Shown here: positions 1 to 64,000 of the stretch, one piece after another | Layout: the number at the start of each line of letters is the position of its first letter | Position numbering within the stretch: position 1 is the first letter of the stretch | From: an uncultured Clostridium sp. | GTDB lineage: Bacteria > Bacillota > Clostridia > TANB77 > CAG-508 | Reading direction: 5' to 3' | NCBI GenBank assembly: GCA_945865665.1 | Contig: CAMBEE010000003.1 | Coordinates: forward strand, 75,379 to 139,378 | Length of the DNA stretch: 64,000 bases | The notes under the pieces: generated by a model | What the model was told of the DNA's origin: nothing | The model's database searches: none | What the model saw: the letters and a program-made list of their open reading frames with translations, nothing else | Program-made: the position numbers and the translations under genes

Positions 1-9645: not shown

Positions 9646-11367
9646 ATGAAAGTAAAGAAAAAGAATAAAAGTACAGATTTGAAATCAAAAAATAGTTTAA
9701 AAAAATTATTAAAAAAAGAAGTTAATATAAATGTGAATTTTACAGTAGTAGCAATTGTTTTAATAGCAATTTTTTGTATATGCATTACACCTGTAACTTT
9801 TCAGAATGATACATATTATACAATAAAAATAGGTGAATTAATAAAAAATAACGGAATAGATATGATGGATCATTTTTCTTGGCATGAAAATTTAAGTTAT
9901 ACATATCCACATTGGTTGTATGATTTGTGTACTTATTTAATATATGCTGTTGGAGGATTTAAAGGTATATATATTACAACATGTGCTTTATCAGTAATAT
10001 TAGGTGTATCAATATTTTTAGTTAATTCAAAATTGACTAAAAATAAATCTATATCATTTATTGTAACCATAGGTGCATTATATATGATGGAAAGTTTTAT
10101 TGCTGCAAGAGCTCAATTGGTAACATTTATTTTATTTATTTGGGAATTATTTTGCATTGAGAAATTTATAGAAAATAAAAAGGTTGGATATGGAATAGCT
10201 CTTATTGTAATATCAACATTAATAGCTAATTTACATGTTGCAACTTGGCCATTTTTCTTTGTACTATTTTTACCATATATAGCAGAATATTTAATTGCTG
10301 TAATAGCTGATGTTGTGATTTATGGTAAAATAAATAAATTATTGATAAATATGAAAATGAAAAGAGCCCAAAAGAAAAATGATTTGGACAAGCTAAAAAA
10401 ATTACAGATTTTATTAAATAAACGTGAAGAAAAAAATGAGAAGATTAAAGCAAAAAGAGATAAGGAAAAAGAGAATCCTTATAAAATTAAATTATCAAAA
10501 AATAACAATGTTAAATTTTTAATAATTATAATGATTATATGTGCTCTTACAGGGTTACTAACACCTACTGGAGACACACCTTATACATATTTGTATAAAA
10601 CTATGCAGGGTAATACTACTCAAAATATAAGTGAGCATTTACCAATGACACTTGCTAATAATACAGAGGCAATGTGTATGCTTGTAATTTTCTTAGCAAT
10701 ATTGATTTTTACAAAAACAAAGATAAAATTATCAGATTTATTTATGGTTGCAGGATTATGTTATTTGATGCTATCAACTAGAAGACAAATATCAATGTTT
10801 GTTTTAATATGTTCTGTAGTGCTAACAAGATTAGTTACTAATTTAATTATGCAATATACAAAGAATGGATTGAAAGAAGCAGAAAAAACGGCTAAAAATA
10901 TAGGTGTGGTTGTTTCGTTAACAGTATTAATGGCCTTGATGAGTTATTATTCTGTAAAACCTAAATTTGATGATGAATTTGTTAGTACAAGTACATATCC
11001 GGTTGCTGCGTGTGATTTTATATTGGAAAATATTGATTTAAGTACAGCAAGATTTTATAATGAATATAATTATGGAAGCTACATGTTATTTAGAGGAATA
11101 CCGGTTTTTATAGATTCTAGAGCTGATTTATATGCTCCAGAGTTTAGTGGAAACAAGGAAGAAGATATATTTACAGATTTTATAAATACATCTTCAATAT
11201 CAAAATTTTATGAAGAAACATTTGAAAAGTATAATATAAATTATGTTATATTAGGAAAAAAGTCAAAAACAAATATGATTATAACTAAGACGCATGATGT
11301 AAATTATAAAGAATTATATTCAGACGATAATTTTGTTATATACCAAAGATTAAATGCAAATAAATAG
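9646..11367 (+). CDS. Large polytopic membrane protein with a central charged coiled-coil insert and a C-terminal soluble domain (possibly YfhO/glycosyltransferase-39-like).
   Basis: At least 10 predicted TM helices. ATG at 9646 with RBS AGGAGAGGG. The track start 9622 (TTG) lacks an RBS. Confidence 0.45.
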   Translation: MKVKKKNKSTDLKSKNSLKKLLKKEVNINVNFTVVAIVLIAIFCICITPVTFQNDTYYTIKIGELIKNNGIDMMDHFSWHENLSYTYPHWLYDLCTYLIYAVGGFKGIYITTCALSVILGVSIFLVNSKLTKNKSISFIVTIGALYMMESFIAARAQLVTFILFIWELFCIEKFIENKKVGYGIALIVISTLIANLHVATWPFFFVLFLPYIAEYLIAVIADVVIYGKINKLLINMKMKRAQKKNDLDKLKKLQILLNKREEKNEKIKAKRDKEKENPYKIKLSKNNNVKFLIIIMIICALTGLLTPTGDTPYTYLYKTMQGNTTQNISEHLPMTLANNTEAMCMLVIFLAILIFTKTKIKLSDLFMVAGLCYLMLSTRRQISMFVLICSVVLTRLVTNLIMQYTKNGLKEAEKTAKNIGVVVSLTVLMALMSYYSVKPKFDDEFVSTSTYPVAACDFILENIDLSTARFYNEYNYGSYMLFRGIPVFIDSRADLYAPEFSGNKEEDIFTDFINTSSISKFYEETFEKYNINYVILGKKSKTNMIITKTHDVNYKELYSDDNFVIYQRLNANK

Positions 11368-11430
11368 TTGAGATTTAGTAGGATATTAATATATTAGCTT
11401 AAGACAGATTTTTATTATAAAAGAGGAAGT

Positions 11431-12342
11431 GTGATTTTGATAGTAAATATAAAAGAACAAGATATAGGAAAAAGAATAGATGCATTTTTGGCAGGAAATA
11501 CAGAATTTTCTAGGGCTCATATTCAAAAAATGATAGAAAATGAAAAAGTTTTAGTAAATGGTAAAAAAACTAAGGTATCTTATAAAGTTCAAAAAGATGA
11601 TAAAATAAATGTTGAGGAAGAAATTCCAAAAGAAATATCTTTGGAGGCACAAGACATTCCAATAGATGTTTTATATGAAGATAATGATATTATAGTTGTT
11701 AATAAGCCTAAAGGAATGGTTGTACATCCTGCTAATGGAAATCCAGATGGAACTTTAGTAAATGCTGTTATGGCAATTTGTAAAGACTCTTTATCTGGAA
11801 TAGGCGGAGAAATAAGACCAGGAATTGTACATAGATTAGATAAAGATACATCAGGGGTTATTGTAGTTGCTAAAAATGATAAAGCACATATAAATATGAG
11901 TGAGCAAATAAAAAATCACGAAGTAGAGAAAACATATATAGCTTTAGTAAAGGGATTTGTAAAAGAAGAAGAGGCTACAATTAATATGCCAATTGGTAGA
12001 AGTACTAAAGATAGAAAAAAGATGGCTGTTAATAAAAATGGGAAAAATGCAGTTACTCATTTCAAAGTATTAGAGAGGTTTAGAAATTATACATTATTAG
12101 AGGTTAAAATTGAAACAGGTAGAACTCATCAAATAAGAGTACATTTATCTCAAATTGGCTATCCTGTTGTTGGTGATACAACTTATTCAAATGGAAAAAA
12201 TGAGTGGGGAATAAAAGGACAATGCCTCCATGCTAAGTCATTGAAGTTTAAACATCCAGTTACAGGTAAAGAAATGTTTATTGAGGCACCACTACCTGAA
12301 TATTTTGAAGAAGTATTGCAAGAGTTAAGAAAGGAAAATTAA
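11431..12342 (+). CDS. rluD: RluA-family 23S rRNA pseudouridine synthase with N-terminal S4 domain (RluD-like).
   Basis: HRLDKDTSGV catalytic motif; S4-like N-terminus. GTG start with RBS AAGAGGAAG. Confidence 0.75.
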   Translation: MILIVNIKEQDIGKRIDAFLAGNTEFSRAHIQKMIENEKVLVNGKKTKVSYKVQKDDKINVEEEIPKEISLEAQDIPIDVLYEDNDIIVVNKPKGMVVHPANGNPDGTLVNAVMAICKDSLSGIGGEIRPGIVHRLDKDTSGVIVVAKNDKAHINMSEQIKNHEVEKTYIALVKGFVKEEEATINMPIGRSTKDRKKMAVNKNGKNAVTHFKVLERFRNYTLLEVKIETGRTHQIRVHLSQIGYPVVGDTTYSNGKNEWGIKGQCLHAKSLKFKHPVTGKEMFIEAPLPEYFEEVLQELRKEN

Positions 12343-13064
12343 TGGAAGAAGAAAATATTAGACTACAGAAATTTTTAGCTAATTGTGGAATAGCATCAAG
12401 AAGAAAATGTGAAGAACTAATTTTAGAAGGCAAAGTTTCTGTAAATGGGCAAGTTGTAACTGAATTAGGAACAAAGGTAAATCCAACTGTGGATAAAATT
12501 GAATATTGTGGAAAACTTGTCCACAATTCAGAAAAATTTGTGTATATATTATTAAATAAGCCAATAGGGTATGTTACAACATCAAAAGATCAATTTGATA
12601 GAGATTCGGTTTTGGATTTAGTAAAAGTAAAAGAAAGAGTTGTACCTGTTGGAAGACTTGATATGTACACATCAGGGGCTTTGATTTTAACAAATGATGG
12701 CGATTTTGTTTATAAAGTTACACATCCAAAACATGAAATTACAAAAACATATACAGTCACTGTAAGAGGAATAATTGATAATGACGCTGTGGAAAATTTA
12801 AGAAATGGTGTGGAAATAGAAGATTATATAACAAAACCTGCAAAAGTTAGAATTATGAAGACTGATGAAGAAAAAAATATTTCAAGATTAGAAATAACAA
12901 TTCATGAGGGAAAAAATAGACAAGTTAGAAAAATGTGTGAAGCTGTTGGATACAAGGTTGTTGCATTGCATAGAAGCAAAATTGCAGACATTGGGGTTAA
13001 GGATTTAAAACTCGGAACATGGAGATATTTAAAGGATTTTGAAGTAAAAAAAATACTTAAGTAA
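12342..13064 (+). CDS. rluB: RsuA-family pseudouridine synthase with S4 domain (RluB-like).
   Basis: S4 domain LQKFLANCGIASRRK; catalytic VGRLDMYTSGALILTNDG. Start overlaps the rluD stop (ATGG/TAA). Confidence 0.7.
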   Translation: MEEENIRLQKFLANCGIASRRKCEELILEGKVSVNGQVVTELGTKVNPTVDKIEYCGKLVHNSEKFVYILLNKPIGYVTTSKDQFDRDSVLDLVKVKERVVPVGRLDMYTSGALILTNDGDFVYKVTHPKHEITKTYTVTVRGIIDNDAVENLRNGVEIEDYITKPAKVRIMKTDEEKNISRLEITIHEGKNRQVRKMCEAVGYKVVALHRSKIADIGVKDLKLGTWRYLKDFEVKKILK

Positions 13065-13150
13065 ATTGAGACAATCTGTAAAAATTATTAATATAGATTG
13101 TAGAAGATATATTGTAAACAAAAGATTTTTAAAGTAACAAAGGAGAAAAA

Positions 13151-13630
13151 ATGAAAAATATAGATTTTATAAATGGCGACTTACATGTAGGGCAAAAAGT
13201 AAGTGGAATTGTAAAGAATATCACTAAATATGGAGCTTTTGTTGATATTGGTGGGGGAGTAGTTGGACTGATTTATATTGAAGATTTATCAGTTGCTAGA
13301 ATAAAAACACCTTATGAAAGATTAAATATTGGACAAAAAATAGATATTGTGGTAAAATCTATAGATGAAGAGACAGGAAGAATAAATTTATCTTACAAAG
13401 ATACTTTGGGAACTTGGGAAGAAAATGCTCATAAATTTCAAACAGGGATGAAAACCAAAGGAATAGTAAGAGAAACAGAAAAAAATAAAAATGGAATATT
13501 TATAGAATTAACTCCAAATTTGGTTGGTATGGCAGAATATGAAGAAGGCCTAAATTATGGAGAACAGATAGATATTTGTATAAAGAAAATTGATTATGAC
13601 AAGAAAAAAGTCAAATTAATTATAATGTAA
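13151..13630 (+). CDS. S1 RNA-binding domain protein (YugI/GSP13-like, two S1-type OB folds).
   Basis: GQKVSGIVKNITKYGAFVDIGGGVVGLIYIEDLS S1 signature. RBS AAGGAGAAAAAATG. Confidence 0.65.
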   Translation: MKNIDFINGDLHVGQKVSGIVKNITKYGAFVDIGGGVVGLIYIEDLSVARIKTPYERLNIGQKIDIVVKSIDEETGRINLSYKDTLGTWEENAHKFQTGMKTKGIVRETEKNKNGIFIELTPNLVGMAEYEEGLNYGEQIDICIKKIDYDKKKVKLIIM

Positions 13631-13750
13631 CTCATGAACACAATGATTTGATAAATTGTTATAATATTTTTAAATATTGAATCATTTATGAGTTTGAGTA
13701 TAGTTTATTATTAAATTAATAAAAATTTATTATTTTAAGGAGGAATTAAA

Positions 13751-14683
13751 ATGGTAGAAGATAATGAAATAAAAGCACAAGTATCACCATTTGCAATAAG
13801 AGAAGGAGAAATTAAAACTTTTGATGGTAAAGATGGCTATGTGTCTATGAACCAAATTGTACATAAGATAAATATAGGTCATATTACGGACATACATTTT
13901 GCTATATTAGATTTAGTAAATGAATTTGAATTTATAACATCAAGACAAATATATCAAATGCTAGAAATTAAAGGAATAGACCCTAAATCTCAAGATAAAT
14001 TAAATAACAAATTAGATGCTTTAGTAAAATCTAAAATATTAACTAGATATTATTTTACATCTGATGAAGGAAAAGGAATTTATAGAATTTATTGTCTAGA
14101 AAAAATGGGAAAATATTTATTAACTTCTAAAGAGGTTGAATGTAAATGGCAACCATCTGATAATACAAAACCAGTTCCAATGATTAAGAAAAGATTAGCT
14201 GGAAACCAAGTATTAATAGCATATTTAAGAAAAGTAAAAGCTTTTGACGGTTATGTTGTTAAACCAGCGATTACAGCAAAAACATTAGGAAAAGTATTTA
14301 AAGCGACAGGTGGTTCTGTAAAACTTTCAAAAAACGGAAAATCAATACAATTCTTATTTGAAGTTTTCAGAAGAGAAATGGACTGGCAAAAGAAATTAGT
14401 TGAAAAAATGAATTTATACAAAGATTTTTATGAGAATTTCCAACCAGGAGATTCTGGATTTACAAGTTTACCACAATTGATTTTTGTTTGTGAAGATGAA
14501 AAACATATGGCTGAATGTTTTAAAGAAATTGTGACTAATAAGGTTGAAATTCCACAAATTAAATTATTGTTTACTACAGATTTAAGACAAAACAAAGAGA
14601 CTTTAGATGATACATTAGTTGAGTTTAAATTGGTTGATGGTAAATATAAAATGGAAGATGTTGAGCTTAAATTGTTAGGATAA
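13751..14683 (+). CDS. Winged-helix DNA-binding protein (plasmid/ICE replication-relaxation-like?). First gene of a possible island.
   Basis: RBS AAGGAGGAATTAAAATG. wHTH-like segment FAILDLVNEFEFITSRQIYQMLEIKGI. No confident family assignment. Confidence 0.35.
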   Translation: MVEDNEIKAQVSPFAIREGEIKTFDGKDGYVSMNQIVHKINIGHITDIHFAILDLVNEFEFITSRQIYQMLEIKGIDPKSQDKLNNKLDALVKSKILTRYYFTSDEGKGIYRIYCLEKMGKYLLTSKEVECKWQPSDNTKPVPMIKKRLAGNQVLIAYLRKVKAFDGYVVKPAITAKTLGKVFKATGGSVKLSKNGKSIQFLFEVFRREMDWQKKLVEKMNLYKDFYENFQPGDSGFTSLPQLIFVCEDEKHMAECFKEIVTNKVEIPQIKLLFTTDLRQNKETLDDTLVEFKLVDGKYKMEDVELKLLG

Positions 14684-14828
14684 TGTTCTTTTTGGAATGG
14701 TTAGCTGTTTGAACAAAGAGGTGTTATAGATAACTTAAGCTTAAGTTTTAGCTCTGTTATTTTTGAGATATTGAGTTTAAAAAGGACATTGTGAGTATAA
14801 AATTGAATTTTATTTTTGGAGGGAACAA

Positions 14829-15506
14829 ATGAAGAAAAATAATTTGTTTAAAAATGCAATTGCTATATCTGTATGTTTTGGAGCTATGGTTCTTTTAGGA
14901 ACTAGTAGCTCTAAAGCTGTTTTGCAATCTAATGGAAATGATGGGGCTACTTATAATTTGAGTGATTGGATGATGAATATTAGAAAAATGGAAGAGCTTG
15001 GTGGAGCGATGGGACTTAGTGAAAATGTCGATTCTAATTTGACATCAAGTAATGGCTCTAATAATATTGATGTTCATATGCAAAAAAATACAGAGTATGG
15101 TGCTTTGGCTATTTTGTCTGCTTCAAGTTATGGAAATCCTAATAAAATAAATAGTGGTGAGACTACTACGGGTAATGCTACTGGGGTTGTGATGAAATTT
15201 AATAATGAGTGGACTGCGGCAGCTTTAAAAGGAACATTTGATAATTATTCTGCAAGATATATAAATGATTATTTACCAAATTATATTGCTAAAAGAGGAG
15301 ATGCTATTACTGAAACCAGTGGATGGCATGGGAGTAGTAATCAGTGGGTTATAGGATTTGAACAGGGGGTAGGAGTTATTAGAAGTTATTTAGGAATTTT
15401 TGGCTCTAAAACTGTTTTTGAAGCTATGAGTTGGGGTGACCATTCGTCAAATATTTTAAATATATATCATTCTCGTGCAGTAGTAGTCCAAGGCGATGGA
15501 ATATAA
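14829..15506 (+). CDS. Secreted protein with signal peptide. Function unknown.
   Basis: MKKNNLFKNAIAISVCFGAMVLLGTSSSKA signal peptide. RBS GGAGGGAACAAATG. Confidence 0.45.
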   Translation: MKKNNLFKNAIAISVCFGAMVLLGTSSSKAVLQSNGNDGATYNLSDWMMNIRKMEELGGAMGLSENVDSNLTSSNGSNNIDVHMQKNTEYGALAILSASSYGNPNKINSGETTTGNATGVVMKFNNEWTAAALKGTFDNYSARYINDYLPNYIAKRGDAITETSGWHGSSNQWVIGFEQGVGVIRSYLGIFGSKTVFEAMSWGDHSSNILNIYHSRAVVVQGDGI

Positions 15507-15548
15507 TTTTTTCTTATTTAAATAAAAAATATAGAAAGGAAAAATTAT

Positions 15549-17813
15549 ATGAAGGCGAAAAAAGAAAAGAAAATAATAAAAAGCAAGAAAAAAATATTTA
15601 TAATAATTGCTGTAGTATTGATTTGCTTATTAATTTTTATACCAATTTTTCAGCATATAGTGAAAATAAATAGAGAAAAGAAAAAGGTAGAAGAATTATC
15701 AGAGTTTTCTTGGGAATCGAAATTGTTTACTGTAAATGATGATTATTCGTATACGTTTTTGTGTCTGGTAACAGTACAAGAAGTAGAAGGAATAGATACA
15801 ATAACATATCAAAAAGATGGTAAAGAAATAACTGTAAATGGGAATGGAAAACAAAAGATTGCTATAGATTTTAATGCAAAGGAAAATACTGATTATGAAT
15901 TTAAAATAAAACCAATAGGAAAAAGTGAAAAAACAAAAATTTTAAATCAAAAACGTAAATTTTCGGGCGAGGGAACATACAAATTGGTTAATGGAGTATA
16001 TGTAAATATACCATTTATGGATAATTTTAATAAGAAATATACAAGATATTTGAAGCCAAAAGATGACCAAACATTAGAACCATCAAATTGGATTTATGAT
16101 TCAGAGCCAGATAATTGGTATGATTATAATAATCAAAAATGGGCTAATGTTTATGTTGAGGCAGAAGGCGTTGAGGCATATTATGTATGGGTTCCAAGAT
16201 ATGTATATAAATTAGATCAAAGTACTCAAAGATCAGATGTTAAATTTGTTGATGTACATAATAATTATACAGATGCTACAACAGGACAAGTTACAATGTT
16301 TAAAGAATTGCTAGAACAAGGATATCAATTGCCTGAGGCATTTACATGGGGAGACAATGATGCAACAGAAATATCAGGATATTGGATTTCTAAATATCAA
16401 CTAAGTGAATTAGCTAAATTTAATATAGATTACAATATGACTGCAGGAAAATCTAGTATAGTTGTAAGTAATTTTACAAACAATGTATCTGAAAAAGCTG
16501 CAAGTTATACATATGCATTAAATGGACAAATAAAAAATACTTCAAATACTTTAGAAGATTATACATTTACGGGTCTTACAGAAAATGAAAGCTATATAGT
16601 AAATGTAACAGCATTAGATGCTAATGGAGCAATAGTTGGAAGTATGACAAAAACATTAGAACCAACTGAGGTTAACCCACCTAAATTAGAGGGATTTGAT
16701 CCTGATACAACATTCTATGTTTATTATGATGAAGATGGAACAGAGCATAATGAAATTCCAATTAGTCAAGATGCTCCAAGTAATTGGTATAATTATACAT
16801 ATTCAAATTGGGCTAATATAGTTACAAGAAATGATGGACTTGAAACATATTATGTGTGGATACCACGTTATCAATATAAATTAAATCAAACAAGTCAAAG
16901 GTCAGATGTTAAATTTATAATGGGAACAGGAACAAATACAGAAACAGGATATCAAATACCAGAAGCTTTTTGGTGGGACAAAAATGATGATGGAAAAGAA
17001 GATGAGGGAGAGCAGTTAACAGGTTATTGGATAACAAAATATCAATTAACAAGAGAAGAAAAAAATGCAAGAATTACTGCAGAATTATCTCCTGCTAGTG
17101 ACTGTATTCATGTAAAAGATATTACAGGAACTTTATTACAAACAACAAATAGTGATGGAAATACTGAAAATGTTCCAATAAAATATGAATATTATCTAAA
17201 TGGTGAATTAAAACATGAAGGTACATCAAGCACAGAAAATTACACATATACTGGATTGAATATAAATACAACATATACTGTAAATATAATCGCTAGAAAT
17301 TCTTCGAAAAATGCTTATGTTGGAGCAATTACAAAAAAGGTTACAACAAAAGTTGCAAATGATCCGGATTTAACAAACTTCAAGAGTAATGGAGATTTGA
17401 AAGCAAGAACATATTATGTTATATATAATGGTGATAGTATAAGTGAATATGTGCCAATAGAACAAGGTGCTCCATCAAATTGGTATGATTATAGTCAAAG
17501 TAAATGGGCAAATATTGTGGTAACTGATGGAAATGTAAGTGGAAATACTATAACAGATGCAACTACAACAAGCTATTTTGTATGGGTTCCACGTTATGAA
17601 TATAAAATCTTAAATTCTGTAAATGATTGGAGTAATTTAGATACTTCAAATGCACGTTCAGATGTTAAATTCTTGAATGGTACAGATAATAATGCTGATG
17701 ATGGTTATCAAATTCCAGAGGCTTTTTGGTGGGATAAAAATGATAATGGAACTGAAGAAGATGGAGAGCAGTTAACAGGTTATTGGATAAGTAAATATCA
17801 ATTGAGTAATTAA
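15549..17813 (+). CDS. Membrane-anchored surface protein carrying three copies of an unrecognised ~115-aa repeat interleaved with Fn3-like domains.
   Basis: N-terminal signal-anchor IFIIIAVVLICLLIFIPIF. Repeat signature NWYDY..QKWANV.....YYVW[VI]PRY.YKL.Q..QRSDVKF......GYQ[LI]PEAF[TW]W.KND...E...QLTGYWI[ST]KYQL[ST] occurs three times. Confidence 0.5.
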   Translation: MKAKKEKKIIKSKKKIFIIIAVVLICLLIFIPIFQHIVKINREKKKVEELSEFSWESKLFTVNDDYSYTFLCLVTVQEVEGIDTITYQKDGKEITVNGNGKQKIAIDFNAKENTDYEFKIKPIGKSEKTKILNQKRKFSGEGTYKLVNGVYVNIPFMDNFNKKYTRYLKPKDDQTLEPSNWIYDSEPDNWYDYNNQKWANVYVEAEGVEAYYVWVPRYVYKLDQSTQRSDVKFVDVHNNYTDATTGQVTMFKELLEQGYQLPEAFTWGDNDATEISGYWISKYQLSELAKFNIDYNMTAGKSSIVVSNFTNNVSEKAASYTYALNGQIKNTSNTLEDYTFTGLTENESYIVNVTALDANGAIVGSMTKTLEPTEVNPPKLEGFDPDTTFYVYYDEDGTEHNEIPISQDAPSNWYNYTYSNWANIVTRNDGLETYYVWIPRYQYKLNQTSQRSDVKFIMGTGTNTETGYQIPEAFWWDKNDDGKEDEGEQLTGYWITKYQLTREEKNARITAELSPASDCIHVKDITGTLLQTTNSDGNTENVPIKYEYYLNGELKHEGTSSTENYTYTGLNINTTYTVNIIARNSSKNAYVGAITKKVTTKVANDPDLTNFKSNGDLKARTYYVIYNGDSISEYVPIEQGAPSNWYDYSQSKWANIVVTDGNVSGNTITDATTTSYFVWVPRYEYKILNSVNDWSNLDTSNARSDVKFLNGTDNNADDGYQIPEAFWWDKNDNGTEEDGEQLTGYWISKYQLSN

Positions 17814-17904
17814 CATCCTATTTTGGCTTGTTATAAATTATTTTGCAAAAAGTAGAGTATACATGCTAAAGAAGAAACTTTTTTATTTGATATGGAGGAA
17901 TGTA

Positions 17905-19704
17905 ATGAAAAATAAAAAAATATTTCTAATAATATTTTTAATTGTTATACTTGGTGGTGGACTGGGTTTGATTGTAAAATTAAATATCACAAAAATAAAA
18001 GTAAAAAAAGAAAAAATACAGGACATATCTTTTTTTCCATATTCAAATAATGATGGATTAATAATTTTAGTCGAGGCAGAGGATTCTGAATATGGTATAA
18101 AAAAGGTTAATTATTATGATAAAAACAAACAAAGTAAAGAAATATATGGATATGGAAAAGAAAAGATTGCATTGGATTATAAAATTGATATACAAGGAGA
18201 ATATAAGTTTTCTTTTGAAAACCAAAATGGGGAAACAATTGAAAAAACGTTAGTTGTTGATGAAAACTATGAACAGAAACTTATAGATATAGATGTTGAG
18301 TCACAAAAAGAATTGGGAACAGAAGTTGAAATTACAATAAATTATAATAATATGCCGTTAAATTCTAAATATTTATATAAAGTTGGTAATAAAGGTGATG
18401 AGTGGAAAGAATATGATGGAGCATTTAAAGTTACATCATATGATGTGTTAGATGGTAATTTACAAAATGAAGATAATAATACAGTTACCATATATGCTAA
18501 AGCTGAAGATAATGTTAATAACAAAATTATAATAACTAAAAATATTGTGAATTTAGATTTAGATATTCCTGAAAAGCCTGAAATTAATGTTATAAAATCA
18601 GATGATTATGCAATGATAACTAGTGATGGAATTATATTAAATAGTGATGTTGAAATCGAGTACGACAAAAGAAATGATATAACTAATTATTATAGTTTAG
18701 ACCAAGGAAAAACATGGATTGTATATAATGGTAAAATAAGTGGAATGAAAAATTGGAGAATTTATGCAAAAAGTGTAAAAAATGATACTGGATTAGAATC
18801 TATATCAATAAAAGAGGCTAATCCTGCAAATAACGATGCGATAGGAGTAAGTGCATATGATAAAGATGAGACTACAAGTTTTACTACGAAATCTTCCGCA
18901 TTTATAAATGTTGATAGTAGTATGATTGGAAAGAATATAAAAGTAAAAATTGATTTAGGAGATTGGGCAGAATATAAGGGAAGTTTGAGATTGTTGGATA
19001 AGAATAATTCTGTAATATATTCTGAGGTGGCTTCGACAGGTACTCATACTATAAATATTATAAATGGAACGTCAAAATTCCAGTTTGCTCCATATAATGC
19101 CTGGGGAGCTCCTGATGAACTAGTGGAAATATCTATAGAGGATGAACCCAAAATAAATATAAATCATTCATATCCCAAAATGACATTAAATGGGGTTGAG
19201 CATTATTATGCAACTGCAACTATAGACTATTGGGAAAATTGTAAAGAAAAATTATATAAAATAAATGATGAAGATTGGAAAATATATAGTAATAGTGATA
19301 TTTTGTTGAGCATAGGAGATATATTATATGCCAAGGGAATAAACCAATTAGGGTATGAAACTAATATTTCAAAATATAATGTCGAATTACCAAATAATGC
19401 AATTGGACCAGAAGCTTATGATAAGAATGACCAGACTTATTTTTCAACCAGGGTATCATCTTATATGGATGTGGATAGTAGTATTGTTGGAAAAGTATTA
19501 AAAGTTAGTATAGTATTATCGGATGATTATTATAAAGCTAATTTAAGATTGTTAGATAAGAATAATGTTATAATAGATACTAAAGTTCTTTATAGTGGTA
19601 TTAACAATATAAATATTCTAGATGGAACGGCGAAAATCCAATTTAATCCATATAATGCGTGGCTTTCGTTAGATAAGTTGATGGAGATATCATTAGAAGA
19701 TTAA
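17905..19704 (+). CDS. Membrane-anchored protein with two ~100-aa C-terminal repeats. Unknown function.
   Basis: ATG 17905 with RBS TGGAGGAA. Signal-anchor IFLIIFLIVILGGGLGLIV. Repeats AIG[VP][SE]AYDK...F.T...S...VDSS[MI][IV]GK...V.I.L.D.......LRLLDKNN..I........G...I.I.DGT.K.QF.PYNAW. Confidence 0.5.
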   Translation: MKNKKIFLIIFLIVILGGGLGLIVKLNITKIKVKKEKIQDISFFPYSNNDGLIILVEAEDSEYGIKKVNYYDKNKQSKEIYGYGKEKIALDYKIDIQGEYKFSFENQNGETIEKTLVVDENYEQKLIDIDVESQKELGTEVEITINYNNMPLNSKYLYKVGNKGDEWKEYDGAFKVTSYDVLDGNLQNEDNNTVTIYAKAEDNVNNKIIITKNIVNLDLDIPEKPEINVIKSDDYAMITSDGIILNSDVEIEYDKRNDITNYYSLDQGKTWIVYNGKISGMKNWRIYAKSVKNDTGLESISIKEANPANNDAIGVSAYDKDETTSFTTKSSAFINVDSSMIGKNIKVKIDLGDWAEYKGSLRLLDKNNSVIYSEVASTGTHTINIINGTSKFQFAPYNAWGAPDELVEISIEDEPKININHSYPKMTLNGVEHYYATATIDYWENCKEKLYKINDEDWKIYSNSDILLSIGDILYAKGINQLGYETNISKYNVELPNNAIGPEAYDKNDQTYFSTRVSSYMDVDSSIVGKVLKVSIVLSDDYYKANLRLLDKNNVIIDTKVLYSGINNINILDGTAKIQFNPYNAWLSLDKLMEISLED

Positions 19705-19907
19705 TGATGGATATTATAAGAAAACTGAGATTGCTGAAATAGTAGTTGAAATATAGTTCAAAAATTGCGAATTGGAAAATGAATTTTCTATTCGCGATTT
19801 TTTATGGGATGATTTTTACACTTGTGTTTTTTTTTAATATATGCTATAATAATAGTTATATATTTAAAATGTACTTGAGTCTAATATAATTATAAGAAGG
19901 AGAAAAT

Positions 19908-20348
19908 ATGATTACAACAAAGTTATTGGAAGCTACTATTGAAAATTTATTAAGAGAAATGAAGAATCGGAATATAGTAAATGAGATTTTTCAGGCAAAA
20001 GATGTAAAGAGCAAATTTTTGGAAGAAAAAGAAGAAATCAAAAACCCGTTACAGGATTTCCAAATAAAAATGGTGCCATTTATAAAGCGTAATGAAGTGC
20101 CTTTCAATGAGATGCCAGGCTTTTTGAATAAAGATACTGTTGTGAATTTTTGTATGGCATTATTGATGACCGGAACAATTGACGATGATGATATAATTTT
20201 GGACTTTGATGGAATGAAAAAATTATTAAATAGTGTTGATGGAAATGATGCTGGAATTGCAGAAAAATTTGAAAACTTTTTGTATAATGAGGGGCGTTCA
20301 TTTTCAGAAATTAATCAAGATGAATTGATAAAAATTCTTTTACTTTAA
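19908..20348 (+). CDS. Hypothetical protein.
   Basis: ORF with RBS AAGGAGAAAATATG. No recognisable motifs. Confidence 0.35.
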   Translation: MITTKLLEATIENLLREMKNRNIVNEIFQAKDVKSKFLEEKEEIKNPLQDFQIKMVPFIKRNEVPFNEMPGFLNKDTVVNFCMALLMTGTIDDDDIILDFDGMKKLLNSVDGNDAGIAEKFENFLYNEGRSFSEINQDELIKILLL

Positions 20349-20395
20349 TAAAAGATTAATAAAAAAATGTAACATAAAATCACTCAAGTACAAAA

Positions 20396-20437
20396 AATAA
20401 GTAGAGAGCATTTTAGGTAATTCCTAAAATGCTTTTT
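20396..20437. terminator. Bidirectional rho-independent terminator overlapping the pflA stop codon.
   Basis: AGCATTTTAGG-TAATT-CCTAAAATGCT hairpin with T/A tracts on both sides. Confidence 0.5.
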
Positions 20438-21150
20438 GCTCTTTTTATATCATCATCATTTGCAACTCGTACACCATCTAATTCATATTTTAGACCTAAC
20501 TTTTCCCATTTATATCTACCCATATCGTGATATGGAAGAACTTCAACTTTATCAACAGTATTTAAACTATCGATAAAATTTTTCAGTTTTAATAAATCTT
20601 GTTCATCATCAGTATAATCAGGAACAAGAACCTGACGAATCCACATATGAATATTGTTTTCACTTAAGTAACGTGCAAAATCAAGTCCCTTTTCATTGCC
20701 AAATCCAACTAAATTTTTGCATTTTTCTGAATCGATATGTTTTATATCTAGTAAAACTAAATCTGTTAAAGAAAGTAATTTTTTTATATCTGGTGTTAAA
20801 GCAACCATACCTGAAGTGTCAACACAAGTATGAATGTTTTCTTTTTTTAGTTTCTCAAATAATTCAATTAGAAATTTGACTTGTAATAAAGGTTCTCCAC
20901 CTGTTACAGTTACACCACCATTTGGATAAATATAATTTTTATATTTCATAATTTTTTCGAATATATCATCTAATGATTTATATTCTCCACCATTCATATT
21001 CCATGTATCTCTGTTATGACAGTATTTACATTGTAGGTGGCACCCTTGTAAAAATAGTACAAATCTTATTCCTGGGCCATCAACTGTTCCAAATGATTCT
21101 ATTGAATGTATTTTTGCGTAGTATTTTAAATCAATATCTTTTTTTTTCAT
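20413..21150 (-). CDS. pflA: Pyruvate formate-lyase activating enzyme (glycyl-radical activase, radical SAM).
   Basis: GCHLQCKYCHNRDTW radical-SAM CxxxCxxC motif. ATG at 21148-21150 (MKKKDIDLKYY) with RBS AGGAGA. The track extension to 21180 runs into the palindromic element. Confidence 0.85.
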   Translation of the reverse strand: MKKKDIDLKYYAKIHSIESFGTVDGPGIRFVLFLQGCHLQCKYCHNRDTWNMNGGEYKSLDDIFEKIMKYKNYIYPNGGVTVTGGEPLLQVKFLIELFEKLKKENIHTCVDTSGMVALTPDIKKLLSLTDLVLLDIKHIDSEKCKNLVGFGNEKGLDFARYLSENNIHMWIRQVLVPDYTDDEQDLLKLKNFIDSLNTVDKVEVLPYHDMGRYKWEKLGLKYELDGVRVANDDDIKRAKSILGIT

Positions 21151-21171
21151 ATTGTTTCTCCTATAAAGATT

Positions 21172-21329
21172 GTGAACCAATGGGGACGTTCTTAAAATGG
21201 TTGTGAACCAATGGGGACGTTCTTAGATTGGTTGAAAAATAAAATAAAAATAAAAAATTAAAATTTCAACCAATCTAAGAACGTCCCCATTGGTTCACAA
21301 CCATTTTAAGAACGTCCCCATTGGTTCAC
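21172..21329. repeat. 158-bp perfect palindromic element (copy A of the CCAATGGGGACGTTCTTA family) filling the pflB-pflA intercistronic gap.
   Basis: Each arm holds two direct copies of GTGAACCAATGGGGACGTTCTTA. Left arm 21172-21236 is the exact reverse complement of right arm 21265-21329. About 27-nt A/T loop. Confidence 0.8.
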
Positions 21330-21341
21330 CTTTTTGTTTTT

Positions 21342-23579
21342 TTAAATTCTTTCGTGAATTGTTCTGTTTACAACATCTAATTGTTGTTCTCTTGTTAATT
21401 TTGTAAAGTTAACAGCATATCCAGAAACACGAATTGTAAGTTGAGGATATTTTTCTGGATGGTCCATAGCATCTAGTAATAAGCTTCTATCAAAAACATT
21501 TACATTGATGTGGTGACCTGTTTGTTTGAAATATCCATCTAACATATTAACCATATTTGTAACTCTTTCGTCTTCGGTTTTTCCAAGAGTTCCAGGTGTT
21601 ATTGAAAATGTGTAAGAAATACCATCTTCAGCTTCTTCAAATGGAAGTTTTGCAATTGAGTTCATAACTGCTAATGCTCCATTTGTATCTCTACCATGTA
21701 GAGGGTTTGCTCCTGGTCCGAATGGGGCTCCGGCTCTTCTTCCATCGGGTGTATTTCCTGTGTTTTTACCATAAACAACATTTGATGTTATTGTTAAAAT
21801 TGATAATGTTTGTTTTGAATTTCTATAAGTTTGATGTTTTTGCAATTTTTGTAAAAATCTTTTTACAACACATACAGCAATTTCGTCAACTCTGTTGTCA
21901 TCATTACCAAATTTAGGAAAGTCTCCTTCAATTTCATAATCGACAGCTAGACCTGTTTCATCTCTTATAACTTTTACTTTTGCATATTTTATAGCTGATA
22001 ATGAGTCAGCAACTACTGATAATCCAGCGATTCCACATGCCATTGTTCTTAAAATTTCTCTATCATGTAAAGCCATTTCGATTGCTTCATATGAATATTT
22101 ATCATGCATATAGTGAATTGCATTTAAAGCTTTTATATAAATTTTTGCAACATATTCCATCATTTGGTCAAATTTTTCTAAAACTTCGTCAAAGTCTAAG
22201 TATTCAGAAGTTATTGGTGCATATTTTGGTGTAACTTGTTTTCCAGAGATTTCGTCTCTACCGCCATTTATAGCATATAACAATGTTTTTGCTAAGTTTG
22301 CTCTTGCACCAAAGAATTGCATTTGTTTACCTATTTTCATAGGTGAAACACAACATGCGATTCCGTAATCATCACCTAATGTTATTCTCATTAAATCGTC
22401 ATTTTCGTATTGAATTGAAGATGTTTTTATAGATAAATCTGTTGTATATCTTTTAAATCCTTCTGGTAATCTTGTTGACCATAATACTGTTAAGTTTGGT
22501 TCTGGGGCAGGACCTAGGTTTTCTAGTGTGTGTAAAATCCTAAATGAGTTTTTAGTAACTAATGTTCTACCATCAATTCCCATACCACCAATACTTTCAG
22601 TTACCCAAACTGGGTCTCCACTGAATAGTTCGTTATATTCTGGTGTTCTTAAAAATCTAACTAATCTTAATTTCATAACAAAGTGGTCCATTATTTCTTG
22701 AACTTGCTCCTCTGTTAATGTTCCATCTGCTAAATCTCTTTCAAAATAGATGTCTAAGAATGTAGATGTTCTACCGATACTCATTGCAGCACCATTTTGG
22801 TCTTTTATTGCTCCTAAATATCCAAAGTATAACCATTGAACAGCTTCTTTTGCATTTGAAGCAGGTTTTGATATGTCATACCCATATTTTGCAGCCATTA
22901 CCTTTAATGCTTGTAATGCGTCAATTTGTTCTTTCATTTCTTCTCTTTCACGAATAATTTCTTCTGTGAATTCGTTTGTATCTAAAACTTCTAATTCTTC
23001 TTTTTTAAGTGCTATTAAAACATCAACACCGTAAAGAGCAACTCTTCTGTAATCTCCTATAATTCTTCCACGACCATATCCGTCTGGTAGACCTGTTATT
23101 AAATGACTACTTCTTGCAGCTCTTATGTCTGGTGTATATACACTGAAAACACCGTCATTATGTGTTTTTCTTATTGTATGGAAAATTTTATCAACCTCTG
23201 GGTCAACTTCTCTTCCATAAGCCTCACAAGATTTTTCTACAATACGGATTCCTCCAAATGGCATAATTGCTCTTTTTAAAGGTGCATCTGTTTGTAGACC
23301 TACGATTTCTTCTAAGTCTTTGTCAATGTATCCTGCGTCATGTGCGGCTACTGTTGATACTGTTTTTGTGTCAATATCTAATACTCCACCTTTTGCTTCT
23401 TTTTCTTTTTTATATAGTTCTAATACTTCGTCCCATAGTTTTTTTGTTTTTTCTGTTGTTCCTTTTAAGAAACTTGAGTCTCCTTCATATGGTGTGTAGT
23501 TGTTTTGTATGAAGTCTCTTACATTTATTTCGTGTTGCCAGTCTCCTGGTTTGAATTTGTTCCATTGTTCAAATTCCAT
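21342..23579 (-). CDS. pflB: Pyruvate formate-lyase (formate C-acetyltransferase).
   Basis: 745 aa. C-terminal glycine-radical motif [11 protein letters not shown]. Active-site region ACCVSPM. Confidence 0.9.
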
Positions 23580-23713
23580 TTTTGTACCTCCTTATTTTTT
23601 TCTTCTTTTAGTGTGTTCTTTTTTTCAAATATTATGATATCATAAGTGAGGTTGATTATCAATTATTTGAATAAATTTTTAAGTGAAATTTTTGTGAATA
23701 AAAAGCAACACCA

Positions 23714-24097
23714 TTATTTGATGTTGCTTTTTTTAAAGCTCTCTTCAAGCTGAAGTTTTACTAAATCATTAGCAAGTCTACTAATAACTTTTTTATTATA
23801 GTCATTTAATTGTGAATAATCTTCTAAAAATTTATTATCAACTAAATCTGCAAAAGCGGAAGAACTTGTATCAATCAAACCACTAAAAAGAAAATCTGTA
23901 GAGATATTAAGTGCATTACACAAACTAACAATAGTAGTAGCACTACCAAAAGCTATACCACGTTCCAATTGGCTGATATATCTTGGTGATAAAGAAGTTT
24001 TTTCTGCAAGAACTTCCTGTGTGTACTTAGTTTTAGTTCTAGCTAATTTCAATTTTTTTCCAATATTTTTTCTTAAATTTTTTTCGATTTCTGTCAT
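23714..24097 (-). CDS. XRE-family helix-turn-helix transcriptional regulator.
   Basis: LKLARTKTKYTQEVLAEKTSLSPRYISQLERG HTH_3 pattern. Terminator hairpin GCAACA...TGTTGC at 23700-23735. Confidence 0.6.
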   Translation of the reverse strand: MTEIEKNLRKNIGKKLKLARTKTKYTQEVLAEKTSLSPRYISQLERGIAFGSATTIVSLCNALNISTDFLFSGLIDTSSSAFADLVDNKFLEDYSQLNDYNKKVISRLANDLVKLQLEESFKKSNIK

Positions 24098-24322
24098 AAA
24101 ATACCTCCAAATATATAAGAATTATTTAGTTTTGAGTATATCAATCATAATTAAATAATAACACGAAGTATTAGTACGAAAAGATTTAATTTGTAATACT
24201 GTTAATAGTATAAAAAATAATTTTAAATATTAGATAGAAAACAAAAAATATTGTAGAAAATTTAAAATATAAAAATATAATAAAAAAATTTATAAAAAAA
24301 TAAAAAAAATTTAAAAAAACTA

Positions 24323-24351
24323 TTGCAAAATAAATAAAGTTATATTACAAT
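24323..24351 (+). promoter_or_regulatory. Sigma-A type promoter of the mraZ (dcw) operon.
   Basis: TTGCAA(24323-28)-17 nt-TACAAT(24346-51). Confidence 0.45.
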
Positions 24352-24360
24352 TTACATTAA

Positions 24361-24407
24361 GTGGAGAAAAGTGGTACAAAGTGGTAGAAAAGTGAAAAGA
24401 GGTGAAG
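24361..24407 (+). promoter_or_regulatory. MraZ-box array: direct repeats GTGG[AT][AG] at exact 10-bp spacing just downstream of Pmra.
   Basis: GTGGAGaaaaGTGGTAcaaaGTGGTAgaaaaGTGAAAagagGTGAAG. MraZ autoregulatory operators in other bacteria are GTGG-containing direct repeats with 10-bp periodicity. Confidence 0.5.
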
Positions 24408-24411
24408 ACCA

Positions 24412-24837
24412 TTGTTAATGGGTGAATATGAGCATACTCTAGATGCCAAGGGCAGATTAATAATGCCTGCAAAATTAAGACAAGACATTGGAGATAAATT
24501 CGTTATAACTAAAGGATTAGACGGATGTTTATTTGCTTTTTCACAAGAAGAATGGTTGAACTTTGAAACAAAACTAAAATCACTACCACTATCAGATAGA
24601 AACGCAAGAAACTTTGTTAGATTTTTCTTATCAGGAGCAACTGAATGTGAGATTGATAAACAAGGTAGGTTTCTAATTCCAAATAATTTACGTTCAGCAG
24701 CAGAACTAGAAAAAGAAGCAGTAATAATTGGAGTAGGTACTAGGTTAGAAATATGGAATAAGGCAAATTGGGAAAAATGCGACGAGAATATATCTGTAGA
24801 TGAAATTGCTGAAAATATGACTATGCTTGGTATATAA
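24412..24837 (+). CDS. mraZ: Division/cell wall cluster transcriptional regulator MraZ.
   Basis: N-terminus (M)[22 protein letters not shown] with tandem DUF-MraZ halves. TTG start. Confidence 0.85.
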
Positions 24838-24857
24838 CTTGCAAAAGTTTATATAGA

Positions 24858-25172
24858 ATACAAAAGACAGAATTACTAGGGAAAAATATACAAAAGATAA
24901 AAAATACAAAAGATAAGTTTATAAAAGAAAATGTTACTAAAGATTGTTAAAGTAACTAAAGAAAAGATTACAAAAGATTAAATTACAAAAGTTAAAAGAA
25001 CAAAAGAAAATGGTACAAAAGATAAATGTACTTGAGAAAATATGTGCAAAAGAAAACTAATACTAATGATTTTACAAAAGATAAAAAATTACAGAAGAAT
25101 ATCAAAAAACATAAGTAAAAAATCCAAAGAAAAGATTACTAAGGATTTTATAAAAAATACCAAAAGAAAAAA
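24858..25172. repeat. Degenerate array of at least 10 copies of [TA]ACAAAAGA[TA]AA in the unusually long (~490-bp) mraZ-rsmH spacer.
   Basis: TACAAAAGACAG, TACAAAAGATAAAAAATACAAAAGATAAG, TTACAAAAGATTAAATTACAAAAGTTAAAAGAACAAAAGAAAATGGTACAAAAGATAAATG, TTACAAAAGATAAAAAATTACAGAAGAAT, TACCAAAAGAAAA. No ORF of 60 aa or longer. Confidence 0.5.
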
Positions 25173-25183
25173 CATATAATGCA

Positions 25184-25212
25184 AACAGCTGGTACTTTTA
25201 CCAGCTGTTTTG
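25184..25212 (+). terminator. Perfect 11-bp stem hairpin (terminator/attenuator-like) between mraZ and rsmH.
   Basis: AACAGCTGGTA-CTTT-TACCAGCTGTT followed by TTGCGTC. Preceded by TATAAT at 25175-80. Confidence 0.45.
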
Positions 25213-25330
25213 CGTCTATAAAAGAAAAATATGAGTATTTGACTATAAACTTATTAAAAAAGGTTTTAGAAAAAGCGTATATAAAATTTTATAGAATATG
25301 TAATATAAAAAACTTTTAAGAGGTGAAAAA

Positions 25331-26260
25331 TTGGAATTTAAGCATAAACCTGTAATGTTAGAAGAATGCATATGTGGGTTGAATATTAAACCTGATGGAA
25401 TATATGTTGATGGAACTCTTGGAGGAGCAGGACATAGCAGAGAAATAGTAAAAAGATTATCAAAAGAAGGATTACTAATTGGAATAGATAGAGATGAAGA
25501 CGCTCTAAAAGCAGCAAAAGAAAACTTAAAGGAATTCCGAAATGTAAAATTCGTTAAAGATAATCATGACAATATAAAGCAAATTTTAGAAGACATCGGA
25601 ATAGAAAAAGTTGATGGAATCTTACTTGATTTAGGTGTTTCTTCATATCAATTAGATGAAAGAAATAGAGGATTCAGTTATCTAGGTGAAAATGAACTTG
25701 ATATGAGGATGGATAAAAATCAGGAATTATCTGCGAAAAATGTTGTAAATGAGTATCCAGAAGAAAAACTTGCAAATATCATATATGAATATGGTGAAGA
25801 AAGATTTTCAAGACAAATAGCCAGAAACATATGCGAATATCGAAAAGAACATTTAATTAATACTACAAAACAATTAGTAGAAATAATAGAAAAATCAATT
25901 CCAAAATCAAAACAAAATGATGGACATCCTGCAAAAAGGACATTCCAGGCAATTAGAATTGAAGTAAATGACGAAATTAAACCATTATATAATACAGTAA
26001 AAGATTGCATAGATTGCTTAAAACCACAAGGAAGATTATGTATTATAACATTTCATTCTTTGGAAGATAGAGCTGTTAAAAATGCAATGTTAGATGCAAA
26101 AGGGAAATGCACTTGTCCACCTGATTTACCATATTGTGTATGTGGTGCAAAATCACTTGGAAAAGTAATTACTAGAAAACCAATTGTAGCTACGAAAGAA
26201 GAACAGGAAGAAAATAGCAGAAGCAAAAGTGCAAAACTTAGAATTTTTGAAAAGGAATAA
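25331..26260 (+). CDS. rsmH: 16S rRNA (cytosine1402-N4)-methyltransferase RsmH (MraW).
   Basis: [12 protein letters not shown]...[15 protein letters not shown]-binding motif. TTG start with RBS AAGAGGTG. Confidence 0.85.
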
Positions 26261-26347
26261 TGTCTTATGGGGGACGGTTCTGTTTGAAACATCGGTTCCA
26301 AAAGAGACATATATGAATTTAAAAGAAAGAGAGGTGAAAAATAACTT

Positions 26348-26857
26348 ATGGCACAAGCAAAGTATCAATATGGAACTAGCCCTAGAAAGTTAGAACCAGA
26401 TTATACTAGAAAAACAAGTCAAAGACCAAAAAGAAAACCATTAAAAGTTGTCAAAGAATTGCCTAGACAACAAATACAAATTTCTAAAGAACAACGTAAA
26501 AAACAAATGAAAACAACAGTTACAGTTGTTGGGTTATTTTTGTTGTTATTAACCATAAGTTGTAGAAACTCTCAAATAGATAGACAATTTGACCAAATTC
26601 AAGATCAAAAGAAACAGCTGGCTGCTTTGCAAAAAGAGAATGAGCAATTAAAAGTTAGTATTGAAAATAGTGTAAATATTAGCAATATTGAAAAGGTTGC
26701 TAAAGAAGAATTGGGAATGCAAAAATTAAGTGGTAAACAAACAGTATATGTTACTTTACCTAAAAAAGATTATGTTGAATCTGCTTCAGAAAAAGTTGTT
26801 ATTGAAAAAAGTAAAACTTGGTGGGAAAAAGTTGCAGATAAAATTTTGAATTTTTGA
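26348..26857 (+). CDS. ftsL: Cell division protein FtsL-like (bitopic, coiled-coil).
   Basis: Position in dcw cluster. Single TM TTVTVVGLFLLLLTI followed by coiled-coil QKKQLAALQKENEQLKV. Confidence 0.55.
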   Translation: MAQAKYQYGTSPRKLEPDYTRKTSQRPKRKPLKVVKELPRQQIQISKEQRKKQMKTTVTVVGLFLLLLTISCRNSQIDRQFDQIQDQKKQLAALQKENEQLKVSIENSVNISNIEKVAKEELGMQKLSGKQTVYVTLPKKDYVESASEKVVIEKSKTWWEKVADKILNF

Positions 26858-26947
26858 TTTTATTGATAAATTTTAAAATTTGCTACAAGAAAAATTTAAT
26901 AAGAATAAATTAAAACACTTCTAATAAATATTATTAGAGGTGTTTTT

Positions 26948-28939
26948 ATGGTGAAAATAAATTTATCAACAAAAAAGAGGATGAGAGTAACACTGTTTAT
27001 AATTTTTTTAATAATCGTATTGTTAATTGGAAGATTAGGATATGTGCAATTAATAGATGGAAAGAAATTATCAAAATTGGCATATGAACAACAAACACTA
27101 GATAGAACAATAAATCCAAAGAGAGGAACTATTTATGATACAACAGGGCAGGTTCTGGCACAAAGTAGTACTGTTGAAACAGTTACTGTGAATCCTGGAA
27201 ATATTGATAAGAATGATAAAGAAAAGGTAGCAAAAAAACTTTCTGATATTTTTGAGTTAGATTATGAAAAAACTTTGAAGAAAGTTTCTAAGAGAAGTTC
27301 TATAGAAACTATTGCTAAAAAGGTTGATAAGGAAAAGACTGATGAACTTAGAAAATGGATGGAAGAGGAGAATATAACAACAGGAATAAACATTGATGAA
27401 GATACAAAAAGATATTATCCTAATAATAATTTAGCATCTCAAATTATAGGATTTTGTGGAAGTGATAATCAAGGACTTGACGGAATTGAAGCAAAATATG
27501 ATAATGTGCTTTCTGGAACAAAAGGTGCAATTAAGAGACATACTGATGCAAAAGGTGGAGAAATAGGTGAAGAGGGTGAAACATATGTTGCAGCTAAAAA
27601 TGGAAATGATGTTGTTCTTACGATAGATATGAATATTCAATCAATTGTAGAAAAATATTTGAAAGAAGCATGTATTGACAATAAGTGTACAGATGGTGGA
27701 AATATTGTTGTTATGAATCCACAAAATGGTGATATTTTAGCGATGGCAACATATCCGAATTATAATTTAAATGAACCATATGCAGCATATACAGATGAAC
27801 TAAAAGGTATCTGGGATACAACAGATCAGGCAGAAAAGACTAAAAGCTTACAGGCTGTTTGGAGAAATAGAGCAATTACAGATACATATGAGCCTGGTTC
27901 AACGTTTAAAACTATTACTGCATCTGCATCTCTTGAGGAGGGGCTAGTTACAGATATAGATAAACAGGGACAATTCTGTTGTACAGGTGGAATTGAAGTT
28001 GCGGGAGTAAGAATAAAATGTTGGAGATATTATAGACCACATGGAGCAGAAAGTTTGAGACAGGCATTAATGAATTCGTGTAACCCAATTTTTATAGGTC
28101 TAGGTCAAAAAATGGGTGTTCACACGTATTATAGCTATTTACAGAAATTTGGTTTATTAGAGAAAACTGGAATTGATTTGCCAGGTGAGGCAGGAAGTAT
28201 ATTTTTAGCTGAAAATAAGGCTGGTCCTGTTGAATTAGCAACAATAAGCTTTGGCCAAAGATTTGAAATTACTCCAATTCAGTTGGTAACAGCTGTTTCT
28301 TCAATAGCAAATGGTGGAAATTTAGTCCAACCAAGAGTGGTTAAATCAATAATTGATAGTGAAACAGGTGAAAGAACAGATATTGAAACAAAAGTTAAAT
28401 CGCAGACAATTTCTAAAGAAACATCGGAAAAAGTTTTAAGTATGATGGAATCTGTTGTTTCAGAAGGTACTGGTAAAAATGCTAAAGTTGCAGGTTATAG
28501 AATTGGTGGAAAGACTGGAACTTCTGAAGATGGTGTAAATACTAATAAATATGTTACTTCATTTTTAGGTGTTGCACCTATTGAAAATCCACAAGTGGTT
28601 TTGCTGGTTACTTTGTACAATCCGACTGGTGAGGGAGGACATCAAGGTGGTGGTGTTGCAGCACCTGTTGGAGGTCAAGTTTTTAGTGAGATTTTGCCTT
28701 ATTTGGAAGTATCACAGGAAAATCAAGATGAGGTTGAACAGGTTGAACAAATTCAGGTTCCTAATGTTGAAGGATTAAGTATTAAAGAGGCGGAAAAAGC
28801 TACTAAAGAAGTGGGGTTGGAAATTAGTGTTCAAAATGATTCAGAAGAACTTGATAGGGAAAATACGGTTATTAAGGAACAGTCTCCAAGAGAAGGTGTT
28901 AGTGTTAATAAAGGTAGTAAAATTTTTGTGGAATTTTAA
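26948..28939 (+). CDS. Class B penicillin-binding protein transpeptidase (FtsI/SpoVD family) with C-terminal PASTA domain.
   Basis: STFK active-site serine motif (GSTFKTIT), SCN (MNSCNP), KTGT (GGKTGT). C-terminal PASTA VPNVEGLSIKEAEKATKEVGLEISV. Confidence 0.8.
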   Translation: MVKINLSTKKRMRVTLFIIFLIIVLLIGRLGYVQLIDGKKLSKLAYEQQTLDRTINPKRGTIYDTTGQVLAQSSTVETVTVNPGNIDKNDKEKVAKKLSDIFELDYEKTLKKVSKRSSIETIAKKVDKEKTDELRKWMEEENITTGINIDEDTKRYYPNNNLASQIIGFCGSDNQGLDGIEAKYDNVLSGTKGAIKRHTDAKGGEIGEEGETYVAAKNGNDVVLTIDMNIQSIVEKYLKEACIDNKCTDGGNIVVMNPQNGDILAMATYPNYNLNEPYAAYTDELKGIWDTTDQAEKTKSLQAVWRNRAITDTYEPGSTFKTITASASLEEGLVTDIDKQGQFCCTGGIEVAGVRIKCWRYYRPHGAESLRQALMNSCNPIFIGLGQKMGVHTYYSYLQKFGLLEKTGIDLPGEAGSIFLAENKAGPVELATISFGQRFEITPIQLVTAVSSIANGGNLVQPRVVKSIIDSETGERTDIETKVKSQTISKETSEKVLSMMESVVSEGTGKNAKVAGYRIGGKTGTSEDGVNTNKYVTSFLGVAPIENPQVVLLVTLYNPTGEGGHQGGGVAAPVGGQVFSEILPYLEVSQENQDEVEQVEQIQVPNVEGLSIKEAEKATKEVGLEISVQNDSEELDRENTVIKEQSPREGVSVNKGSKIFVEF

Positions 28940-29117
28940 ACCAATGGAACCAATGGGGACGTTCTTGAATTGAACCAATGGGGACGTTCTTAAATTGGTT
29001 GAAATTTATAAAATTTAAATATAAATCTTTATTATTAATTTTTCAACCAATTTAAGAACGTCCCCATTGGTTCCCATTGGTTCAATTCAAAAACGTCCCT
29101 ATTGGTTCCATTGGTTC
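28940..29117. repeat. About 178-bp imperfect palindromic element (copy B of the CCAATGGGGACGTTCTTA family) between the PBP stop and murE.
   Basis: Left arm ACCAATGGAACCAATGGGGACGTTCTTGAATTGAACCAATGGGGACGTTCTTAAATTGGTTGAAA. Right arm is the reverse complement with an extra degenerate unit. AT-rich ~38-nt loop. Confidence 0.75.
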
Positions 29118-29241
29118 AAAAATATTAGTACAAAATTCTCAAAAAACTCTATACAAAAAGCAAAAATAGTTATATAATGTAACCAAAATTATGAGCAAAA
29201 ATTTGGTCATAAAACATATTAAAATGAAGGGATGATTCTAA

Positions 29242-64000: not shown

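Follow-up and report, generated by a model that had tools for sequence, protein, structure and literature searches.

A gene-fission link between a secreted protein and its membrane-anchored neighbour in uncultured gut Clostridia

Results

The secreted g2 protein is homologous to a domain fused to the g3 module elsewhere

The new result of this analysis is a gene-fission link between g2 and g3, two adjacent genes of the window (the whole stretch of 64,000 nucleotides that was analyzed): the secreted g2 protein is homologous to the domain (named the C-domain) that directly follows the g3 module in fused relatives. The first-pass annotation, which described g2 only as a secreted protein, missed this relation, which the sequence comparisons point to as the central one of the locus. 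In the fused relative P0258, residues 298-430 form a module and residues 431-639 the g2-like domain after it, and g2 aligns to residues 447-639 with 38% identity over 208 aa (BLASTP, E=3e-28). The split point corresponds to the junction, as mature g2 (AVLQSNG...) aligns to 'IAVQNEA' of P0258, ~8 residues past the last strand of the module. Modules and C-domains alternate in giant proteins (five units in P0203 and P0239, four in P0237), and P0227 carries four modules, three of which have a detected C-domain match. The C-domain after the module is ~200-280 aa long in fused relatives, and in the 'Bacilli' MAG loci all 43 retained ORFs with a module show the module and then a C-domain of 237-301 aa. 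Invariant motifs (A4: H78, K81, T149-G150-N151, G154, G217 and others) are common to g2, the fused units and the Bacilli paralogues. Dockerin_1 matches were found in two Bacilli paralogues only. Where the two parts are split, g2 directly precedes g3 in all 10 loci; these represent five or more different genomic contexts and g2 identities as low as 40%. In the window, 42 nt separate the two genes. The divergences of g2 and g3 are correlated (r=0.86, n=10 loci), which could simply reflect phylogeny.

The four ORFs described in the first pass, g1-g4 (310, 225, 754 and 613 aa), were all confirmed in place. They are flanked upstream by an S1-domain gene (PF00575, E=5e-18) and downstream by the convergent pflA/pflB genes, with Radical_SAM and PFL-like/Gly_radical matches in syntenic loci. 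A hydropathy scan found one N-terminal hydrophobic segment in each of g2, g3 and g4, which in g2 belongs to a signal peptide (site SKA|V) and in g3 and g4 to an anchor, so the extracytoplasmic location claimed for these proteins stands. An LPXTG-like motif with a hydrophobic segment and basic tail was not found in g2-g4 by regex and hydropathy scan, as had been noted for g3 and g4. A role in surface binding is the most reasonable reading.

Table 1. Features of the locus, in window positions
Feature	Position	Strand	Description
g1	13751..14683	+	310-aa Replic_Relax family protein; conserved neighbour of the g2-g3 pair in this lineage
g2	14829..15506	+	225-aa secreted protein; homologue of the C-domain after the module in fused relatives
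g2 hypervariable region	15189..15458	+	residues ~121-210, before the conserved C-terminal strand SRAVVVQG
g3	15549..17813	+	754 aa, membrane-anchored
g3 module 1	15999..16409	+	residues 151-287; A1 profile E=6e-52
Fn3-like spacer 1	16410..16664	+	best Pfam fn3 stretch, residues 279-360
g3 module 2	16665..17054	+	residues 373-502; copy modelled
Fn3/Ig-like spacer 2	17055..17363	+	Ig_ILCR1 at residues 493-587, E=2.3e-5, below cutoff; second fn3 stretch
g3 module 3	17364..17810	+	residues 606-754; A1 profile E=1.6e-47
g4	17905..19704	+	599 aa from corrected start, membrane-anchored; follows g3 in some relatives only
g4 repeat 1	18817..19152	+	~110-aa C-terminal repeat
g4 repeat 2	19381..19701	+	~110-aa C-terminal repeat
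Terminator-like hairpin after g4	~19760..19806	+	19-bp stem, then U-run; -16.6 kcal/mol, z=-3.55
g5	19908..20348	+	146-aa cytoplasmic ORF, co-oriented, before the bidirectional terminator
Bidirectional terminator-like hairpin	20400..20440	.	inverted repeat I8, between g5 and convergent pflA

The g3 module is an undescribed domain

From the N-terminus, g3 consists of a TM segment, a ~90-aa domain, and three modules of ~125 aa separated by two Fn3-like domains, and it ends at the strand GYWISKYQLSN. The repeats reported in the first pass for g3 and g4 are real, with z-scores of 13-46 across modules, spacers and g4 repeats (Smith-Waterman vs shuffles). For the modules, these are 29.7 (1 and 2), 25.3 (1 and 3) and 46.3 (2 and 3), and the listed motif blocks are seen in the three-way alignment; the spacers score z=13.1 to each other and match fn3 (PF00041) in two stretches at 29.7 bits (cutoff 25, E=7.5e-7). 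Profile searches gave the modules and the g4 repeats no significant Pfam, NCBIfam or PHROG match, bearing out the claim that they stand outside known families. The g3 module is an undescribed domain whose family comprises 2,329 cluster representatives and has no Pfam model, and at least 719 homologues of g3 exist, none of them named. The AlphaFold2 model of module 2 is a confident fold of six beta-strands (mean pLDDT 86.5, pTM 0.77), to which Foldseek found no match in the PDB (best E=1.2) or BFVD (best E=0.22). Given this confident fold in isolation, the module may be autonomous and require no partner. Its invariant aromatic residues are W41, Y44, W65, Y69, Y96, F102, Y121 and W122, and W, Y and F together make up 13.5% of g3. 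Some proteins have up to seven modules with no C-domains between them.

g2 is a candidate lectin-like protein with a hypervariable C-terminal region

The g2 gene has the ribosome-binding site GGAGGG, and 652 homologues of its product stand alone, none functionally named. Across 110 homologues, column entropy is 0.2-0.9 bits at residues 31-120 and 1.5-3.4 bits at residues 121-210, and the gene-wide dN/dS is 0.21-0.53 for g2, 0.12-0.20 for g3 and 0.02-0.07 for g1 and pflB. No match of g2 to PF03781 or any other Pfam family was found at E≤1. The PF03781 threshold was passed in one fused relative, P0227 (43.9 bits vs a cutoff of 23.3, E=3e-11); single units score 14-20 bits, and positions ~127-221 of the model were matched by five of the ten scanned sequences (E=5e-4 to 0.03). 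In PDB profile searches, A4 matched TaqVP (5vf4, E=0.16) and PvdO (5hha, E=1.3), both on the same coherent motifs but short of significance, and A5 matched 5vf4 at a sub-threshold E=0.062. The C-domain has a pLDDT of 35-60 in the model of a fused unit, for which the Foldseek result was uninformative. As the C-domain is modelled poorly even in its natural fusion, the lectin fold rests on sub-threshold sequence similarity, and we regard g2 as a candidate, distantly FGE-sulfatase/C-type-lectin-like protein.

Mature g2 (residues 31-225) contains no cysteine, and the catalytic cysteines of formylglycine-generating enzyme (FGE) are thus absent, implying that g2 is not an FGE enzyme. A sensitive blastn search of the window found no template-repeat copy of the g2 3' region of ≥40 nt at ≥80% identity, and no YxDD motif occurs in the ORFs >200 aa of the window. 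We therefore rejected g2 as a variable protein of a diversity-generating retroelement (DGR), as the window has neither a reverse transcriptase nor a template repeat; g2 resembles such proteins just in the pattern of its variability, which clusters in the C-terminal region.

g4 and g5 are optional occupants of the slot after g3

The g4 ORF was first given as 17863-19704, while its real start is the ATG listed in Table 1, with GGAGGA 5 nt upstream; P0390, which is 99% identical, has 599 aa. The N-terminal anchor and domain of g4 are paralogous to those of g3 (z=9.6), and only 22 homologues were found, with one to three repeats. Comparison of residues 301-427 with 489-613 (63/125 identities, z=39.5) confirms the two repeats described earlier. 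Repeat 1 matches the TraA N-terminal domain TIGR04566 with 29 bits against a cutoff of 80 (E=7.8e-7), and in 3 of 14 repeats among its homologues there are weak matches to GBD_IRG7_N (0.011) and Mucin_bdg (0.026); Mucin_bdg reaches 33.4 bits summed over P0410, in which no single stretch passes. Galactose-binding-like, Mucin_bdg and PA14-like CBM domains were considered for the g4 repeat, to which no PDB match was found. Taken from these profile matches, the repeat would be weakly galactose-binding-like.

The first-pass annotation placed a strong terminator after the last gene. A hairpin does follow g4, but g4 is not the last gene, as a fifth co-oriented ORF, g5, comes next. No family match to g5 was found in Pfam, NCBIfam or PHROG, and tblastn found weak relatives (27-30% identity) in the same slot of L005 and L058. 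Both g4 and g5 are found in L058 but in none of L001, L002, L003 and L054, and L003 has different cargo, a 399-aa ORF, between g3 and pflA. Such optional behaviour is confined to g4 and g5.

g1-g2-g3 is a conserved chromosomal arrangement

The leading 'wHTH protein' of the first pass can be refined to a member of the Replic_Relax family: besides HTH-level matches at residues 38-107, g1 meets the PF13814 gathering threshold (32.3 bits vs a cutoff of 25.3, E=1.3e-7, model positions 1-184/191), and precomputed PF13814 matches of its orthologues are weak or faint. PADLOC defence models gave nothing beyond HTH-level matches at residues 40-101. Replic_Relax proteins combine an HTH with a PD-(D/E)XK nuclease-fold domain and are predicted transcriptional regulators (PMC3424549); through the family, an N-terminal winged HTH and a PD-(D/E)XK-type domain are assigned to g1 (PMC3424549). 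The protein is 92-99% identical across species, and its dN/dS is like that of PflB.

The order S1-g1-g2-g3-pflA-pflB is kept in at least eight loci (L001, L002, L003, L005, L054-L056 and L058), and S1-g1-g2-g3-pflA synteny persists down to 51-54% g2 identity. As g2-g3 pairs occur without an adjoining g1 in L004, L007, L008 and L059, g1 is not an obligate partner of the pair. There is no GC shift across the cluster, megablast found no plasmid or phage match to it, no relatives were found in viral contigs, no recombinase-sized ORF lies between the S1 gene and pflA, and no flanking direct repeats were found around the cluster. A plasmid or mobile-element context for g1, with a replication/relaxation role, is contradicted by the chromosomal synteny in at least eight loci, the dN/dS of 0.02-0.07 and the lack of plasmid or phage matches. 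We likewise rejected a genomic island or integrated element, given the lack of direct repeats, recombinase and GC shift, with patchiness confined to the g4-g5 slot. The earlier view of an 'accessory surface/adhesion or carbohydrate-binding island' thus survives in its surface-binding part and fails as an island for g1-g2-g3, which are syntenic across species. Rather than a strain-specific island, the locus holds a pair of genes conserved on the chromosomes of uncultured gut Clostridia.

Discussion

A scaffold model and its alternatives

We propose, with about even confidence, that g3 is a trivalent membrane scaffold that would display secreted, fast-evolving g2 binding subunits. In this model, g2 and g3 are two halves that would have arisen by fission of a composite extracellular unit, widespread in gut Firmicutes, in which a ~125-aa beta-rich module was directly followed by a ~200-280-aa domain, distantly of the FGE-sulfatase-type C-type-lectin-like kind. 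The modules alone would have stayed on g3 in this lineage, three of them strung between Fn3-like spacers behind an N-terminal membrane anchor, and the putative lectin-like domain would be exported separately as g2 by its Sec signal peptide. We infer that g2 may dock non-covalently on the g3 modules by its conserved N-terminal half, with as many as three copies on one scaffold, leaving the hypervariable C-terminal half exposed as a presumed ligand-binding surface. The outcome would be a device for binding at the cell surface, as adhesin or receptor, and its specificity may evolve fast by ordinary mutation, with no DGR. The wHTH and nuclease-fold protein g1, a strongly constrained chromosomal neighbour, is possibly a local regulator, and g4 would be an optional second anchored protein that combines the N-terminal domain of g3 with small beta-sandwich-like repeats. 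The ratio of one g2 to three modules, the confident folding of the module by itself and the sub-threshold similarity behind the lectin fold of g2 count against the scaffold model.

A less likely alternative is that g2 and g3 are functionally independent descendants of the fission. Here g3 would be a self-sufficient adhesin whose aromatic-rich modules bind a ligand (e.g., a glycan) themselves, g2 would diffuse away as a separate soluble protein of lectin-like or other binding type, and their adjacency would reflect shared regulation or history. The prediction of the module as a compact autonomous beta domain (pLDDT 86.5), its many invariant aromatics together with the W+Y+F content of g3, and its multiplication up to seven times without intervening C-domains all fit this reading. 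It accounts poorly for the strict adjacency of module and C-domain in every fused protein examined, for the g2-g3 adjacency in all ten loci despite differing genomic contexts, for the retention of the terminal motif of the module in the split form, and for a g2 N-terminal half conserved well beyond the need of a freely evolving soluble binder.

The other readings are less probable still. That g3 and g4 are minor-pilin-like tip proteins, with g2 as an accessory, of a type IV pilus or pseudopilus or derived from one, seems improbable: g3 and g4 of the window begin with plain lysine-rich N-termini and a TM segment that lacks the G-[FIM]-T-L-[IL]-E motif, the stretch from the S1 gene to pflB has no genes for pilus assembly, and the pilin-like matches that suggest it in relatives (the L011 N-terminus 'KGFALAEILAV' with weak ComGD/E/F matches, the N-termini 'GITLIALVITIIIL' of the g3 homologues in L007/L008, and a weak N_methyl match in the g4 relative P0410) all fall below curated cutoffs. 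We give slightly less credence to an accessory island gained by horizontal transfer, in which a plasmid-type Replic_Relax gene would head the remnant of a mobile element that encodes adhesins. The g1 family is described from plasmids and mobilisable elements, the slot after g3 varies (g4 and g5 in some relatives only, other cargo in L003), and g2-g3 pairs occur in other contexts in four loci; against this stand the gene order conserved across species down to 51% g2 identity, the low dN/dS of g1, and the absence of a GC shift, flanking direct repeats, a recombinase-sized ORF, plasmid or phage matches and viral-contig relatives noted above, and the island reading is largely refuted for g1-g3. 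Least probable, and very much so, is a catalytic role for g2, as an FGE-like or other enzyme that is tethered by g3 and has substrates at the surface or among secreted molecules. The distant FGE-sulfatase similarity would allow it, but the catalytic cysteines are missing, the hypervariable part is the very region that matches the FGE active site and the DGR variable region, and FGE-type CLec proteins without enzymatic function are well known (PMC6328139).

Comparison with known systems

Although g1 resembles Replic_Relax (PF13814) proteins to the point of passing the gathering threshold, it is single-copy, chromosomal, syntenic, under very strong purifying selection and next to housekeeping genes, with no plasmid or IME setting. 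The cohesin-dockerin scaffoldins of the cellulosome are a functional analogy only: they share with the proposed scaffold the anchored repeat modules with spacers and the secreted subunits encoded adjacently, whereas g2-g3 have no sequence or demonstrated structural relationship to them, and docking would here be an assumption of the model. Pilin-like Firmicutes surface proteins with a class III signal peptide, such as ComG-type minor pilins, are also extracellular and without a sortase signal, and relatives of g3 and g4 start in a pilin-like manner; the signal G|[FIM]TL[IL]E is present or degenerate in L011, L007, L008 and P0410 but absent from g3 and g4 of the window, which have ordinary signal-anchors and a common ~90-aa domain, with no pilus genes nearby.

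PF03781 FGE-sulfatase proteins (FGE, PvdO and similar) have the xEW..A helix and G[VI]YDMxGNxxE[WY]V motifs in common with the g2/C-domain family, of which P0227 passes the cutoff and PvdO is the second PDB match. In contrast to these proteins, g2 itself has no PF03781 match, is much shorter, has a hypervariable C-terminal half and, lacking cysteines, has no FGE chemistry. The DGR variable proteins with an FGE-sulfatase-type C-type-lectin (CLec) fold (TaqVP 5VF4, TvpA, Mtd) include the best, though sub-threshold, PDB profile match of the family (TaqVP, E=0.06-0.16), yet neither a reverse transcriptase nor a template/variable repeat pair occurs in the window. In TaqVP, a DGR variable protein with an FGE-type CLec fold, the CLec domain starts at residue 112, the preceding region wraps around it, and the ligand site lies close to the C-terminus, between beta3 and beta5 (PMC6328139). 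Unlike TaqVP, g2 is a separate secreted polypeptide whose CLec fold is putative, and the accessory region would correspond to a repeated module on another protein. The likeness lies in the alignment of the g2 family, which begins at residue 112 of TaqVP where the CLec domain starts, in an accessory N-terminal region that precedes and wraps the domain, in variability just before a conserved C-terminal strand, and in the extracellular or surface-binding character of these proteins.

Genomic context and conservation of the locus

The cluster is flanked by an S1-domain gene (PF00575) on one side and by the convergent pflA/pflB on the other. All four ORFs of the first-pass annotation (g1 to g4) were found exactly where it had placed them, as was its terminator after the last gene, a terminator-like hairpin 3' of g4 (-16.6 kcal/mol, z=-3.55), and a fifth small ORF, g5, lies upstream of a bidirectional terminator common to pflA. 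The longest-ORF start of g4 has no ribosome-binding site, and we place the start at an ATG with GGAGGA 5 nt upstream, giving a protein of 599 aa, equal to its 99%-identical relative P0390.

Coordinates of the features discussed, in the window or in the related locus named
Feature	Sequence	Position	Description
Membrane protein	window	9622-11367	581 aa, polytopic
g1	window	13751-14683	Replic_Relax gene
g2	window	14829-15506	secreted 225-aa protein
g3	window	15549-17813	754-aa anchored module protein
g4	window	17863-19704 (longest ORF); corrected start 17905	anchored repeat protein
g5	window	19908-20348	small acidic ORF
Matching 23 nt	window	15585-15607 (g3); 17911-17933 (g4)	g4 copy lies just after the g4 start
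g4-like ORF	L001	17261-17920 (minus strand)	downstream of pflB
Slot ORF	L003	12404-13603	399 aa
Slot ORF	L005	11726-12133	small acidic ORF
Slot ORFs	L058	11481-11930; 12111-12563	small acidic ORFs
g3 homologue	L007	9437-11803	pilin-like N-terminus
g3 homologue	L008	9482-11809	pilin-like N-terminus
Module paralogue	L016	9404-11260	dockerin match
Module paralogue	L021	9080-11290	dockerin match

The window comes from an uncultured, Clostridium-like gut bacterium of low GC content, and its closest loci are from UMGS1516, Hadza MAGs and Clostridium sp. CAG:575. The order S1-g1-g2-g3-pflA-pflB is retained in L001, L002, L003, L005, L054-L056 and L058, and this synteny persists where g2 identity is down at 51-54%. 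The cluster had been proposed to be an accessory island headed by the gene of a wHTH protein, which is largely wrong for g1 to g3, given that their order between the S1 gene and pflA is kept, that GC content does not shift across the cluster, and that a search for direct and inverted repeats found none bordering it. A mobile origin was rejected, as megablast of the cluster DNA gave no plasmid or phage match and scans of viral contigs for the module and for g2 returned nothing. The accessory character does hold for the slot between g3 and pflA, the sole variable part of the locus, which is empty in L001 and contains g4 and small ORFs in the window and L058. In L003, the closest relative, an ORF with a Walker-A-like motif (GIRRCGKST) replaces g4 and g5. 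Acidic cytoplasmic ORFs of ~146-150 aa, none with a family match, are recurrent occupants of the stretch from the surface-protein genes to pflA, and those of L005 and the first of L058 are 27-30% identical to g5. Elsewhere in the window, a polytopic membrane protein encoded upstream of pseudouridine synthase genes is syntenic in L001-L003 (74-90% identity).

The leading gene, g1, scored above the Pfam threshold for Replic_Relax, a family of HTH-fused PD-(D/E)XK proteins described from plasmids (PMC3424549), and a search against PADLOC gave HTH-level matches only. Across species g1 retains 92-99% amino-acid identity, and its dN/dS (0.02-0.07) equals that of PflB. The gene has the behaviour of a constrained part of the chromosomal core, not of a mobile relic, at odds with the plasmid-centred description of its family. 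Its orthologues (L001-L005, L054, L058) always lie directly 3' of the S1-domain gene, with a 20-nt gap in L054. The g2-g3 pair is also found without g1, in different contexts, in L004, L007, L008 and L059, and g1 is therefore not obligatory for it.

A widespread module family in g3

The g3 protein consists of a TM segment, a small domain, and then module-Fn3-module-Fn3-module. Scored by Smith-Waterman against shuffled sequences, the three copies of the ~125-aa module are clear repeats (z=25-46), the two Fn3-like spacers match each other (z=13) and Pfam fn3 (29.7 bits, cutoff 25), and the two repeats of g4 have 63 of 125 residues in common (z=39.5), all in agreement with the first-pass annotation. 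It was also correct that g2, g3 and g4 have no LPXTG-like motif; each has a single N-terminal hydrophobic segment. When g1 to g5 were scanned against Pfam, NCBIfam and PHROGs, the g3 and g4 repeats remained without a match.

Searching 1.84 billion cluster representatives with a profile of the module gave 2,329 matches at E<=1e-3. The family comprises ~2,300 clusters at 50% identity. As many as seven copies are present in a single protein, some of the proteins are giants (2-4.5 thousand residues), and some MAGs have dozens of paralogues per genome. None of the matches examined has a functional name, Pfam has no model for the module, and PDB searches with the single sequences of g1 to g4 gave nothing meaningful. 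Structure prediction yielded a confident model of the module with no Foldseek match, and the module may be structurally new. Once defined, this family would provide an annotation for thousands of surface proteins now called 'hypothetical'.

g2 and g3 as products of a gene fission

In P0258, a fused relative, the module (residues 298-430) leads directly into a second domain, which we call the C-domain and which aligns to g2 over 208 residues with 38% identity (E=3e-28). HMMs of the module and of the g2 family alternate in the order module, C-domain, module, C-domain in P0203, P0237, P0239 and P0227, one of the four modules of P0227 having no detected C-domain match, and the module precedes the C-domain in each of the 43 paralogues from Bacilli that were kept for this test. 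When homologues of g2 were aligned with fused units and with C-domains from Bacilli, they had invariant positions and motifs in common, HMxKNxE[WY]GA..YLSxSxYG, [ST]TTGNxxG, GDAxxE, R[GS] and SRAV, and mature g2 starts within ~8 residues of where the module ends in the fusion. In all 10 loci examined the two genes are adjacent, g2 preceding g3, with a gap of 42 nt in the window. Because of the fused order, the common motifs and the position of the g2 start, sequence comparison identifies g2 and g3 as the halves left by a fission where module and C-domain meet.

The giant proteins (P0203, 4,516 aa; P0239, 4,340 aa; P0237, 3,713 aa; P0227, 2,338 aa) contain 4-5 tandem units together with BNR/Asp-box, CHB_HEX_C, Reelin subrepeat-B, DUF7743, Big_12 and bacterial Ig-like domains, and P0258 has a single unit alongside Listeria-Bacteroides (Flg_new) repeats. 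The paralogues from 'uncultured Bacilli' have a genuine prepilin-like N-terminus (KGFALAE...) ahead of the module, which passes via 'LTGIWVGKFE' into a C-domain of ~280 aa with motifs such as 'STTGNVYGIYDMSGGANEYV'. In L011-L053 (contigs CAKOIB01, CAKOJO01, CAKOLK01 and CAKOQD01 of Hadza MAGs) these paralogues are massively expanded, with dozens of loci per genome. They measure 430-1,065 aa and comprise the prepilin-like N-terminus, one module and the FGE-like C-domain, whose start, LTGIWVGKFEVSSDT.CT...GCNLQTIRP.IKPNVTSWRGAQVGT, is near-identical among them while the N-terminal parts vary in length. Upstream of the module, Dockerin type I matches were seen in L016 (residues 125-182, 24.4 bits) and L021 (residues 245-297, 18.4 bits) against a cutoff of 22.9, a hint that in these bacteria the proteins attach to a scaffold bearing cohesins. 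We found no matching description of a pilin-plus-FGE/CLec family in Firmicutes in the literature.

The optional anchored protein g4

The N-terminal anchor and following domain of g4 are common to g3 (z=9.6), and a stretch of 23 nt is 91% identical between the two genes because their N-termini are paralogous. Only 22 homologues of g4 were found, with one to three repeats each that open with AYDG[DN]..T...VDxSxxGK. The repeat matched the TIGR04566 TraA N-terminal domain weakly (29 bits, cutoff 80), a few homologous repeats gave weak matches to GBD_IRG7_N (0.011) and Mucin_bdg (0.026), the relative P0410 reached 33 bits summed for Mucin_bdg, and the repeat profile had no match in the PDB. Its fold may reasonably be guessed to be a small galactose-binding-like beta-sandwich. 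The g4 homologue P0410 and the g3 homologues of L007 and L008 have the same degenerate pilin-like N-terminus (GITLIALVITIIILxILxG...GxNGxI, with Ala in place of the canonical pilin Glu5), which suggests an exchange of N-terminal anchoring devices between the two families. In L001, the product of an ORF downstream of pflB shows 29% identity to residues 1-230 of g4 (anchor and N-terminal domains), and this resemblance points to further members of the anchored-protein family elsewhere in these genomes.

A probably lectin-like, half-hypervariable g2

PF03781 (FGE-sulfatase) scored above cutoff in P0227 (43.9 bits), and five of ten scanned sequences matched the profile region ~127-221 (E=5e-4 to 0.03), while g2 itself had no Pfam match. 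The only matches in PDB profile searches were 5vf4 (E=0.16 with the C-domain alignment, E=0.062 with the whole-unit profile) and PvdO 5hha (E=1.3), with the same motifs aligned. 5VF4 is TaqVP, a DGR variable protein from Thermus aquaticus with an FGE-type C-type-lectin fold. Its CLec domain starts at residue 112, is wrapped by the region before it, and has its ligand-binding/variable site between beta3 and the C-terminal beta5 (PMC6328139). Our alignment to TaqVP likewise starts at residue 112. By HMMER, the terminal motif of the module, HPAF...GIWVGKF, falls on TaqVP 58-76 (HPAFVVG...IWIGQF), a match that is collinear and not significant alone. In the AlphaFold model of a natural fusion, the C-domain has low confidence (pLDDT 35-60), so the Foldseek search with this model was uninformative, its PorK/N rows (E~3-4) being noise. 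The matches agree with one another, but as this model is poor and no match is significant for g2 itself, we grade an FGE-type lectin-like nature of g2 and the C-domain as no more than probable. An FGE enzyme was rejected because mature g2 has no cysteine.

Among 110 homologues, residues 31-120 of g2 are strongly conserved (entropy 0.2-0.9 bits), whereas the stretch 121-210 is hypervariable, differing in length as well as in sequence (up to 3.4 bits), and gives way to a terminal strand that is again conserved. Over the whole gene, g2 has a dN/dS of 0.21-0.53 versus 0.12-0.20 for g3. This division into halves mirrors the layout of DGR variable proteins. The window has no template repeat and no reverse-transcriptase-like ORF, so a DGR was rejected as the source, and the diversity of g2 is attributed to ordinary mutation and selection.

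A possible two-component surface display

Taken together, the locus encodes a split pair of conserved, probably lectin-like surface proteins whose basis is an undescribed widespread domain, with an optional second anchored protein. We propose that g3 would form a membrane-anchored stalk bearing the modules, and that g2, exported separately, would dock on them, most likely through its conserved half, and present its variable half as a binding surface. The homologies, gene order, conservation pattern and absence of a DGR are observations; the docking and its stoichiometry we infer, as we do ligand binding and the lectin fold. In the main rival explanation, the module binds in its own right and g2 is a soluble protein independent of it, which accords with the confident stand-alone model of the module and with its invariant aromatic residues. 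Our display proposal builds on the fused units and on the adjacency of the two genes. In its full form, an undescribed system in which a repeated ~125-aa docking domain, with a fold absent among solved structures, captures secreted FGE-type C-type-lectin-fold subunits on a membrane scaffold, and the ligand-binding half of these subunits hyper-diversifies between strains without a DGR, we consider it a tentative and rather unlikely possibility.

If true, the display system would have been born by fission of a widespread composite unit (>2,000 sequence clusters) that is massively expanded in some uncultured gut Firmicutes. The hosts are abundant but uncultured Clostridia and Bacilli of the gut, with small genomes, and the fission offers a concrete, testable hypothesis on how surface binders are assembled and diversified. 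C-type-lectin/FGE-type surface binders and large pilin-like surface proteins of Firmicutes are already known, and the locus is a variant of these. The fission would also tie these organisms to the C-type-lectin scaffold, which nature has used repeatedly for hypervariable ligand recognition, and the two-component display would stand beside DGR variable-protein display as its non-retroelement counterpart.

Follow-up and report, generated by a model that had tools for sequence, protein, structure and literature searches.

A perfect palindrome between pflB and pflA of an uncultured gut Clostridium is probably a compound copy of a REP/REPIN-type repeat family linked to a Y1 transposase

In the genome of an uncultured Clostridium sp., the genes pflB (formate C-acetyltransferase; 21342..23579, minus strand; TIGR01255, 1229 bits) and pflA (PFL activase; 20413..21150, minus strand; TIGR02493, 314 bits), upstream and downstream on the mRNA, respectively, are separated by a perfect palindrome that takes up most of the space between them. 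This raises the question of whether the palindrome is a device dedicated to the regulation of the two pfl genes or a copy of a dispersed repeat. The locus was analysed within a stretch of 64,000 nt, hereafter the window, and the coordinates given are those of the window. An earlier note, made from the letters of this DNA, had described the palindrome and proposed for it a number of properties, which were followed up here.

The pflB-pflA gap spans positions 21151-21341 (191 nt), 158 nt of which are occupied by the element (21172..21329). The remainder consists of 12 nt past the pflB stop codon and of 21 nt ahead of the pflA ATG, the latter including the AGGAG ribosome-binding site of pflA (21158-21162, minus strand), 9 nt from the hairpin foot. 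The whole compound palindrome has a REPIN/BIME-like layout of 2+2 units, delimited by repeat and core matches: a left arm of two tandem plus-strand units (21172..21237), a central loop (21238..21263) and a right arm of two tandem minus-strand units (21264..21329). The arms are 66 nt each and 100% complementary, and the spacer is 26 nt long and A/T-only, so that the perfect hairpin of the earlier note, with arms of 65 nt and a loop of about 27 nt, stands after a correction of one nucleotide in each length. Its two direct unit copies per arm were found as well, GTGAACCAATGGGGACGTTCTTA occurring exactly twice in each arm (starts 21172 and 21203, with a 31-nt period) and being mirrored in the opposite arm. 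The inner-left unit (21206..21233, plus strand) forms a hairpin with the stem AACCAAT/ATTGGTT and the loop GGGGACGTTCTTAG and is mirrored by the inner-right unit (21268..21295, minus strand), while the outer-left unit (21175..21202, plus strand) has an imperfect stem, AACCAAT/AATGGTT, and the loop GGGGACGTTCTTAA, and is mirrored by the outer-right unit (21299..21326, minus strand). The unit hairpin in the window has a 7-bp stem and a 14-nt loop. In folding, the minus-strand (sense) RNA of the element paired along all 66 bp of the stem (-123.6 kcal/mol, z = -21), in agreement with the perfect stem that had been expected on the pflBA transcript.

The core of the repeat, previously taken for a 21-mer, is the 18-mer CCAATGGGGACGTTCTTA; the length had to be revised and the repetition was borne out, the core being found 8 times in the window, with 3 mismatches at most, as compared with 0.02 expected. 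All 8 matches are confined to two loci, namely 21172-21329 and 28934-29121, the second of which had been noted before at 28940-29117. This second element of the family (28934..29121) is again built from 2+2 units, with a degenerate outer pair, lies in the gap between a spoVD-like PBP gene and murE, overlaps the PBP stop codon and was found at the equivalent site in two other loci (L049 and L198). The pfl element itself, with identical arms, is present at the equivalent site in L010/L100 (MAG CAKOWP) and in L156, which are independent assemblies of the same species, and the short-read contigs L061 and L062, which encode an identical PflA, break off at the edge of the element. Since independent assemblies share the element and short-read contigs stop at its edge, it is real and not an assembly chimera.

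The distribution of the unit was examined with the 17-mer CCAATGGGGACGTTCTT, which returned 60 loci from 185,579 reference genomes; by our own calculation, about 70 single matches would be expected by chance in these 596 Gb, and single matches do occur in high-GC taxa, as chance predicts. Multiple, clustered matches were found only in gut metagenome contigs and in approximately 10 MAGs of uncultured gut Clostridia of low GC content (25-30%), one of them Clostridium sp. CAG:575, and a metagenome scan yielded 38 further low-GC loci. The closing stem of the unit is present in 93 of 126 low-GC Clostridia matches as opposed to 7 of 99 high-GC and viral matches. Matches of the latter kind, being without the closing stem, are attributed to chance; these include the seven matches on viral contigs, in none of which the stem is found. 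Exact matches to the core number 3-11 sites per fragmentary MAG. The unit family is confined to this low-GC clade of uncultured Clostridia from the gut.

The basic unit, of about 28-32 nt, is a small hairpin with the stem (G)AACCAAT/ATTGGTT(C) and the loop GGGGACGTTCTTAA; in the family, the stems are A/T-rich and 5-8 bp long, and the loop of about 14 nt carries the motif GGGGACG(T/G)..TCT. Three forms occur, i.e., solo units, convergent doublets and arms of 2-4 tandem units, in which the tandem units are spaced by 22-35 bp, and throughout the catalogue of loci the order of the units is invariably plus and then minus. In other MAGs the loop is kept and the stems are changed compensatorily (for example TTGCCAA/TTGGCAA and CTGCCAA/TTGGCAG), with more than 20 distinct stems around a GGGGAC[GA] loop in 0.9 Mb of low-GC sequence. 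When the bait family was left out, 16 of 31 GGGGAC[GA] sites were still enclosed in a hairpin with a stem of at least 6 bp, compared with 0/28, 0/19, 0/33, 0/38 and 3/66 for the control motifs and 0.9/30 for shuffled flanks. This control took the place of column-wise covariation (MAFFT), as the loops vary by one nucleotide and the stems come in two registers. The excess of hairpin enclosure over the controls shows that the conserved feature is the loop, carried on a stem of arbitrary sequence. Comparison of 41 distinct doublets gave an identity of 0.87 for arms paired in one element as opposed to 0.71 for arms taken from different ones, and across the family private variants of one arm are mirrored in the partner arm.

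These data bear on the possibility that the units form an array of double-stranded binding sites for a host protein, either nucleoid-associated or of the HTH type and possibly the HTH tail of the transposase described below, serving chromosome organisation or acting as a transcription roadblock. Such an array would fit the near-dyad of the core on ACGT (GGAC|GTTC in the window, and a perfect GGAC-G-GTCC in the variant of L148), the spacing of the units and the conserved C-terminal HTH-like segment of the RAYT homologues. However, the motif always sits within a stem that varies compensatorily, which would be needless for a duplex site and is needed for hairpin recognition, the arms of each element co-vary, and no candidate binding protein was found, so that we regard a binding array as very improbable.

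Of the 41 sites that could be classified with respect to genes, 39 lie in intergenic space, 37 of them past the end of one gene or more (of the 39, 30 between co-directional, 7 between convergent and 2 between divergent gene pairs); many units span the whole space from a stop codon to the next ribosome-binding site. The genes found bracketed by units in the MAG loci (recR, xth, dnaB/rplI, uppP, an L,D-transpeptidase-like gene and a small GIY-YIG gene) are all of housekeeping type and were discarded as candidate mobile-element genes. Searches of Rfam gave only sub-threshold, generic miRNA-like hairpins for the region 20-30 kb (E-value threshold), the whole window (gathering threshold) and the region 32.8-33.2 kb.

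A different picture emerged from two of the metagenome contigs recovered with the unit, each of which encodes a Y1 protein of about 250 aa (L187, 719-1474; L148, 3633-4406). The two proteins match Pfam Y1_Tnp at 55.5 and 42 bits, respectively (cutoff 23), and the top NCBIfam match of both is REP_Tyr_transpos (NF047646, REP-associated tyrosine transposase), at 71.9 and 71.1 bits (E ~1e-19), under the 80-bit cutoff of that model. On these and other contigs that are related to the window and do not belong to its own genome (L187, L217, L218-L227, L228-L232 and L148), two units in opposite orientations enclose the transposase gene: the upstream unit of L187, CAACCAATGGGGACGTTCTTCAACTGGTTG, is 75 nt away from the gene and the other, CAACCAAAATAAACAACGTCCCCAATGGTTG, overlaps the stop codon, and in L148 a unit variant with the TCGCCAAA stem lies on either side. 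A database search returned 427 homologues, mostly on contigs of 1-2 kb. Over a range from 100% down to 44% identity (with homologues at 88%, 57%, 56% and 44%), one chromosomal slot is shared, in the order RNase J (rnj), plus unit, RAYT, minus unit, gltX, each with its own unit variant (AACCAAT, AACCAT and AACCCA stems), and the L148 protein is a 34%-identical paralogue at another locus.

The homologues show no variation in the HUH (NHxH) and tyrosine (YIHxNP) motifs. In the C-terminal tail that follows, about 110 aa long, an HTH-like segment is conserved, SERKLAEIF..TRYxIRKILK, which is supported as such by weak HTH_23 matches, by the annotation of PF13384 for the proteins P0182 and P0215 and by its helical appearance in an AlphaFold model. 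A search of the PDB with a profile of the family placed the E. coli TnpA-REP structure 4ER8 on top (E = 0.0013); a phmmer search of the PDB with a single RAYT returned spurious L29 matches in the tail only. The core of the AlphaFold model has a pLDDT above 90, and its top Foldseek match is again 4ER8 (E = 6e-7, TM 0.67 target-normalised), followed by the TnpAs of ISDra2 and IS608 (2XMA, 2VJV and 2A6M; E ~1e-5). Judged by these matches and by the bracketing units, the transposase appears to be a domesticated protein of the RAYT/TIRYT class, in a REPtron/TIRtron layout.

The window contains no RAYT match, no rnj and no gltX, and approximate sequences of IS608 TnpA and an E. coli RAYT, used as queries, gave no match in the window or in the first 81 loci, among which the RAYT-bearing contigs were not included. 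In rnj and gltX, the RAYT-bearing contigs share 84-94% identity with L058, a locus of the repeat-rich MAG CAYQBQ, and so belong to the repeat-bearing clade; the genes that this MAG has in common with the window are in turn about 81-82% identical. CAYQBQ itself has no RAYT in the slot, where rnj directly neighbours gltX, and between them lies AACCATTGGTTG, which consists of two stem halves with neither loop nor gene, to all appearances an emptied REPtron. Since this slot is empty, units can persist without a RAYT gene.

As the family is dispersed and flanks a Y1 transposase gene, we favor a REP/REPIN-type repeat over a dedicated pfl regulator, and consider it likely that the pfl element is a compound copy, with two units per arm, of a clade-specific, Y1-linked and non-autonomous family of this type. 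Its distinctive traits are a conserved loop with variable stems, a Firmicute host and multi-unit arms. The repeat had earlier been called "REP/MITE-like", a label of which the first half is upheld by dozens of intergenic sites. As for the second half, a classical MITE would derive by deletion from a DDE-type insertion sequence and be moved via its terminal inverted repeats, and the element does resemble one in being a small, non-coding, palindromic and dispersed intergenic repeat whose presence varies among species. However, target-site duplications are at background (a direct flank match of at least 2 nt in 15% of 40 elements vs 13% in the control), no DDE transposase lies beside any copy, solo units and tandem arrays also exist, and the sole unit-bracketed transposase is Y1/HUH. 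The association with a Y1 transposase and the lack of target-site duplications thus leave a classical MITE with hardly any probability, the lowest of the explanations considered.

The site itself has been subject to turnover, the pflB-pflA gap having four different fillings among lineages with 91-95% identical PflA: (i) the 2+2 element in the window, L010/L100 and L156, (ii) a doublet of GGGATTGGGGGACGGGTCTCTAATCCC (GGGATT-type) units in L074, L094 and others, (iii) one degenerate GGGATT unit together with one TTCGGAA-stem unit in L063-L073 and L088, and (iv) one GGGATT unit together with an unrelated, rod-like element of 140 nt in L082-L087. A RAYT bracketed by GGGATT-type units was not found. 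The earlier note had envisaged a unit limited to its two loci and conserved at the orthologous position; instead, the unit stands at dozens of unrelated sites in related genomes, and in sister lineages other elements fill the pflB-pflA gap, counter to conservation at the orthologous position. The comparison of filled with empty sites that it had proposed was productive at a different locus, as no empty pflB-pflA gap was found among the relatives: downstream of the gene ending at 35611, doublets are present in L021 and L006 where the window has an ordinary terminator-like hairpin, and, the flanks of L021 and L006 being 81-82% identical to the window, this is a difference between species and not between strains. 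Nesting was also observed, with a unit or the 140-nt element inserted in the loop of another palindrome family at 32915-33115 and in its orthologues.

Within the species, the arms of the pfl element show 0 differences in 132 nt from both L010 and L156, whereas the coding DNA beside them has diverged by 3.9% and 7.8%, respectively (P = 0.005 for L010 and 2e-5 for L156). The central loop of the window is the reverse complement of the loop in L010 and L156, i.e., it lies in the opposite orientation in the assemblies of other strains (alignment score 26.5 flipped, -1.5 direct). Recombination between the perfect arms should produce such a flip, as should re-insertion, and an assembler working with k-mers below the arm length of 66 nt could also have set the orientation arbitrarily. 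Two independent assemblies, L077 and L078, have the 3′ end of mfd ahead of pflA in place of pflB, with the repeat still there; the switch in homology falls inside the left unit, which marks a rearrangement junction.

In order to weigh a role in pflBA expression, the evidence for a dedicated cis-regulator has to be set against this turnover. According to such a reading, the hairpin would be a terminator or attenuator, an RNase III site or a stabiliser that sets the PflB:PflA ratio, the repeats being incidental. The extreme stability of the RNA hairpin speaks in its favor, as do the conservation of the arms above that of the flanking coding DNA and the presence of some hairpin in the gap of every lineage examined, ending 5-10 nt before the ribosome-binding site. 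There is also precedent in E. coli, where mRNA upstream of REP hairpins in operons is stabilised by them and pflA is set apart from pflB by a terminator. An intrinsic terminator was rejected here, in line with the earlier statement that the hairpin is not a local terminator: the terminator and promoter scan gave nothing above background at the pfl element, and the stem is followed on the sense strand by AAUCUUUAUAGGAG, which has no U-tract. Further against a dedicated regulator, the unit occurs at dozens of unrelated intergenic sites, including the spoVD-murE gap in the window, sister gaps hold a GGGATT doublet, a mixed pair of single units or a unit with the unrelated 140-nt element, and in L077 and L078 the repeat persists where pflA follows mfd without pflB. 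The turnover of the gap argues against a sequence-specific, dedicated regulatory role of this palindrome, and we consider a dedicated regulator unlikely, though less so than a binding array.

With neither an internal promoter nor a terminator predicted, transcription probably continues through the element into pflA, and such a transcript must fold into a perfect RNA duplex of 66 bp. By analogy with REP hairpins and with RNase III substrates, this duplex could shield the pflB mRNA from 3′ exonucleases, or be cleaved and lower pflA relative to pflB; an effect of the element on pflB and pflA expression is plausible. Given the four different fillings in close relatives, and with the unit present in numerous further operons, an effect of this kind is likely to be generic and secondary. 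No support was found in the literature for REPs near stop codons causing trans-translation.

Turning to the REP/REPIN-type repeat, the established anatomy, dispersal, transposase link and site turnover would be compatible with the following mechanism, whose chemistry we infer by homology with TnpA-REP and the IS608 and ISDra2 TnpAs. The Y1 enzyme would recognise the folded, single-stranded DNA hairpin of the unit and would cut and rejoin it, in such a way that units spread, rearrange and get replaced. New copies may favor existing hairpins, or positions beside them, in the 3′ regions of genes and in intercistronic gaps, of which the pflB-pflA gap would be one permissive hot spot. The perfect palindrome may be kept by arm-to-arm homogenisation or by selection on the hairpin, and the 66-bp stem on the pflBA transcript would probably be a generic, REP-like RNA barrier or processing site, as a side effect.

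A bolder extension seems to us possible, if somewhat short of probable. It would make the family part of an undescribed, vertically inherited REPIN-RAYT (TIRYT-type) system of gut Clostridia, in which the transposase reads the 14-nt loop (GGGGACGTTCTT) and not a foot tetranucleotide, the stems diversify into sub-families in one genome, copies nest in hairpins, intercistronic gaps are replacement hot spots and the hairpins are perhaps co-opted for operon tuning. Work on REP/REPIN-RAYT has so far been carried out almost entirely in Proteobacteria, and the present case provides a clear example from abundant, uncultured Clostridia of the human and animal gut, comprising a loop-conserved hairpin family, a cognate transposase in a fixed slot and turnover at one intercistronic site. 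The perfect palindromes also break short-read assemblies and mark rearrangement junctions, and in this way affect MAG quality. If the RNA-level effect were true, the Clostridia concerned would have in this family a general means of modulating operon polarity.

Several known systems can be compared with this family. It resembles the REPs, BIMEs and REPINs of Proteobacteria (Nunvar 2010; Bertels & Rainey 2011, PMC3116915; Ton-Hoang 2012; structure 4ER8) in its short hairpin unit, intergenic and mostly 3′ of genes, in the predominance of an inverted doublet that forms one long hairpin, in the clustering of units, in a Y1/HUH gene bracketed by inverted units, in the absence of target-site duplications, in a transposase held at a fixed locus across diverged lineages, consistent with vertical inheritance, and in the loss of the REPtron with retention of the units. 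Canonical REPs have a GTAG or GTGG tetranucleotide at the 5′ foot, a GC-rich stem of 7-20 bp and a loop of 2-5 nt (PMC6006769), whereas the Clostridia units lack the GTAG/GTGG foot, have A/T-rich stems of 5-8 bp and conserve a large loop of 14 nt rather than the stem or the foot. The protein differs from Proteobacterial RAYTs in its Firmicute host, its length of about 250 aa, its C-terminal HTH-like tail and a score just below the NCBIfam RAYT cutoff. Group 1 RAYTs do occur in Clostridia, with flanking repeats of low abundance, abundant repeats being known only with Groups 2 and 3 (Bertels et al. 2017).

The CGTC-tagged REPs (Di Nocera et al. 2013) are similar in that the complement of the motif contains CGTC (AAGAACGTCCCC) and in being intergenic and forming head-to-head dimers. 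They have an unpaired terminal CGTC, a stem of 8-9 bp, a loop of 4-5 nt and a CCA tail, with no transposase (PMC3733652), whereas in the Clostridia units CGTC lies in the middle of a 14-nt loop and a Y1 transposase is associated; membership in this class was ruled out on structure. With the ends of IS200/IS605 elements (IS608, ISDra2) the family shares the fold of the transposase, the absence of duplications and, by homology, a probable recognition of single-stranded DNA hairpins; it differs from them in that the gene appears to be single and at a fixed locus, there is no tnpB and both ends are inverted copies of one unit.

The TIRtrons encode TIRYTs, RAYT-like proteins that are longer than canonical RAYTs and carry a C-terminal HTH-like domain (Di Nocera et al. 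2013, PMC3733652). Their flanking inverted repeats share the sequence GGGGWSAS, may be self-complementary and are moderately abundant as singles, dimers and clusters (PMC3733652). TIRYTs have been equated with TnpA-Y1 subclass 2.1, near whose genes no REP-like sequences were reported (Quentin et al. 2018, PMC6006769); the Clostridia flanks, in contrast, are clear hairpin units that are also dispersed. The published TIRtrons in the accessible portion of Di Nocera et al. 2013 (PMC3733652) come from Proteobacteria and Acidobacteria, unlike the present family, and that portion makes no mention of Firmicutes. The Clostridia motifs GGGGACGT/GGGGACGG match GGGGWSAS at 6-7 of its 8 positions, not at all of them. 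With a Y1 enzyme that carries a C-terminal HTH-like tail and inverted repeats that carry a G-rich motif, the family finds its closest published description, as judged from protein and repeat architecture, in the TIRtron/TIRYT class.

In addition to the hairpin repeat that fills the pflB-pflA gap, the window holds a second palindromic repeat family, with the unit form GGGATTA(A/C)GGGG(C)CACCAC..AATCCC, at 32915-32940 and 33085-33115. It also occurs in related gut Clostridia (L006 2058-2164, L013 4970-5156, L033 4290-4396, L053 7533-7639, and L021 at the orthologue of window 32897-33099). These units are arranged as convergent doublets whose loops carry other elements: a CCAATGGGG unit in L006, a remnant of the CCAATGGGG unit in L021 and a 140-nt element in the window, and the doublet with its loop guest occupies an orthologous position in three species. 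An ordinary hairpin of terminator-like form (aaacaaagtacaagagag...cttgtactttgttt) occupies window 35612-35660, a site at which two other species (L021, L006) have doublets of the pflB-pflA repeat family. Separately, a nested, imperfect, A/T-rich palindrome at window 4366-4630, unrelated in sequence to the pflB-pflA repeat family, was observed; its 66-nt arms, 4410-4475 and 4524-4589, show 77% complementarity, and an outer pair of arms lies at 4366-4411 and 4585-4630.

In two independent assemblies (L077 640-830 and L078), the 3′ end of mfd, and not pflB, precedes pflA. Similarity to the pflB-pflA arrangement starts within the left GGGATT unit, and the repeat therefore marks the rearrangement junction. 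Around the pfl operon, gene content also differs at the strain level between the window (17816-20395 and 23692-23700) and the loci L010 and L100 of MAG CAKOWP: an AAA_14/DUF4143 ATPase gene lies 3′ of pflA in L100, as opposed to a 146-aa ORF of unknown function in the window, and L010 has about 2.5 kb of additional sequence beside the HTH repressor gene (23714-24097). Unknown ORFs of 145, 152 or 168 aa lie there in other lineages, and a weakly Replic_Relax-like 310-aa gene follows them.

The RAYT, a Y1/HUH transposase gene bracketed by inverted units between rnj and gltX, is absent together with the conserved loops from this junction in MAG CAYQBQ (L058 4400-4420), yet units are present at no fewer than 11 sites in this MAG. 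The two genes are adjacent, separated by AACCATTGGTTG alone, possibly the scar of an excision or deletion. In the window, half-units that likewise lack the loop (AACCAATGGAACC, GGTTCCATTGGTT) occur on both sides (28940-28952 and 29105-29118) of the second element of the pflB-pflA repeat family. Where the RAYT is present, short motifs (AATGGGGGAAAA / ATGGGGGCATTAAG, and GTGGGACTAAAA) are conserved in all lineages between the upstream unit and its start codon (L187 650-718, L218 5925-6000, L222 5880-6000, L228 4960-5000 and, on the reverse complement, L148 upstream of 4406) and may represent a regulatory site. The downstream unit encodes the final protein residues (..NVPNG) in several homologues.

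Repeat units were also seen in the intergenic gaps flanking a small stand-alone gene of the GIY-YIG nuclease family (~100 aa; PF01541, 61 bits) at three loci, L212 11914-12293, L210 12776-13155 and L043 6741-7106, which are probably one orthologous site. Units are unusually dense in L116 (6.5 kb) and L210 10133-13155, with 4-5 sites within 3-6 kb, surrounding a cluster of ABC-transporter, peptidase and L,D-transpeptidase-like genes.

The ~140-nt guest of the window doublet (32941-33080, within 32915-33115) has imperfect terminal inverted repeats of ~29 nt; together with the palindrome whose loop encloses it, it lies between two mur/fts-cluster genes on the + strand. Its predicted fold is a rod (-47.8 kcal/mol, z = -8.6), and no Rfam family matched it. 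In the closest sister lineage (L082-L087), the same 140 nt, at ~96% identity and in equal orientation relative to transcription, fill the space between pflB and pflA. Possible identities for this element are a second mobile element and a mobile small RNA.

Follow-up and report, generated by a model that had tools for sequence, protein, structure and literature searches.

Several bacterial RNAs carry many copies of one short motif that is read by a protein: CsrB and RsmZ repeat GGA for CsrA, CrcZ repeats AAnAAnAA for Hfq/Crc, the trp leader holds 11 (G/U)AG repeats for TRAP and the hut leader presents UAG to HutP. The mraW RNA motif (Rfam RF01746), a small hairpin of Actinobacteria, stands immediately before mraW/rsmH and is regarded as a candidate for regulation in cis. 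In the cggR-gapA operon of Bacillus subtilis the repressor gene comes first, and cleavage in the spacer together with a stem-loop stabilises the downstream message, uncoupling it from the repressor. In Rhodobacteraceae the dcw cluster has an extended 5' leader, UpsM, which is processed by an RNase and whose terminal Rho-independent terminator allows partial readthrough (PMC5089854, PMC8266604). Finally, the operator of MraZ consists of at least three GTG(G/T) boxes, which are direct repeats with 6-nt spacers and a 10-bp period (PMC12957436).

Here we describe a locus that resembles each of these systems in part. It lies in a stretch of 64,000 nucleotides from an uncultured Clostridium sp., hereafter the window, where the spacer between mraZ and rsmH contains a repeat array followed by a hairpin. 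With the CsrB/RsmZ, CrcZ, trp and hut RNAs the array shares that one short, single-stranded motif occurs many times per RNA, and with the trp and hut leaders, where the hairpin is a terminator, that the repeats stand just upstream of a hairpin in an operon leader. It differs from all of them by its longer 8-mer, ACAAAAGA, by its 15-nt period and in that no antiterminator alternative is seen. UpsM is likewise a non-coding RNA segment within the dcw transcript, and it is a precedent for gating of the dcw genes at the RNA level. However, UpsM is located upstream of mraZ, is structured, about 200 nt long and free of repeats, belongs to Alphaproteobacteria, depends on Hfq and RNase E, and has no sequence similarity to the array.

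The MraZ operator also consists of direct repeats in the same operon, several of which are read by an MraZ oligomer, but the array has a 15-nt period and no GTGG boxes, and the true operator of this operon is a separate feature. Both the mraW RNA motif and the array are found upstream of rsmH, but an Rfam scan of the array region gave no mraW match at E up to 10. The cggR-gapA operon, too, starts with a repressor gene; it contains no repeat array, however, and cleavage at our locus is hypothetical. A repeat-motif RNA platform with a hairpin as its output is a known kind of element, while the motif and the location are new; among motif-repeat RNAs the place between mraZ and rsmH is new as well. 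The element has apparently not been described before.

All coordinates given below refer to the window, and features lie on the + strand unless stated otherwise. The mraZ gene occupies 24412-24837 (Pfam MraZ PF02381, E 2.7e-42) and rsmH 25331-26260 (Pfam Methyltransf_5, E 7e-122), the latter with a TTG start at 25331 and the ribosome-binding site AAGAGGTG at 25318-25325. Downstream are an FtsL/DivIC-like gene (26348-26857, from the ORF list and Pfam) and a 663-aa ORF (26948-28939), whose translation and place in the cluster suggest a penicillin-binding protein. Upstream of mraZ an XRE-type HTH gene is encoded on the opposite strand (23714-24097). A promoter scan places the operon promoter, TTGCAA-17-TACAAT, at 24323-24351, from which the array-bearing transcript probably starts. 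The MraZ operator, detected as a tandem repeat of period 10, follows at 24359-24394, with three GTGG boxes and one GTGA at a period of 10/10/11 nt.

This arrangement is general among the relatives described below, for which about 6.5 kb of sequence per relative was covered, against 64 kb of the source genome. Where sufficient upstream sequence is available, 3-5 GTG[GT] boxes stand upstream of mraZ in 78 of 78 loci, and the divergent XRE-type HTH gene adjoins mraZ in 60 of about 68.

The original prediction pointed to an unusually long mraZ-rsmH spacer with at least 10 copies of an A-rich motif, and the analysis bears this out. The spacer extends from 24838 to 25330 (493 nt) and contains 12 strong and about 6 weak units, far above chance. 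The unit can be written (T)ACAAAAGA(T/A)AAA, with ACAAAAGA as its 8-nt core, and all copies are on the + strand. A 14-nt weight matrix, trained on relatives with the window excluded, has 12 matches of at least 9 bits in 24860-25167, where 0.41 are expected (Poisson P 3e-14), and about 18 of at least 6 bits in the spacer; no other 300-nt stretch of the 64-kb window has more than 4 matches. The exact core is found 7 times within 24860-25081 and 13 times across the remaining 63.6 kb, while all five exact copies of TACAAAAGAT in the whole window are inside the spacer.

In the spacer, Tandem Repeats Finder detects 9.5 copies of a degenerate repeat with a period of 15 nt. The spacing had been described as irregular, 11-25 bp; both this result and the unit distances in 81 species show an underlying period of 15 nt instead. 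The array is composed of 59% A, 21% T, 12% G and 8% C, and it is weakly paired in a single-sequence fold of the window.

Two parts can be distinguished in the array. The variable part (24858-25072) is made of units with a 15-nt period, of which the strong ones begin at 24860, 24890, 24906, 24955, 24970, 24985, 25000, 25015 and 25046. The constant part (25073-25182) consists of fixed unit variants that are each individually conserved: ACAAAAGA at 25074, ACAGAAGA at 25091, ACATAAGT at 25109 and TCCAAAGA at 25123. The last unit, ACCAAAAGA (25159-25167), is followed by AACATA; it is near-universal and could be aligned in 74 species. Its form across the clade is ACCAAAAGA(A/T)AAA..AACATA, located about 22-26 nt upstream of the hairpin that closes the array (hairpin 2).

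A protein search with RsmH gave at least 8000 matches at E up to 1e-20, and the best 120 of them were all at least 87% identical. The relatives studied here are 80 loci from an RsmH scan, one genome per species, with an RsmH identity of 78-99%. All of them belong to uncultured gut Clostridia, among them Clostridium sp. CAG:389, CAG:440, 26_22 and 28_17. The long spacer is kept in all 80 relatives, where it measures 207-680 nt and carries the same motif. Exact ACAAAAG is present 3-10 times in each of these spacers, always in the sense orientation and never in antisense. For the weight matrix, the 27.3 kb of spacers contain 853 sense matches (31 per kb) against a single antisense match, compared with 1.1 per kb sense and 0.11 per kb antisense in 488 kb of flanks. 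Further, ACAAAAG is found 579 times in the spacers, against 16 +/- 4 in composition-preserving shuffles. The motif is therefore not randomly distributed in the way typical of AT-rich sequence: all 80 relatives show it enriched at this locus, on the sense strand throughout and at about 28 times the density of the flanks.

Within the core, C and G vary least and are fixed at 94-98%, a value biased upward since the 972 sites were picked as having at most one mismatch from the core. G at +6 and A at +7 are fixed at 92-98%, while T precedes ACA in about 60-67% of the units. Arrays contain 8-18 copies of the motif. In the 81 species the start-to-start distances between units have their peak at 15 nt (153 cases), followed by 22-23, 29-31, 37 and 45, that is, at multiples of about 7.5 nt.

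No second array is seen in the sequence covered: the 64-kb window has one, and the 488 kb of the relatives' flanks have none. When metagenome and viral contigs were scanned for three spaced motifs, almost all of the matches listed were unrelated perfect tandem repeats. Informative among the matches listed were L135 and L151, which represent the same locus, and L158, which has another context. L158 contains a similar irregular array, ending in a terminator, among neighbour genes with no counterparts in the window or in the related loci. The L158 array suggests that the motif may serve at other loci too, and it hints that motif and reader might form a wider regulon.

The array is bracketed by two hairpins. 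Hairpin 1, TATATAACTT-GCAA-AAG(T)TTATATA, lies at 24831-24855, with the mraZ stop codon inside it. A GNAA-type loop caps its 10-bp A/U stem, which contains a 1-nt bulge. All 81 species keep this hairpin with invariant arms but with different loops (GCAA, GAAA, GTAA, TCAA and longer) and with either T or C as the bulged base. The hairpin is weak, with a median dG of -3.8 kcal/mol (z -3.4). In one locus it is retained although mraZ ends earlier, so coding constraint alone is insufficient as an explanation.

Hairpin 2, AAACAGCTGGTA-CTTT-TACCAGCTGTTT, is located at 25183-25210 and is the perfect hairpin with which the array had been said to end: a 12-bp inverted repeat that is unique in the window. 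The clade stem is CAGCTGGTA/TACCAGCTG; it is kept in 74 of 81 species, with loops from 3 to about 27 nt. In an alignment of 31 sequences 97.7% of the cells are paired, and 12 cells are double compensatory, compared with 3.5 +/- 1.5 in shuffles, none of which (0/500) reaches 12. At the internal stem positions of 42 distinct arm pairs there are 22 G.U cells and no A.C, which indicates that the sense strand folds and is under pairing constraint. However, folded single-stranded DNA accepts G.T wobble as well, and this counts against an RNA-only reading of the hairpin. In the 60 nt upstream of hairpin 2, RNAalifold shows no conserved structure.

In most species the hairpin is 28-36 nt upstream of the rsmH start codon, a distance that leaves no room for a promoter. 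In the window itself a lineage-specific extra sequence, missing in most relatives, separates hairpin 2 from the ribosome-binding site (25212-25317); a promoter scan of its + strand shows nothing promoter-like. Transcription had been suggested to re-initiate at the TATAAT at 25175, but this hexamer is limited to the subclade of the window, and no -35/-10 pair was found or is conserved there. Neither did the promoter scan and the cross-species alignment reveal a conserved internal promoter in the spacer. The seven species that lack hairpin 2 form one subclade, in which the array abuts the ribosome-binding site and ends in two UGUACA units (a self-complementary hexamer) plus U7. Given the short distance from hairpin 2 to the start codon, the array that abuts the ribosome-binding site in seven species, and the lack of a promoter, the array must be transcribed into the rsmH leader.

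The sequence after hairpin 2 differs between species. A run of at least 4 T follows it in 31 of the 74 species that have it, while 23 of the 74 have 0-1 T; hairpin 2 is therefore not a universal intrinsic terminator, and a single output mechanism cannot fit every species. In the window there is a TTTT run at 25208-25211, of which three T are inside the 3' arm and the fourth comes after it, followed by GCGTCT, and a terminator scan (G+C-rich stem-loop, then at least 5 T in 8) reports none. In some species (L013, L017, L030) the U-run stands directly before the ribosome-binding site, so that rsmH, and any downstream dcw genes that lack their own promoter, would need readthrough there. The suggestion that the spacer is an attenuator decoupling mraZ from the downstream genes therefore stands in part: hairpin 2 precedes the ribosome-binding site without room for a promoter in most species and often has a U-run, but the species with 0-1 T do not fit it.

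Two pairings near hairpin 2 were considered and set aside. An antiterminator in which UACCA of the last unit pairs with UGGUA of the 5' arm has only 5 bp and is lost in the CCCAAAAG group; when the alignment was read by eye, no conserved alternative (antiterminator) pairing with hairpin 2 was seen. A small hairpin at 25116-25152, AAAATCC...GGATTTT, is conserved solely within the subclade of the window.

We also compared the element with known RNA and DNA families. At the gathering thresholds of Rfam 15, only a tRNA at 57519-57590 passes in the whole window, and at E up to 10 the best matches in 24300-25400 are chance-level eukaryotic and viral families far under threshold; no riboswitch, T-box, mraW motif or r-protein leader is matched. 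The binding motifs of the known repeat RNAs, GGA, (G/U)AG and AAnAAnAA, are each about twofold depleted in the 81 spacers. A sponge for CsrA of the CsrB/RsmZ type, which holds its many GGA mostly in the loops of hairpins, was rejected on the count of GGA (101, versus 237 +/- 13 in shuffles of the 81 spacers), and a sponge for Hfq/Crc of the CrcZ type on that of AA.AA.AA (364 versus 730 +/- 31), a pattern that ACAAAAGA lacks. For a leader of the TRAP or HutP type, in which (G/U)AG triplets with spacers of 2-4 nt overlap an antiterminator or terminator, the count of [GT]AG is too low (389 versus 679 +/- 23), the period is 15 nt and there is no conserved alternative pairing. An MraZ operator was rejected as the identity of the array: its units repeat every 15 nt and not every 10, and GTG[GT] is rare, the spacers having 2.4 per kb, of which most belong to the ribosome-binding site of rsmH. 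Finally, tblastn with MazF, Hfq, CsrA and KhpA gave no match in the 64-kb window, a small fraction of the genome, with approximate queries.

The element is conserved, specific to one strand and under purifying selection (see below); it has two hairpins, and it lacks an ORF, a promoter and an MraZ box. The array is transcribed into the leader, is weakly paired, strictly sense and bracketed by hairpins that fold in the sense strand, and for these reasons we read it as a cis-acting RNA module. Further, spacings in multiples of about 7.5 nt fit a flexible strand better than a phased DNA duplex. Of the protein-binding array in the original prediction, the multi-site array is thus favoured, but on RNA rather than as a DNA site for nucleoid or SMC proteins, given the unphased spacing and the G.U pairs. 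Strand-specific direct repeats would, however, suit an oriented DNA-binding array too. Our preferred reading, held tentatively and with confidence a little short of even, is that a conserved non-coding element in the sense-strand RNA of the dcw transcript gates expression beyond mraZ by means of the array and hairpin 2. We infer that the motif is read by a protein at the RNA level, and that what is controlled in rsmH and the dcw genes behind it is readthrough, stability or translation.

The element would then combine a weak A/U hairpin that covers the mraZ stop codon, an unstructured array with 59% A and, just before the rsmH ribosome-binding site, a strong hairpin whose stem is conserved in sequence. 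In transcripts from the MraZ-repressed promoter the array may offer many sites to one single-strand-specific partner, an RNA-binding protein or an endoribonuclease. How far this multivalent platform is occupied or cleaved would set the fraction of transcripts that pass or survive hairpin 2 into rsmH, ftsL and the PBP gene, and as a result the ratio between MraZ and the products of the downstream genes. Hairpin 2 would be the output device, probably terminator-like in many species; where there is no U-run it may instead be a 5' protective or stabilising stem, or one that modulates translation. A more specific form of this proposal is possible, though we consider it distinctly doubtful: an undescribed class of operon-internal regulatory RNA in these abundant gut bacteria, in which 8-18 ACAAAAGA sites are bound by an oligomeric single-strand RNA-binding reader, hairpin 2 couples the MraZ-controlled promoter to the essential division and cell-wall genes, and the RNA maybe acts as a sponge in trans too.

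The first alternative moves the action of the same RNA to trans. The array with its two hairpins would be set free, by termination at hairpin 2 and/or by processing, as a stable RNA of about 200-380 nt. Its 8-18 motif copies would titrate a global RNA-binding protein, as CsrB/RsmZ do with CsrA and CrcZ with Hfq/Crc, and the MraZ-controlled promoter would govern its level. An unstructured RNA that has a hairpin at each end and repeats a single short motif many times is what such a sponge would look like, the terminator-like run of at least 4 U in 31 of 74 species agrees with it, and so does the array of L158, with its different gene context and terminal terminator. However, the 64-kb window shows a single array and the 488 kb of flanks show none; the U-run is absent in 23 of 74 species and hairpin 2 in seven; and hairpin 1, at -3.8 kcal/mol, is weak. 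Moreover, action in cis and in trans look alike on the present data, and the partner protein is purely hypothetical. We regard a trans-acting sponge as rather unlikely.

A processing or stability module without a dedicated binder seems improbable as well. The array would in that case be a series of endoribonuclease sites, hairpin 1 would protect the 3' end of the mraZ message and hairpin 2 the 5' end of the rsmH-dcw message, and the half-lives of the two would be uncoupled, much as for cggR and gapA. The hairpins are indeed exactly at both gene boundaries. One candidate is RNase Y, whose preferred substrates are single strands rich in A/U and which cleaves behind G; the motif, with its invariant G and an A/U after it, would suit this enzyme. 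A general RNase, however, would not require a precise 8-mer in 8-18 copies. A more specific nuclease is suggested by TACAAA, which occurs 444 times in the spacers where 55 are expected, as a UACAAA-specific MazF has been published from a member of the Clostridia (PMC8634880). This enzyme, from Ca. Desulforudis audaxviator, cuts U^ACAAA irrespective of the seventh base (PMC8634880). In the array, on the other hand, only about 60-67% of the units have a T in front of ACA, while G at +6 and A at +7, which lie outside the MazF site, are fixed at 92-98%, so the conservation of the motif fits this specificity poorly. Nor was mazF found in the 64-kb window, although with an approximate query this is a weak test.

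Next, the array could act as DNA. The oriented direct repeats would bind a regulator on the duplex, as a roadblock or to tune transcription from mraZ into rsmH, or they would organise the local nucleoid; one candidate binder is the conserved divergent XRE-type HTH protein. For some regulators, sites repeated in a single orientation are typical, direct repeats are what MraZ binds, and the XRE-type gene stands beside mraZ in most loci, as noted above. XRE proteins, however, normally bind palindromes. Further, the array is not an MraZ operator, as shown by the density of GTG[GT] and the period; the spacings of 15, 22-23, 30 and 37 nt are no multiples of a helical turn; and there is no conserved promoter on which a bound protein could act. 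The inverted repeat of hairpin 2, with loops from 3 to about 27 nt, suits folding and not a dimer site, and its G.U pairs without A.C again point to a folded sense strand. A function at the DNA level thus appears quite unlikely.

The possibility of a decayed minisatellite, raised in the original prediction, can be judged from the rates of change. A neutral or nearly neutral minisatellite, in which selection acts for a long, A-rich, unstructured linker and the motif is an echo of duplication, would explain the 15-nt tandem structure and the evolution of the 5' part of the array. This part changes at approximately the fourfold-degenerate rate and has many unit-sized gaps, whole units being gained or lost between relatives, yet the motif is retained, with the same 8-mer in every lineage. 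The consensus of the 8-mer is identical in the 81 species-level lineages, lacks lineage-specific drift, and is kept even where fourfold-degenerate sites are near saturation. The strand asymmetry, 853 to 1, also speaks against a neutral repeat.

The 3' end of the array is in addition more conserved than the fourfold-degenerate sites of mraZ and rsmH, which we used as reference, with all identities measured against the window. For the block formed by the last 110 nt of the array and hairpin 2, the identity is 0.96 in L007 and L009 (fourfold-degenerate sites 0.75), 0.99 in L006 (0.88) and about 0.81 in L010-L014 (0.60-0.73). The constant part is nearly invariant in L001-L007. Further, genomes with 97-99% fourfold identity show zero unit indels in the array, so it is not a hypermutable contingency tract. 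Because the 3' block is conserved above the fourfold rate, the 8-mer is universal and there is no hypermutability, we reject a neutral or decaying minisatellite, which we consider very improbable. Finally, it is hardly conceivable that the spacer encodes a small lysine-rich protein or a repeat peptide: the 45-aa ORF that had been named as the longest is present, but so is one of 46 aa (25179-25319), and neither is conserved; and although some relatives have ORFs of up to 71 aa and 15 nt is a multiple of 3, the median longest ORF across spacers is 25 aa, unit spacings of 16, 18, 22 and 23 nt throw the units out of frame, even the near-identical L001-L003 (98-99% identity to the window over the block) differ from the window by a 1-nt indel that shifts the ORF, and Pfam has no matches in the spacer.

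The element is real, strongly selected and non-coding, and it is found at a classic operon junction. In a clade of uncultured gut Clostridia, represented by 81 species-level genomes, a selected repeat-based element, in our reading an RNA, is inserted exactly at the junction of mraZ and rsmH. It is long, sharply bounded and available in many natural variants, which makes it amenable to direct testing. If the motif has a dedicated reader, the two would constitute a new RNA-protein recognition pair. If it is true that the element gates readthrough or stability, it would represent a new control point of cell division in these bacteria.

Upstream of mraZ lies a canonical MraZ operator. At window positions 24323-24394 on the plus strand, the promoter TTGCAA-17-TACAAT is followed on its 3' side by the operator boxes, three GTGG and one GTGA, spaced by 10, 10 and 11 nt. 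Among the related loci, 78 extend far enough upstream of mraZ to cover this region, and every one of these keeps three to five such boxes. Divergent from mraZ lies a gene for an XRE-type HTH protein of 127 aa (23714-24097, minus strand), which occupies this position beside mraZ in 60 of the roughly 68 related loci that reach far enough upstream; its product may be a locus-specific regulator. Between these two genes, upstream of the mraZ promoter, there is also a tract of extreme A/T richness (24219-24323), in which Tandem Repeats Finder reports multiple periodicities with periods of 7-20.

At the other end of the mraZ-rsmH spacer, the sequence between hairpin 2, the stem-loop 3' of the repeat array, and rsmH varies by lineage. 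In two related loci, L004 and L005, about 100-250 nt of additional sequence is inserted here, and these inserts contain a second long hairpin with an A/T-rich stem of 16-19 bp, which is perfect in L005 (TATATATTAGAAAAGTT...AACTTTTCTAATATATA). The window likewise carries 106 nt of extra, lineage-specific sequence at 25212-25317.

Hairpin 2 itself is missing from the last 60 nt of the spacer in a subclade of seven loci (L022, L029, L034, L041, L042, L045 and L066). In these the array ends in two UGUACAAAAG units followed by U5-7, which directly abuts the rsmH ribosome-binding site. The UGUACA within UGUACAAAAG is self-complementary, and this end of the array may be a replacement hairpin.

Over the whole window the plus strand has a strong excess of A (41.8%, vs 30.4% T), and 50 of the 62 ORFs of at least 90 aa are on this strand; both are consistent with a leading-strand, purine-loaded region. 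After the spacer array, motif matches are densest at about 50350-50650, with 4 per 300 nt on the plus strand; this segment falls within ORFs and probably encodes lysine-rich protein sequence. On the minus strand, a 745-aa ORF (21342-23579) ends in ...RVSGYAVNF; read from translation alone, this is a glycyl-radical (pyruvate formate-lyase-like) signature, and the adjoining 255-aa ORF (20413-21180, minus strand) is a candidate activating enzyme for the 745-aa product.

An irregular array resembling that of the mraZ-rsmH spacer is found at about 8480-8760 (minus strand) of L158, the metagenome contig OLSB01002071.1. Its units include ACAAAAGA, TACCAAAGAT, TACTAAAGAT and TACATATGAT, it is closed by a terminator-like hairpin, and it lies downstream of two genes, one for a HEXXH protein of 376 aa and one for an HTH protein of 81 aa. 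This array sits outside the mraZ context, a hint that related low-GC bacteria use the motif at further loci.

Follow-up and report, generated by a model that had tools for sequence, protein, structure and literature searches.

Small palindromic repeats of the REP/BIME/REPIN type in Proteobacteria consist of a short palindromic unit, lie outside genes and often within operons, and are served by RAYT, an IS200-like HUH transposase. REPINs are built from inverted REP doublets around a less conserved spacer, and REPs also occur as singlets and in ordered tandem clusters (PMC3116915). In E. coli, 260 of 496 REPs are located 15 nt or less from a stop codon, where ribosomes stall and the upstream gene is translated less, according to the summary given in PMC12306157. 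Group 1 RAYTs have been reported in Clostridia (PMC5581495). Correia elements (CREE) of Neisseria and the enterobacterial ERIC/IRU elements are hairpins of 100-190 nt that are polymorphic among strains, lie beside or between genes and are co-transcribed with them. The long RNA duplexes of such elements are said, after De Gregorio et al., to be RNase III substrates. BOX elements of Streptococcus pneumoniae are modular and intergenic, with internal modules that are arranged in tandem and vary in number and terminal ones whose pairing gives a hairpin, and their mobiliser is not known. To our knowledge, REP/RAYT-type systems in Gram-positive bacteria have barely been characterised, and in the uncultured gut Clostridium lineage considered here no family of small palindromic repeats had been described before.

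The stretch of DNA analysed here (the window, 64,000 nt, G+C about 28%) carries a dcw cluster in which the spacer between a gene for a class B penicillin-binding protein (PBP) and murE is occupied by a palindrome, copy B. A second palindrome, copy A, lies between pflB and pflA. Copy B is probably a non-autonomous interspersed palindromic repeat that was inserted recently, is polymorphic among strains and resembles REP, BIME and REPIN elements, and it looks like tolerated selfish DNA rather than a dedicated regulator. The features of the region are the following.

21172-21329, no strand assigned: copy A, same family, with perfect 66-nt arms, two full 31-nt units in each arm and a 26-nt A+T loop
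24412-24837: mraZ
25331-26260: rsmH
26348-26857: ftsL
26948-28939, plus strand: SpoVD/FtsI-type class B PBP, 663 aa (best match TIGR02214 spoVD_pbp with 590.9 bits, below the 688-bit cutoff)
28931-29119, no strand assigned: inserted segment of 189 nt, from the alignment with the empty allele of the closest relative (L119)
28934-29004, plus strand: left arm of copy B, from inverted-repeat and arm alignment
28934-28946, plus strand: partial unit of the left arm, TTTTAAACCAATG
28937-28939, plus strand: stop codon (TAA) of the PBP gene, provided by the element
28947-28971, plus strand: truncated unit of the left arm, GAACCAATGGGGACGTTCTTGAATT
28972-29004, plus strand: full unit of the left arm, GAACCAATGGGGACGTTCTTAAATTGGTTGAAA
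29005-29040, no strand assigned: loop of copy B, TTTATAAAATTTAAATATAAATCTTTATTATTAATT, 36 nt, about 92% A+T
29041-29121, minus strand: right arm of copy B, from inverted-repeat and arm alignment
29041-29073, minus strand: full unit of the right arm
29074-29083, minus strand: 10-nt duplication in the right arm, CCATTGGTTC
29084-29108, minus strand: truncated unit of the right arm, with 2 mismatches
29109-29121, minus strand: partial unit of the right arm, CATTGGTTCAAAA
29150-29178, plus strand: promoter-like TATACA-17-TATAAT, which opens a conserved block of about 100 nt
29242-30717, plus strand: murE, 491 aa (NF001126, 579 bits, above cutoff)
30755-31744: mraY
31759-32868: ftsW/spoVE

Copy B is an imperfect inverted repeat (28934-29121) in a spacer that measures 302 nt in the window. 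It shares with copy A one 30-nt unit, GAACCAAT-GGGGACGTTCTTA-ATTGGTTG. The 18-mer CCAATGGGGACGTTCTTA occurs eight times in the window with up to three mismatches, where 0.02 occurrences are expected; four of these sites fall in copy A (21177-21324), four in copy B (28950-29105) and none elsewhere. This common unit, far above chance, confirms the original prediction that the palindrome between the PBP gene and murE is a second copy of the copy A family, and the left arm with its two units and the A+T-rich loop were also described correctly. The right arm had been credited with an extra degenerate unit. That sequence, GGGACGTTTTTGAA, proved to be the partner of the first unit of the left arm, so that both arms hold two units. 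When the left arm is read against the reverse complement of the right one, both contain, in the same order, a partial RAACCAATG, a 3'-truncated unit and a full unit, and they differ by the 10-nt duplication and three mismatches. The inner arms form a perfect 33-nt pair (28972-29004 with 29041-29073). As RNA, the element is predicted to fold with -106.6 kcal/mol (z = -15.5 against shuffled sequences). The stop codon of the PBP gene lies within the stem: the element had been thought to start right after this codon, whereas the repeat begins at 28934 and the inserted segment at 28931, both before the TAA. The element thus contributes the stop and the two PBP codons before it.

Copy A lies between the stop codon of pflB (21342) and the ribosome-binding site and ATG of pflA (21150), both genes being on the minus strand, and it is predicted to fold with -122.8 kcal/mol (z = -22.4). 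A contig that encodes an identical PflA has a copy A that is one unit shorter beside the pflA ribosome-binding site. Two contigs encoding identical PflA break off within copy A, which indicates that the element disrupts assembly. Such repeats break metagenome assemblies, with several contigs ending inside them, and rewrite the 3' ends of genes.

The comparison with relatives shows that copy B is an insertion and not a native spacer. The relatives of the window's MurE form a dense cloud with 87-99% identity, all from gut, rumen and Hadza metagenomes. In the closest of them the orthologous dcw cluster lacks the element, and the spacer is only 113 nt (L119 and L150, MurE 99% and 97% identical) or 117 nt (L143 and L151, 97% and 96%); a further variant, L147 (98%), has a spacer of 159 nt with an unrelated 46-nt duplication or insert. 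The window and L119 differ by a single clean 189-nt indel, the empty site reading GTG|AAATATTAG and the filled site GTG[GAATTTTAAACC...GGTTCAA]AAATATTAG. Two further filled alleles, L133 and L142, have the same junctions as the window (GTGGAATTTT[A/G]AACC... and ...GGTTCAAAAATATTAGTAC). The C-terminus of the PBP ends in ..VEF* in filled alleles and in ..VKY*, ..VQY* or ..IQY* in empty ones. The exact indel contains no target duplication, and a 2-3-nt duplication (AT/AAT) is possible at this site only if the ancestral codon was GAA. Element-free spacers are also found in lineages with 91-92% MurE identity, where small ORFs or a serine-recombinase element are present instead, and the PBP-murE spacer is a recurrent insertion site. 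A copy of the sequence at the corresponding position in unrelated Clostridia, which would have marked the palindrome as neither mobile nor recent, was clearly not found.

The original prediction also suggested that the imperfect symmetry of copy B, compared with the perfect copy A, reflects an old and decaying family or multiple insertions. The difference in symmetry is real. The inferred age is not, as the element is polymorphic among strains whose MurE proteins are 96-99% identical. Its presence or absence in close strains and the differing unit numbers point to a recent, fast-rearranging insertion, and the asymmetry of the arms is explained by gain and loss of units together with arm-to-arm homogenisation rather than by slow decay. 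The flanking sequences have a mosaic history. The PBP backgrounds of the filled alleles are 88-91% identical to that of the window and those of the empty alleles 96-97%; in the 3' half of the gene, the filled L133 reaches 88% and the empty L119 and the variant L147 96-97%. The allele has thus moved among backgrounds by homologous recombination, and precise loss of copy B in the empty strains is the less likely history. The repeat marks strain-level variation within the essential dcw cluster.

The three filled alleles (window, L133 and L142) differ in their content of sub-units. The left arm of L133 is without the truncated unit, and the outermost partial unit is present in both arms in the window and in the left arm only in L142 and L133. 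Within a strain the two arms share private variants, such as TTGAATT|GAACC in both arms of the window and TTAT|GAACC in both arms of L142. Likewise, in an element of the ftsW-murG spacer of relatives the two arms change together between L127 and L143, and this holds for the arm overlapping the ftsW stop codon too. Such co-variation is concerted evolution. The process known to bring it about, template switching or recombination from one arm of a quasi-palindrome to the other, would have homogenised the arms here and would probably have flipped the loop as well; for homogenisation by template switching, the concept finds support in PMC13100816. The loop of L133 is identical to that of the window and the loop of L142 is its exact reverse complement; the arms of L142 are, however, perfect over 57 nt, which lets an assembler orient the loop arbitrarily, and we therefore regard the flip as unconfirmed. 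Two apparent hybrids of two loci joined at units (L134 and L133:3760-4035) were left out of the evidence, since real recombination and chimeric assembly are indistinguishable there. Quasi-palindrome correction by template switching fits the private variants on both arms, arms that reach into the flanks and the inversion of the loop. It acts after insertion and does not explain a conserved unit at about 20 loci.

The building block of the family is a hairpin of 28-37 nt with the stem (T)T[G/C]AACCAAT / ATTGGTT[G/C]AA and a conserved 13-nt loop, GGGGACGTTCTTA. The stem has a 7-bp core and is longer in many copies (7-13 bp). About 19 further distinct sites carry the unit of the window; they come from human-gut contigs and from MAGs with the label uncultured Clostridium or Clostridia. 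Single units have stems that are extended by compensatory outer pairs (ATATCAACC..GGTTGATAT, GTGAACC..GGTTCAC, TTCAACC..GGTTGAA), tandem full units have a period of 31 nt, and tandem 3'-truncated units have periods of 20, 22 or 25 nt, each ending just past GTTCTT[G/A]. Inverted doublets around a short A+T spacer are also seen, and this paired form folds very stably. The loops of the doublets are A+T-rich and mostly unrelated between copies, a poor fit with simple copying of whole doublets; those of L115 and L136, which are different loci, are about 90% identical, so whole doublets can be copied. No consistent target-site duplication was found across eight other paired copies. Of the 24 listed elements, 14 (11-12 of about 19 distinct sites) overlap a stop codon or lie within 13 nt of one.

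A scan of genome contigs with a 15-mer, which returned 118 stretches, mostly chance matches, gave the first family members as well as the leads from Desulfobacterales, L071 and L081 described below. Viral contigs, plasmids and phages contained no match to the repeat, and neither did the searchable literature. At or above the gathering thresholds of Rfam the whole window has a single tRNA and the element has no match; when the thresholds are relaxed, its only matches are to plant miRNA precursor models of the generic long-hairpin kind, with scores far under those required. The MurE and PflB proteins of the window had no match in an exact look-up. We regard the family as new, with an uncultured low-G+C (about 28%) gut and rumen Clostridium lineage as its host.

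The Clostridium family shares with the REP/BIME/REPIN systems a short palindromic unit in extragenic positions, often within operons; inverted doublets with a less conserved spacer that form a long hairpin, next to singlets and ordered tandem clusters; the lack of a consistent target duplication and the rapid change in copy number; and the location of over half of the sites at about 15 nt or less from a stop codon. On the other hand, the GTAG head that is typical of enterobacterial and pseudomonad REPs is missing: neither GTAG nor CTAC is present at the 5' foot of the unit consensus, T[G/C]AACCAATGGGGACGTTCTTAAATTGGTT[G/C]A. The conserved part of the Clostridium unit is a 13-nt loop on a short stem and not the stem and head, tandem units are 3'-truncated with periods of 20-25 nt, and the host is a Clostridium. 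REP/BIME/REPIN elements are the closest known analogue, while membership is not established. Correia and ERIC/IRU elements are similar in length, strain polymorphism, position and co-transcription. In Correia elements the core is conserved and the target duplication is TA, in contrast to the unrelated loops, the lack of a regular duplication and the free-standing 30-nt units of the Clostridium family. The modular, intergenic architecture of BOX also recurs here; BOX has no sequence relation to the Clostridium repeats, and its modules of 45-59 nt are not one repeated hairpin unit.

Two other classes of repeats were considered and rejected. Integron attC sites are imperfect palindromes of 57-141 nt with R'' RYYYAAC ... 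R' GTTRRRY ends, arranged in cassette arrays of the same orientation. The ends in the window do not fit (TTTAAAC / GTTCAAA in copy B, TGTGAAC / GTTCACC in copy A); some other copies do fit (ATTCAAC / GTTGAAT, L033), but the elements are situated in housekeeping operons and not in cassette arrays. CRISPR was ruled out because the units are inverted rather than direct.

The arrival of copy B can be described in some detail. An element of 189 nt entered a stretch of about 25 nt between the PBP stop codon and the conserved promoter and leader block of murE and took the place of the stop and the two codons before it. An enzyme whose gene lies elsewhere in the genome would mobilise the units in trans, in the form of single-stranded hairpins, and the leading candidate for it is a RAYT/IS200-type HUH transposase. 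In the loci collected, no transposase of any kind could be linked to the family, and a crude regex screen of these loci for the HUH motif of a RAYT/IS200 gene found only spurious off-frame, low-complexity frames.

Several other explanations have to be weighed against such a REP-like insertion. It seems unlikely to us that copy B is a classical MITE of the Correia, RUP or ERIC type, descended by deletion from a DDE insertion sequence and transposing by cut-and-paste, with a short duplication of the target. The length of 100-190 nt, the long terminal inverted repeats, the A+T-rich core and the insertion polymorphism among strains would suit a MITE, as would the loop common to the different loci L115 and L136, and an ancestral GAA codon would allow the PBP junction to be read as a 2-3-nt AT/AAT duplication. 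The other copies, however, lack a consistent target duplication and the internal sequence of most of them is not conserved, while 30-nt units on their own and truncated units in tandem occur often, which a MITE with terminal repeats does not predict. The sole insertion sequence seen nearby, the DDE_Tnp_1 element of L133, has unrelated ends. It was rejected as a parent, although it lies between two elements, because its ends (TTTGACA...) are unrelated and its contig joins two loci. Quite unlikely, in our judgement, is that the units are binding or cleavage sites of a protein that recognises the quasi-palindromic core GGRACGTYCC at the apex of a hairpin or cruciform, with the repeats persisting through a nucleoid, recombination or RNA-binding factor and not by transposition alone. 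In different Firmicutes the loop GGGACGTTC(C)TT does occur on stems of three or four unrelated sequences, and GGACGTTC was found only once outside such hairpins in the approximately 347 kb of Clostridial DNA examined. But no candidate protein is known, presence/absence polymorphism speaks against an essential site, and the sampling of the other families was partly steered by the search pattern itself.

A role selected by the host fares worse. A terminator or attenuator that lowers transcription of murE relative to the PBP gene would account for a very stable hairpin between two co-directional genes, and for copy A, whose neighbours pflB and pflA could plausibly be expressed unequally. We hold this to be very unlikely, as no U-tract follows the hairpin and neither strand has a terminator-like site, the element is absent from most close relatives, the promoter-like block and leader of murE are conserved downstream of it, and the window unit is scattered over unrelated loci. 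The idea of a programmed inverton, in which the arms are recombinase sites and a promoter in the loop flips between the directions of the PBP gene and murE, is extremely improbable. It draws on the loop of L142, which is inverted relative to that of the window and L133 at the same site, and on a promoter-like sequence on the minus strand of copy B, TTGAAA (inner arm)-17-TATATT (loop), that spans the arm-loop junction. The invertible segment of 36 bp is nevertheless far below known inverton lengths, an invertase gene is absent from the neighbourhood, and chance provides -10-like hexamers in A+T-rich loops; given the 57-nt perfect arms of L142 the orientation of its loop may be the assembler's choice, and template switching or arm recombination accounts for a flip without any programme. 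A REP-like insertion remains our preferred reading of copy B.

For the expression of murE, the insertion is expected to have little consequence. The original prediction was that the palindrome may attenuate transcription before murE. This is weakly founded: within 28500-29600, no terminator-like site was found on either strand, and in place of a U-tract the hairpin is followed by AAAAAUAUUAG. The block of about 100 nt with the promoter and the murE leader is kept in every lineage, with or without the element, and from about 25 nt downstream of the element to the ATG of murE the sequence is almost invariant, even where coding identity falls to 85%; the element takes up the one part of the spacer that is free of constraint. 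Hence murE is very likely served by a promoter and leader of its own, and strong attenuation is unlikely. As this block is more conserved than coding sequence, the leader may itself be regulatory. The leader (window 29179-29241) includes a hairpin that shows compensatory changes, TTATGAGC..GGTCATAA in the window versus TTGTAGCC..GACTACAA in L127, and has no match in Rfam.

With the promoter-like block conserved, any effect should concern read-through transcripts and the 3' end of the PBP gene and not the supply of MurE. In a read-through dcw mRNA, the hairpin (about -107 kcal/mol) would enclose the PBP stop codon and could act like a stop-proximal REP. It might serve as a barrier at the 3' end or as an RNase III substrate and so separate the PBP mRNA from that of murE, and it may lower the efficiency of translation termination of the PBP, with murE still served by its own promoter. 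In the manner of Correia elements and stop-proximal REPs, copy B may thus have roles at the RNA level as a 3' barrier, an RNase III target or an impediment to PBP termination.

The conserved loop is also found on other stems. A profile search with the unit gave weak matches, arranged as inverted pairs, between ftsW and murG in relatives (L126-L131:6660-6810, L143:5900-6045), where the unit GGGATTT-AGGGACGTTCCTTA-AAATCCC combines the loop known from the window with another stem and includes the ftsW stop codon TAG. In another uncultured Clostridia MAG (L071), tandem copies of CTGCCAA-TGGGGACGTTCCTTT-TTGGCAG extend over the end of an ORF, and in Marvinbryantia (L081) GAGCCAATGG-GGACGTTC-CCATTGGCTC is part of a longer palindrome. 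Repeats in Desulfobacterales MAGs (L036, L058, L062, L065, L067, L072, L108 and L001) have the module (G)CCAATGGGGACGTTCATAAATAAATAAGTAA, which contains an identical 15-mer, CCAATGGGGACGTTC, of the Clostridial unit. This module also shares with that unit a 5' stutter of partial CCAATGG(GG) copies and a string that provides stops in all three frames, and it adjoins the 3' ends of HicB/HigA-like (toxin-antitoxin-type) and other ORFs. That the loop is conserved while the stems covary suggests recognition of the loop by an enzyme or a binding protein. It is conceivable, if rather unlikely, that there is a wider, undescribed superfamily of hairpins in Firmicutes, and perhaps beyond, with the quasi-palindromic apex GGRACGTYC(C)TT and covarying stems, positioned at or over the stop codons of ordinary genes and supplying them, of which the Desulfobacterales repeats would then be distant relatives. 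In that case a mobilising or binding enzyme would recognise the hairpin loop, unlike the recognition of foot and guide by IS200/RAYT. We rate the pattern of conserved loop and variable stem as a lead and not a result, because the sampling was partly steered by the search pattern; should it hold in complete genomes, it would offer a handle on the recognition and spread of repeats in Gram-positive bacteria.

Some further features of these loci deserve mention. The dcw operon had been described as tightly packed apart from copy B, whereas the ftsW-murG spacer of the window (32869-33149) holds another nested palindrome, a third element in the same cluster. Its outer arms, located at about 32895-32925 and 33100-33140, belong to the family GGAATTAAGGG..CAC..AAAATCCC, and between them lies an inner hairpin, imperfect and about 130 nt long; the corresponding spacer of L120 is only 12 nt. 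At the junction 30717-30755, mraY comes directly after murE with no murF between them, unlike in many dcw clusters.

Other insertions in and near the PBP-murE spacer are diverse. In a lineage with 91% MurE identity (L127-L130:2176-2883) the spacer holds two small ORFs of 67 and 161 aa, the shorter one with an N-terminal methylation motif of the prepilin type and the longer one without a family. A large serine recombinase element (Resolvase, Recombinase, Zn_ribbon_recom) is present in L120-L122, L125 (about 340-2000) and L126 (1-1587), where, in lineages with 91-92% MurE identity, it lies between the main part of the gene for the SpoVD-like PBP and a short ORF with a PASTA domain that immediately precedes murE; it resembles the intervening elements that split sporulation genes. 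At the exact site of copy B, L147 (2070-2135) carries its 46-nt insert between near-direct repeats of 19-20 nt (AATATTAG[T/C]ATAAAATTCC); the insert may represent a footprint, sequence duplicated in tandem or some other small element. The insertion sequence of L133 (1508-3452) encodes a DDE_Tnp_1 transposase of 568 aa, is placed directly after the -10 box of murE (AGTTATATAAT|CTCGAG...) and links the PBP locus to a locus for a MurJ/SpoVB-like flippase, either by rearrangement or by chimeric assembly.

A second palindromic family, GGGATTA[C/A]GGGGCCACCACA.CGAATCCCT, is present in the same MAGs (L060:2070-2175, L139:6070-6165, L073:2135-2165). In two of these loci, L060 (at 2101) and L139, a unit of the window type sits exactly at the apex of the second palindrome (GGGATTA.GGGGCCACCACA..AATCCC).
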